A DNA stretch of 45,321 bases from an uncultured Ruminiclostridium sp. (GTDB lineage: Bacteria > Bacillota > Clostridia > Oscillospirales > Ruminococcaceae): assembly GCA_964389845.1 (NCBI GenBank), contig CAYMFX010000002.1:1-45321 (forward strand), given 5' to 3'. Below, one piece after another: positions 1 to 45,321 of the stretch (positions within the stretch are counted from its first letter, which is position 1; the number at the start of each line of letters is the position of its first letter). A program made the position numbers and the translations under genes. The notes beneath the pieces are model-generated. The model saw only the letters and a list, made by a program, of their open reading frames with translations. It made no database searches and was not told the DNA's origin.

Positions 1-432
1 AAAAAGGAAACCGAGGTTTATTACACCAATCCCATTTATTCGGAGAAAGATGTTAATTACCTTTGTCCTCACTGCATAGAAAGCGGCGAAGCGGCAAAAA
101 AGCTTGACGTTTCTTTTCAGGACGATATGTCTGCTGACCCTGTTTCCGACCCCGAAAAAACCGAAGAGCTGATACACCGCACCCCCGGCTACTGCGGCTG
201 GCAGCAGGAATACTGGCTTGCCTGCTGTGACGATTACTGCGCCTTTTTGGGATATTATACTTGGGGCGGTTTGGAAAAACTTGGCATTGCAGAGGAGATT
301 GAGAAAAATTATCGGCAGGACGTTTGTATGCTTGACCTTTCAGACGCTAAGGATTATCTGAGCAATAACGAAGGGTATTTGTTTAAATGCCTTCACTGCG
401 GAAAATATTATATCTATTTAGACTTTGATTAA
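1..432 (+). CDS. CbrC (UPF0167) family protein, 5'-truncated by window edge
   Basis: Frame 1 is open from base 1 (KKETEVYYTNPIYSEKDVNYLCPHCIESGEAA...) into the ORF-track protein. Motifs LCPxCI, RTPGYxGWQQExWLxCCDDYCAFLG and YLFxCLHCGK are typical of the CbrC family. Confidence 0.85.
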   Translation, partial: KKETEVYYTNPIYSEKDVNYLCPHCIESGEAAKKLDVSFQDDMSADPVSDPEKTEELIHRTPGYCGWQQEYWLACCDDYCAFLGYYTWGGLEKLGIAEEIEKNYRQDVCMLDLSDAKDYLSNNEGYLFKCLHCGKYYIYLDFD

Positions 433-452
433 GGTTAAGGGTGGTAAATACT

Positions 453-977
453 GTGAAAAACAAAAGCGTTCTTGAGAAAATGACAAAGGAACAGCTTATA
501 GAGCTTTTGGAGATTTATTCCAAAAACTGGTCAGCAATGGACGGGGTATGGTTTCAGTCCGTAGAAGAGAAATTCGGAATGGACGAGGCTATGATACACG
601 ACGCTAACGCTTGGAGAAGATTCACCGTTATTGAGGCGAAGCGGATAAAGGAATTTTTAAAGCTTTCCGATAATTGCGGCTTGGAGGGACTTTCAAGGGC
701 GTTGGAGCTAAGATTTTACGGCAATATAAACGATTATGAAATACGGCTTGACGAAAATAAAAACGAGCTTTATTTCGCAAACGTGAACTGCCGCGTCCAA
801 AGGGCAAGGGAAAGAAAGGGAATGCCTTTTCACCCCTGTAAGCAGGTTTCGGTTATCGAGTACGAGGGCTTTGCCAAAACGATTGATCCCCGCATAAAAT
901 GCAAATGTATAAGCTGTTACCCCGAGGTAACGGACAATAACGTGAGCTGTTCGTGGCTGTTCTATATTGATAATTAA
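453..977 (+). CDS. DUF6125-like protein (V4R/L-2-amino-thiazoline-4-carboxylate hydrolase-like, Cys-rich)
   Basis: Motifs KNWxAxDGVWFQxVE, CRVQxARxRKG, CKCISC and CSW. The start is uncertain (GTG 441, GTG 453 or ATG 480). Confidence 0.7.
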   Translation: MKNKSVLEKMTKEQLIELLEIYSKNWSAMDGVWFQSVEEKFGMDEAMIHDANAWRRFTVIEAKRIKEFLKLSDNCGLEGLSRALELRFYGNINDYEIRLDENKNELYFANVNCRVQRARERKGMPFHPCKQVSVIEYEGFAKTIDPRIKCKCISCYPEVTDNNVSCSWLFYIDN

Positions 978-1015
978 GATGAATAAGATAAATACAAGAA
1001 AGGATAAACAAAAAA

Positions 1016-2194
1016 ATGAATGAGCTTGAACTTAAATACGGCTGTAACCCCAATCAGAAGCCGTCAAGAATTTTTATGGAGAACGGAAAGGATTTGCCGA
1101 TAACCGTGCTGAACGGCAAGCCCGGCTATATTAACTTTATGGACGCATTTAACGGCTGGCAGCTTGTTAAAGAGCTGAAAAAGGCAACGGGTCTGCCCTC
1201 CGCCACCTCCTTTAAGCACGTTTCGCCTGCGGGCGCTGCGGTGGGACTTCCCCTTTCCGACACCTTAAAGAAAATTTACTGGGTTGACGATTTGGGAGAG
1301 CTTTCTCCTTTGGCTTGCGCTTATGCAAGGGCAAGAGGCGCCGACAGAATGAGCAGCTACGGCGATTTTGTAGCGCTTTCCGATAAGTGCGACGTATGCA
1401 CCGCAAAAATGCTTCAAAGAGAGGTTTCCGACGGCATTATCGCACCCGGCTACGACGATGAAGCACTTGAAATTCTTAAGTCCAAGAAAAAGGGCAATTA
1501 TGCGGTGATACAAATTGACGAGAATTATATTCCCGAACCCACCGAGAGAAAACAGGTTTTCGGAATTACCTTTGAGCAAGGCAGAAACGAGCTTAAAATT
1601 GACGATAACTTTTTCGGCAATATCGTTACCGAAAATAAGGATTTGCCCGACAGCGCCAAAATCGACCTTGCCATTGCAATGATTACGCTTAAGTATACAC
1701 AGTCCAACTCGGTTGCCTACGCCTGCGGCGGTCAGGCTATCGGTATCGGCGCAGGACAGCAGAGCCGCATTCACTGCACAAGACTTGCAGGCACAAAAGC
1801 GGACAACTGGTGGCTCAGGCAGTCGCCTCAGGTTTTGGGCTTGCAGTTTGTTGACAATATCCGCCGTCCCGACCGTGACAACGCCATTGACAACTATATC
1901 GGCGAGGACTATATGGACGTGCTTGCAGAAGGCGCTTGGCAGAATATTTTCAAGGTTAAGCCCGAAATATTTACCAATGAGGAAAAGAGAGCGTGGCTTG
2001 ATAAGCTTAACGGCGTTTCCCTCGGCTCGGACGCCTTCTTCCCCTTCGGCGACAATATCGAAAGAGCCCACAGAAGCGGCGTTAAGTATGTTGCAGAGCC
2101 GGGCGGGTCTATCAGAGACGACAACGTCATCGACACCTGCAACAAATACGGTATGGTTATGGCATTTACGGGAATCAGACTGTTCCACCATTAA
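1016..2194 (+). CDS. purH: AICAR transformylase (PurH C-terminal domain only)
   Basis: LKYGCNPNQ, SFKHVSPAG, KYTQSNSV, GAGQQSRIHCTRLA, SDAFFPFGDN and terminal RLFHH. 392 aa, with no N-terminal IMP cyclohydrolase (MGS-like) domain. Confidence 0.93.
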   Translation: MNELELKYGCNPNQKPSRIFMENGKDLPITVLNGKPGYINFMDAFNGWQLVKELKKATGLPSATSFKHVSPAGAAVGLPLSDTLKKIYWVDDLGELSPLACAYARARGADRMSSYGDFVALSDKCDVCTAKMLQREVSDGIIAPGYDDEALEILKSKKKGNYAVIQIDENYIPEPTERKQVFGITFEQGRNELKIDDNFFGNIVTENKDLPDSAKIDLAIAMITLKYTQSNSVAYACGGQAIGIGAGQQSRIHCTRLAGTKADNWWLRQSPQVLGLQFVDNIRRPDRDNAIDNYIGEDYMDVLAEGAWQNIFKVKPEIFTNEEKRAWLDKLNGVSLGSDAFFPFGDNIERAHRSGVKYVAEPGGSIRDDNVIDTCNKYGMVMAFTGIRLFHH

Positions 2195-2218
2195 TTTTAC
2201 ATCAGGAGGTAGCTTATT

Positions 2219-2617
2219 ATGAGATACGAATTAACAAAGGAGCTTGAAACGGGAAATGTATTTATCGACGGCGAGCATAAGCAGCTTTTTAAGGCGGTAA
2301 ACGATTTGTTGGACGCCTGCGACAAAGGACAGGGACGCGAATCGCTGCAAAAGACAATGACATTTCTCTCAAATTACGTAAACACCCATTTTGCTCACGA
2401 GGAGCAGCTGCAGCAAAAGAACAATTATCCAAACTACACCGCCCATAGGGCTTTCCACGAAAAATATAAAAGCGACTTAAACGCCCTTATGGCGAAGATT
2501 CCCGAATCGGGAGCTACGGTGGGAGACCTGACTGCATTAAACGCTCATATCGGTATTCTTGTTTCGCATATCCGCACCGAGGATAAGAAGTTAGGACAGT
2601 TTTTGCAGAAGAGCTGA
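2219..2617 (+). CDS. Bacteriohemerythrin family protein
   Basis: IDGEHKQL, HFAHEE, HRAFH and HIRTED iron-ligand pattern. AGGAGG RBS. Confidence 0.92.
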   Translation: MRYELTKELETGNVFIDGEHKQLFKAVNDLLDACDKGQGRESLQKTMTFLSNYVNTHFAHEEQLQQKNNYPNYTAHRAFHEKYKSDLNALMAKIPESGATVGDLTALNAHIGILVSHIRTEDKKLGQFLQKS

Positions 2618-2653
2618 GGGCAGCATATGAAAGAGTCAAATGAAAAGGAATAA

Positions 2654-3943
2654 GTGAAAATGAAGATATTAACAGTAGGCGGCGGCGGCAGAGAACACGC
2701 AATAATCACCGCGCTGAGCCGCTCCCCAAAAGCTGACAAGCTGTATGCCGCACCGGGAAACGCCGGCATATCCGCTTTAGCAGAGTGTTTCCCCGTAAAG
2801 GCAACAGATATTGAAGGCATTGTGGAGCTGGCGGAAAAATTAAAGCCGGATTATGTTTTTGTAGCTCCCGACGACCCTTTGGTAATGGGAATGGTGGACG
2901 CACTTAACCAGAAGGGCTTCAAGACCTTTGGACCTAAGGCAAACGCCGCAATTTTAGAGGGCAGCAAGGTTTTTTCAAAGGCGCTGATGAAAAAATACGG
3001 TATTCCCACCGCCGAATATGAAACCTTTACCGATGCAGACAGGGCAATTGCTTACATCAAAGAGAAAAACAGCTACCCTGCCGTTATTAAGTGCGACGGC
3101 TTGGCTCTCGGAAAGGGCGTTATTATTGCCGAAAACCTTGAACAGGCGGAAAATGCGGTTAAGTCAATGCTCCTTGAAGGCAAGTTCGGAAAGAGCGGAA
3201 GCGAGATTGTGGTGGAGGAATATCTGACGGGACCCGAGCTTACCGTCCTTGCGTTTACCGACGGAAAGACAGTTAAGCCAATGATAAGCTCAATGGATCA
3301 CAAGAGAGCCTTTGACGGGGATAAGGGTTTAAATACCGGCGGCATGGGCACCGTTGCGCCTAATCCGTTATACACTGCCGAGAAGCAGGCGGAATGTATG
3401 GAAAAAATCTTCCTGCCTACAATTAGGGCAATGAAAAATGAGGGCAGACCCTTTAAGGGCTGCCTGTACTTTGGACTTATGCTTACTCCTAAGGGGGCAA
3501 AGGTGATAGAATACAACTGCCGTTTCGGAGACCCGGAAACGCAGGTGGTTTTGCCTTTGCTTGAAACAGACATTGTTGATATAATGGAGGCTGTCTGGGA
3601 GGAAAGGCTGTCGGAGCTTGATATTAAGTGGAGCGATAAGGCTTGTGCCTGTGTTGTAATGGCAAGCGGAGGCTATCCCGAAAAGTATGAGACGGGAAAG
3701 GTTATCTCTGGCTTGAACCGTGAGGGGCAGCTTGAAGGTGTTGACGACGTTTGTGTTTATCATGCGGGGACTAAGCTTGATAGCGGAAAATACCTCACTG
3801 CGGGAGGGCGCGTTTTAGGTGTTACCGCTGTGGGTGATGATTTACGGAGGGCTTTGGATAAGGCTTACGGGGCTGTCGGGAAGATAGACTTTGATAAGGC
3901 ACATTATCGGAAGGATATTGGGAAAAGGGCTTTGGGTGTGTAA
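2654..3943 (+). CDS. purD: Phosphoribosylamine--glycine ligase
   Basis: GGGGREHA, APGNAG, LEGSK, DGLALGKGV, NTGGMG, EYNCRFGDPETQ, GGRVL. Confidence 0.97.
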   Translation: MKMKILTVGGGGREHAIITALSRSPKADKLYAAPGNAGISALAECFPVKATDIEGIVELAEKLKPDYVFVAPDDPLVMGMVDALNQKGFKTFGPKANAAILEGSKVFSKALMKKYGIPTAEYETFTDADRAIAYIKEKNSYPAVIKCDGLALGKGVIIAENLEQAENAVKSMLLEGKFGKSGSEIVVEEYLTGPELTVLAFTDGKTVKPMISSMDHKRAFDGDKGLNTGGMGTVAPNPLYTAEKQAECMEKIFLPTIRAMKNEGRPFKGCLYFGLMLTPKGAKVIEYNCRFGDPETQVVLPLLETDIVDIMEAVWEERLSELDIKWSDKACACVVMASGGYPEKYETGKVISGLNREGQLEGVDDVCVYHAGTKLDSGKYLTAGGRVLGVTAVGDDLRRALDKAYGAVGKIDFDKAHYRKDIGKRALGV

Positions 3944-3944
3944 T

Positions 3945-3997
3945 ACTATTCTCAAATTAAAAAGATTGTAAAACTTTATGGATAATTTGAGAATAGT
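3945..3997. repeat. Perfect 15 bp inverted repeat immediately after the purD stop
   Basis: ACTATTCTCAAATTA (3945-3959) / TAATTTGAGAATAGT (3983-3997). Confidence 0.85.
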
Positions 3998-4007
3998 GCT
4001 TCGGGTG

Positions 4008-4059
4008 TAATTTCAATTTAAAATTTTGTAAAGAATGATTTTAAATTGAAATTAGTATA
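4008..4059. repeat. Perfect 17 bp inverted repeat ending in TAGTATA
   Basis: TAATTTCAATTTAAAAT (4008-4024) / ATTTTAAATTGAAATTA (4038-4054), followed by GTATA. Confidence 0.85.
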
Positions 4060-4099
4060 ACTGCGGATAAATATAAGAGACAAAGAAAACCGGTTTGCT

Positions 4100-4155
4100 A
4101 AATAAAAATATCCCCTTTATTGCATTTTAATGTAAAAAGGGGATATTTATTAATT
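4100..4155. terminator. Probable bidirectional intrinsic terminator between convergent purD and clpB
   Basis: Stem AAATATCCCCTTT / AAAGGGGATATTT with A/T-rich flanks. Confidence 0.65.
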
Positions 4156-4159
4156 TATA

Positions 4160-6766
4160 TTATTCAACAGACAGAGAAAGACCGTTTTCGCCGCTGTCGA
4201 TAATCACCGTATCGCCTTCCCTCAGCTTATCGCCTATAATCGCTCTTGCAATAAGTGTTTCAACCTTGCTCTGAATAAATCTTTTCAGCGGTCTTGCGCC
4301 GTAAACAGGATCATACCCGCTGTCGATAATATATTCCTTTGCACTGTCGGTTACTTTCACCTCTATTTGTTTATCCTCCAAACGCTTTGACAAATCCTTT
4401 ATCATCAAATCCACTATGCCGCCGATTTCGGACTTTGCAAGAGGCTTGTAGAACACAATCTCATCAAGGCGATTGAGAAATTCGGGGCGAAACTTGGTTT
4501 TCAGCAGTCCTTCAACCTGTTCCTTTGCTTCGGCGGAAATCTCGTTGTTTTCGGTTATGCCGTCCAAAATATAGTTGGAGCCTAAATTGCTGGTAAGAAT
4601 GATTATTGTGTTCTTGAAATCCACCGTTCTGCCCTGGCTGTCGGTTATTCTGCCGTCGTCAAGAACCTGAAGCAGAATATTGAATACATCGGGATGGGCC
4701 TTTTCTATCTCGTCAAATAAAACTACCGAGTAGGGCTTGCGGCGAACCGCTTCCGTAAGCTGACCGCCCTCCTCATAGCCCACATATCCCGGAGGAGCGC
4801 CTATAAGACGGCTTACGCTGTATTTCTCCATATATTCGGTCATATCTATTCTTACAATGTTGTGCTCATCGTCAAACAACGCTTGTGCAAGCGCTTTTGC
4901 AAGCTCGGTTTTGCCTACGCCGGTAGGTCCCAAGAAAAGGAAGGAGCCTATTGGACGGTTAGGGTCCTGAATGCCCGCTCTTGAACGCAGAATTGCTTCG
5001 CTTACCTTTTCTACCGCTTCATTCTGCCCGATAACACGCCGGTGAAGAATATCTTCCATTCCGAGAAGCTTTGAACGTTCTCCCTCCATAAGCTTGGCAA
5101 CTGGGATACCCGTCCACCTTGCAATAATTCTTGCAATCTCTTCCTCGGTGACCTTATCTCTCAGCAACGAACTGTTGCTCTTTTGTTCCTCTGCGTTTTT
5201 CTCTTCCCTTTCAAGCTCCGCCTGAAGCTGAGGAAGCTTTCCGTACTGTAATTCCGCTGCCTTGTTCAGATTGTATTCACGCTTTGCTTTCTCTATCTCA
5301 ACGCCTAAACGCTCTATTTCCTTACGCAGAGTCTGAACCTTGTTGATGCCCGATTTTTCATTCTCCCACTTTGCCTTCATTTGTGCAAGCTGTTCTCTCA
5401 TTTGAGACAGCTCGCGCTGAATTTCCGCAAGGTGTTCCTGTGACAGCTTGTCGTCCTCCTTCTTAAGCGCCGCTTCTTCAATCTCGTGCTGCATAATGCG
5501 CCGGGACAGCTCGTCAAGCTCGGTGGGCATTGATTCCATTTCTGTTTTTATCAATGCGCAGGCTTCGTCAACCAAATCTATCGCCTTATCGGGAAGGAAT
5601 CTGTCGCTTATATACCTGTTGGAAAGTACTGCCGCCGCAATCAGCGCCTGGTCGTGAATCTTTACTCCGTGGAAAACCTCGTATCTTTCCTTAAGACCTC
5701 TTAAAATCGAGATTGTGTCCTCAACCGTCGGTTCGTCTACCTGCACAGGCTGGAAACGTCTTTCGAGAGCGGGGTCCTTTTCGATATACTTTCTGTATTC
5801 GTCAAGAGTGGTTGCGCCGATACAGTGCAGCTCGCCTCTTGCAAGCATAGGCTTAAGAATATTTCCGGCGTCCATTGCTCCGTCTGTTTTTCCGGCTCCC
5901 ACAATAAGGTGCAGCTCGTCTATAAAGAGAATGATTTTACCGTCGCTTTTTTTGACCTCCTGTAAAACCGCTTTAAGACGTTCCTCAAATTCGCCTCTGT
6001 ACTTTGCGCCCGCAACCAACGCTCCCATATCTAAGCTGAAAAGTTGTCTGTCCTTTAAGCTTCCGGGCACGTCTCCCCTTACTATACGCAGTGCAAGTCC
6101 TTCGGCAATCGCAGTCTTGCCTACGCCGGGTTCGCCGATAAGGACAGGATTATTTTTCGTTTTTCTGCTCAGTATGCGGATTACGTTGCGTATCTCGCTG
6201 TCCCTGCCGATAACGGGGTCAAGCTTGCTTTGTCTTGCCAGCTCCACCAAATCCTGACCGTATTTTTTCAGCACGTCATAGGTATCCTCGGGACTGTCGG
6301 AGGTTACCCGTGTGTTGCCCCTAACCTTCTGTAAAGCGGATAAAAATTCGTTTTTTGTTATACCCTGATTGGAAAACAGCTCCTTTACCTTTCCCGCAGC
6401 CTTATCGAGAAGTCCGATGAACAAATGCTCTACGCTTATATATTCATCGTTCATTCGTTCGGCTTCCGTTTCCGCAGCGGTCAGCGCCTTGTCAAGCTCG
6501 GAAGTGATATAAAGACTGTCCATTTGTCTTGCGCCGCTTCCCGTGACCTTGGGAATGCCGTCGACGATTCTTTCGGCTTCCTCGGTGATTTTCCCAACAT
6601 TCTTCCCCATACTCTCCAAGAGTTGAGGAATAAGCCCTTCCTCCTGATTCAGCAATGCAGACAGAATATGGCATTGGTCTATCTGCTGATTGTTGTTTTG
6701 TACCGCAATATTTTGCGCCTGCTGTACGATTTCCATTGATTTTTTAGTAAGCTTTTGTGTGTTCAT
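4160..6766 (-). CDS. clpB: ATP-dependent chaperone ClpB
   Basis: Two AAA+ modules ([16 protein letters not shown]), Clp N-domain, long coiled-coil M-domain, GYVGYEEGG and GARPLKR. 868 aa. Confidence 0.97.
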
Positions 6767-6802
6767 AAAACAAGTCTCCTTTCAAGAACAGACTGCCCCA
6801 TG

Positions 6803-7462
6803 TTAAATAAAAATTATTCCTTCCCTCAAATGCTCCCGATACCTTTCAGCCATATGAGCAGCGGCTTCCATATCGTCTCCATAGCTGAAATAGCACTTCA
6901 AAACATCGTCGAACATACGGATATATTCCCCGATTGCCCTGCCTATATCCTCGTTGGTTTTATCTCTGTACTGTCCCGGAAGAACCAGCTTCCTCGTAAA
7001 TTTTCCGTCCTCGATAACATATTGAATTCCGTAAGGGAAGTGCTTCGCAATATATTTGTTTTCCAGCACCGCCCACAGCCTTAAAAAGTCTTCCATTTTT
7101 TTCTTAAGCTCCGCAGACTGTGTTCGGAAGCTAACCTTAAGCTCCACCTCGGTATAATCATCGGCTCTTATTACCTGCACTCCGTAACGGATTGTGGGAT
7201 TATACTTATATTTAAGAGAGGAACGTATGAGCATCGACTGGTTATCCGCTTTTACAATGAACCCGTCGCCCGCCTCGTCTAAAATTTTATTGATTTCGCT
7301 GAGGATATTGCTGATACGCATTTCCGACGTGGTAAATCCCGTGCGTTCGGCAAGTATTCGGTCAATCAGCGCCGAGCGGCTTATTCCCATACCGTAAGCC
7401 AACTTATCGATCTCGTCCACAACACCGTCCGTCAGCACTAAACTGTAAACGCTTTTTCCCAT
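6803..7462 (-). CDS. Putative ribbon-helix-helix (CopG-like) N-terminal domain protein
   Basis: N-terminus KSVYSLVL-DGVVDEIDKLA-GISRSALIDRIL fits the RHH beta-helix-helix pattern. Co-oriented with clpB, 36 bp upstream. Confidence 0.7.
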   Translation of the reverse strand: MGKSVYSLVLTDGVVDEIDKLAYGMGISRSALIDRILAERTGFTTSEMRISNILSEINKILDEAGDGFIVKADNQSMLIRSSLKYKYNPTIRYGVQVIRADDYTEVELKVSFRTQSAELKKKMEDFLRLWAVLENKYIAKHFPYGIQYVIEDGKFTRKLVLPGQYRDKTNEDIGRAIGEYIRMFDDVLKCYFSYGDDMEAAAHMAERYREHLREGIIFI

Positions 7463-7499
7463 TGCTTCTGTTTCCTTTCACTTAACATTTTCCTTTTCT

Positions 7500-7535
7500 T
7501 GATATAACTATATCACAAAATTAATAATTTGTCAA
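7500..7535 (-). promoter_or_regulatory. Sigma-A promoter for RHH-clpB with overlapping palindrome
   Basis: Minus strand TTGACA-N17-TATAGT. TGATATA-AC-TATATCA palindrome at 7500-7515 covers the -10. Confidence 0.7.
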
Positions 7536-7580
7536 CAGTTTTATATAAATTTCTTTACGATTTTTTATTTGATCCTCTTC

Positions 7581-7609
7581 TTGACATTCATAATAAAATA
7601 TTGTAAAAT
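7581..7609 (+). promoter_or_regulatory. Sigma-A promoter for mscL
   Basis: TTGACA-N17-TAAAAT. Confidence 0.65.
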
Positions 7610-7653
7610 AAAATCAGCTAAAAAATAAAATAACAATAAGGACGGTAAAGACA

Positions 7654-8124
7654 ATGGCTGATGAAAAGAAACCCAAGAAAAAGTTTAAGTTATTGGCAGA
7701 GTTTAAAGAGTTTGCCCTTAAAGGAAACGTAATGAGCCTTGCTGTCGGCGTTATCATAGGCGGTGCGTTTCAAAGCATTGTAACCTCTCTCACCGAAAAC
7801 TTTATTAAGCCCCTTATCGCAGTATTTACAGGCGGCGTTAAGACGGACGAAGCCGGAAATCCGCAGTACATAGGCGGTTCCTTTACCATTAACGGAGTTG
7901 AATTCAATTACGGCGCATTTCTCTCCGCAGTTATCAACTTCCTTATTATGGCTTTGATTCTTTTCCTGCTTGTTAAAGCAATGAACAAGTTAATGTCCAT
8001 AGGTCACAAGAAAAAGGAAGAAGAGCCCGCTGCTCCTCCGCCTCCCGATCCTCAGGTAGTTTTGCTCACCGAGATACGTGATATGATGAAGGAAAATGAG
8101 AAGGAAAAAACTACCGTTAATTAA
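7654..8124 (+). CDS. mscL: Large-conductance mechanosensitive channel
   Basis: EFKEFALKGNVMSLAVGVIIGGAF, YGAFLSAVINFLI, LLTEIRD. Confidence 0.96.
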   Translation: MADEKKPKKKFKLLAEFKEFALKGNVMSLAVGVIIGGAFQSIVTSLTENFIKPLIAVFTGGVKTDEAGNPQYIGGSFTINGVEFNYGAFLSAVINFLIMALILFLLVKAMNKLMSIGHKKKEEEPAAPPPPDPQVVLLTEIRDMMKENEKEKTTVN

Positions 8125-8156
8125 TCCCAATCTCATACATATCCAAGTAATATAAT

Positions 8157-8199
8157 ATAAAAAATCGCAAAAGCCATTGGGTTTTGCGATTTTTTATTA
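8157..8199 (+). terminator. Intrinsic terminator after mscL
   Basis: AAAAAATCGCAAAAGCC-ATT-GGGTTTTGCGATTTTTT hairpin with U-tract. Confidence 0.8.
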
Positions 8200-8395
8200 T
8201 AGCTCTTTCGTGGATAGATGCCGAGAAAAAGACTGCGCACGCTTCAAGCTGCGCAAAATAATAACATGGATTTTAAGCGGTTACACTTGTTTGTTTCTGT
8301 CTGTGCACCTGCTCGTTTTTTCCCCTTTACTTTTTCGGGAAAGTAAGCTATAATATAATTAAATCTATTATGCGATTATGAAAGGAAACATTGAT

Positions 8396-8665
8396 ATGAA
8401 AGCAGTAGTAGCCGTAATCGGCAAGGACACGGTAGGAATCCTGGCAAAAATAAGCACCATTTGTTCTCAGTGCAACGCAAACGTAATGGATGTAACGCAA
8501 ACGATTATGCAGGATATGTTTGCAATGACCATGCTGATCGATATATCGAAATGTACCACGGAATACGGGGAGCTTGCCGACAGTCTGAAAAAGGCAGGCG
8601 AGGAAATGAATCTTCAGGTTCATGTAATGCACGAGGATATTTTCAACTCTATGCACCACATTTAA
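8396..8665 (+). CDS. ACT domain protein (UPF0237)
   Basis: MKAVVAVIGKDTVGILA...DIFNSMHHI. Classic partner of UPF0210. RBS GAAAGGA precedes ATG 8396. Confidence 0.9.
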   Translation: MKAVVAVIGKDTVGILAKISTICSQCNANVMDVTQTIMQDMFAMTMLIDISKCTTEYGELADSLKKAGEEMNLQVHVMHEDIFNSMHHI

Positions 8666-8699
8666 TTGACATATAATCAAGAAGGAGAAGAAAGCTAAT

Positions 8700-10055
8700 A
8701 TGGTCAGCACAAACGATATACTTGAAACAATAAAGATGATTCAGGAGGAAAACCTCGATATACGCACCATAACTATGGGCATATCGCTTCTTGACTGCAT
8801 TGACAGCGATATTGACAGGGCTTGCGACAAGGTTTACGAGAAAATGATGCGGGCAGCCCGGAATCATGTCAGGACGGGAGAGGAAATAGAAAAGCGGTAC
8901 GGCATTCCCATAATCAATAAGCGGCTTTCGGTAACCCCCATAGCAATGCTTGCAGCAGCGGCGGAGGGAAGCCCCGTAAAGTTTGCGAAAACTCTCCAGC
9001 GTGTTGCCGAGGGTACGGGAGTGAACTACATAGGCGGCTACTCGGCATTGGTTCACAAAGGCTTTTCAGCGGGAGATATGAAGCTTATCGAATCGATACC
9101 CGAAGCCTTGGCGGAAACCTCCAACGTTTGCTCCTCCGTAAATGTTGGCTCCACAAGAGCGGGCATTAATATGGACGCCGTTAAGCTTATGGGAAAAATC
9201 ATAAAGGACAGCGCCGAAGCCACTGCCGATAATCATTGCTTTGGTGCGGCAAAAATCGTGGTGTTCTGCAATGCCGTTGAGGATAACCCTTTTATGGCGG
9301 GAGCATTTCACGGGGTTGGCGAGCCTGATACCGTCCTTAACGTAGGGGTAAGCGGTCCGGGCGTCGTAAGGGCGGCTCTATCCAAAATGCCCGATGCTGA
9401 TTTAAGCCAGATTGCGGAAACCGTTAAGAGAACCGCATTCAAGATAACCCGCATGGGACAGCTTGTAGGCACCGAGGCAAGCAAGGCGTTGGGCGTACCC
9501 TTCGGCATAGTTGATTTGTCATTGGCGCCTACTCCCGCCGTTGGAGACAGCGTAGCGCATATACTTGAAGAAATGGGACTTGAAAGCTGCGGAGCATACG
9601 GTACTACCGCCGCGCTTGCAATGCTTAATGACGCTGTCAAGAAGGGCGGCGTAATGGCTTCATCTCACGTTGGAGGACTTTCGGGAGCATTTATCCCCGT
9701 CTCCGAGGACGCAGGAATGATTGACGCAGTAAACTGCGGTTCTCTCTGTCTTGAAAAGCTTGAAGCAATGACGGCAGTATGCTCTGTGGGACTTGATATG
9801 GTGGTGATTCCGGGAGATACCTCCTCCGACACAATATCGGGTATCATTGCCGATGAAGCGGCAATAGGCATGGTGAACAGCAAGACCACCGCTGTCAGAG
9901 TTATTCCCGCAATCGGAATGAAGGAGGGCGAGACTCTTGAATTTGGCGGACTTTTCGGAAGCGGTCCTGTAATGAAGGTAAACTCCTTCGATTGCTCCAA
10001 GTTTATTTCAAGGGGCGGAAGAATACCTGCACCTTTGCAAAGTTTGAAAAATTAA
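8700..10055 (+). CDS. PFL-like family protein (UPF0210/DUF711)
   Basis: [59 protein letters not shown]. Confidence 0.92.
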
Positions 10056-10148
10056 GAACCTGTACCAATAGCGTAGGTGTGCGGATTTTCGAACACAATT
10101 TTTCTGAGGACAAGGAAAAATTTCGCAGGCGGGCTTTCGCCTGTTAAG
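10053..10148 (+). repeat. Truncated copy of ERIC/RPE-like palindromic element
   Basis: Starts at the stop codon (TAAGAACCTGT...). Core CAAGGAAAAATTTCGCAGGCGGGCTTTCGCCTG resembles the cores at 23286-23337 (minus) and 38331-38381. Confidence 0.5.
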
Positions 10149-10291
10149 CTTATGATAAGGCTATTGGTCACAAAACCGGAAGAAGTCAAATTTATTACAT
10201 GTTGCACTGCCATGGTTGGAGAAAAGTAATGCCGAGAAGCAAACACCCTAAAAAGGCAGATGAAGAGGCGATAAAAGCCTCAAAAAAATAA
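10148..10291 (+). pseudogene. IS630-family transposase orfA (winged-HTH) C-terminal fragment
   Basis: Hand translation AYDKAIGHKTGRSQIYYMLHCHGWRKVMPRSKHPKKADEEAIKASKK*. The GWRKxMPRxxHPKK...KK end and an A7 run before the stop match IS630 orfA frameshift sites. No DDE orfB follows. Confidence 0.75.
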
Positions 10292-10309
10292 ATCTCAATT
10301 AGAAGCTGC

Positions 10310-10333
10310 CTTCCATGATTTAAATCATGGAAG
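10310..10333. repeat. Perfect 24 bp palindrome
   Basis: CTTCCATGATTTAAATCATGGAAG is its own reverse complement. Confidence 0.9.
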
Positions 10334-10654
10334 ATATGATATATCAAAAGATCATGGAACTGCTTGGCGATTTTTTTCGTATATGAACAGCATGGGCAGC
10401 GACCTTTTTGGACTATCAAATCGTCACTTTATTTGGCTTGCTTGGCTGGGCATTGTTTGTAATGGGCATTATTGTTGCGCTGTTTGACTTTGCAATTGAA
10501 TCCCAAAACGGCAGAGGTGACCCCCAAGGCTCTTGCAATGAACATAATAAAAGGCTTTATGGCGGCAAGCCTTTTTACTGTAGTACCTGTTAAGCTGTAT
10601 GGTTTAGCGGTTGCAATGCAAAGCAGTATGTCCGTCGATATGACGAGAGTTTAA
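10333..10654 (+). pseudogene. Frameshifted N-terminal fragment of an ICE conjugation membrane protein (TrbL/VirB6-like, DUF6045-like)
   Basis: Stitching frames gives MIYQKIMELLGDFF/SYMNSMGSDLF/IVTLFGLLGWALFVMGIIVALFDFAIESQNGRG/ALAMNIIKGFMAASLFTVVPVKLY. This resembles clostridial ICE TrbL-family N-termini and needs at least 3 frameshifts. Confidence 0.65.
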
Positions 10655-10866
10655 CATATTTAAGGAGACCAAGCTGAACCCGCATTATAACAGCATTGCT
10701 TATAAAAAACAATCTATCAGACTACAATACAATTGATTTTATTTTTGAGTTTTGCGGATTTGAGCTTTAATAATAATCCTTGTTTTTATTGTAAAGCTGT
10801 GATATTATTTAAATCAGAAGAAATTACAAGGCAGTATTTTCGGAATGAAAGGAGCTGTTCCGATTA

Positions 10867-11289
10867 ATGGAAACTATGAAATCTTTCATTGAAAACGATA
10901 CGGCGGATCAGGATTTAAATCTTGAATGTACGGTAACGGATATCCTACATCAGATGGGGATACCCGCAAATATCAAGGGATACCAATATTTGCGGCACGC
11001 TATAATTTTATGTGTTAGGAACAGCAAAATGATAAACAGTATGACGAAGCTTCTGTATCCTGCTGTTGCAATGGATTTTAACACAACTCCGGCGAGCGTA
11101 GAAAGTGCTATAAGGCGTGTAATATTTACCGCTTTGGACAGAGGAGATCCAAATATATTAAACGCATATTTTGGACGGAAAATAAAAGAAAAACCCACAA
11201 ATTCGGAATTTATTGCGCTTATCTCCGACAGGCTAAGGCTTCAGCATAAATTTGGAGCCTACAGCAAAAGGATTAATCCCGATAAATAA
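10867..11289 (+). CDS. Orphan Spo0A C-terminal DNA-binding domain protein (no receiver domain)
   Basis: VTDILHQMGIPANIKGYQYLR, TKLLYPAVA, TTPASVESAIR, KPTNSEFIALISDRLRL. RBS AAAGGAG. Confidence 0.88.
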   Translation: METMKSFIENDTADQDLNLECTVTDILHQMGIPANIKGYQYLRHAIILCVRNSKMINSMTKLLYPAVAMDFNTTPASVESAIRRVIFTALDRGDPNILNAYFGRKIKEKPTNSEFIALISDRLRLQHKFGAYSKRINPDK

Positions 11290-11293
11290 TAAG

Positions 11294-11335
11294 TAAAAAA
11301 TCCCGATGAATATATGTCAATCGGGATTTTTTACG
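11294..11335. terminator. Bidirectional intrinsic terminator
   Basis: GTAAAAAATCCCGAT ... ATCGGGATTTTTTTAC between convergent genes. Confidence 0.8.
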
Positions 11336-11435
11336 TTTTTGGTAATATTGCACAAATTTTTTGAAGTTCTCCACAGTTTTAACACCTTGGTGTTTTTTGG
11401 ATTTTGCGTGTCAGACAACAGCTTTGCCGCTATTT

Positions 11436-12095
11436 TTATGCAAAATAAGCGTTAAAAGCGTCAACCCCGATTTTTTCCTGTTCTTCCGCAAACTTTGCCT
11501 GTTCCTCCTCGGTGCCGTCCTCGTTTTCATTAACAGCCCCAAGCATAATAAACGCAACATAATCACCGTTTGCAACTACCTGAGAAGCATTGATTTTAGG
11601 CAGATTCATAGGATACTGCATTGTGTCGTTCACCAAGGTTTCCCTGTAGGCTTCAAGCTTGCCCTTAACGTCGTCGGTCTTGCCGCTTGCCGCCTTGACG
11701 ATAATAAGAATATCGGGGTGAGCGCCAATCATAGGCTGCTGAGCGAAATATTCGGTAAAGCTGTCCTTTTCAAGTCCTACCGTGCCGGTCAGAAATTCCT
11801 CGGGAACGTCCGTGTCGGGAATGTAATTGTCTCCGTATGCCGTCTTGATAGCGTCGGCAATCTTCTGCACCGAGCCTTCCTTACTATCGCTTTCATCTGC
11901 GGTTGTTCCCGTGTTGGTTTCATCTGCTGTTGCTTCGGCATTGTTTTCGGTGGAATCGGTCTGAACGGTTGTAACCTCGGCTGCCGAAGAGGTACCGGCG
12001 GTAGTTGTTCCGTTTCCGCCTTCCGAGCTGTTGCTGCAGCCCGACATTGCCGCCAGCACAGCAATTGCTGTCATTACGCATAAAATCTTTTTCAT
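11436..12095 (-). CDS. Lipoprotein, DUF4358-like
   Basis: Lipobox (AMSGC), S/T/E-rich linker, and a C-terminal domain with PMIGAHPDILIIVKA and QYPMNLPK...GDYVAFIMLG. Confidence 0.75.
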   Translation of the reverse strand: MKKILCVMTAIAVLAAMSGCSNSSEGGNGTTTAGTSSAAEVTTVQTDSTENNAEATADETNTGTTADESDSKEGSVQKIADAIKTAYGDNYIPDTDVPEEFLTGTVGLEKDSFTEYFAQQPMIGAHPDILIIVKAASGKTDDVKGKLEAYRETLVNDTMQYPMNLPKINASQVVANGDYVAFIMLGAVNENEDGTEEEQAKFAEEQEKIGVDAFNAYFA

Positions 12096-12193
12096 AGGCT
12101 TCTCCTTTCAATATGTCAATATGCAAGCTTTCTTTTTCGCCGCAGCTATTGCAGCAAAAAGGTTATATATATATCTTTAAACCTTTAAGCTAT

Positions 12194-12235
12194 ATTATAC
12201 CCGTGAATGTTAAGGAGATGTGAAAATCCCGTAAA
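12194..12235 (-). promoter_or_regulatory. Putative OmpR/PhoB-family activated promoter of the lipoprotein gene
   Basis: Minus strand TTTACG-N5-TTCACA-N5-TTAACA (11 bp period), then TATAAT 8 bp downstream. No canonical -35. Confidence 0.5.
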
Positions 12236-12247
12236 TTCTTCCTGTAA

Positions 12248-14049
<1,802 letters not shown>

Positions 14050-14063
14050 CAGCGGGGTTACCT

Positions 14064-16205
14064 ATGAAAGAGATATTCAACGGATATTTTGACAACCGTG
14101 AGCTGTCATGGCTGAAATTTAACGAGAGAGTGCTTGAGGAGGCGGAGGACGAAGCCTTGCCTTTAATGGAGCGGCTTAATTTCGTGTCTATTTTTTGCAG
14201 CAATCTTGACGAATTTTTTATGGTAAGGGCGGGGACTCTTCACGACCAGACCCTTGTAAAGGACGCAAAGAGGGATAATAAAACGGGTCTTACTCCCGCC
14301 GAGCAGTTGGAAAAGATAGCCCTGCGCACCGCCGAGCTGCTTCCGAGAAAAGAAAAGGCGTACAAGGAAATAATAAGCGGTCTCGGCAAGTACGGGGTTG
14401 AACAGGTCTACCCCGATAAAATAAAGGACAGCGAACAGGCTCGTTGGCTGGAAAAATATTTCGATAAGGAAATTCTTCCGCTTTTATCGCCCTCGGTCGT
14501 AGACAAGCACCACCCGCTGCCCTTCCTGAAAAATAAGGAATTGTACGCAGGAGTGGCGCTGAGAGATAAAAACGGCTCAAAGCACAACGTTTTGGGCATT
14601 CTCCCTTTGACCGTATCGGAAATATGCGGCAGAATTATTTTTATGCCCAACGATGAAAACAAGCTTAAATTTATACTAATCGAGGATTTAATTATACACT
14701 ACGCCGACAGAGTGTTTCCTAACTTTGAGCTTATTGACAAAAATATTTTCAGAATAACGAGAAACGCCGATATTGACGTTGACGAGGCGTTATACGACCA
14801 TGACGTGGATTTCAGAGACGTTATGGAGGAGCTTATTAAGAAGCGCAAAAAATTGGCTCCCATAAGAATTGAAATGTTCGCAAGGAACTCGGTTATTGAC
14901 AAGGAGGTGCTTGCGAAAAAATTAGGTCTTGAAACGGGAAGCGAGTTTATATTTATACAGAACTGTCCCCTTGACTTTGATTTTGTGGGAGCATTGAGGG
15001 ATAAGCTTGCCGACAAAAGGGAGCTTTTCTTTGCGCCGATGGTACCGCAGCAGGCGGCAATGATCAGCAAAAACGAGAGAATGATTGCGCAGGCGGAAAA
15101 AAAGGACATTCTGCTTTTCTACCCCTACGAAACCTTCAATTCCTTTATCAGGCTTCTTGACGAAGCAACAACTGATCCTTCCGTAGTCTCAATAAAAATA
15201 ACTCTTTACAGAGTGGCAAGGGACAGTAAAATAGTAAACGCTCTTATCCGCGCCGCCGAAAACGGCAAGGACGTGTTAGCTTTGGTTGAGCTGAGGGCAA
15301 GATTTGACGAGGAGAACAATATTGGCTGGGCAAAGCGGTTAGCCGATGCGGGGGTTACGGTAATATACGGCTTGGATTCTCTGAAGGTGCATTCAAAGCT
15401 GCTTTTGATAACCCGCAGAATAGGAAATGAAATAAAGTATATTACACAGGTGGGCACGGGAAACTACAATGAACGCACCTCAAGGCTGTATACCGACCTT
15501 ACTCTGATAACCTCGGATATGGAGTTCGGCACCGACGCTTCTCTTATTTTCAACAACCTTTCCATAGGCGCAGCAGTGGAAAGCAGCTCCACTCTTTGGG
15601 TAGCCCCTAACTGCCTTAAATCAAGAGTTGTGGAAATGATAGACCGTGAGATAACCTACGGCAGGGACGGCTATATCGGAATCAAAATGAACAGCCTAAC
15701 CGACATTGACATTATACAAAAGCTTGTTGAAGCGGGAAAAAGGGGAGTTAAGGTAGAGCTTATTATAAGAGGAATATGCTGTCTTGTGGCGGGAATACCC
15801 GACTGCACCGATAATATAACTGTCACCTCGATAGTGGGCAGATTCTTGGAGCATAGCCGCATTTACATTTTCGGAAAGAACGACCGCAGAAGAATTTATA
15901 TCAGCTCCGCCGACTTTATGACAAGAAACACCGAAAGGCGGGTGGAAGTAGCCGCCCCCATAAAATCCCCTCAGCTTCAAAAAGCACTCCTCGGCATATT
16001 CAACACCATGCTCAAAGATAACGTTAAGGCAAGGGTACAGCTCCCCGACGGCACCTATGCAAAAAAGAAGCTTGCAGACGGCGAAGCCCCCCTTGATTCA
16101 CAATCGTTTTTCTATCAGCAGGCATATGAGCAAGCAGAAAAAGCTTCTCAGCTTGAGCCGCCAAAGCAAAAGACGGTGGTTAAGGTCAGAAGGATTAAGA
16201 AATAA
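14064..16205 (+). CDS. ppk1: Polyphosphate kinase 1
   Basis: NRELSWLKFNERVL, SNLDEFFMVR, TLYRVA, VELRARFDEENN, KVHSK, GTGNYN, GRFLEHSR, SADFMTRN. The upstream extension in the ORF track is the heptamer repeat. Confidence 0.96.
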   Translation: MKEIFNGYFDNRELSWLKFNERVLEEAEDEALPLMERLNFVSIFCSNLDEFFMVRAGTLHDQTLVKDAKRDNKTGLTPAEQLEKIALRTAELLPRKEKAYKEIISGLGKYGVEQVYPDKIKDSEQARWLEKYFDKEILPLLSPSVVDKHHPLPFLKNKELYAGVALRDKNGSKHNVLGILPLTVSEICGRIIFMPNDENKLKFILIEDLIIHYADRVFPNFELIDKNIFRITRNADIDVDEALYDHDVDFRDVMEELIKKRKKLAPIRIEMFARNSVIDKEVLAKKLGLETGSEFIFIQNCPLDFDFVGALRDKLADKRELFFAPMVPQQAAMISKNERMIAQAEKKDILLFYPYETFNSFIRLLDEATTDPSVVSIKITLYRVARDSKIVNALIRAAENGKDVLALVELRARFDEENNIGWAKRLADAGVTVIYGLDSLKVHSKLLLITRRIGNEIKYITQVGTGNYNERTSRLYTDLTLITSDMEFGTDASLIFNNLSIGAAVESSSTLWVAPNCLKSRVVEMIDREITYGRDGYIGIKMNSLTDIDIIQKLVEAGKRGVKVELIIRGICCLVAGIPDCTDNITVTSIVGRFLEHSRIYIFGKNDRRRIYISSADFMTRNTERRVEVAAPIKSPQLQKALLGIFNTMLKDNVKARVQLPDGTYAKKKLADGEAPLDSQSFFYQQAYEQAEKASQLEPPKQKTVVKVRRIKK

Positions 16206-16229
16206 TTATACAAATAGGAGAATTCAACA

Positions 16230-18776
16230 ATGAAATTACTGGTTGTAGACGGAAACAGCATAGTAAACCGTGCCTTCTACGGTATAAAAGCCCTTTCGAA
16301 CAAGAAGGGCGTTTTCACTAACGCAATAACGGGCTTTCTGAACATTCTCCTAAAGCTTGAAAAGAGCTTTACCCCCGACTGCACAGCGGTAGCCTTCGAT
16401 TTAAAGACTCCGACATTTCGGCACAAATTATACTCTGAGTATAAAGGCACCAGAAAGCCAATGCCGGAGGAGCTGGCTATGCAAATGCCCTATGTAAAGG
16501 AAATCCTTAAGGCAATGGGTATAGCAATTGTCCAATGCGAGGGCTGGGAGGCTGACGACATTTTAGGTACCCTCTCACACGCCGCCGAGGAGAGCGGAAA
16601 CACCGCCGTAATTGCCACAGGCGACCGTGACAGCTTCCAGTTAGTCACCGACAAGGTTTATGTAAATCTTGCGGGCAACAAGGAGGACGTTCTTTACACG
16701 CCCTTAGAGGTAAGAGAAAAGTACGGTGTTGACCCCATACAAATGATTGAGGTAAAAGCCCTTATGGGAGACAGCAGCGACAATATCCCCGGAGTGAAAG
16801 GCATAGGCGAAAAAACCGCCCTTGACCTTATACAAAAGTATTCTACTGTAAGTAATATTTATGACAGATTAGACGAATTGGAATTAACTCCCAGTGTAAA
16901 AAAGAAGCTGACCGAGGGCAAGGAAAGCTGCTTTATGAGCCGCGAGCTTGGGACAATTGCCTTAAACGCACCTGTTGACCTTGACTTAAACTCCTATAAG
17001 CCTAAGGAGCGTGACGAAGTAAAGCTTGCCGAGATATTGACCGAGCTGGAAATGTTCACGATTTTAAAGAAAATGAACGTTTCCTCCGAGAATATGAAAA
17101 AAGCGGCGGATGCCGCAGCCGTTAAGGCTGCCCATGAGATTCAAGCGGCGGCTGAACCCATAAAGGAAATCATTCCGTCGGAAAAAGCGTTTGACATAAT
17201 GCTGCACGAGAACTGCTTATTGGTTTGTGAGGACGGAGAGTGCCGAAGGGTTGAGGAAGAAAATACAGTCGAGCTGAAAGCGGTTTTGGAAAGCGAAACC
17301 GAAAAGCGGACATTCGACCTGAAAGCGCTGTACGGCTTTGCTATGCCAAAGGGCATTGAAATTAAAAACGTAGCCTTTGATATAACGTTGGCGGCGTATC
17401 TTCTTAACGTAAGCTCCAACGATTACAGCCTTAAAAGGCTTTGCGCCGAATACGGGGTAACCGAATGCGATTTGGACAGCGAAGAGGGCTTAGATTTGCT
17501 CCCGGACTGCCTTTATGAGCTTGACAAAAAGCTTATGAACAAAGTAGCTGCCGAAAAGCTTGACAAGATACTTTATGAAATAGAAATGCCTCTTGCAAGG
17601 GTGCTTACCTCTATGGAGCTTGACGGCATTAAAATCGATTTGGAGGGCATTGACAGCTTCGGAAATGACCTTGACGCAAAAATCAAGGAGGTTGAAGCAA
17701 AAATTTACGAGCTGGCGGGAGAAAAATTCAATATAGGCTCTCCTAAGCAGTTAGGAATTATCCTTTTTGAAAAGCTTCGGCTGCCCTTTGGCAAGAAAAC
17801 AAAAACAGGCTATTCCACCAATGCCGACGTGCTGGAGCCGCTGTCCGACAAGCACCCCATTATCCCCTTAATAACCGATTACAGAGCCTTTACAAAGCTT
17901 CAATCCACCTATGTTAAGGGCTTGAAGGCGGCGGTGTGCAGTGACGGCAGAATACGCTCCACCTTTAAGCAAACGGAGACAAGAACGGGAAGAATCAGCA
18001 GTGCCGAGCCGAATATCCAGAACATACCCGTCCGCACCGAGTTAGGAAAAAATATGCGCCGCTTTTTTGTTGCAAAGGAAGGCTGCGTTTTGGTTGACGC
18101 CGACTATTCGCAAATCGAGCTTAGGGTGCTGGCGCATCTTGCCGATGACAAAATAATGAGGGAGGCTTTCTTAAAGGGTGACGATATTCACACCATTACC
18201 GCTTCTCAGGTGTTTAATCAACCTGTGGAATGGGTTACTCCCGAATTAAGGTCAAGGGCTAAGGCGGTAAACTTCGGCATTGTCTACGGAATAGGCGCTT
18301 TTTCCCTTTCAAAGGACATAAACGTATCCGTAGCGGAAGCCAAGCAATATATAGACGCTTATCTGACAAAGTACAGCGGCGTTGACGCATTTATGAAGAA
18401 GGTTATTGCCGACGCCAAAGCCAATCTGTATGTGGAAACAATGTTAGGGCGCAGAAGATACATCACCGATATAAATTCCTCAAACAAGATAGTACAGGCG
18501 GCGGCAAAGCGAATAGCCATGAACACTCCGATACAAGGCACCGCAGCCGACATTATAAAGCTTGCCATGATAAAGGTTTATGAGAGGCTTAAAAGAGAAA
18601 AGCTTCCCGCAAGGCTGATACTTCAGGTTCATGATGAGCTGATAGTTGAAGCGGAAGAGGGTTGTGCCGAAAAAGCGGCGGCGCTGCTTAAAGAAGAAAT
18701 GGAAAGCTGCATAAAGCTTACCGTTCCGCTTACCGTTGATGTAAAGACAGGAAAGACCTGGCATGACACCCACTGA
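16230..18776 (+). CDS. polA: DNA polymerase I
   Basis: 5'-3' exonuclease (VDGNS, EADD, GDSSDNIPGVKGIG) plus Pol A motifs DYSQIELR, KAVNFGIVYG and QVHDEL. Confidence 0.97.
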   Translation: MKLLVVDGNSIVNRAFYGIKALSNKKGVFTNAITGFLNILLKLEKSFTPDCTAVAFDLKTPTFRHKLYSEYKGTRKPMPEELAMQMPYVKEILKAMGIAIVQCEGWEADDILGTLSHAAEESGNTAVIATGDRDSFQLVTDKVYVNLAGNKEDVLYTPLEVREKYGVDPIQMIEVKALMGDSSDNIPGVKGIGEKTALDLIQKYSTVSNIYDRLDELELTPSVKKKLTEGKESCFMSRELGTIALNAPVDLDLNSYKPKERDEVKLAEILTELEMFTILKKMNVSSENMKKAADAAAVKAAHEIQAAAEPIKEIIPSEKAFDIMLHENCLLVCEDGECRRVEEENTVELKAVLESETEKRTFDLKALYGFAMPKGIEIKNVAFDITLAAYLLNVSSNDYSLKRLCAEYGVTECDLDSEEGLDLLPDCLYELDKKLMNKVAAEKLDKILYEIEMPLARVLTSMELDGIKIDLEGIDSFGNDLDAKIKEVEAKIYELAGEKFNIGSPKQLGIILFEKLRLPFGKKTKTGYSTNADVLEPLSDKHPIIPLITDYRAFTKLQSTYVKGLKAAVCSDGRIRSTFKQTETRTGRISSAEPNIQNIPVRTELGKNMRRFFVAKEGCVLVDADYSQIELRVLAHLADDKIMREAFLKGDDIHTITASQVFNQPVEWVTPELRSRAKAVNFGIVYGIGAFSLSKDINVSVAEAKQYIDAYLTKYSGVDAFMKKVIADAKANLYVETMLGRRRYITDINSSNKIVQAAAKRIAMNTPIQGTAADIIKLAMIKVYERLKREKLPARLILQVHDELIVEAEEGCAEKAAALLKEEMESCIKLTVPLTVDVKTGKTWHDTH

Positions 18777-18794
18777 TTAATAAAGGAAACCTCA

Positions 18795-19214
18795 ATGAAA
18801 AAAGTTCTGATAGTATGTACGTCAAATAAAACCCGCAGTCCCCTTGCTATGGAGATAGCAAACCATATTGCCAAAAAGAAAAACGCTCCCTACATTTTTC
18901 AAAGTGCGGGAGTGGCTGTTATCGGCGACACCTTGGACGATAACGTAATTGCGGTTCTGAAAGAAATCGGAATAGAAACGACACACAAGCCCACTCACCT
19001 TTCGGCGTACAATATCGACGAATTTGACGCTGTTCATGTGATGACCCAGCGCCAGAAGATAACGCTTTGCTCCTATTACAGAAATAAGAATATCGAGAAA
19101 AAAGTCACGGTTTTAGAGATTGACGACCCCTACTATTCGGGAATTGAAGCCTACAGGCAGTGTCGGGATAGGCTTGCCGAGTTTTACGAGAATTATATAA
19201 CCAATGATGAATGA
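18795..19214 (+). CDS. Low-molecular-weight protein-tyrosine/arginine phosphatase family
   Basis: P-loop VCTSNKTRS, SAG and IDDPY. Confidence 0.8.
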   Translation: MKKVLIVCTSNKTRSPLAMEIANHIAKKKNAPYIFQSAGVAVIGDTLDDNVIAVLKEIGIETTHKPTHLSAYNIDEFDAVHVMTQRQKITLCSYYRNKNIEKKVTVLEIDDPYYSGIEAYRQCRDRLAEFYENYITNDE

Positions 19215-19641
19215 TATAGAAATATTAGCCGAGCTGGAGCGATTGTGCTTTCCCGACAGCTTTTGGACAATGACGGATATTGAATCGACCCTTCGGCGCT
19301 CCGATGTGATTTACCGCATAAAATATTCCGAGAGCATTCCCGTTGGCTACTGCATTGCGGCGGCTGCCTTTGAAGAGGGGGAAATTTACCGTATAGGCGT
19401 ACTTCCCGAATACAGAAGAAGGGGCATTGGGAAGGAGATTATAAATGAACTGACCGAAACGCTGCCTTCCGATATAGGAAGGCTGTTTCTTGAGGTACGG
19501 GAAAGCAATCTTCCTGCTTTATCCCTATACCAAAGCTGCGGGTTTAAGGCTTTGGGGGTAAGGAAAAATTATTACGGCGCCAATGAAAATGCGGTTATAA
19601 TGGAAAGGATTAATACTTGTCCCTCCAAAAAAAGTATATAA
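19204..19641 (+). CDS. rimI: Ribosomal-protein-alanine N-acetyltransferase (GNAT)
   Basis: LERLCF, IGVLPEYRRRGIG, FLEVRESN, GFKALGVRKNYY. Confidence 0.85.
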   Translation: MMNDIEILAELERLCFPDSFWTMTDIESTLRRSDVIYRIKYSESIPVGYCIAAAAFEEGEIYRIGVLPEYRRRGIGKEIINELTETLPSDIGRLFLEVRESNLPALSLYQSCGFKALGVRKNYYGANENAVIMERINTCPSKKSI

Positions 19642-19717
19642 AAAATTCATACTCATTTTTTAAAACTAATAAAAATCTTAAAAAATTATTGCTTATAAAT
19701 TTTTTGTTATTACCATA

Positions 19718-19746
19718 TTGACATTTTCATCATAAATGATTATAAT
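19718..19746 (+). promoter_or_regulatory. Consensus sigma-A promoter
   Basis: TTGACA-N17-TATAAT upstream of the AT-rich gene pair. Confidence 0.75.
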
Positions 19747-19824
19747 TGTATATAGAATAAATATTTAATACGTTTGGTGATTATATAATACATTAAAACG
19801 TATATTTGTTAAGGAGGTATTGTA

Positions 19825-20907
19825 ATGAAAAAAATCTTTTTAAAAATCTGTTCATTTGCCACATCTCTTTTAATGATGACAAATTCAACCGTTTCGGCTA
19901 TCGTTGAGGATCGAAGCTTTGAATCTGACTTAGAAGAAATAGAAACGGAAAAGTATGAATCATGTTTGAAGCAAATTGAACAAATTGATTTAAAATTAAC
20001 GATTCTCAATAGAAGACAACGCCCTGAGGACAGCGATGAAATTTCTGAATTGAATAATGAAAGAGATTCTTTGCTGCAAGAAATCAAATTATATGGAGGG
20101 GAAACATTTGACGATAATTCCTTAATGGAGGAGGTACTTCTTAATGCCGACTATTCTCACTCTGCTCAAGCAAAAGGGCTTACTCCTTCTGAATTAACCA
20201 ATTTAGTTTCGCAGCTCAAAGGCTTTTACAGAACAGTAGGTCGAGAAGGAACTCCGACAATTAATGGCAAATCGTACAGAATTTATCAGATTAACATTTT
20301 GCAGGATGGAAATAAATTTAGCCAGGAAAAGCTTACTCGCACCATAACCGAACATTTCTATAAAAATGTATCGCCTAATTCTACAGCAGCCGATCATTTT
20401 ATCAATGAGACAATAAGACTTTACTGCTCGAAAATAGCGTCAGCAGTCGCAGAATACTTAGTTCCAGCCATAAAGTTTGTTCCATATGAGTTGTTTTTTT
20501 CATCTAAACCTTCTCCGTCGCAAATATCAACCACAGGAGATGGAGTTACTTGTGAATTGTCGACAAATAATATTATTAAATTTACCTATGTTTATGATGA
20601 TAAAACAAAATCATGGGTATATTGCTCTTCTTCCAATTGGATTACCTATGCTTTTTCTACAATTGTAACTTGTTTTACTAATGGAAATGTCGATAAAAGA
20701 TCTAAAGATTATCCCTCAGATACAATTGATGGAGGCTATAATGATGCAACAAAAAATTCAATTACAGTTTTCAACGCTATGCAGCAAAGCAATTATTATA
20801 TAGGAGCAGCTAACACTTGCGTTAATAAGGTGTCTTGTAAAACAATCTATGAGGGATCGGTTTCTGTTGATATTCTTGCTCCTAATTCACCAATGAATGT
20901 CATATAG
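19825..20907 (+). CDS. Secreted hypothetical protein (AT-rich)
   Basis: Strong RBS AAGGAGG, signal peptide ending TVSA, acidic coiled-coil N-region, beta/Tyr-rich C-region. Confidence 0.75.
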   Translation: MKKIFLKICSFATSLLMMTNSTVSAIVEDRSFESDLEEIETEKYESCLKQIEQIDLKLTILNRRQRPEDSDEISELNNERDSLLQEIKLYGGETFDDNSLMEEVLLNADYSHSAQAKGLTPSELTNLVSQLKGFYRTVGREGTPTINGKSYRIYQINILQDGNKFSQEKLTRTITEHFYKNVSPNSTAADHFINETIRLYCSKIASAVAEYLVPAIKFVPYELFFSSKPSPSQISTTGDGVTCELSTNNIIKFTYVYDDKTKSWVYCSSSNWITYAFSTIVTCFTNGNVDKRSKDYPSDTIDGGYNDATKNSITVFNAMQQSNYYIGAANTCVNKVSCKTIYEGSVSVDILAPNSPMNVI

Positions 20908-20924
20908 TCCAAAGGAGATTTGCA

Positions 20925-21422
20925 ATGAAAAAAGCAATTATAATTATTTTAATTGCAGCCATACTTGTAGGTGTGGGAATTTGGGTTTTTACTTTCAGAA
21001 CCGACGAATGGAACGAGACGGTTCATCTTTACGATAAGTTTGATGTGGATTGGAACCTTGGCGATGACGCAAAGTTGAACGGAAATACAAAATATATTGA
21101 AGCGGAATGTGACTTCAAGGTGGTACACAACTTAGTGAGTATGAATGTTGATGGTAAGGTTAAAATAAACGGCAAGGAATATAATGTTTTCTGTTATTCC
21201 AAGGACGATGCCGGAATCAATATTCTCAATGATTTTGACGACAGGATAGCGGGTTATTTGTCTCCTGACCGAAAATGTTTTCAGCTCATTTATAAAGGAA
21301 CATTTTGGGTAATGTCGGAAAACAGCATAGGAGACCTTAAGGAGTCGCTTAAGTCTTTTGGATTTGTTCCTTCTGATTATATGCCGCCTATAACGGAGGT
21401 TACCGATAAAGTGCAGCAGTGA
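20925..21422 (+). CDS. Membrane-anchored hypothetical protein
   Basis: RBS AAAGGAG, single N-terminal hydrophobic helix, 17 bp after the previous stop. Confidence 0.75.
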   Translation: MKKAIIIILIAAILVGVGIWVFTFRTDEWNETVHLYDKFDVDWNLGDDAKLNGNTKYIEAECDFKVVHNLVSMNVDGKVKINGKEYNVFCYSKDDAGINILNDFDDRIAGYLSPDRKCFQLIYKGTFWVMSENSIGDLKESLKSFGFVPSDYMPPITEVTDKVQQ

Positions 21423-21460
21423 TAATTTTTAATAAAATAGACTGTAAAAAAGCGCAGCAA

Positions 21461-21507
21461 AAAACCGAACCTCTCACTTCTGTGAGTTGGTTCGGGTTTC
21501 TTTTTTT
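21461..21507 (+). terminator. Intrinsic terminator
   Basis: AAACCGAACC-TCTCAC...GTGAG-TTGGTTCGGGTTT followed by a T-tract. Confidence 0.7.
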
Positions 21508-21596
21508 CAAAACTAACCTCATCAAATTCTTGACAAATTCTTTACATTAACTATAATTATATTAAGAACATTAATACAAAATAAAAGGAACCTGAG

Positions 21597-22262
21597 ATGA
21601 GAAGGAAAGAACTGGCAAAGAAGGTTATTGAACAGCTGAAAAAGGAATATCCCGAGGTGAAATGCGCCTTGATTTATAAAAAGCCTCACCAGCTGCTGAT
21701 AGCTACAAGGCTGTCCGCACAATGCACCGACGTTCGGGTTAATATGGTCACGCCGGAGCTTTTTGAACGCTACCCCGAAATAAAGGATTTTGCAGAGGCA
21801 AAGGAGGAAGAGGTAGCGCAGTACATACGCTCCTGCGGATTGTTCCAGACTAAATCCAAGGATATTGTTAAAATGTGCAAACAGCTTCATGAGGAGTATA
21901 ATGATAAAATTCCCGACACCGTCGAGGAGCTTACCAAGCTTGCGGGAGTGGGCAGAAAAACCGCTAACCTTGTGGTGGGAGAGCTGTACGGAAAAACTGC
22001 CTTTGTATGCGACACTCACGTTATAAGACTCAGCAATAGGATTGGTTTGGCGGAGGGCAAGGACGCTGTAAAAGTGGAAAACGATTTGCGGAAGATCGTG
22101 CCTGCCGCTGAGGGCTTGGGGCTGTGTCACCGTTTGGTGTGGCACGGCAGACTTGTCTGCAACGCAAGAAAACCAAATTGTGAAAAATGCTGTCTTAGCA
22201 CATTATGCAAAGGCTCACAGCACACTGCCCCCAAATCCGAGGATAAAGACAGCATAAAATAA
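21597..22262 (+). CDS. nth: Endonuclease III
   Basis: LSAQCTD, HhH motif LAGVGRKTAN, CDTHV and Cys-rich 4Fe-4S motif CNARKPNCEKCCLSTLC. Promoter TTGACA-N16-TATAAT at 21530-21557. Confidence 0.95.
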   Translation: MRRKELAKKVIEQLKKEYPEVKCALIYKKPHQLLIATRLSAQCTDVRVNMVTPELFERYPEIKDFAEAKEEEVAQYIRSCGLFQTKSKDIVKMCKQLHEEYNDKIPDTVEELTKLAGVGRKTANLVVGELYGKTAFVCDTHVIRLSNRIGLAEGKDAVKVENDLRKIVPAAEGLGLCHRLVWHGRLVCNARKPNCEKCCLSTLCKGSQHTAPKSEDKDSIK

Positions 22263-22357
22263 TCTTATCTCTTGAAAAAAATCTGCTCCTGTGGTATACT
22301 CTTATAATAAATAAATGCTAAAATAAATGCTTTGGAACAAATCGAAAGGACGTTAAA

Positions 22358-23191
22358 ATGGCAAATAAGGACGATAAGAGAAGCAGAGCGTATAACGATG
22401 ATAAAAGAGAGCTGCTGAAGCTTAAACAGGGACTTATAAACGAAGAAGAAAGCAGCATAAAGGAAGAAGAAAACGGATATGGCGATAAAGTAAATTATGA
22501 AGTAGTGGGAGTTAAGAATAAAGTCGCCAATTTCTTTTATCACTACAAATGGCACGTGATAATAATTACTTTTTTTGTTGCATTAGCCGCCTTTCTTGTT
22601 ATAACCACCGTCCTTAAGGAAAAAGGGGATATTCGTGTTCTCGGATTTTCCAAGGATCCCGATATTTCCTCCTCGCTGTATTATAAATCCAGGGATTTGG
22701 AGCTTGCTCTCGAACAGTTTACGCCTGACTTTGATAATAACGGATATACTCATGTTGAATTTTTTTATATGAACCTTAACGAAGAACAGGACATTAACTA
22801 TTACTATGTTAATCAATCAAAGCTCTTTTCCGAGGTAGGCACAGGAGTAGCTCAGATTTATATAGCCGACAGGGAGCTGCTCCTTGATATAATGGGGAAT
22901 CAGACGGAAGCGGAATCCTTTGTGGATTTGTCCCGGCTTTATCCCGAAGACCCCAATGTGGTCGATAAGTATTACTATAGAGTTAAGGGAAGCAGTCTTG
23001 CCGATGCGGCAATGTATGTGGAAAGCTGTCCCGAGGATATGTTTATTGCAGTAAGAAGCGAAAGCTTCAGCAGCTACAATCAGACAGACGAAGCCGAGAC
23101 GGCTGAAAACCACTCGAGGGCTATTGAGGTCATGGACAATATTGTAAAGGGAATAAAGGTTTCGGAAAAGGAATCCTCCGAAACCGACTAA
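22358..23191 (+). CDS. Membrane-anchored hypothetical protein
   Basis: NFFYHYKWH followed by one TM helix and an extracytoplasmic domain. Promoter TTGAAA-N17-TATACT with TG at 22272-22300. Confidence 0.7.
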   Translation: MANKDDKRSRAYNDDKRELLKLKQGLINEEESSIKEEENGYGDKVNYEVVGVKNKVANFFYHYKWHVIIITFFVALAAFLVITTVLKEKGDIRVLGFSKDPDISSSLYYKSRDLELALEQFTPDFDNNGYTHVEFFYMNLNEEQDINYYYVNQSKLFSEVGTGVAQIYIADRELLLDIMGNQTEAESFVDLSRLYPEDPNVVDKYYYRVKGSSLADAAMYVESCPEDMFIAVRSESFSSYNQTDEAETAENHSRAIEVMDNIVKGIKVSEKESSETD

Positions 23192-23217
23192 GCTTTTTGG
23201 TGCAGACAAGGGAAACA

Positions 23218-23414
23218 CTAAAAGCCGCCATTATTGCTCCCCCAACTAACTCTTGAATTTTTCTGCTTGCCCGGCTGCCGAAATACTTCGTCAGAAATCC
23301 TTGAAATATGCGCATATTCCTGCGGCTTTCTTCCTCGTCTTTCGACAGCCGTTCGGCGCATAAAATCTTCAAGAGCTAATTGGGGGAGCAATAGCGTTTA
23401 TGACGGCTTTGTAG
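23218..23414 (-). repeat. ~195 bp ERIC/RPE-like nested palindromic element
   Basis: Nested arms AAAGCCG/CGGCTTT, TATTGCTCCCCCAA/TTGGGGGAGCAATA, CTCTTGAA/TTCAAGAG and CGGCTG/CAGCCG. Minus-strand core CGAGGAAGAAAGCCGCAGGAATATGCGCATATTTCAAGGATTTCTGACGAAG. Confidence 0.75.
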
Positions 23415-23417
23415 AAA

Positions 23418-23615
23418 TTATTTTTTGTTGTCGTCGGTTTCCTTCTTGCATATCTCTGCGTCAATGTCGCTTTTGTTTATCACGCAGCCGTTTTCGGTCA
23501 CCTTGTTGTCGGTGACGATATAGGTCAGATATTGAGGCTCCTGTGTTTTGTTGGGATAAACGGTGCTGTCGTTGCCTTTGTTTATCATTTGCTCCTTGTT
23601 CTTTTTTATCTTCAT
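23418..23615 (-). CDS. Small hypothetical protein
   Basis: 65 aa ORF directly downstream of, and co-oriented with, 23617-24051. Alternative start at 23588. Confidence 0.5.
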   Translation of the reverse strand: MKIKKNKEQMINKGNDSTVYPNKTQEPQYLTYIVTDNKVTENGCVINKSDIDAEICKKETDDNKK

Positions 23616-23616
23616 A

Positions 23617-24051
23617 TTACAGAAAGCCTCTCAATCCGTGGGCATAGCGTTCCTCGGCGGATAAAAGCTGCTTTGCTTCCGAGATGATTTCTTCGTCGGC
23701 TTCATGAGCATGGTTTACCGTCTCGGAAATGTCTACTATTCCCATATTGGTACCGTCGTACATCAGCTTTGCGATATTGCTGCAGGAGTCGTCCATTGCC
23801 GTTTTCATTGCAATGCCCATATCCGCCATAATTTGTGAACCCTTTGGAGGTTCGGCGGGCTCTCCGCCAAAATCCCTTATTTGTTTGGCAACCTTTTCAC
23901 AGCTTCCCTGATAATGCAGCTGCTGCTTTTGAATATATTCCTTAAGCTTGCTGTTTTTGCATTTATCGCTTACGCTGTCGATGCAGTCGGAAGCCATTTT
24001 GCTGTTTTTGTAGATACTGTTCAGTATTTCTAAATTATCGTTTTTTGACAT
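23617..24051 (-). CDS. Ferritin-like helical protein (possibly spore-associated)
   Basis: RBS AAGGGAG. Helical pattern LNSIYKNSKMA...IAKLMYDGTNMG...LLSAEE, typical of small clostridial four-helix-bundle proteins. Confidence 0.6.
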   Translation of the reverse strand: MSKNDNLEILNSIYKNSKMASDCIDSVSDKCKNSKLKEYIQKQQLHYQGSCEKVAKQIRDFGGEPAEPPKGSQIMADMGIAMKTAMDDSCSNIAKLMYDGTNMGIVDISETVNHAHEADEEIISEAKQLLSAEERYAHGLRGFL

Positions 24052-24121
24052 TTTGTTTACTCCCTTAGAATTTGTTCTTATTTTTTTGTCGATTATATTT
24101 TTTACAGGAGAGGTCAGGTTT

Positions 24122-24757
24122 ATGCAGAGAAAACCTTTTTGGAAGCTTTTAGCTGTGGGCGTCGGTTATATGGTTTTGGGGAATGTTATGTCCACAATTA
24201 TGACCGCTGCGGCGTCGGTTCTCGCCAATGTTCCGTTTGTGATGATAATTTTGTTTATTTTCACGCTGTTTATTTTTTATTCGCTGTGTTTTACCGCCGC
24301 ATTCAAGGACGGACAGCGGGAAAGGCTGTTAGTTAAAAATCACCGTGTTGAAGGAGTTATCAAGGGCAGGTGGCTTATTATCGGACTCATAATGCTTGTT
24401 CTGATGTGGATTCCTTCCGTCCTTTTGTTTATAGATTCAATTGCGGGGCTTTTTGACGGATACCTTATCCCCTACAGAATGATTTGCGGTATGATATACC
24501 CGCTGGCTTTAGCAATGGGGGTTAATTATCCCGACGCTTCGGCGATGGAATACTGCGATTACAGAGGCATTATTCACCCCGAAGCAGTATGGTTCACCGA
24601 CAGGCTTCAAACTCCCGAAATTGCGGGAATGCCTCACTTTTTCGCATTTATATTTATGGCTTGCTACATCTTAATACCTGTGGCAACCGTTATTGGCTTT
24701 AAAATGGGATTTGAGGACAAGCTTAATCCCGATAAGGTCTTTTACGAGAAAAGATAA
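24122..24757 (+). CDS. Integral membrane hypothetical protein
   Basis: Four to five hydrophobic segments. ATG 24122 follows AGGAGAGG. Confidence 0.7.
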   Translation: MQRKPFWKLLAVGVGYMVLGNVMSTIMTAAASVLANVPFVMIILFIFTLFIFYSLCFTAAFKDGQRERLLVKNHRVEGVIKGRWLIIGLIMLVLMWIPSVLLFIDSIAGLFDGYLIPYRMICGMIYPLALAMGVNYPDASAMEYCDYRGIIHPEAVWFTDRLQTPEIAGMPHFFAFIFMACYILIPVATVIGFKMGFEDKLNPDKVFYEKR

Positions 24758-24851
24758 AGCATCAATTTTTCCGCATATTTTGACAGCTTGTTTCATAGTT
24801 ATGCTGTAGGGACAAAGCTTCCCGATTTTCGTTAAAGAAAGGACGCTGACT

Positions 24852-25628
24852 ATGAAAGCAAAAACTAAAATTCCTCATACACTTATTTTCTTGGGCTGTT
24901 TTATTTTGGCGGCAGTGGCTGTATCTATCCGCAACAGCTCTGTTCCCGCCGCTTCCTCTGCGGTTTCGGAGGGAAAGCGCACTATTGTTATTGACAGCGG
25001 GCACGGAGGGGCGGACGGCGGCTGTGTGGGCATAAACGGCTGCGTCGAAAAGGATATTAATCTTGCAATAGCTAAGGATCTGTCTGCATTGCTGAAGCTG
25101 TCGGGATTCAATGTGGTGATGACCAGAACGGAGGATATATCCCTGCACAGCGAAGGCGTTGAGGGACTGAGAAATCAGAAGGTCAGCGATATGGAAAACA
25201 GGCTGAAAATTATTCAGTCGCACCCCGATTCCCTTTTTGTATCCATTCATCAGAATCAGTATACCGAACCCGAGTATTTCGGCGCTCAGATGTTTTACAC
25301 CACCAACAATTCGGGCAACGCCAAATTGGCGCAGATAATGCAGGAGTGCTTTGCGGAGCTTCAGCCGGGAAACGACCGAGAGATAAAGCTTATCGACAAC
25401 GATCTTTACCTTTTTAAGAATACTAAGCAGCCCGCCGTTTTAGCGGAATGCGGGTTCCTATCCAACTCAAATGATGCGGCAAATCTTTCCGACAGCGATT
25501 ATCAAAAGAAGGTCGCCTTTACGATTTTCAAAGGAATTACAAAATATTACGGCATTGCTGATACTACCCTATCAGATGTCACGGGAGAAGAAAATGGCGA
25601 AACAAAGGACATATTATATATGCAGTGA
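24852..25628 (+). CDS. N-acetylmuramoyl-L-alanine amidase (Amidase_3, CwlD-like)
   Basis: IDSGHGGADGG, EKDINL, SIHQN, GAQMFY, LAECGFLSN and DYQKKVA. N-terminal anchor. Confidence 0.88.
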   Translation: MKAKTKIPHTLIFLGCFILAAVAVSIRNSSVPAASSAVSEGKRTIVIDSGHGGADGGCVGINGCVEKDINLAIAKDLSALLKLSGFNVVMTRTEDISLHSEGVEGLRNQKVSDMENRLKIIQSHPDSLFVSIHQNQYTEPEYFGAQMFYTTNNSGNAKLAQIMQECFAELQPGNDREIKLIDNDLYLFKNTKQPAVLAECGFLSNSNDAANLSDSDYQKKVAFTIFKGITKYYGIADTTLSDVTGEENGETKDILYMQ

Positions 25629-26982
25629 GTGCGGGCAGGAGCACCCTAAGTGGCTTGGAAAATGTACCAACTGCGGCGCTTGGAACAGCTTGGAGGAGGC
25701 GGTAACCGACGTCTCCTCCAAAAGCTCTGTCACCTCTCACACGGTTAAATATTCAAAGCTTAAGGATATAAGCTATGACGAGGACGTGCGCTACGATACG
25801 GGTTCAAAGGAGCTTAACCGAGTGCTTGGAGGAGGGCTTGTAAAAGGCTCCCTTGTTTTGCTCAGCGGCGATCCGGGAATAGGCAAGTCCACTCTATTGC
25901 TCCAAATATGCGATTATTTAGGAAAGGAACACGAGGTTTTATATGTTTCGGGAGAGGAGAGCAGACGGCAGATAAAGCTTCGTGCCGAAAGGCTTCGTGT
26001 AGAGACGGACAGCCTGAGCCTTATAGCAGATACCGACTGCGGAGCTGTAATTGCCGCAATTATCGAGCATAAGCCCGACATTGTTATCGTTGATTCCATT
26101 CAGACGGTGCAGCTTGATAATATTTCATCGGCGGCGGGCAGCTTGGTACAGGTGAGAGAATGCACCAACGCTTTTATGCGGCTTGCAAAAAAAGAGGAGA
26201 TTCCTATTTTCATTGTGGGTCACGTCAATAAGGACGGGGGAATAGCGGGACCTAAGGTGTTGGAGCATATTGTGGACACGGTACTGTACTTCGAGGGGGA
26301 CAAACAGCTTTCCTATCGCATTTTAAGGGCGGAAAAGAACCGTTTCGGCTCCACCAATGAAATCGGCGTTTTTGAGATGACGGAAATAGGACTTGAAGAA
26401 GTTCCCAATCCTTCCGCAATGCTGCTGTCGGGCAGACCTGTCAATGTAAGCGGTATCAGCATTCTTTGCACAATGGAGGGCTCGCGCCCGATTTTAGCGG
26501 AGGTGCAGGCGTTAGTGTCAAAAACCGCCTTCTCCGCTCCCAGAAGGGTTGCCGCCGGGTTTGACTATAACAGGCTGTGCCTTATTTTGGCGGTGTTGGA
26601 AAAACGGACAGGCTATATTTTCGGAATGTTTGATATTTACATCAACATTATAGGAGGACTCAGAGTGGACGAGCCCGCCGCCGACCTTGCAGTGGCAATG
26701 GCTCTGTATTCGGGATTATGCGACCGTCCCTTGCCCGAGGATCTGTTTGTGCTCGGCGAGATTGGATTGGGAGGAGAGATAAGAAATTGCTCCCATGTGG
26801 TAGACAGGATAAGGGAGGGAGAAAGACTTGGCTTTAAAGCCTGCATAGTTCCAAAAGCGGCGCTTTCGGCAATTGATAAAAGCAAAAAGTATAAAATAAA
26901 TATTATGGGCGTTTCTAATTTGCAGCAGGCGTTTAAGGCGTTGGACGTTTATGAGGCTAAAAGAAAGGCTTCCGAGGAATAG
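25594..26982 (+). CDS. radA: DNA repair protein RadA/Sms
   Basis: C4 zinc finger CSECG...CTNC, GDPGIGKST, KNRFG and Lon-like C-terminus. ATG 25594. Confidence 0.96.
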   Translation: MAKQRTYYICSECGQEHPKWLGKCTNCGAWNSLEEAVTDVSSKSSVTSHTVKYSKLKDISYDEDVRYDTGSKELNRVLGGGLVKGSLVLLSGDPGIGKSTLLLQICDYLGKEHEVLYVSGEESRRQIKLRAERLRVETDSLSLIADTDCGAVIAAIIEHKPDIVIVDSIQTVQLDNISSAAGSLVQVRECTNAFMRLAKKEEIPIFIVGHVNKDGGIAGPKVLEHIVDTVLYFEGDKQLSYRILRAEKNRFGSTNEIGVFEMTEIGLEEVPNPSAMLLSGRPVNVSGISILCTMEGSRPILAEVQALVSKTAFSAPRRVAAGFDYNRLCLILAVLEKRTGYIFGMFDIYINIIGGLRVDEPAADLAVAMALYSGLCDRPLPEDLFVLGEIGLGGEIRNCSHVVDRIREGERLGFKACIVPKAALSAIDKSKKYKINIMGVSNLQQAFKALDVYEAKRKASEE

Positions 26983-27061
26983 GTGAATGCGGTTGAAGGT
27001 GTGAATATTTATTCTTGGTAAACTTCTCCTTATGTCTTGTATTTGCAGGGAATAAATGTTA

Positions 27062-27121
27062 TAATAATCTCAAAAGTAATAATCTCAAAAGTAATAATCT
27101 CAAAAGTAATAATCTCAAAGG
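27062..27121 (+). repeat. 15 bp tandem repeat x4
   Basis: TAATAATCTCAAAAG x3 plus TAATAATCTCAAAGG, ending 36 bp upstream of the response regulator start. Confidence 0.92.
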
Positions 27122-27157
27122 AAGTAAACGGTACATTTTAATTTTGGAGAGAAGGTT

Positions 27158-28033
27158 ATGAAAAACAAAATTCTTGTAAGCGGCAACAATACTACGTTTA
27201 TAGTAGATTTTATCAGGCACACGGAAACATTTTTCGATTCTATCAGCACCACTACATATTGGAAAGACATTATGGGACACTTTAAGTATTTTTGCCCCGA
27301 CGCGTTTGTGATCTTTGTGGATCCCGGAATGAAGGAAATTTTACCCCGGCTGCGCAAGCTGAAGGACGATGAAGTTTATAACGGCGCCGGGATTTTCCTT
27401 ATTTGCGATTCCGATATTTTTGAAAATCCGGAAACTGTTCTTACGCTTAAATTAGTGGCAAATATGATAATTCGCCGCCCCATTTCCGTTGATAATCTTA
27501 TCCTCACAATAACCAATTACTTTGACAAGCTGAAGGAAGAAAAAGAAAAAACAAAAACCGTGGAAGGATTAAGAAATCTTGCTTCTGCAATCGATTCGGC
27601 GGAAACTGCTAAAGAAACGGAAAATAAGGAAGAAAAAGAGAAATCCACCGCCCAACCGGTTAAGGAAACGAGAAGAAAGAAAATCCTTGTTGTGGACGAC
27701 GACCGCTTAATTTTGAAAATGCTCAAGACCGCCCTCAGCGATAAATATGACGTTATAACTATGGTCAACGGCGTTGTTGCGGAAAGATACCTTGAAAAAG
27801 AATATGTGGATTTAGTTGTTTTAGATTACGAAATGCCTATTGAGACAGGTGCGGACGTATTCAGAAAAATCAAAAATAACCCTAAAATATCACGTACCCC
27901 GATTTGCTTTTTGACGGGAGTTTCCGAAAGGAACAAAATAATGGAGTTAATGTCCTTGAAGCCCCACGGATATTTGCTTAAACCTATTGATATGGATGTT
28001 CTTTTGTCTACTATCAGCAATCTTATCGATTGA
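27158..28033 (+). CDS. Response regulator: degenerate N-terminal REC + intact C-terminal REC, no output domain
   Basis: C-terminal ILVVDDD, VLDYEMP, FLTG and YLLKP. The N-terminal part is REC-like but lacks the acidic pocket. Charged linker between them. Confidence 0.82.
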   Translation: MKNKILVSGNNTTFIVDFIRHTETFFDSISTTTYWKDIMGHFKYFCPDAFVIFVDPGMKEILPRLRKLKDDEVYNGAGIFLICDSDIFENPETVLTLKLVANMIIRRPISVDNLILTITNYFDKLKEEKEKTKTVEGLRNLASAIDSAETAKETENKEEKEKSTAQPVKETRRKKILVVDDDRLILKMLKTALSDKYDVITMVNGVVAERYLEKEYVDLVVLDYEMPIETGADVFRKIKNNPKISRTPICFLTGVSERNKIMELMSLKPHGYLLKPIDMDVLLSTISNLID

Positions 28034-28101
28034 ATAAACGTTGTTTGGAAAATTTAAGCGCTAATACAATCTTTTCACAAAATTATGAAAGGACAATCCG
28101 T

Positions 28102-31056
28102 ATGATTGTAAAAAATCGGGACAGCGGCGGGACAATGGATAACGAAAACAATTTATACATAACCGATTTAATTGACGCAGATACGCTTCAAAAAATACAA
28201 AACGCTTTTTCGGATTTTACGGGTATGGCCGCCCTTACATCGGACAGCAAAGGCGTTCCCGTCACCAAAGGCTCCAACTTTACTGATTTTTGCTTTAAAT
28301 ATACAAGAACTACCGAGCTTGGACGAAGAAGATGTGAAAACTGCGATAAAAACGGCGCTAAAATGACGCTTGAAAGCGGCGGTTCTTGTTATTACCGCTG
28401 TCATGCGGGGCTTATGGATTTTGCGGCGCCGATTATGGCTAACGGAGAAATGATTGGCAGCTTTATAGGAGGACAGGTTCTCACCGAGCCGCCCGATATA
28501 GAAAAAATAAGAGAAGTTGCCGTCGAGCTTGGCATTGACCCCGATAAATATGAGGAAGCGGTAAAAAAGGTTCCTATTGTAAGCGTAGAACGTCTCAATA
28601 GGGCGGCTCATTCTCTTTACGTTTTTTCAACGGCGCTGTCAAATATTGCATATAAGGGCTATACATTTTATTTGAACAATATCGAAATCGAAAAAGCCTC
28701 CAATATGAAATCGGATTTTCTCGCCAATATGAGTCACGAGATACGCACTCCCATGAATGCGGTATTGGGTCTTGCCGACCTTGCGCTGCGTGAGGAAATG
28801 TCTCTTGCCGCAAGAGAATATATACATCAGATAAAGGCGTCGAGCAAAAATCTGCTGGTTATTATCAACGATATTCTTGATTTTTCAAAGATTGAATCGG
28901 GTAAAATGGAAATATTAGAGGTTCAGTATGAACCTCTTTCGCTGATAAACGACCTTACAAGCATTGTGAACAGCCGTATCGGAGATAAGCCTATAGAATT
29001 TACTATGGACATTGCCGCCGACCTGCCGCAAAGCCTGTACGGCGACAATGTGAGAATACATCAGATAATCCTCAATTTGCTGACCAATGCGGTAAAATTC
29101 ACCCGACAGGGAGAGGTGCATCTGAAAATCGGTTTTACGCTTCAGGATAAAGATACCGTGTTTATGAGGGCTGATGTAAGCGATACCGGCATAGGCATAA
29201 AGAAGGAGGATATGGGCAAGCTCTTCAGCTCCTTCCAGCAGGTGAACAGCAAACGGAACAGAAATATCGAGGGCACAGGCTTAGGACTTGCGATTTCAAA
29301 ACAGCTTATTGAGCTGATGAACGGTACAATATCCGTTGAGAGCGAATATGAAAAGGGAACAACATTTTCTTTTGAAATCCCTCAGAAAATCATTAACCCG
29401 GCGCCCATTGTTCCGAAATTGAAGGAGTCCTTCAAGGCGGCTGTGCTTATCGGCAACAGCTATGTTAAAGCGCAACTTATACGGGATCTTAACTGGATAG
29501 GAGCGGAGTACACCGACCTTGAGCATACGGAATCCTTGGACGATTTGCAGGCGGATTATCTCATCATAGAAAAAGTGTTTTTCACTCAGTCGGTACAGGA
29601 TATTCTCCATAATAACCCGAATATGCAGTGCCTTGTACTTGTAAATTTCGACAGCTTGGATGCTGTTAAAATCCCAAACGTAAGAGTTATCAGCAAGCCC
29701 GTGTTCTCACTCAGCCTTTATAATGCAATGGGCATAAAAAAAATAAGCTTTGACGACGGATTTTCTGAAAACGAGGGCTTCACATTTATTGCTCCCGATG
29801 CTCATATTCTGATAGTCGATGATAACGCCGTCAACCTTACGGTTGCAGTAGGCTTGCTTAAGCCGTTAAGAATGCAGATGGACACTTCCACCAGCGCTGC
29901 CGACGCTATTGAAAAAATTCATCATGTAAAATACGATCTTATCTTTATGGATCATATGATGCCCGAGGTTGACGGAATCGAGGCTACTCATATTATCAGA
30001 AGGCTTGTGCCGAGCTACAACGATGTGCCTATTATAGCGCTGACGGCGAACGCAATCGGCGGCGCAAGGGATATGTTCATAAAAGAAGGCATGAACGACT
30101 TTGTCGCAAAGCCTATCGATGTTAAGGACATAGTGTCAAAGCTCAGGAAATGGCTGCCCGGCGAAAAAATACTTCCCGCAGACGCACAGGAGCCCGAAAT
30201 CGAAAAGGATACTTTCGATATTAGCGCAAGCATAGAGGAGCTTTACAAAAAGGGGCTTAACACAAGGGACGCTATATCCCTGCTCGGAAGCGAACAGCTC
30301 TACTGGTCCGTTCTTAAGGAATATTACGGCGCTATCGACAAAAAGTATAAGGATATATCAGAACACAAAAGGGAAGAGCGCTGGCGGGATTACACTATTG
30401 AGGTTCACGCATTGAAAAGCACCTCCCGTCAGATAGGCGCAGCACATATTTCAGAGCTTGCCACCGAAATGGAAAAGGCGGGCAATGAAAAAAATATTGC
30501 GCTTATCAATGAAAAAACAGACCTGATGCTCAAAGAATATATGCTTCTAAAGGAGATGCTTAAGCCGTATTTCACCGGCGGTTCCGAGCATAATGAACGC
30601 ATTGCACAGCTTGAAGACATAATGGTTATGTTAGATAAAATGCAGTGTGCGCTGAAGGAATTTGATGTGCTTCAGGTAGACGAGGTCATCGAGGAAATGT
30701 CGGCGTTCAAATACTCGGACGAAAACGCAGGCTTCTTTGAACAGCTGAACAATGCGGCGCAGAAGGGCGAGATAGAGGAATGTCAGACCATTGTGGAGAA
30801 GTGGGGCGAAAACCTCGTAAACTCAGGTTCTAACGGAGATAAGATTCTTCATGCCTTAGACGCTCTTCAGGTTGCTTTAGATGATTATGATACCCTTGAA
30901 TTAGACGCAGTTATTGAAAAGATGTCGCAAAACAATTACAGCGGCATTAACGAGTTCTTCTTTAAACAGCTGCAAACAGCCGCAGAGAGCGGAGATATTG
31001 ACCTTTGTACGGAAATTTCCAATAATTGGAGCAAAGCGGTGGCGGAAATTTATTAA
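28102..31056 (+). CDS. Cytoplasmic hybrid histidine kinase (PocR sensor-HisKA-HATPase-pseudoREC-REC-Hpt)
   Basis: PocR (NFTDFC, CHAGLMDFAAPI, GGQV), FLANMSHEIRTPMN, NLLTNAVKFT, DTGIG, GTGLGL, FMDHMMP and Hpt VHALKS. Start at 28102 (RBS GAAAGGA) or 28135. Confidence 0.92.
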   Translation: MIVKNRDSGGTMDNENNLYITDLIDADTLQKIQNAFSDFTGMAALTSDSKGVPVTKGSNFTDFCFKYTRTTELGRRRCENCDKNGAKMTLESGGSCYYRCHAGLMDFAAPIMANGEMIGSFIGGQVLTEPPDIEKIREVAVELGIDPDKYEEAVKKVPIVSVERLNRAAHSLYVFSTALSNIAYKGYTFYLNNIEIEKASNMKSDFLANMSHEIRTPMNAVLGLADLALREEMSLAAREYIHQIKASSKNLLVIINDILDFSKIESGKMEILEVQYEPLSLINDLTSIVNSRIGDKPIEFTMDIAADLPQSLYGDNVRIHQIILNLLTNAVKFTRQGEVHLKIGFTLQDKDTVFMRADVSDTGIGIKKEDMGKLFSSFQQVNSKRNRNIEGTGLGLAISKQLIELMNGTISVESEYEKGTTFSFEIPQKIINPAPIVPKLKESFKAAVLIGNSYVKAQLIRDLNWIGAEYTDLEHTESLDDLQADYLIIEKVFFTQSVQDILHNNPNMQCLVLVNFDSLDAVKIPNVRVISKPVFSLSLYNAMGIKKISFDDGFSENEGFTFIAPDAHILIVDDNAVNLTVAVGLLKPLRMQMDTSTSAADAIEKIHHVKYDLIFMDHMMPEVDGIEATHIIRRLVPSYNDVPIIALTANAIGGARDMFIKEGMNDFVAKPIDVKDIVSKLRKWLPGEKILPADAQEPEIEKDTFDISASIEELYKKGLNTRDAISLLGSEQLYWSVLKEYYGAIDKKYKDISEHKREERWRDYTIEVHALKSTSRQIGAAHISELATEMEKAGNEKNIALINEKTDLMLKEYMLLKEMLKPYFTGGSEHNERIAQLEDIMVMLDKMQCALKEFDVLQVDEVIEEMSAFKYSDENAGFFEQLNNAAQKGEIEECQTIVEKWGENLVNSGSNGDKILHALDALQVALDDYDTLELDAVIEKMSQNNYSGINEFFFKQLQTAAESGDIDLCTEISNNWSKAVAEIY

Positions 31057-31094
31057 CAATAGGATCTGTAAAAAAGCACATTACCGTGCGAGGT

Positions 31095-31547
31095 AATACT
31101 ATTTATATTTTAAAAGTAGACAAATTGATTTGCTTTTTCACAAGTGCGCAATTATCTGTCTTTCACACCTTACGGTGCAGTTAAACCCGCTCCCCGCGGG
31201 GGGCTTAGGTGGACACCATGGGGAGAGGGGGCAAGTACAAACCCACCAAAGCGGGGACTTTCCCCCTCTCCCCAAGGTTTCCACCTAAGAACCGCTTCCT
31301 TGCCCCTCTCCCCCTTTTCCCCGCTTTGGAAGTAGTGCTTGCTATAATGGTTTTACTCTCGGTTCTATTTTTGCAAAGAGCGGGCTGGTATTGCGTTCGT
31401 TAAAGCTGTGGTACGGACTTGCTTTGTGGCGGCTCCTTATGCGATATAGGCGGTGCAATTAAATGTTAAGATGCTGTCACAACAATGTGCTGCCATTTGA
31501 GTGCTTGTTACAATGTTTTTGTCTTATTTTAATCGATAATTAGTATA
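31095..31547. mobile_element. Putative ~450 bp non-autonomous TIR element (MITE-like) with structured core
   Basis: Left end AATACTATTTATATTTTAAAAGTAGACAAA vs reverse complement of right end TATACTAATTATCGATTAAAATAAGACAAA. Internal GC-rich inverted repeats and no credible ORF. Confidence 0.5.
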
Positions 31548-31582
31548 AAACCTCGCAAAGATACAACTGCCTATCATAAAAC

Positions 31583-31643
31583 AGGGGACGCCCTCTCTTG
31601 CAGGGCGTCCCCTCTTACAAAAACGCCCCACTGGGGAGTTTTG
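31583..31643. repeat. Two REP-like GC hairpins
   Basis: AGGGGACGCCCT-CTCTTGC-AGGGCGTCCCCT and AAAACGCCCCA-C-TGGGGAGTTTT. Confidence 0.6.
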
Positions 31644-31649
31644 GAATTC

Positions 31650-31703
31650 ATACTATTAACCGATTAAAAACCGTTTTTCCAATTTTTAATCGGTTAATAG
31701 TAT
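31650..31703. repeat. Perfect 21 bp inverted repeat (ATACTA...TAGTAT type); may terminate the minus-strand operon
   Basis: ATACTATTAACCGATTAAAAA (31650-31670) / TTTTTAATCGGTTAATAGTAT (31683-31703). Confidence 0.85.
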
Positions 31704-31761
31704 TAATCGGGCTTTCAAGAAAGATGATTATGTTACAACTTTAGTTTTTTACAGCTCCAAA

Positions 31762-33759
31762 TTATATCTGAGAATTTATGCTTTTTGCGGCAGTACCTAT
31801 TCCAAAATTAAACATTGCATTTCCAAGCGCCGACTTAAAATATTTGTTTTTGTCATTGCCCGCAAACATAAAGGGAGCATAAGCGTCGCTGCCCGAAATA
31901 TCAAGCATATAAGGATAGTCGGAAAAATGCTTCAGATAGTCATTGCAGAAATCCATTGCGCCGCTGTGTATAAGGCGAACCGTCTCTGCGTTTCCTTCTT
32001 CGTTTTCCGTAAATACGGGATTCCCGTCAGCGTCAAATTCCTTTAAGGAAGGGCTTTCCGAACCGAGAAGCATTTCAAAAAAGGCGTTATGCCCCTGAAA
32101 AGCGTCGTGATATTCGTAAATATGACGGTTATGGCGCTGAGAATAGCAGTAAGCATACGCTTTCCCGCTTTGTATAAGTCCCTCGGAGGCGTCGGGCTGT
32201 TCGCTGAAGCTGTCGTTTGTTCCTGCAATAACGCCTATTATCTCGGTTTCATAGCCCCATTTTTTGCAGAGTGCGGCAATAGCTGCGCCGCCGCTTCCCG
32301 CCCAGCCCACGTCTACCGTTAAAGCTCTTTTGCTGTCCGACAGCATTTGCGAAAAATACTTCTTTGCCCCTTTTTCACAGCAGGAATAAATTTCTTTTAC
32401 CGACTTTCTGTTGTTTATGATAAATATTCCCAATTCCATATAGTTTTTTTCGTTGATAACAGTATCCTTAAAAGGACAGGAATCGGTTAAACCGACTAAC
32501 CCCATTTGCTCCAAAAGCTTTGATGCGGTAAGATTATTGCCGCATTTATGATAAATAAAGCGTCTAATAAAATCAAAGGTGTTTTCCTCAAAGCACAGCT
32601 TGATTGCCGTAAGCCTTGACCACAGAAAATACTCGGTGTTATCATCGGGATAAAGCTTGTTGTAAACACGTTTAAGTAAATCGCCGTCTCTTGCCAAAAA
32701 CAAGACCTTATCGGCATTCCGCTCGGTAAAGATACGGTGAATGAAATTGCAGTAGCCGAGGACAAAAATCCCGCTGTAAACATAACCGTATTCGTAAAGG
32801 ACAGGGTATGTCTTAACGCCGCTGTGAAGCTTTATGTTTACTGTTCCGGAATATGCGCTTCCGATTATCCTGCTCATTTCATAGGGACGGTAGGGAGCAC
32901 CGCAGCTGTTTACGTTATTGCAGGGAAATGCGGTAAATCCGTTTTCCGTGCTTTTTTCAATATCGCTGTGCAGATTATCGCCCACATGAGCAAGCTTCCC
33001 CTTCGGCATAAGCTCCTTAGCCCTTGCATACAAAAGTCCGTCATTCTTTGAGCAGCCATACTTATTTGATACAAGCAGTTTTTCAAAGCCTTCAAAACCG
33101 TTTTTTATCAAAAGCTTTTCCAAAAAATCGGATTTCAGGTACATATCGGAAATAATAAAAAGCTTTGTTCCGTTTTTCTTCAAAATGTCCCAGACCCTTT
33201 TCATATAAGGATTTCCGCAGCACAACCTCATTTCGGCTTTCAGCTCGGTTTCCTTTGCCGCCCCGTAGTCCGTGCCGATATACGTATTGATGTAATCGTA
33301 AATATCGTCTATGTCAATCTCATAGCTGCCGTTTAAGTTATGCTGCTTCTCACGGGCTTCACGTTCACACTGCTCCCTTATCTCGGCAAAGTTAAGAAGC
33401 CCCGTTTCCGCTCCCACAATATGAAATAAATCGGCAGGCGCAGCAAAGGGACGCTGTATCAGGGTATCGAAAATGTCAAAGGAAACGGCGTCAAAGCCCG
33501 AAAGCTTTTCGGCAAGCTCTTCGGGAGACATTTTATAATAAAGCTTGCTTTCCGGACCGTCACAGCAGGGCTTTCCCTTACGTTTTCCATATCCCGAAAG
33601 CCTTTTATCTCTCAGAATGTGATAGGAAAAATTGAGCCTGAACAGATAAACGGCTCTTTTTAACGGCGAATTTCCCTGAGCCTTATATTTGACATATAAC
33701 CGCCTTATCGGAGGCTCTTTTGCAACCAAAATATCATAAATTTTCTTCTTTAATTTCAA
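31762..33759 (-). CDS. HAD phosphatase + PRTase-like fusion; putative bifunctional ribofuranosyltransferase
   Basis: HAD motifs SFDIFDTL, ISDMY and HVGDNLHSD, then FLARDG and TVDVGWAGS. TTG start after AGGGAG. Confidence 0.7.
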   Translation of the reverse strand: MKLKKKIYDILVAKEPPIRRLYVKYKAQGNSPLKRAVYLFRLNFSYHILRDKRLSGYGKRKGKPCCDGPESKLYYKMSPEELAEKLSGFDAVSFDIFDTLIQRPFAAPADLFHIVGAETGLLNFAEIREQCEREAREKQHNLNGSYEIDIDDIYDYINTYIGTDYGAAKETELKAEMRLCCGNPYMKRVWDILKKNGTKLFIISDMYLKSDFLEKLLIKNGFEGFEKLLVSNKYGCSKNDGLLYARAKELMPKGKLAHVGDNLHSDIEKSTENGFTAFPCNNVNSCGAPYRPYEMSRIIGSAYSGTVNIKLHSGVKTYPVLYEYGYVYSGIFVLGYCNFIHRIFTERNADKVLFLARDGDLLKRVYNKLYPDDNTEYFLWSRLTAIKLCFEENTFDFIRRFIYHKCGNNLTASKLLEQMGLVGLTDSCPFKDTVINEKNYMELGIFIINNRKSVKEIYSCCEKGAKKYFSQMLSDSKRALTVDVGWAGSGGAAIAALCKKWGYETEIIGVIAGTNDSFSEQPDASEGLIQSGKAYAYCYSQRHNRHIYEYHDAFQGHNAFFEMLLGSESPSLKEFDADGNPVFTENEEGNAETVRLIHSGAMDFCNDYLKHFSDYPYMLDISGSDAYAPFMFAGNDKNKYFKSALGNAMFNFGIGTAAKSINSQI

Positions 33760-33762
33760 TTG

Positions 33763-34578
33763 TTATGCTCCCTTATGAGATTTTCTTTTAAAGACAAGGT
33801 TTTTTATGTTAGCCAGCAGCTTTGGCGGTATAAGCCCCACTACAAGCGGCTTTATAAGAAAGATTATTCCAATGGGATAGAGCCTGAGCTTTTTGAAGCC
33901 CTCGGCTTTTACCCGTACTTCCTTGACCTTGTCCGAGTATTTGCGGCGGGAAACGGCGGATTGATTTTCATTAAAGGCATACAGTCTTTCCGAAAGATTT
34001 ATGCCCTTTGCACCCAATGAATACATAGTCATAAAAAGGGCGTATTCCTCACAGCGTGCGGTTTTTTTGGAAACAGGGTACATACCCGCTTTTTCAACAG
34101 AGGTTTTCTTCAATGCGCAAGCCCCGTGCATAAACGGGACGGCAAAAAGAAAGTCTTTTTTCCCCGGTGAATCGGGATAATCACGGTGTCCCCACTCCCC
34201 GCCCTCGTCAAAAAGAATAATATCCGAGGCAACAATATCGCATCGGTTTTTTTTGTATTCGGATATAAGACGCTCAAAACGGCGGGGAAGGGAATAATCG
34301 TCAGCGTCCTGCCTTATGAGCAATTCTCCCCCTGCCTGTTCAATGCAGCGGTTAAGGGAATAAGCGCAGCCCATATTGGCTTCGTTTCTGATATACACTA
34401 TTCTTTCATCGTCAAATGAATCTATAATATCCTTTACATAAGCCTTTGAACAGTCGTCGCATATCACAAATTCAAACTCTTCGTACTCCTGTGAAAGGAC
34501 GGAGCTTATTGCACGGCGCAGCTCGTTTGGCTCAGGATTATACACGGGCATAATTACCGATACGGTAAGGGAATTCAT
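33763..34578 (-). CDS. Glycosyltransferase family 2
   Basis: VSVIMPVYN, ICDDCS, RQDADD. Confidence 0.92.
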   Translation of the reverse strand: MNSLTVSVIMPVYNPEPNELRRAISSVLSQEYEEFEFVICDDCSKAYVKDIIDSFDDERIVYIRNEANMGCAYSLNRCIEQAGGELLIRQDADDYSLPRRFERLISEYKKNRCDIVASDIILFDEGGEWGHRDYPDSPGKKDFLFAVPFMHGACALKKTSVEKAGMYPVSKKTARCEEYALFMTMYSLGAKGINLSERLYAFNENQSAVSRRKYSDKVKEVRVKAEGFKKLRLYPIGIIFLIKPLVVGLIPPKLLANIKNLVFKRKSHKGA

Positions 34579-34591
34579 TATATTATTCCTT

Positions 34592-35815
34592 TCATTTGCG
34601 TTTTATCAGCCACAATATTTCCCACAATCTCAGATTTAATCGGCAAAAGCTCCCTTTTCCGCTTAATACCGCCGTAGCGTAGCCCCAATAAACGGGCTTT
34701 TGGAGATTTCCCTTTTTAAAAAGCTTTTCCATTATCCTTGGAATGAGGTAAAGCCGCTTTGTGTCGCCTGTTTTCTCTGCCAACGGAAAGCTGTACAGCT
34801 CTGAAGGGTCGTCGGAAAATCTCAGATTGCCGTATTCCTCCGCCGTGTCCTTGTCGGGATTGTACATCAGCTTGTCGAGAAGGGGAAATGCAAATTCTTG
34901 ACGTTCCTTGATACCGTATTCTTTTTTTGCAATTACTCCGTTCTTATCGGCATAATCCTCAATAAGCCGCTTTTGCTCAACAATAATCCTATGCTCAAGG
35001 TTTAAGCTTTTTTCTTCCTTTAGCAGGGGTACAATTTTGTTTTCTTCCTTTCCGTAGCCCACAGTCATTCCGTGCGGCGCGCTGCATAAGGCTTCAAAAA
35101 GGTGATTGTTGAATTTGGAGACAAGCAGGGGAGAAGTATTTTTATCAAAAAGGTAGGTGTAAAAATCCCCGTCCTCCCTATTTGCTTCGGAGTACATTCC
35201 GAAGTAAAAGCCTGTCTGTTTTCGCTTTGTCAAAATACGGAGCATACGCTGCATAGAACCCGTCCAGCCGCTGTCAACAACGGCATAGGGGGTATCGGAA
35301 AGCAATCCCTCCTGTTCCAGATAATAAACGGCGTTTTCCTTGACAGACTGTGAAACGGATTTTATATAGTCGTTGTAAACCTTTGATTTTTTCAGCTTGC
35401 CGCAAAATTCCGCTGCGGCGGCTTTCCCCATTTCCGTTTCTTCATTGCCGCTGTAATTAATATCTGAGTAAACTCGATTTCTTTCCTCATCGGACAATGT
35501 CAGCCTGCTCAATATTACCTTTGGAGTAAGGGCAAAGCCGCCCTCTAACAGATAGCGGTACGCCTCCTCCCCCAAATCCGACAATGCGGCTGTTCTGAGC
35601 GACAATCTTGAACAGTAAAGATACCTGAGCTCAATATCAAGATTGTTCTTTTCGGCAATAATTCGGGCGGCGTTATACATTATATATCCGTCCCTCGCCA
35701 AAAAGTACAATCGCCTTATACCCATTTCACCTGCCGATTTCAGAACCCACTTATCAAAATCGGTTATAACGGCGGGCATAACAAATTGTGTCGGTGTGTT
35801 AGTTTTATTTTTCAC
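34592..35815 (-). CDS. Stand-alone PRTase-like domain paralogous to the C-terminal half of 31762-33759
   Basis: YFLARDGY, SRLSL, VVDSGWTGSMQ and FEALCSAPHG. No HAD motifs. GTG start. Confidence 0.65.
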   Translation of the reverse strand: MKNKTNTPTQFVMPAVITDFDKWVLKSAGEMGIRRLYFLARDGYIMYNAARIIAEKNNLDIELRYLYCSRLSLRTAALSDLGEEAYRYLLEGGFALTPKVILSRLTLSDEERNRVYSDINYSGNEETEMGKAAAAEFCGKLKKSKVYNDYIKSVSQSVKENAVYYLEQEGLLSDTPYAVVDSGWTGSMQRMLRILTKRKQTGFYFGMYSEANREDGDFYTYLFDKNTSPLLVSKFNNHLFEALCSAPHGMTVGYGKEENKIVPLLKEEKSLNLEHRIIVEQKRLIEDYADKNGVIAKKEYGIKERQEFAFPLLDKLMYNPDKDTAEEYGNLRFSDDPSELYSFPLAEKTGDTKRLYLIPRIMEKLFKKGNLQKPVYWGYATAVLSGKGSFCRLNLRLWEILWLIKRK

Positions 35816-35833
35816 TTAATGAATTTTCCTTTG

Positions 35834-36916
35834 TCATTTAATGATAAATCCGGCGGGAAGTCTCCATGAGGAATTGGAGTAGTAGAAGGTGACGCTGGTC
35901 ATCAGATATTCATCGCCGTAGTACATACAGGAAGAGCTGCCGCCGTCAAGGTTAGCGGCATTGACTGCGCCGTACTCCGACATTATGTTTATCAAATCGG
36001 AGGCGGAAGCGCCAAGGTGTCCCGACTTTCCTCTGCCGTCTGTTACCAGTAAGAGCAAGGCGCCGTCGGCACGCTGTCCGATTGCGGTTCGAGGATTAAG
36101 TCCGCTTCCCATTCCGTTAAGCTCACGGGATTCTCCGTTTATCACAAGCTGTACAAAGTGATTGTTTGAATCGCTGCTTTCCTCCTGGAAGCAGACGGCG
36201 TCACGAATCTTCATATCGGCTATCAGCTTTTCCGTATCCTCCCTTGTCTTGCCGTCAATATCGATTATTTGAAGGATATTGTCCTCTGTAAGCCCTATAA
36301 GAACCAGTCCCGAAAAGGACTGAGGCTCGTTCATTCGTATTTCTCCGTTTTCCACCAAAACTCCGTAGGGTCTTCCTCCCGTATTGTTGGTGGAATCGTA
36401 AATGCCGCCGTTTATTCCTCCCACAGCGCCGTTTTGTTTTACAAGCTCGTCAAGGGTTATCCCTTTATCCTTCCAAGGGTAGATAGAAGCCACGGAAACC
36501 CTTGACGGGTCTTTTACAATAAGCATAGTGGCAAAAAAGGTCTTTCCGGAAATCTCAACCTTTTCTATATCGGGAGTTTCATTGTTTTCGCCACTGCTGT
36601 CCCCCGAGCTTATTCCCGAATCAATAACGATTTTTGAAGCGTCAACCTCTTCGTTAAAGACGGGCATTGAATTTTCGTCCACAATATGCCGAATCTCATC
36701 GGCGTCTACAAACCAAGAGGCAAGGAATTTAAGCTGTCCCGTTTCCAAAAGGGTTGTGACAAAAACTCTTTTTGCGGAAGGGGATATATCGGAGCAGATC
36801 ATCTTGAGACAAATAAAAAGAGTTAAAGCCAATATTGCGATAAAGGTAAATAGGAAAAGAAAGAACTTCCCAATGCCCTTAAATATTTTTTTAGCAGCAG
36901 AATTTGTATCGTTCAT
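35834..36916 (-). CDS. Phosphodiester glycosidase family (NAGPA/DUF2233) protein, membrane-anchored
   Basis: GINGG, NPRTAIGQ, LVTDGRG and AANLDGGSSS. N-terminal TM helix. Confidence 0.88.
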   Translation of the reverse strand: MNDTNSAAKKIFKGIGKFFLFLFTFIAILALTLFICLKMICSDISPSAKRVFVTTLLETGQLKFLASWFVDADEIRHIVDENSMPVFNEEVDASKIVIDSGISSGDSSGENNETPDIEKVEISGKTFFATMLIVKDPSRVSVASIYPWKDKGITLDELVKQNGAVGGINGGIYDSTNNTGGRPYGVLVENGEIRMNEPQSFSGLVLIGLTEDNILQIIDIDGKTREDTEKLIADMKIRDAVCFQEESSDSNNHFVQLVINGESRELNGMGSGLNPRTAIGQRADGALLLLVTDGRGKSGHLGASASDLINIMSEYGAVNAANLDGGSSSCMYYGDEYLMTSVTFYYSNSSWRLPAGFIIK

Positions 36917-36917
36917 A

Positions 36918-38234
36918 TTAAATAATTTCCTTTATATCCGTTATTATCCATTTTGGAGCGTCAGCAGTACCTATATTTACAAAAAAGAAGGTGCTGTTCA
37001 TAGTGTCGGTAACTAATGTTCCGGTGTTCAGAAGCATATTTTTGTTAAAGAAGACGTCGCAGGAAAAGCAGCTGTCGGTGTATCTGATATAATTGGAGAT
37101 TTTCTCGTCGGCAAATGTGGGATAGCTGTGGGGACTTGTAAATGTGATGTCTATTCCGTTGGCGTATTTCCATGCAACATCGTAAAGGTATGAATTTTCG
37201 TCAAGATAGCTTGCCACAATATTAAATCCGTAGTTTGCGCCGTTAAGGTCTTGCGTTAAAAACAAGCTCCAGTCCTTTGCCGCTCTCGTAGGATCAATAT
37301 TTGCCAAAAGCTCTTCGGGAACGGAATCGGAATAAGAAGGCTGTTCCGTTATTTTAACAACATTCTTGCTTTTGTCAAATTGGGCGGGCTGTCCCATTGG
37401 GTCTGTTATCTCAATTTCCGCTTCATTTTTCAGAACCGCACAGCTGTATGTCAGCAGCTTAGGCATATCGGAGCAGTATTCGGCAACATTGGAGTAATCG
37501 GGATTGTCTGAAGCTTCGGCTGTGTTGGAATCTACCTCATTGCCGCCGATTTTCAGGGTGTAGTTATCAGGTATTGTAACCGTGTACTCGGTAATGTCTA
37601 TCTTGGTGCTTTCTTTGCACTCTAACTCGTTGCCGAAGCCGTCGGATATTACAAGCTTCGGCTTTCCGAAAGCGGAAATATTGTAAAGAAGCTTTTGCGG
37701 GTCCTCAGAGGAAGGAGAGCCTTGAAGAACGTTTCCGTTTAATTTGACCGTTATGGAAGGCGGGAGAGACACCGAAAGATTGAATAGAGCCGCATTTACT
37801 TCCTCGGTTTTCCATTCCGAATAGGTAAACAGCGAAAGCTTTGTTTTCTCCGAAAGACTTTTTAGCTTTATATACAGCAGGGAATCTGCTTCATCGGAAA
37901 CGCTGTATGTGAGGGCAGAGCCGTCGGAGCTGCCCGACATAAGCTTATAGGTCAGCTTATCGCTTGATAATGCGGAAATAAAGCGTTTCTTTTCCTCCTC
38001 CGTTATTTCAAAGCCGCCGTCTTCGCCCTCAAAAGAAACTATACTGTCTAATGTCCCTTTTTTGGCATTGCCGGTTATTTTTTCAAGCTGTCGTTCTATT
38101 TCCTTTTCAGGCTGACTTGCTTCATATTCGCTTAAGACATTAAAAACATAAATTATTGCCGCCGCTGCCAATACGACCAACACAGCCGCAAAAATTATAT
38201 AAACCAATTTGCTTTTTTTCAATTGCTTTTTCAT
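36918..38234 (-). CDS. Membrane-anchored hypothetical protein
   Basis: 438 aa ORF with N-terminal TM helix and a large beta-rich extracellular region. 1 bp gap to the next gene. Confidence 0.75.
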   Translation of the reverse strand: MKKQLKKSKLVYIIFAAVLVVLAAAAIIYVFNVLSEYEASQPEKEIERQLEKITGNAKKGTLDSIVSFEGEDGGFEITEEEKKRFISALSSDKLTYKLMSGSSDGSALTYSVSDEADSLLYIKLKSLSEKTKLSLFTYSEWKTEEVNAALFNLSVSLPPSITVKLNGNVLQGSPSSEDPQKLLYNISAFGKPKLVISDGFGNELECKESTKIDITEYTVTIPDNYTLKIGGNEVDSNTAEASDNPDYSNVAEYCSDMPKLLTYSCAVLKNEAEIEITDPMGQPAQFDKSKNVVKITEQPSYSDSVPEELLANIDPTRAAKDWSLFLTQDLNGANYGFNIVASYLDENSYLYDVAWKYANGIDITFTSPHSYPTFADEKISNYIRYTDSCFSCDVFFNKNMLLNTGTLVTDTMNSTFFFVNIGTADAPKWIITDIKEII

Positions 38235-38272
38235 AAAGAGTCCGCCTTTTTTATTTTTCGGTTAAGCTTTTT

Positions 38273-38437
38273 TAGGGCGTATCTGAAAACTAAGCAATTT
38301 TGTACAATTTCGCTAAATGCGTGGCGATTTCAAGGAAAAAAGCGCAGGAATACTAAAGTATTCCGAGCATTTTTGACGCAGAAAGCGTCCGCAGTTAGTA
38401 GAAATTGTGCAAATTGCGACTTTTCAGATAGCCCCTA
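38273..38437 (+). repeat. ~165 bp ERIC/RPE-like palindromic element at the CapA stop codon
   Basis: Termini TAGGGCGTATCTGAAAA / TTTTCAGATAGCCCCTA, inner arms GCAATTTTGTACAATTTC / GAAATTGTGCAAATTGC, core CAAGGAAAAAAGCGCAGGAATACTAAAGTATTCCGAGCATTTTTGACGCAG. Confidence 0.78.
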
Positions 38438-39646
38438 GTCAGGAAGTACAAGATATTTTTCATTCACCGAATTTTTTAACACTTCGATAATATAATCATA
38501 GCTGAAGCTGCCGTATTGCCGCACCCCGTGTGCGGAAGCAAGCTCAGGAGTGTAATCCGATAGCTTGTAAAGTCTTAAATTGGAATACCCGCTGTCATAA
38601 TGAGTGACTATGGGAGTAAGCTTTACATCGGTTATTTTCACAGGCTTGTCCCTTTCCGTAAAGGTTACGTCAAAGGCAAGGATACCGCTTACAAGGTTAG
38701 CTCCCACATTCTGAGCCGAAATAAAGTTTCCGAGGGAATATGCGCAAAGAGTTTCTCCCCGTTTTGTCTTTATCATCTCTATATCTCTCAGCACATGAGG
38801 GTGGTTGCCTATAATAACGTCTGCTCCCGCCTCCGCTAAGGTCTTGGCATAATCGCGCTGCCAATCCTCGATTCTTCCCGAGCCTTCTACGCCCCAATGC
38901 AAAGCCACAACACATATGTCGGAAATTTTCTTTGCCGCCTTAACATCGGCAATCATTCCCTCAAGGTTGTTGACGTCTCCTATTATCTTTTCCGAATCGG
39001 AAGGAAGTCTCAGTCCGTTAAGGCTTTCGGTGTAAGAAAGAAACGAAAAGCTTACGCCGCCGAACTCGCCCGTCCGTATTTTGTCTTTATCGGCTTGGTT
39101 CTTATAAACTCCGGCAGTCAATATGCTTTTTCCGTCCCAATAGTCAAAGGAATAAGACAGCCCCTCCTCGCCATAGTCAAGACAGTGGTTGTTTGCAAGA
39201 GTGAATACGTCAAAGCCTATGTCTATCATATGGTCGCCCAATGCCGTTGGAGTGTTAAACATGGGGTAATTTGAAGGCTCGTACATATCGTTGCAGATAA
39301 GGGTCTCCTGATTGATTACCGCAAGGTCGGCTGATTCTATCATATCCTCCACATTGGCGTAAGCGTCAGTAAAATCATAGCCGCCCTCTTTTCTCGCCTG
39401 CCTATAAATCGGGGAATGTATCAGGTTATCGCCCACGGCGCACACTGTTACTGTTTTAGGTTCAATAACCGGCTCAGGCGGCAGGGTAACCTCTTCGGTA
39501 ACAGCTTCTGTTGCCTCGGTTACGCTTGCCGTTGTAACAACACTCGTATCAGATGTGGATTCAGACGTGGCAGCAGGGTTGTCCAATGAGGTGCAGCCGG
39601 TAAGAAACAATATTAAAAGTACAAGAGCTTTGCTTTTTATTTTCAT
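38435..39646 (-). CDS. CapA (PGA_cap) family metallophosphoesterase lipoprotein
   Basis: Lipobox LTGC, VGDNLIH, NQET, LANNHCLDYG, LHWG, GNHPHV and YSLGNF. Confidence 0.9.
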   Translation of the reverse strand: MKIKSKALVLLILFLTGCTSLDNPAATSESTSDTSVVTTASVTEATEAVTEEVTLPPEPVIEPKTVTVCAVGDNLIHSPIYRQARKEGGYDFTDAYANVEDMIESADLAVINQETLICNDMYEPSNYPMFNTPTALGDHMIDIGFDVFTLANNHCLDYGEEGLSYSFDYWDGKSILTAGVYKNQADKDKIRTGEFGGVSFSFLSYTESLNGLRLPSDSEKIIGDVNNLEGMIADVKAAKKISDICVVALHWGVEGSGRIEDWQRDYAKTLAEAGADVIIGNHPHVLRDIEMIKTKRGETLCAYSLGNFISAQNVGANLVSGILAFDVTFTERDKPVKITDVKLTPIVTHYDSGYSNLRLYKLSDYTPELASAHGVRQYGSFSYDYIIEVLKNSVNEKYLVLPD

Positions 39647-39685
39647 CAGTCAATACCGCCTTTATTATGTAATCTATATGTAATT

Positions 39686-40969
39686 CTAATTAAAAAAGTA
39701 ATCGTAAACGCAGTTTATACACTCGTCAAGTATGTGGAACACATCGTTATTCGGGTTTGAGCCGATGTAGCAGCCGTTAGTGCAAATCGCAACACCGGTG
39801 TGATTGGCGGGGTCATAATACAAGCCGCAGACATTTCCGTAAGCGCTTCCCGAATGCCCGAAAATTCTGTGTCCCTCCACAAGGTTGCCTTCATATATTC
39901 TGGTTGAAAGTCCAACGTCGAAGGACAGCTCCCCGCTGTGATAATACGGGGTATTGATAAGGTCTACCGCCTCCCTGCTGAGTATGCGCACTCCGTCGAC
40001 AGTGCCGTCTCCCGAAATTACGATTCCTAACCTTGCTAAATTTTTGGACGATATAAGAAGCTCGCACTGAGCATTAAGATAGCTGTTTCCTAAACCGAAG
40101 GATTCATAATAGCTTGTCGACCTGCCCCATGTTTTGGGGGAAATTCTTAAAGCTCCGCCGCTGTAAATATTAGCGCAGTTTTGTCGGTTGTCAAGCATAT
40201 TTGCACAGTATGCGGCGTCCATGTCCAGCTTTGAAAACAGCACGCGGTCGGCAAAGTCGTGGAAATACTCTCCCGTGACAAGCTCCGCAATAGAGCCGAC
40301 GGTACCCGCTCCGAAGTTTGTATAAAGATATTGGGTTCCCGGCTTATAGCCAAGATTCGATTTTTCCAAAACATATGAGGTGCTGTAATATTTTGACGGA
40401 GATTCATTGTATGCAGTGCCATCCACAAGTCCGGCGGTATGAGTAAGCAAATGCCACAGCAGTACCCGTTCATTGTCCGCAGAAGAATTATAGGGCAGCC
40501 CCGTAAGCTCCTCCAAATCGGTATAGGGGTCAAGCTTTCCCTCGTCATAAAGCGTCATCAGCGCCATTGCGGATACCAGCTTGGAGACGCTTGCCACACG
40601 GTATACCGTATTATGGTCGCAGGGGATTCCTTGTTCCTTATCCGCTGTTCCACGGTTAATTTCATATATCACTTTCCCGTCGGCGAAAACGCATAGTCCC
40701 ATGCCCACAGTGTCGTTGTCCTCGATACATTTGTCAATTTGAGCTTCAAAGCTTTTATAATCAATATTTTCCTTAACAGGACTCAAAACCGCTTCGGTTG
40801 TAACAGCGGGAGCGGTCTCCTCTTGGGAAGTGCTTACAGTGCTTATTTCCTCGGATGTAATAATCTCCGAAATATCGGTATCGGTTTTTGTTATAGAAGA
40901 TTGTTCATCGTCAATTTTTGTGCATGAGCATAGTATGAAGGGTATTAAAAGCAGCACAAGCTTTTTCAT
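39686..40969 (-). CDS. Serine hydrolase, beta-lactamase/PBP-like lipoprotein
   Basis: SxxK (ASVSK), LLTHTAG, YTN and GHSG. Lipobox LCSC. ATG 40969 follows AGGAGG. Confidence 0.88.
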   Translation of the reverse strand: MKKLVLLLIPFILCSCTKIDDEQSSITKTDTDISEIITSEEISTVSTSQEETAPAVTTEAVLSPVKENIDYKSFEAQIDKCIEDNDTVGMGLCVFADGKVIYEINRGTADKEQGIPCDHNTVYRVASVSKLVSAMALMTLYDEGKLDPYTDLEELTGLPYNSSADNERVLLWHLLTHTAGLVDGTAYNESPSKYYSTSYVLEKSNLGYKPGTQYLYTNFGAGTVGSIAELVTGEYFHDFADRVLFSKLDMDAAYCANMLDNRQNCANIYSGGALRISPKTWGRSTSYYESFGLGNSYLNAQCELLISSKNLARLGIVISGDGTVDGVRILSREAVDLINTPYYHSGELSFDVGLSTRIYEGNLVEGHRIFGHSGSAYGNVCGLYYDPANHTGVAICTNGCYIGSNPNNDVFHILDECINCVYDYFFN

Positions 40970-40996
40970 ATATGTAGCCTCCTGTCGCATTATGTC

Positions 40997-41058
40997 AATT
41001 ATACCACCGCAAATTTTAAAATGCAATATATAAGGCGTTTTTGTAACCTTATTGTAAC
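40997..41058 (-). promoter_or_regulatory. Promoter of the envelope operon with upstream WalR/OmpR-type box
   Basis: Minus strand TTGCAT-N17-TATAAT with TG. TGTAAC-N5-TGTAAC at 41042-41058 (plus strand). Confidence 0.55.
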
Positions 41059-41172
41059 CTTTTGAAAAGCGGTATGCCATAATTCGGCAAATACAGTACA
41101 GACCGTTACATCAAAATTAACAAATTCTCTATCCAAAAGTTAAATAAAACCGACAAAACATCTTTTCAGCTA

Positions 41173-41225
41173 TTGACAAATGTAAACGATTACGTTATAA
41201 TTCTACTGTAATGTAATCGATTACT
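41173..41225 (+). promoter_or_regulatory. Consensus sigma-A promoter with two LacI/CcpA-type operators
   Basis: TTGACA-N17-TATAAT (41173-41201). TGTAAACGATTAC lies in the spacer and the perfect palindrome GTAATCGATTAC is at 41213-41224. Confidence 0.75.
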
Positions 41226-41253
41226 TAATTTTTTTTGGGAAAGGCAGAGAACA

Positions 41254-42468
41254 ATGAAAATGCAAAAATTTAGAGCGGCTTCTTTGATAATTTCGGCATT
41301 AACGGCGGTATCCGTAATTTTTTCGGGCTGTAATAACGGTACTGACCAACCGACAGATACAAATACGGGTTCAAGCATATCCGCCGAGAATACCGCAAAG
41401 CCCGCCGAAATGAGGGACATAACCTCAACCGAGCTGGTAAAGGAAATGAAAATAGGCTGGAATCTTGGCAACACCCTTGACGTTTGTCAGGCGGATCGCA
41501 ACGGAGACGGCAAGTTAGACGAGCATGCCGAGGAGGGCGAGGAGGTAGATGAAACCCTGTGGGGCAACGTGATGACCACTCCCGAATTGTTTGATAAGCT
41601 TAAGGCTGACGGTGTGAATGCTGTGCGTCTGCCCGTCACATGGAGAGATCACCTTGACGATGACGACAATATTAAGGAAAGCTGGATGAACAGGGTTCAG
41701 GAGGTAGTCGATTATGCTATTGACAGAGGGTTTTATGTTATCATCAATATGCACCATGACGGCGGCGGCGACCCCAAATTCGGCGCATGGATAATTGAGA
41801 CGGCAAAGAGCGATTACGATAAGTTTTACGCTCGCTACAGCAAAATGTGGAAGCAAATTGCCGAAAGGTTTAAGGACTATTCGGATCACCTTATTTTTGA
41901 ATCAATGAACGAGGTGGGCTTCGACGGTTATTCGGGCGATTACGACCTGCTGAATAAAATCAATCAGGATTTTGTAAACATAATCCGTGAAACGGGAGGA
42001 AACAATCCCAAACGTCATTTATTGATTGCGGGCTATTGGACGGACGTTGCAAAAACCTGCGACCCTGCCTTTAAAATGCCCGAGGACAAGATAGCCGATC
42101 ACCTTATTGTTTCCGTTCACTATTACACGCCTTACGAGTTTTGCGGTGCGGGAACACAAAAAACCTGGGGCAGCAGCTCCGAGGTTAAGCTTATGGAAAG
42201 CAAGATGAACCAGATGAAGAAAACCTTTGTTGATAAGGGCATTCCCTTTGTTATCGGCGAATATTCCGGCGGTGGCGCAGCAAATGAGTTCATCTATTTC
42301 AGCGAGTATCTCACCAAGCTTTGCCACGATATGGGCGCTTGCTGTTTCTTATGGGACAACGGAGGAAATCTGAACCGCAAGGATCTTACATGGAGAGTAC
42401 CGGGGCTTATGGAGGCTCTGAAAAAAGCGACCTCAGGCGAGGATTATCAGGTTACTAAGGGAGAATAA
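41254..42468 (+). CDS. Glycoside hydrolase family 5 (endoglucanase-like) lipoprotein
   Basis: GWNLGNTLD, VRLPVTW, INMHHD, FESMNE (acid/base), SVHYY, IGEY (nucleophile) and LWDNG. Lipobox FSGC. Confidence 0.92.
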   Translation: MKMQKFRAASLIISALTAVSVIFSGCNNGTDQPTDTNTGSSISAENTAKPAEMRDITSTELVKEMKIGWNLGNTLDVCQADRNGDGKLDEHAEEGEEVDETLWGNVMTTPELFDKLKADGVNAVRLPVTWRDHLDDDDNIKESWMNRVQEVVDYAIDRGFYVIINMHHDGGGDPKFGAWIIETAKSDYDKFYARYSKMWKQIAERFKDYSDHLIFESMNEVGFDGYSGDYDLLNKINQDFVNIIRETGGNNPKRHLLIAGYWTDVAKTCDPAFKMPEDKIADHLIVSVHYYTPYEFCGAGTQKTWGSSSEVKLMESKMNQMKKTFVDKGIPFVIGEYSGGGAANEFIYFSEYLTKLCHDMGACCFLWDNGGNLNRKDLTWRVPGLMEALKKATSGEDYQVTKGE

Positions 42469-42492
42469 AGAAATTCACCTTTTGATAAGTTT

Positions 42493-42549
42493 AGGCGGCG
42501 ACTTAGAATTATCGGAAAAGCATTGACTGATAATTCTAAGGCGCCGCCT
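42493..42549. terminator. Long hairpin between convergent genes, probable bidirectional terminator
   Basis: AGGCGGCG-A-CTTAGAATTATC ... GATAATTCTAAG-G-CGCCGCCT. Confidence 0.7.
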
Positions 42550-42580
42550 TGAATTTGATTTACTTTTTCAGAATAACATT

Positions 42581-43597
42581 TTAAGCGGCGGGCGCAGCAA
42601 AGAGATAAACGAAATACACCGCATACAGCGCTAACATAATCACTCCGCCTAATCTGCTGATTCTCTTATTCTTTAATGTCAGAAGCCATAGTACAACGGC
42701 GGCGGCTATTGCAGCAGCAGCGTCGATTATGAATGAGCTTTTGAACTGAATGGCGGAGGGAGAAACGAGAGCGGAAATACCTACTACAAAGAGAATGTTA
42801 AAGATATTGCTGCCTATAATATTTCCTATTGCAATATCCACCTTGTTTTTCCTTGCAGCCTGAATGCAGGTTACAAGCTCGGGAAGGGAAGTGCCGAACG
42901 CCACAATTGTAAGACCGATTATTCTGTCGTCCAAGCCTGCAATTTCGGCAATCTTAGTTGCGCCGCTGACGGTAAAGTCGCTGCCCAACACAACCATAGC
43001 AAGTCCCAATATTACAAACAGTATCATCTTAGGGATAGAGGCGTTCTTATCAATTTCGGGCACGTCGTCGGCAAAGGAGCTGTCGCCGCTTTTTGAGAGC
43101 TTGAACAAATAAAACATAAACGCCGCAAAAAGGAGCGCAAATATAACTCCGTCAAGCCTGTCGATGCTCCCGCCCAAAACGCCGAGCAAAAGCATAACCG
43201 CCGTTATGAATATAACAAAGGGAATCTCATAGCGAAAGGTCGTCTTTTTAACGGGAAGCCTGCATATAATGGCGGAAATGCCAAGAATCAGCAGTATGTT
43301 CATAATGTTGCTGCCTAAAACGTTTCCCACCGCTATTCCCGCATTGTTCTGCACTGCCGAGGTTATGCTGATAGCCGCTTCCGGTGCGCTTGTGCCGAAT
43401 GCCACTATGGTAAGACCGATAACTATCAGCGGCACATTGAGCTTGGCGGCAATCTGTGAGGCGCTGTCCACAAAGATGTCCGCTCCCTTTATGAGTCCGA
43501 TAAAGCCTATTATTAAGAACACAACGGATATTAAAACGTTAATGATATTCCCGCCGCCCATGGCCTCGCTCAGCTTGTTTAAAATAAAATCAGTCAT
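42581..43597 (-). CDS. Calcium/sodium antiporter (CaCA, YrbG-like)
   Basis: Two alpha repeats GTSAPE...GSNI and GTSLPE...GSNIFN, about 10 TM helices. Confidence 0.92.
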   Translation of the reverse strand: MTDFILNKLSEAMGGGNIINVLISVVFLIIGFIGLIKGADIFVDSASQIAAKLNVPLIVIGLTIVAFGTSAPEAAISITSAVQNNAGIAVGNVLGSNIMNILLILGISAIICRLPVKKTTFRYEIPFVIFITAVMLLLGVLGGSIDRLDGVIFALLFAAFMFYLFKLSKSGDSSFADDVPEIDKNASIPKMILFVILGLAMVVLGSDFTVSGATKIAEIAGLDDRIIGLTIVAFGTSLPELVTCIQAARKNKVDIAIGNIIGSNIFNILFVVGISALVSPSAIQFKSSFIIDAAAAIAAAVVLWLLTLKNKRISRLGGVIMLALYAVYFVYLFAAPAA

Positions 43598-45015
43598 TGC
43601 TTCTCCTTGCTGTTCTTTAATACATTATTATGCCGCTTGCGTATTTTACGGGCGGCGTTTTTTCTTATTTTTTCATTTCTTGCAGCCTGTTTTTTTATAA
43701 GCTTCTCTTCTTTTGTTATACGCTTTGCTTTGACCTTTATCGTATGCTTTGGACGCAAGGGCTTGTCCTCGTGGAAAATGTCGCCGTATTTCAATTTGTA
43801 CACCTTTTTGGCGTCACGGGGAAGCTTTTTATACATCAGCTTACGGTTGTATTCCTTAATAGCCTCGTCGTAGACGGTGAGAAGCTTTTCGGCAATGGAT
43901 TTGGTTCCCGAGGCGACAATGGATTCTCTCGACACGGATTTCAGTTTATCCAATTCCTCTTTGGACAGAGATTTCAGATGCTTCATATGCTCATACATTT
44001 CATCGGCATTGCGGAAGAAGAAGCCGTTTATTCCCTCCTCAATCTGGTCGGCGTTAAGCTCGTCACGAATTGTAAGTACAGGCATTCCTGTTGCTTGTCC
44101 TTCCATCATTGAAATAGAATGACATTCGGTAAGAGAAGCGGTAATGTAGCAGTCACAGGCGGCGTAATACGGCGGTATGTCCTTGTGTTCAACTCTGTCG
44201 GTAAAGATTACGGTATCGGATACGCCGAGCTTTTGTGAAAGCTCTCTGAATTCTTCAAGCTGAGGTCCGCCGCCTATCAGCAGAAGCTTCATTCCGTCTT
44301 CAGCCTTAACGTTTTTCGACCAAAATTCAAGGAGAGTTTCAATATTCTTTTCCTGACCCATTCTTCCGCAAAAGCAGAAAACAAGGTCGCTGTCGGAAAG
44401 CCCGTATTTGTCGCGTACCGCCTTGATTTTTTCCTTATCAACCGAGTAGCGGTTAAATACGTCGGTTTCCACCGAGTTGGGAATAACCGTAATAGCTTTG
44501 TTTACCCCGCAGCGGCGGAAGTATTCCTCAACCTTCTTAGAGGGACCCGTAATTGCGCTTGCGGCAGTGGCAAGAACCTTTGCGTACTTGTGGGAAGCGG
44601 AGGTGAGCAATTTTCTTGTAGGCTCGTTATTTGCCACATAATAAACGTAATCGTCATACATAGTGTGCATGGTGTACACCAAGGGAACCTTCAGCATTCT
44701 TGCGATTATGACTCCCGAAAGACCTATGCCAAACTCATTGTGTATATGAATAACGTCGGGGTTGAAATCCTTGATAAGCTTAAGCCTGTCCGTACTTATG
44801 GGGGAAGCGACATCATAGCCGTATATTTTTTCGAGCCTTATTGCAGGACAGTAAAGTATATCCTTTGAGGCTTGCGTCTTTTTAACATTTGAGTCGGCAG
44901 TGACAATAATTGCCTTGTGTCCTAACTGTTCAAGTCCTTCCTTAAGGGTTTTTACATGGGTAACCACTCCGTTTACTGCCGGCAGATAAACCTCGGTAAA
45001 TAATGCAACTCTCAT
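43594..45015 (-). CDS. Glycosyltransferase family 4 (diacylglycerol glucosyltransferase-like) with basic C-terminal tail
   Basis: FTEVYLPAVNGVVT, DVIHIHNEFGIG, YTMHTMYDDYVYY, GRMGQEKN and ASLTECHSISMMEG. Confidence 0.88.
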   Translation of the reverse strand: MRVALFTEVYLPAVNGVVTHVKTLKEGLEQLGHKAIIVTADSNVKKTQASKDILYCPAIRLEKIYGYDVASPISTDRLKLIKDFNPDVIHIHNEFGIGLSGVIIARMLKVPLVYTMHTMYDDYVYYVANNEPTRKLLTSASHKYAKVLATAASAITGPSKKVEEYFRRCGVNKAITVIPNSVETDVFNRYSVDKEKIKAVRDKYGLSDSDLVFCFCGRMGQEKNIETLLEFWSKNVKAEDGMKLLLIGGGPQLEEFRELSQKLGVSDTVIFTDRVEHKDIPPYYAACDCYITASLTECHSISMMEGQATGMPVLTIRDELNADQIEEGINGFFFRNADEMYEHMKHLKSLSKEELDKLKSVSRESIVASGTKSIAEKLLTVYDEAIKEYNRKLMYKKLPRDAKKVYKLKYGDIFHEDKPLRPKHTIKVKAKRITKEEKLIKKQAARNEKIRKNAARKIRKRHNNVLKNSKEKQ

Positions 45016-45321
45016 AGCTTTTTTCCTCTTATTTCATTTTAAAACCGGTTAGACGGTTTTCTATTTCTAATCAGTTCATATTTCACAGTTCTTTAGCTGC
45101 GCCAAATTATCGGCGTATTATTATTTTACTCTATTTTGGCAAAAATATCAAGTAGCAAATAGGCTCCTTGGTAAGCTTTGCTAAAAAAATTACGAAAAAT
45201 ATTTGATTGTGTCAATTCACATAAACAAAAGAGGACAGCATACGCTGCCCCCGATTATTAATACTTTTTCTTAATTAAAAAATACATTTTTTTAATTACC
45301 CTTGCCTACGGCAAGGGTGCG

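Follow-up and report, generated by a model that had tools for sequence, protein, structure and literature searches.

The window analysed here (45,321 nucleotides of contig CAYMFX010000002.1 from an uncultured Ruminiclostridium sp., assembly GCA_964389845.1) contains a spacer between two convergent genes, a hybrid sensor kinase gene on the plus strand and a 665-aa ORF on the minus strand. The latter belongs to a minus-strand cluster (31762-35815) in which the 665-aa and a 407-aa ORF look alike by eye and which also includes a probable glycosyltransferase. In the spacer lies a copy of a MITE-like repeat, here called the host repeat, into which a non-coding element of 449 bp has been inserted, and this element carries a structured core of 126 bases (31204-31329). 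The features are listed in Table 1. The sequence-only reading had treated the region as one non-coding element with inverted-repeat ends and a structured centre. Every motif that it listed is present at its coordinate and the observation is real, but it comprises two things, a MITE wrapper and an independently dispersed repeat carried as cargo.

Table 1 Features of the locus, with positions numbered as in the window
Feature	Position	Strand	Remark
Hybrid sensor kinase gene (PocR, HisKA, HATPase_c, receiver), left neighbour	28030-31056	+	stops 6 bp short of the host repeat
Host repeat, second MITE-like family, GGGGCTGTAAAAAA-type ends	31062-31758		697 bp here, i.e. 245 + 452 inserted
Left target duplication, TAA	31094-31096		empty sites carry one TAA
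Non-coding MITE, wrapper and cargo, TACTA...TAGTA ends	31097-31545		449 bp; filled compared with empty sites
Left terminal inverted repeat, IS630-type	31097-31124	+	22/28 match to right end; transposase genes follow similar ends
Hairpin arm 1, purine-rich on plus strand; pyrimidine strand of predicted minus-strand triplex	31204-31236	-	
Connecting loop, AAACCC conserved (read on plus strand)	31237-31245	-	invariant in alignment A1; partly fixed by search pattern
Pseudoknot helix, strand within hairpin loop	31246-31257	-	
Hairpin arm 2, purine strand of predicted minus-strand triplex	31257-31289	-	
Third strand, mirror of arm 2, G/A-rich on minus strand, predicted reverse-Hoogsteen	31290-31317	-	
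Pseudoknot helix, outer strand, clamps third strand	31318-31329	-	
Right arm from internal TAA	31467-31545	+	C28 copy: inverted left TACTA end at that TAA
Right terminal inverted repeat, IS630-type	31518-31545	-	22/28 match to left end
Right target duplication, TAA	31546-31548		joint in run X9, 31093 to 31546, 3 shared letters
GC hairpin of host repeat, terminator-like on minus strand	31583-31613	-	
52-bp mini-MITE, TACTA ends, inside host repeat	31651-31702		flanks TCA and TTA, imperfect duplication
665-aa ORF, right neighbour, convergent	31762-33759	-	no Pfam match at 1e-4

The inverted-repeat ends of the wrapper were confirmed, and its limits were corrected from 31095-31547 to the true ends 31097 and 31545; the repeat finder reported terminal arms of 29 nt. 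As regards the pairing proposed further inward, the 12-mer pair consists of nine Watson-Crick pairs, two G.T pairs and one mismatch and lies outside the MFE fold, and the CCCGCTC/GAGCGGG pair is present, yet intact in only two of five own-genome copies. In the same genome the two flanks of the element were found joined without the insert: nine of twelve candidate contigs examined (C62, C46, C204, C34, C125, C237, C13, C6 and C124) have a continuous empty site with a single TAA-type target, and the remaining three (C28, C95 and C135) are diverged. In rodent-gut sequencing runs the element was several-fold deeper than its flanks by summed contig depth, which is not a copy number, and the same element occurred with other flanks in runs X8, X11 and X13. 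A joint that skips 452 bases, with three shared letters, was seen in run X9 and may stem from another copy of the host repeat; none of the runs had the exact window locus empty between unique flanks on both sides. Two runs that had been taken for RNA are labelled as probably DNA.

The target duplication of the wrapper family is 3 bp long. A scan for similar ends gave 77, of which 73 follow TNA (TTA 34, TAA 30, TCA 5, TGA 4), and the duplication is perfect in 13 of 15 paired TACTA elements. Since one pair duplicates TCA on both sides, the reading of a TA target is excluded. The earlier description of the element as MITE-like is thus upheld by the empty sites, the target duplications and the cognate transposase genes, but the TA dinucleotide duplication of an IS630-mobilised MITE, which it had anticipated, is replaced by a 3-bp TNA duplication. 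Most paired TACTA elements are 157 or 179 bp long and lack the core. As these short MITEs, with the same ends and duplication, have spread without it, the suggestion of a structure used for mobilising the MITE is not supported.

The TACTA ends lead to transposase genes. In the own genome, one such end (C201) leads into an ORF with HTH_23, HTH_29, HTH_32 and HTH_33 domains and another (C69) into an interrupted homologue, and G021 (locus L100) has a complete element of 1.1 kb that is bounded by TACTA-type ends, flanked by TTA on either side and equipped with HTH_33 and DDE_3 domains in interrupted frames. All three copies are truncated or interrupted. We take the HTH and DDE_3 domains of these genes to be a mark of the IS630 family. 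An IS5/PIF-type partner, prompted by the 3-bp duplication, was rejected, as DDE_Tnp_4 was not found in the own genome and the genes reached from the ends are of the IS630 type. Apart from its unusual 3-bp duplication, the wrapper is close to an ordinary IS630-type MITE, and it was likely moved in trans by an IS630-type transposase from elsewhere. On contig C28 of the own genome (positions 1-481) a left end with a core lies inverted inside a copy of the right arm, at the TAA that matches window position 31467. The element in the window may have been put together from the ends of two elements.

RUP and other IS630-mobilised MITEs resemble the wrapper in that they are non-coding, have ends in common with an IS630 element and enter other mobile DNA, as described in the accessible part of the review by Delihas (PMC2229807). 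According to the same text, RUP goes with IS630-Spn1, which uses TA targets, so the 3-bp duplication of the wrapper is a departure. The wrapper further differs from RUP-type MITEs in its length, 449 bp compared to under 200 bp, and in its unrelated structured cargo. In the literature searched, no report of an IS630-type 3-bp duplication was found.

The host repeat has four other paired copies of 37-300 bp in the own genome (C6, C34, C62 and C168), and its GGGGCTGTAAAAAA-type ends gave 51 matches compared to 22 for the control. No target duplication was detected for this family, and no transposase or partner gene for its ends was found. The family wraps cores in G001 and G008 as well. Copies of the 52-bp mini-MITE that lies inside the host repeat are present on contigs C218, C120, C39, C130 and C19.

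The core is dispersed independently. The copy-number check that had been proposed gave five full cores in the own genome (C2, C21, C24, C28 and C30), in addition to four partial ones, and matches in related genomes. In BLAST searches with the whole element as query 5 of 60 other genomes matched, three of them with a full core, and with the core as query 4 of 300 family genomes matched, of which three were real. Real matches to the core were obtained in 3 of 36 congeners in one draw and in 3 of 300 family genomes in another; the rows dropped were G029 (terminal inverted repeat only), G033 (a 32-bp piece) and G271 (a coding stretch). A two-part pattern searched over all GTDB species gave 43 matches, of which 32 were real, from nine genomes titled Ruminococcus, Oscillospiraceae, Ruminococcaceae, Ruminiclostridium or Clostridia and from one titled Bacteroides, a label that we doubt. 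In metagenomes, 6 of 14 pattern matches were real. The 11 genome and 8 metagenome matches that were dropped lacked the hairpin. As the pattern fixes the loop and the clamp, distant relatives would be missed. No blastn match was obtained in plasmids or phages, and there were no pattern matches in IMG/VR.

Basal motif counts were 67 in G001, 17 in G020, 7 in G008, 4 in G783 and 6 in G784, with none in the reversed control. Many contigs of G008, G020 and G001 end inside the core or at TACTA ends, and therefore the core counts for these three genomes are lower bounds. An order-wide search with an 18-mer and one mismatch was too loose and returned mostly noise; it was kept for the counts of the own genome (G000, 10) and of G234 (6).

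TACTA ends could be scored at 30 core loci, leaving out eight loci that were too short and the unparsed C28. Both ends with a duplication were present at three loci, one end at ten and none at 17, which means that the core is not tied to the wrapper. Loci L058 and L069 are two-ended by eye, with matching triplets, and other cores are bounded by GGGGCTGTAAAAA-type or different ends. In relatives, empty orthologous spacers were found: at one site they measure 45 and 31 bp compared to about 880 bp, and the fliP-fliQ spacer is 74 bp when empty and about 880 bp when filled. The 60 genes nearest to cores are unrelated housekeeping genes, no transposase was found among their 60 proteins, and the orientation of the core to its neighbours is unbiased (20:12 and 16:12). 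A role as a cis-regulator of one gene class was rejected on these grounds, and no sigma-70-like site was found.

Several further observations were made around the cores. Recurring neighbours are aspS, glutamate synthase and flhA-fliA, and at L037 and L080 the cores adjoin dnaA (dnaA-dnaN and dnaA-rnpA). Downstream of the core, the first 150 bases have a high G+T content on the plus strand (mean 0.65, with 29 of 32 loci above 0.55), and these flanks often hold degenerate tandem repeats. Small REP-like hairpins are inserted in cores at fixed places (C28:166-231 and C30:17547-17611 in the own genome, and L021, L048, L170, L213 and L214); the same insert is present in two core subtypes, the rest of the core being intact. 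At about 1900-2060 of L054 there is a second core, inverted and more diverged, about 400 bases away and in a TACTA-ended unit of its own. Shorter three-block repeats of G and C runs, consisting of a hairpin and a mirror run and having other sequence, were seen within the same spacers in L006 (G033:C72), C145 and C185 of the own genome, L034 and L049.

The Watson-Crick part of the fold consists of a hairpin with 33-nt arms that are 91% complementary and a crossing helix of 12 perfect base pairs. Folding z-scores were -5.8 on the plus and -5.5 on the minus strand, and 0 of 100 shuffles were as stable on either strand. The window gave no Rfam match at the gathering threshold and no family at an E-value threshold, with sub-threshold matches of a generic hairpin type only, and the judgement that the structure lies outside known Rfam classes agrees with this. 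When 28 distinct hairpins were aligned, Watson-Crick pairs filled 867 of 975 columns, and a C.T mismatch as well as an irregularity near the centre returned at constant positions. The covariation check that had been suggested was performed on the 32 sequences of alignment A1, restricted to the outer stem and the clamp and with the structure taken from one member: 92.3% of cells pair, compared to 85.8% in shuffles and at most 59% in slid controls, and 47 double changes were counted compared to 13.4 in shuffles. The number of pairs with a double change, six, was not beyond that of the shuffles (58/500). In the clamp helix one compensatory pair occurs in 4 of the 32 sequences, two cells are mismatched and the end pair is lost in 14. 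The crossing helix of the sequence-only reading, i.e. the pseudoknot, is supported, with the compensatory pair in its favour.

The third strand is a mirror image of the second hairpin arm. In the window the tract 31303-31317 mirrors 31258-31272 and is not its repeat, and the second pairing partner earlier seen at 31299-31314 is this mirror repeat, giving a far weaker duplex (-19.4 compared to -33.4 kcal/mol). Third bases were counted in minus-strand letters for 26 distinct tracts that had been brought into register by their C columns only, two rows being without a partner arm; the sequences are related and the counts therefore overstate the independent events. Opposite G the third base was G in 262, A in 17 and T in 3 of 282 columns, i.e. 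20 columns were mismatched, and opposite A it was A in 22 and T in 14, one or the other in all 36. C was never present. Opposite C there were eight T and two A, both of the latter from the truncated L089, and T is the third base tolerated at such C-G inversions. According to PMC6158708, inversions are bound stably by none of the natural bases. The triads G*GC, A*AT and T*AT are those of the purine motif in the accessible text of Holder et al. (2015, PMC4666352), the first two being so described in PMC6158708 as well, and third strands of G and T favour antiparallel binding (PMC4807104). The letters of the core conform to purine-motif triads across three blocks on one strand.

Orientations of the third strand were compared over 25 distinct pairs. 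The fit was 0.936 for the mirror orientation, 0.878 for the direct orientation and 0.878 for a plus-strand parallel code, and in 17 asymmetric tracts the mirror orientation was better in 12, tied in five and worse in none. When third strands were swapped between 16 tract types, the observed fit of 0.945 was reached in 0 of 5000 swaps (mean 0.819, maximum 0.897). The outer third of the predicted triplex is irregular in several groups. Between copies, the third tract tracks the length and the interruptions of the hairpin, which is hard to explain without selection on three-strand contacts, since ordinary copying would be expected to make direct or inverted repeats and not mirror repeats.

A second variant was found in G001 and G020, where the basal stem is retained in all 16 copies fetched and the third strand is shortened to match it (14 of the 16 have 6 G, 6 C and 6 C), with the pseudoknot apex replaced by an extension of 85-110 nt. 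As this clamp-less variant keeps the basal stem together with a matched third strand, the triplex base appears to be a conserved module and the clamp optional. In ten long-apex copies the three strands were 0.97, 0.99 and 0.98 identical, compared to 0.69 and 0.67 for the flanks and 0.64 for the loop, and five short-apex copies agree with this pattern. The comparison left out L170, L173 and L174, which contain Ns or insertions, as well as L172, whose apex is deleted; L226 and L215 owed their selection to the core motif. Between two species, identity at the flhA-fliA site is 0.91 in the core and 0.60-0.64 in the flanks, with 65 of 97 fourfold sites of fliA identical. At another shared site the two species carry different, internally compensated cores, each like the copies of its own genome; this one orthologous pair suggests that cores are homogenised within a genome. 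Since the three strands vary together across gut-bacterial species, as expected of a triple helix, selection has likely maintained the core as a folded structure of single-stranded DNA.

The triad code, the wobble asymmetry and the geometry of the pseudoknot point to the minus strand as the one that would fold. Wobbles of the type A.C on the plus strand, i.e. G.T on the minus strand, were counted 12 times and G.T on the plus strand twice, perhaps representing four to five independent events. In an H-type pseudoknot the first loop runs along the major groove of the second stem and the other loop crosses the minor groove. On the minus strand the blocks of the core follow each other as third strand, purine arm and pyrimidine arm, which is the order of the class I purine motif in the accessible text of Holder et al. 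(PMC4666352). It is also stated there that purine-motif triplexes cannot form in RNA, and hence DNA is favoured over RNA; of the two polymers left open by the sequence-only reading, the triad code would favour minus-strand DNA.

We consider it unlikely that the core is instead a plus-strand structured RNA, a pseudoknot with a parallel pyrimidine triple helix that would act as a stability element or ribozyme on read-through transcripts. It is true that the plus strand folds well (z -5.8), that the window copy lies downstream of a plus-strand gene and that its inner tract is perfect under the parallel code, fitting both codes equally; in the window's own subfamily one outer column even fits G*TA, a parallel-motif triad, better. 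However, 14 of the 36 third-strand bases opposite A-T pairs are A on the plus strand, which the parallel code disallows, so the tracts do not conform to U*AU and C+*GC, and 4 of 25 tracts are perfect under the plus code compared to 9 under the minus code. On the plus strand the third strand would furthermore be the loop that crosses the minor groove, the wobbles favour the minus strand, and neither the unbiased orientation to neighbours nor the Rfam scan speaks for an RNA. It is very improbable that the G and C runs were selected as a G-quadruplex or i-motif, or as mutually exclusive Watson-Crick helices, with the mirror symmetry as a by-product. Both strands do have several runs of 4-6 G, and the third tract of the window can pair with arm 1 at the -19.4 kcal/mol given above. 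A quadruplex needs no hairpin register, yet the run lengths and interruptions track the hairpin, and the direct-repeat orientation needed for a switch was never the better one in the 17 asymmetric tracts. At 31302, the position by which the alternative helix is lengthened, other copies and strains have A, and because the third tract covaries as a mirror image the switch proposed earlier is not supported.

Improbable, too, is the explanation that the DNA triplex is real but kept for the host, for instance as a protein-binding, replication-pausing or chromosome-organising site, and that it has spread passively inside MITEs. The cores that remain intact at an orthologous site where the flanks decay at about the rate of fourfold sites, the two copies beside dnaA and the several wrapper types that carry the core would all agree with a host function. 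The patchy distribution of the core in congeners and family genomes, motif copy numbers ranging from 4 to 67, orthologous sites that are empty in relatives and the unrelated neighbouring genes argue against it.

The preferred reading, which we hold with moderate confidence, is that a 449-bp MITE was inserted at TAA in another repeat, likely by an IS630-type transposase from elsewhere, and that its core is a separate dispersed repeat predicted to fold as a minus-strand single-stranded DNA pseudoknot with a long purine-motif triple helix. Read 5' to 3' on the minus strand, the fold would comprise a clamp strand, the G/A-rich third strand, the purine arm, the clamp partner, a short loop and the pyrimidine arm. 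The result would be an H-type pseudoknot in which the first loop occupies the major groove of the 33-bp stem and runs antiparallel to the purine arm. Such a fold would form when the strand is exposed in replication or transcription, and the folded core would be a site of stalling or cleavage that is repaired from sister copies. Through such repair the cores of a genome would stay intact and become alike, and now and then a new site would be seeded; core sites would collect other repeats, and a core would at times be captured and carried by paired IS630 ends. PIT elements block DNA polymerase in vitro and had no effect in vivo in the accessible account of Holder et al. (PMC4666352), and for this reason the cycle of stalling or cutting followed by repair is put forward as a commitment and not as a result.

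A bolder proposal, which we rate as rather unlikely, sees in the core the unit that replicates, and in such units a class of non-coding mobile DNA not recognised so far, whose defining trait would be a fold, the clamped triple-helix knot of a single DNA strand. The core would copy and repair itself through a fold-reading host enzyme or, as a natural deoxyribozyme, by chemistry of its own, with IS630 or other MITE ends as no more than occasional vehicles. Y1_Tnp, the RAYT domain, was found in one of the five carrier genomes (86-99% complete), although draft assemblies may have lost it, and DUF559 gave a weak match inside a 1557-aa frame in one of five. RAYT and DUF559 were rejected as movers of the core, each not being found in four of the five genomes with the queries used. 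No gene was present between the arms in eight unpaired G001 loci; the other seven of the 15 regions fetched ran into contig ends. An enzyme acting on the core was not found in these assemblies, which are fragmented and often broken inside repeats.

Mosaics of the REP, REPIN and BIME type, with RAYT, are dispersed structured DNA repeats clustered between genes that probably act as single-stranded DNA. The core differs from REP and REPIN in having no GTAG-type tag and a three-stranded fold, and in the scarcity of Y1_Tnp, which was also absent from the 60 neighbours. In telomerase RNA an H-type pseudoknot has a major-groove triple helix with a U-rich, parallel third strand. The minus strand of the core is alike in topology, the first loop running along the second stem, and differs in that its third strand is G/A-rich, antiparallel to the purine strand, several times longer and predicted to be DNA. 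Extended TwoAYGGAY elements are, like the core, multi-copy and intergenic with a long stem, a pseudoknot and repetitive flanks (bioRxiv 10.64898/2026.09.22.753630). The core gave no match to TwoAYGGAY in Rfam and occurs in a different phylum, and the accessible main text of that preprint does not use the word 'triplex'.

BoxC, PIT and TM-ECO repeats and the core are alike in being intergenic and multi-copy, without strand bias, and in their G*GC, A*AT and T*AT triads, as far as the accessible text of Holder et al. (2015, PMC4666352) describes the former; the core shows no bias for gene class either. The stem of the core is about 33 bp and its third strand 28 nt, compared to the 6-15 nt searched in that study, and the ITxF definition (stem of 6-15 nt, loops of 1-6 nt) covers neither this stem with its 20-nt loop nor the 85-110-nt apex of the second variant. 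Unlike these repeats, the core has a hairpin loop closed by a 12-bp pseudoknot helix, conserved internal mismatches and three-strand covariation across species. Compared by eye, it does not fit the TM-ECO consensus, and it is found inside MITEs, whereas TM-ECO is described in the accessible text as not found with mobile elements (PMC4666352). The E. coli motif folds in vitro according to the same text, in which DMS footprints in vivo gave no stable triplex and the double-stranded form stayed duplex. In a literature search covering few subscription papers, this was the only primary study of intrastrand triplex repeats that we found, and nothing was found on a pseudoknot-clamped form or on three-strand covariation. 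The best reading of the core is as a putative long, clamped variant of the BoxC/TM repeats, captured here by IS630 ends. The cargo would work like these triplex repeats but fails their definition in size and sequence, and the comparative support for it is unusually good.

For the intrastrand DNA triplex motif of E. coli, no stable triplex or function was seen in vivo in the accessible results of Holder et al. (PMC4666352). The fold predicted here is much longer than the catalogued triplex motifs, and as clamped and clamp-less forms and differing triads occur in nature, test pairs are ready at hand. The wrapper, with its 3-bp duplication, belongs to an IS630-type family that has taken up this cargo in at least two species. 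In the cores, the sequences themselves speak for selection on the third strand, and they point to the strand and the polymer in which the triple helix would form.
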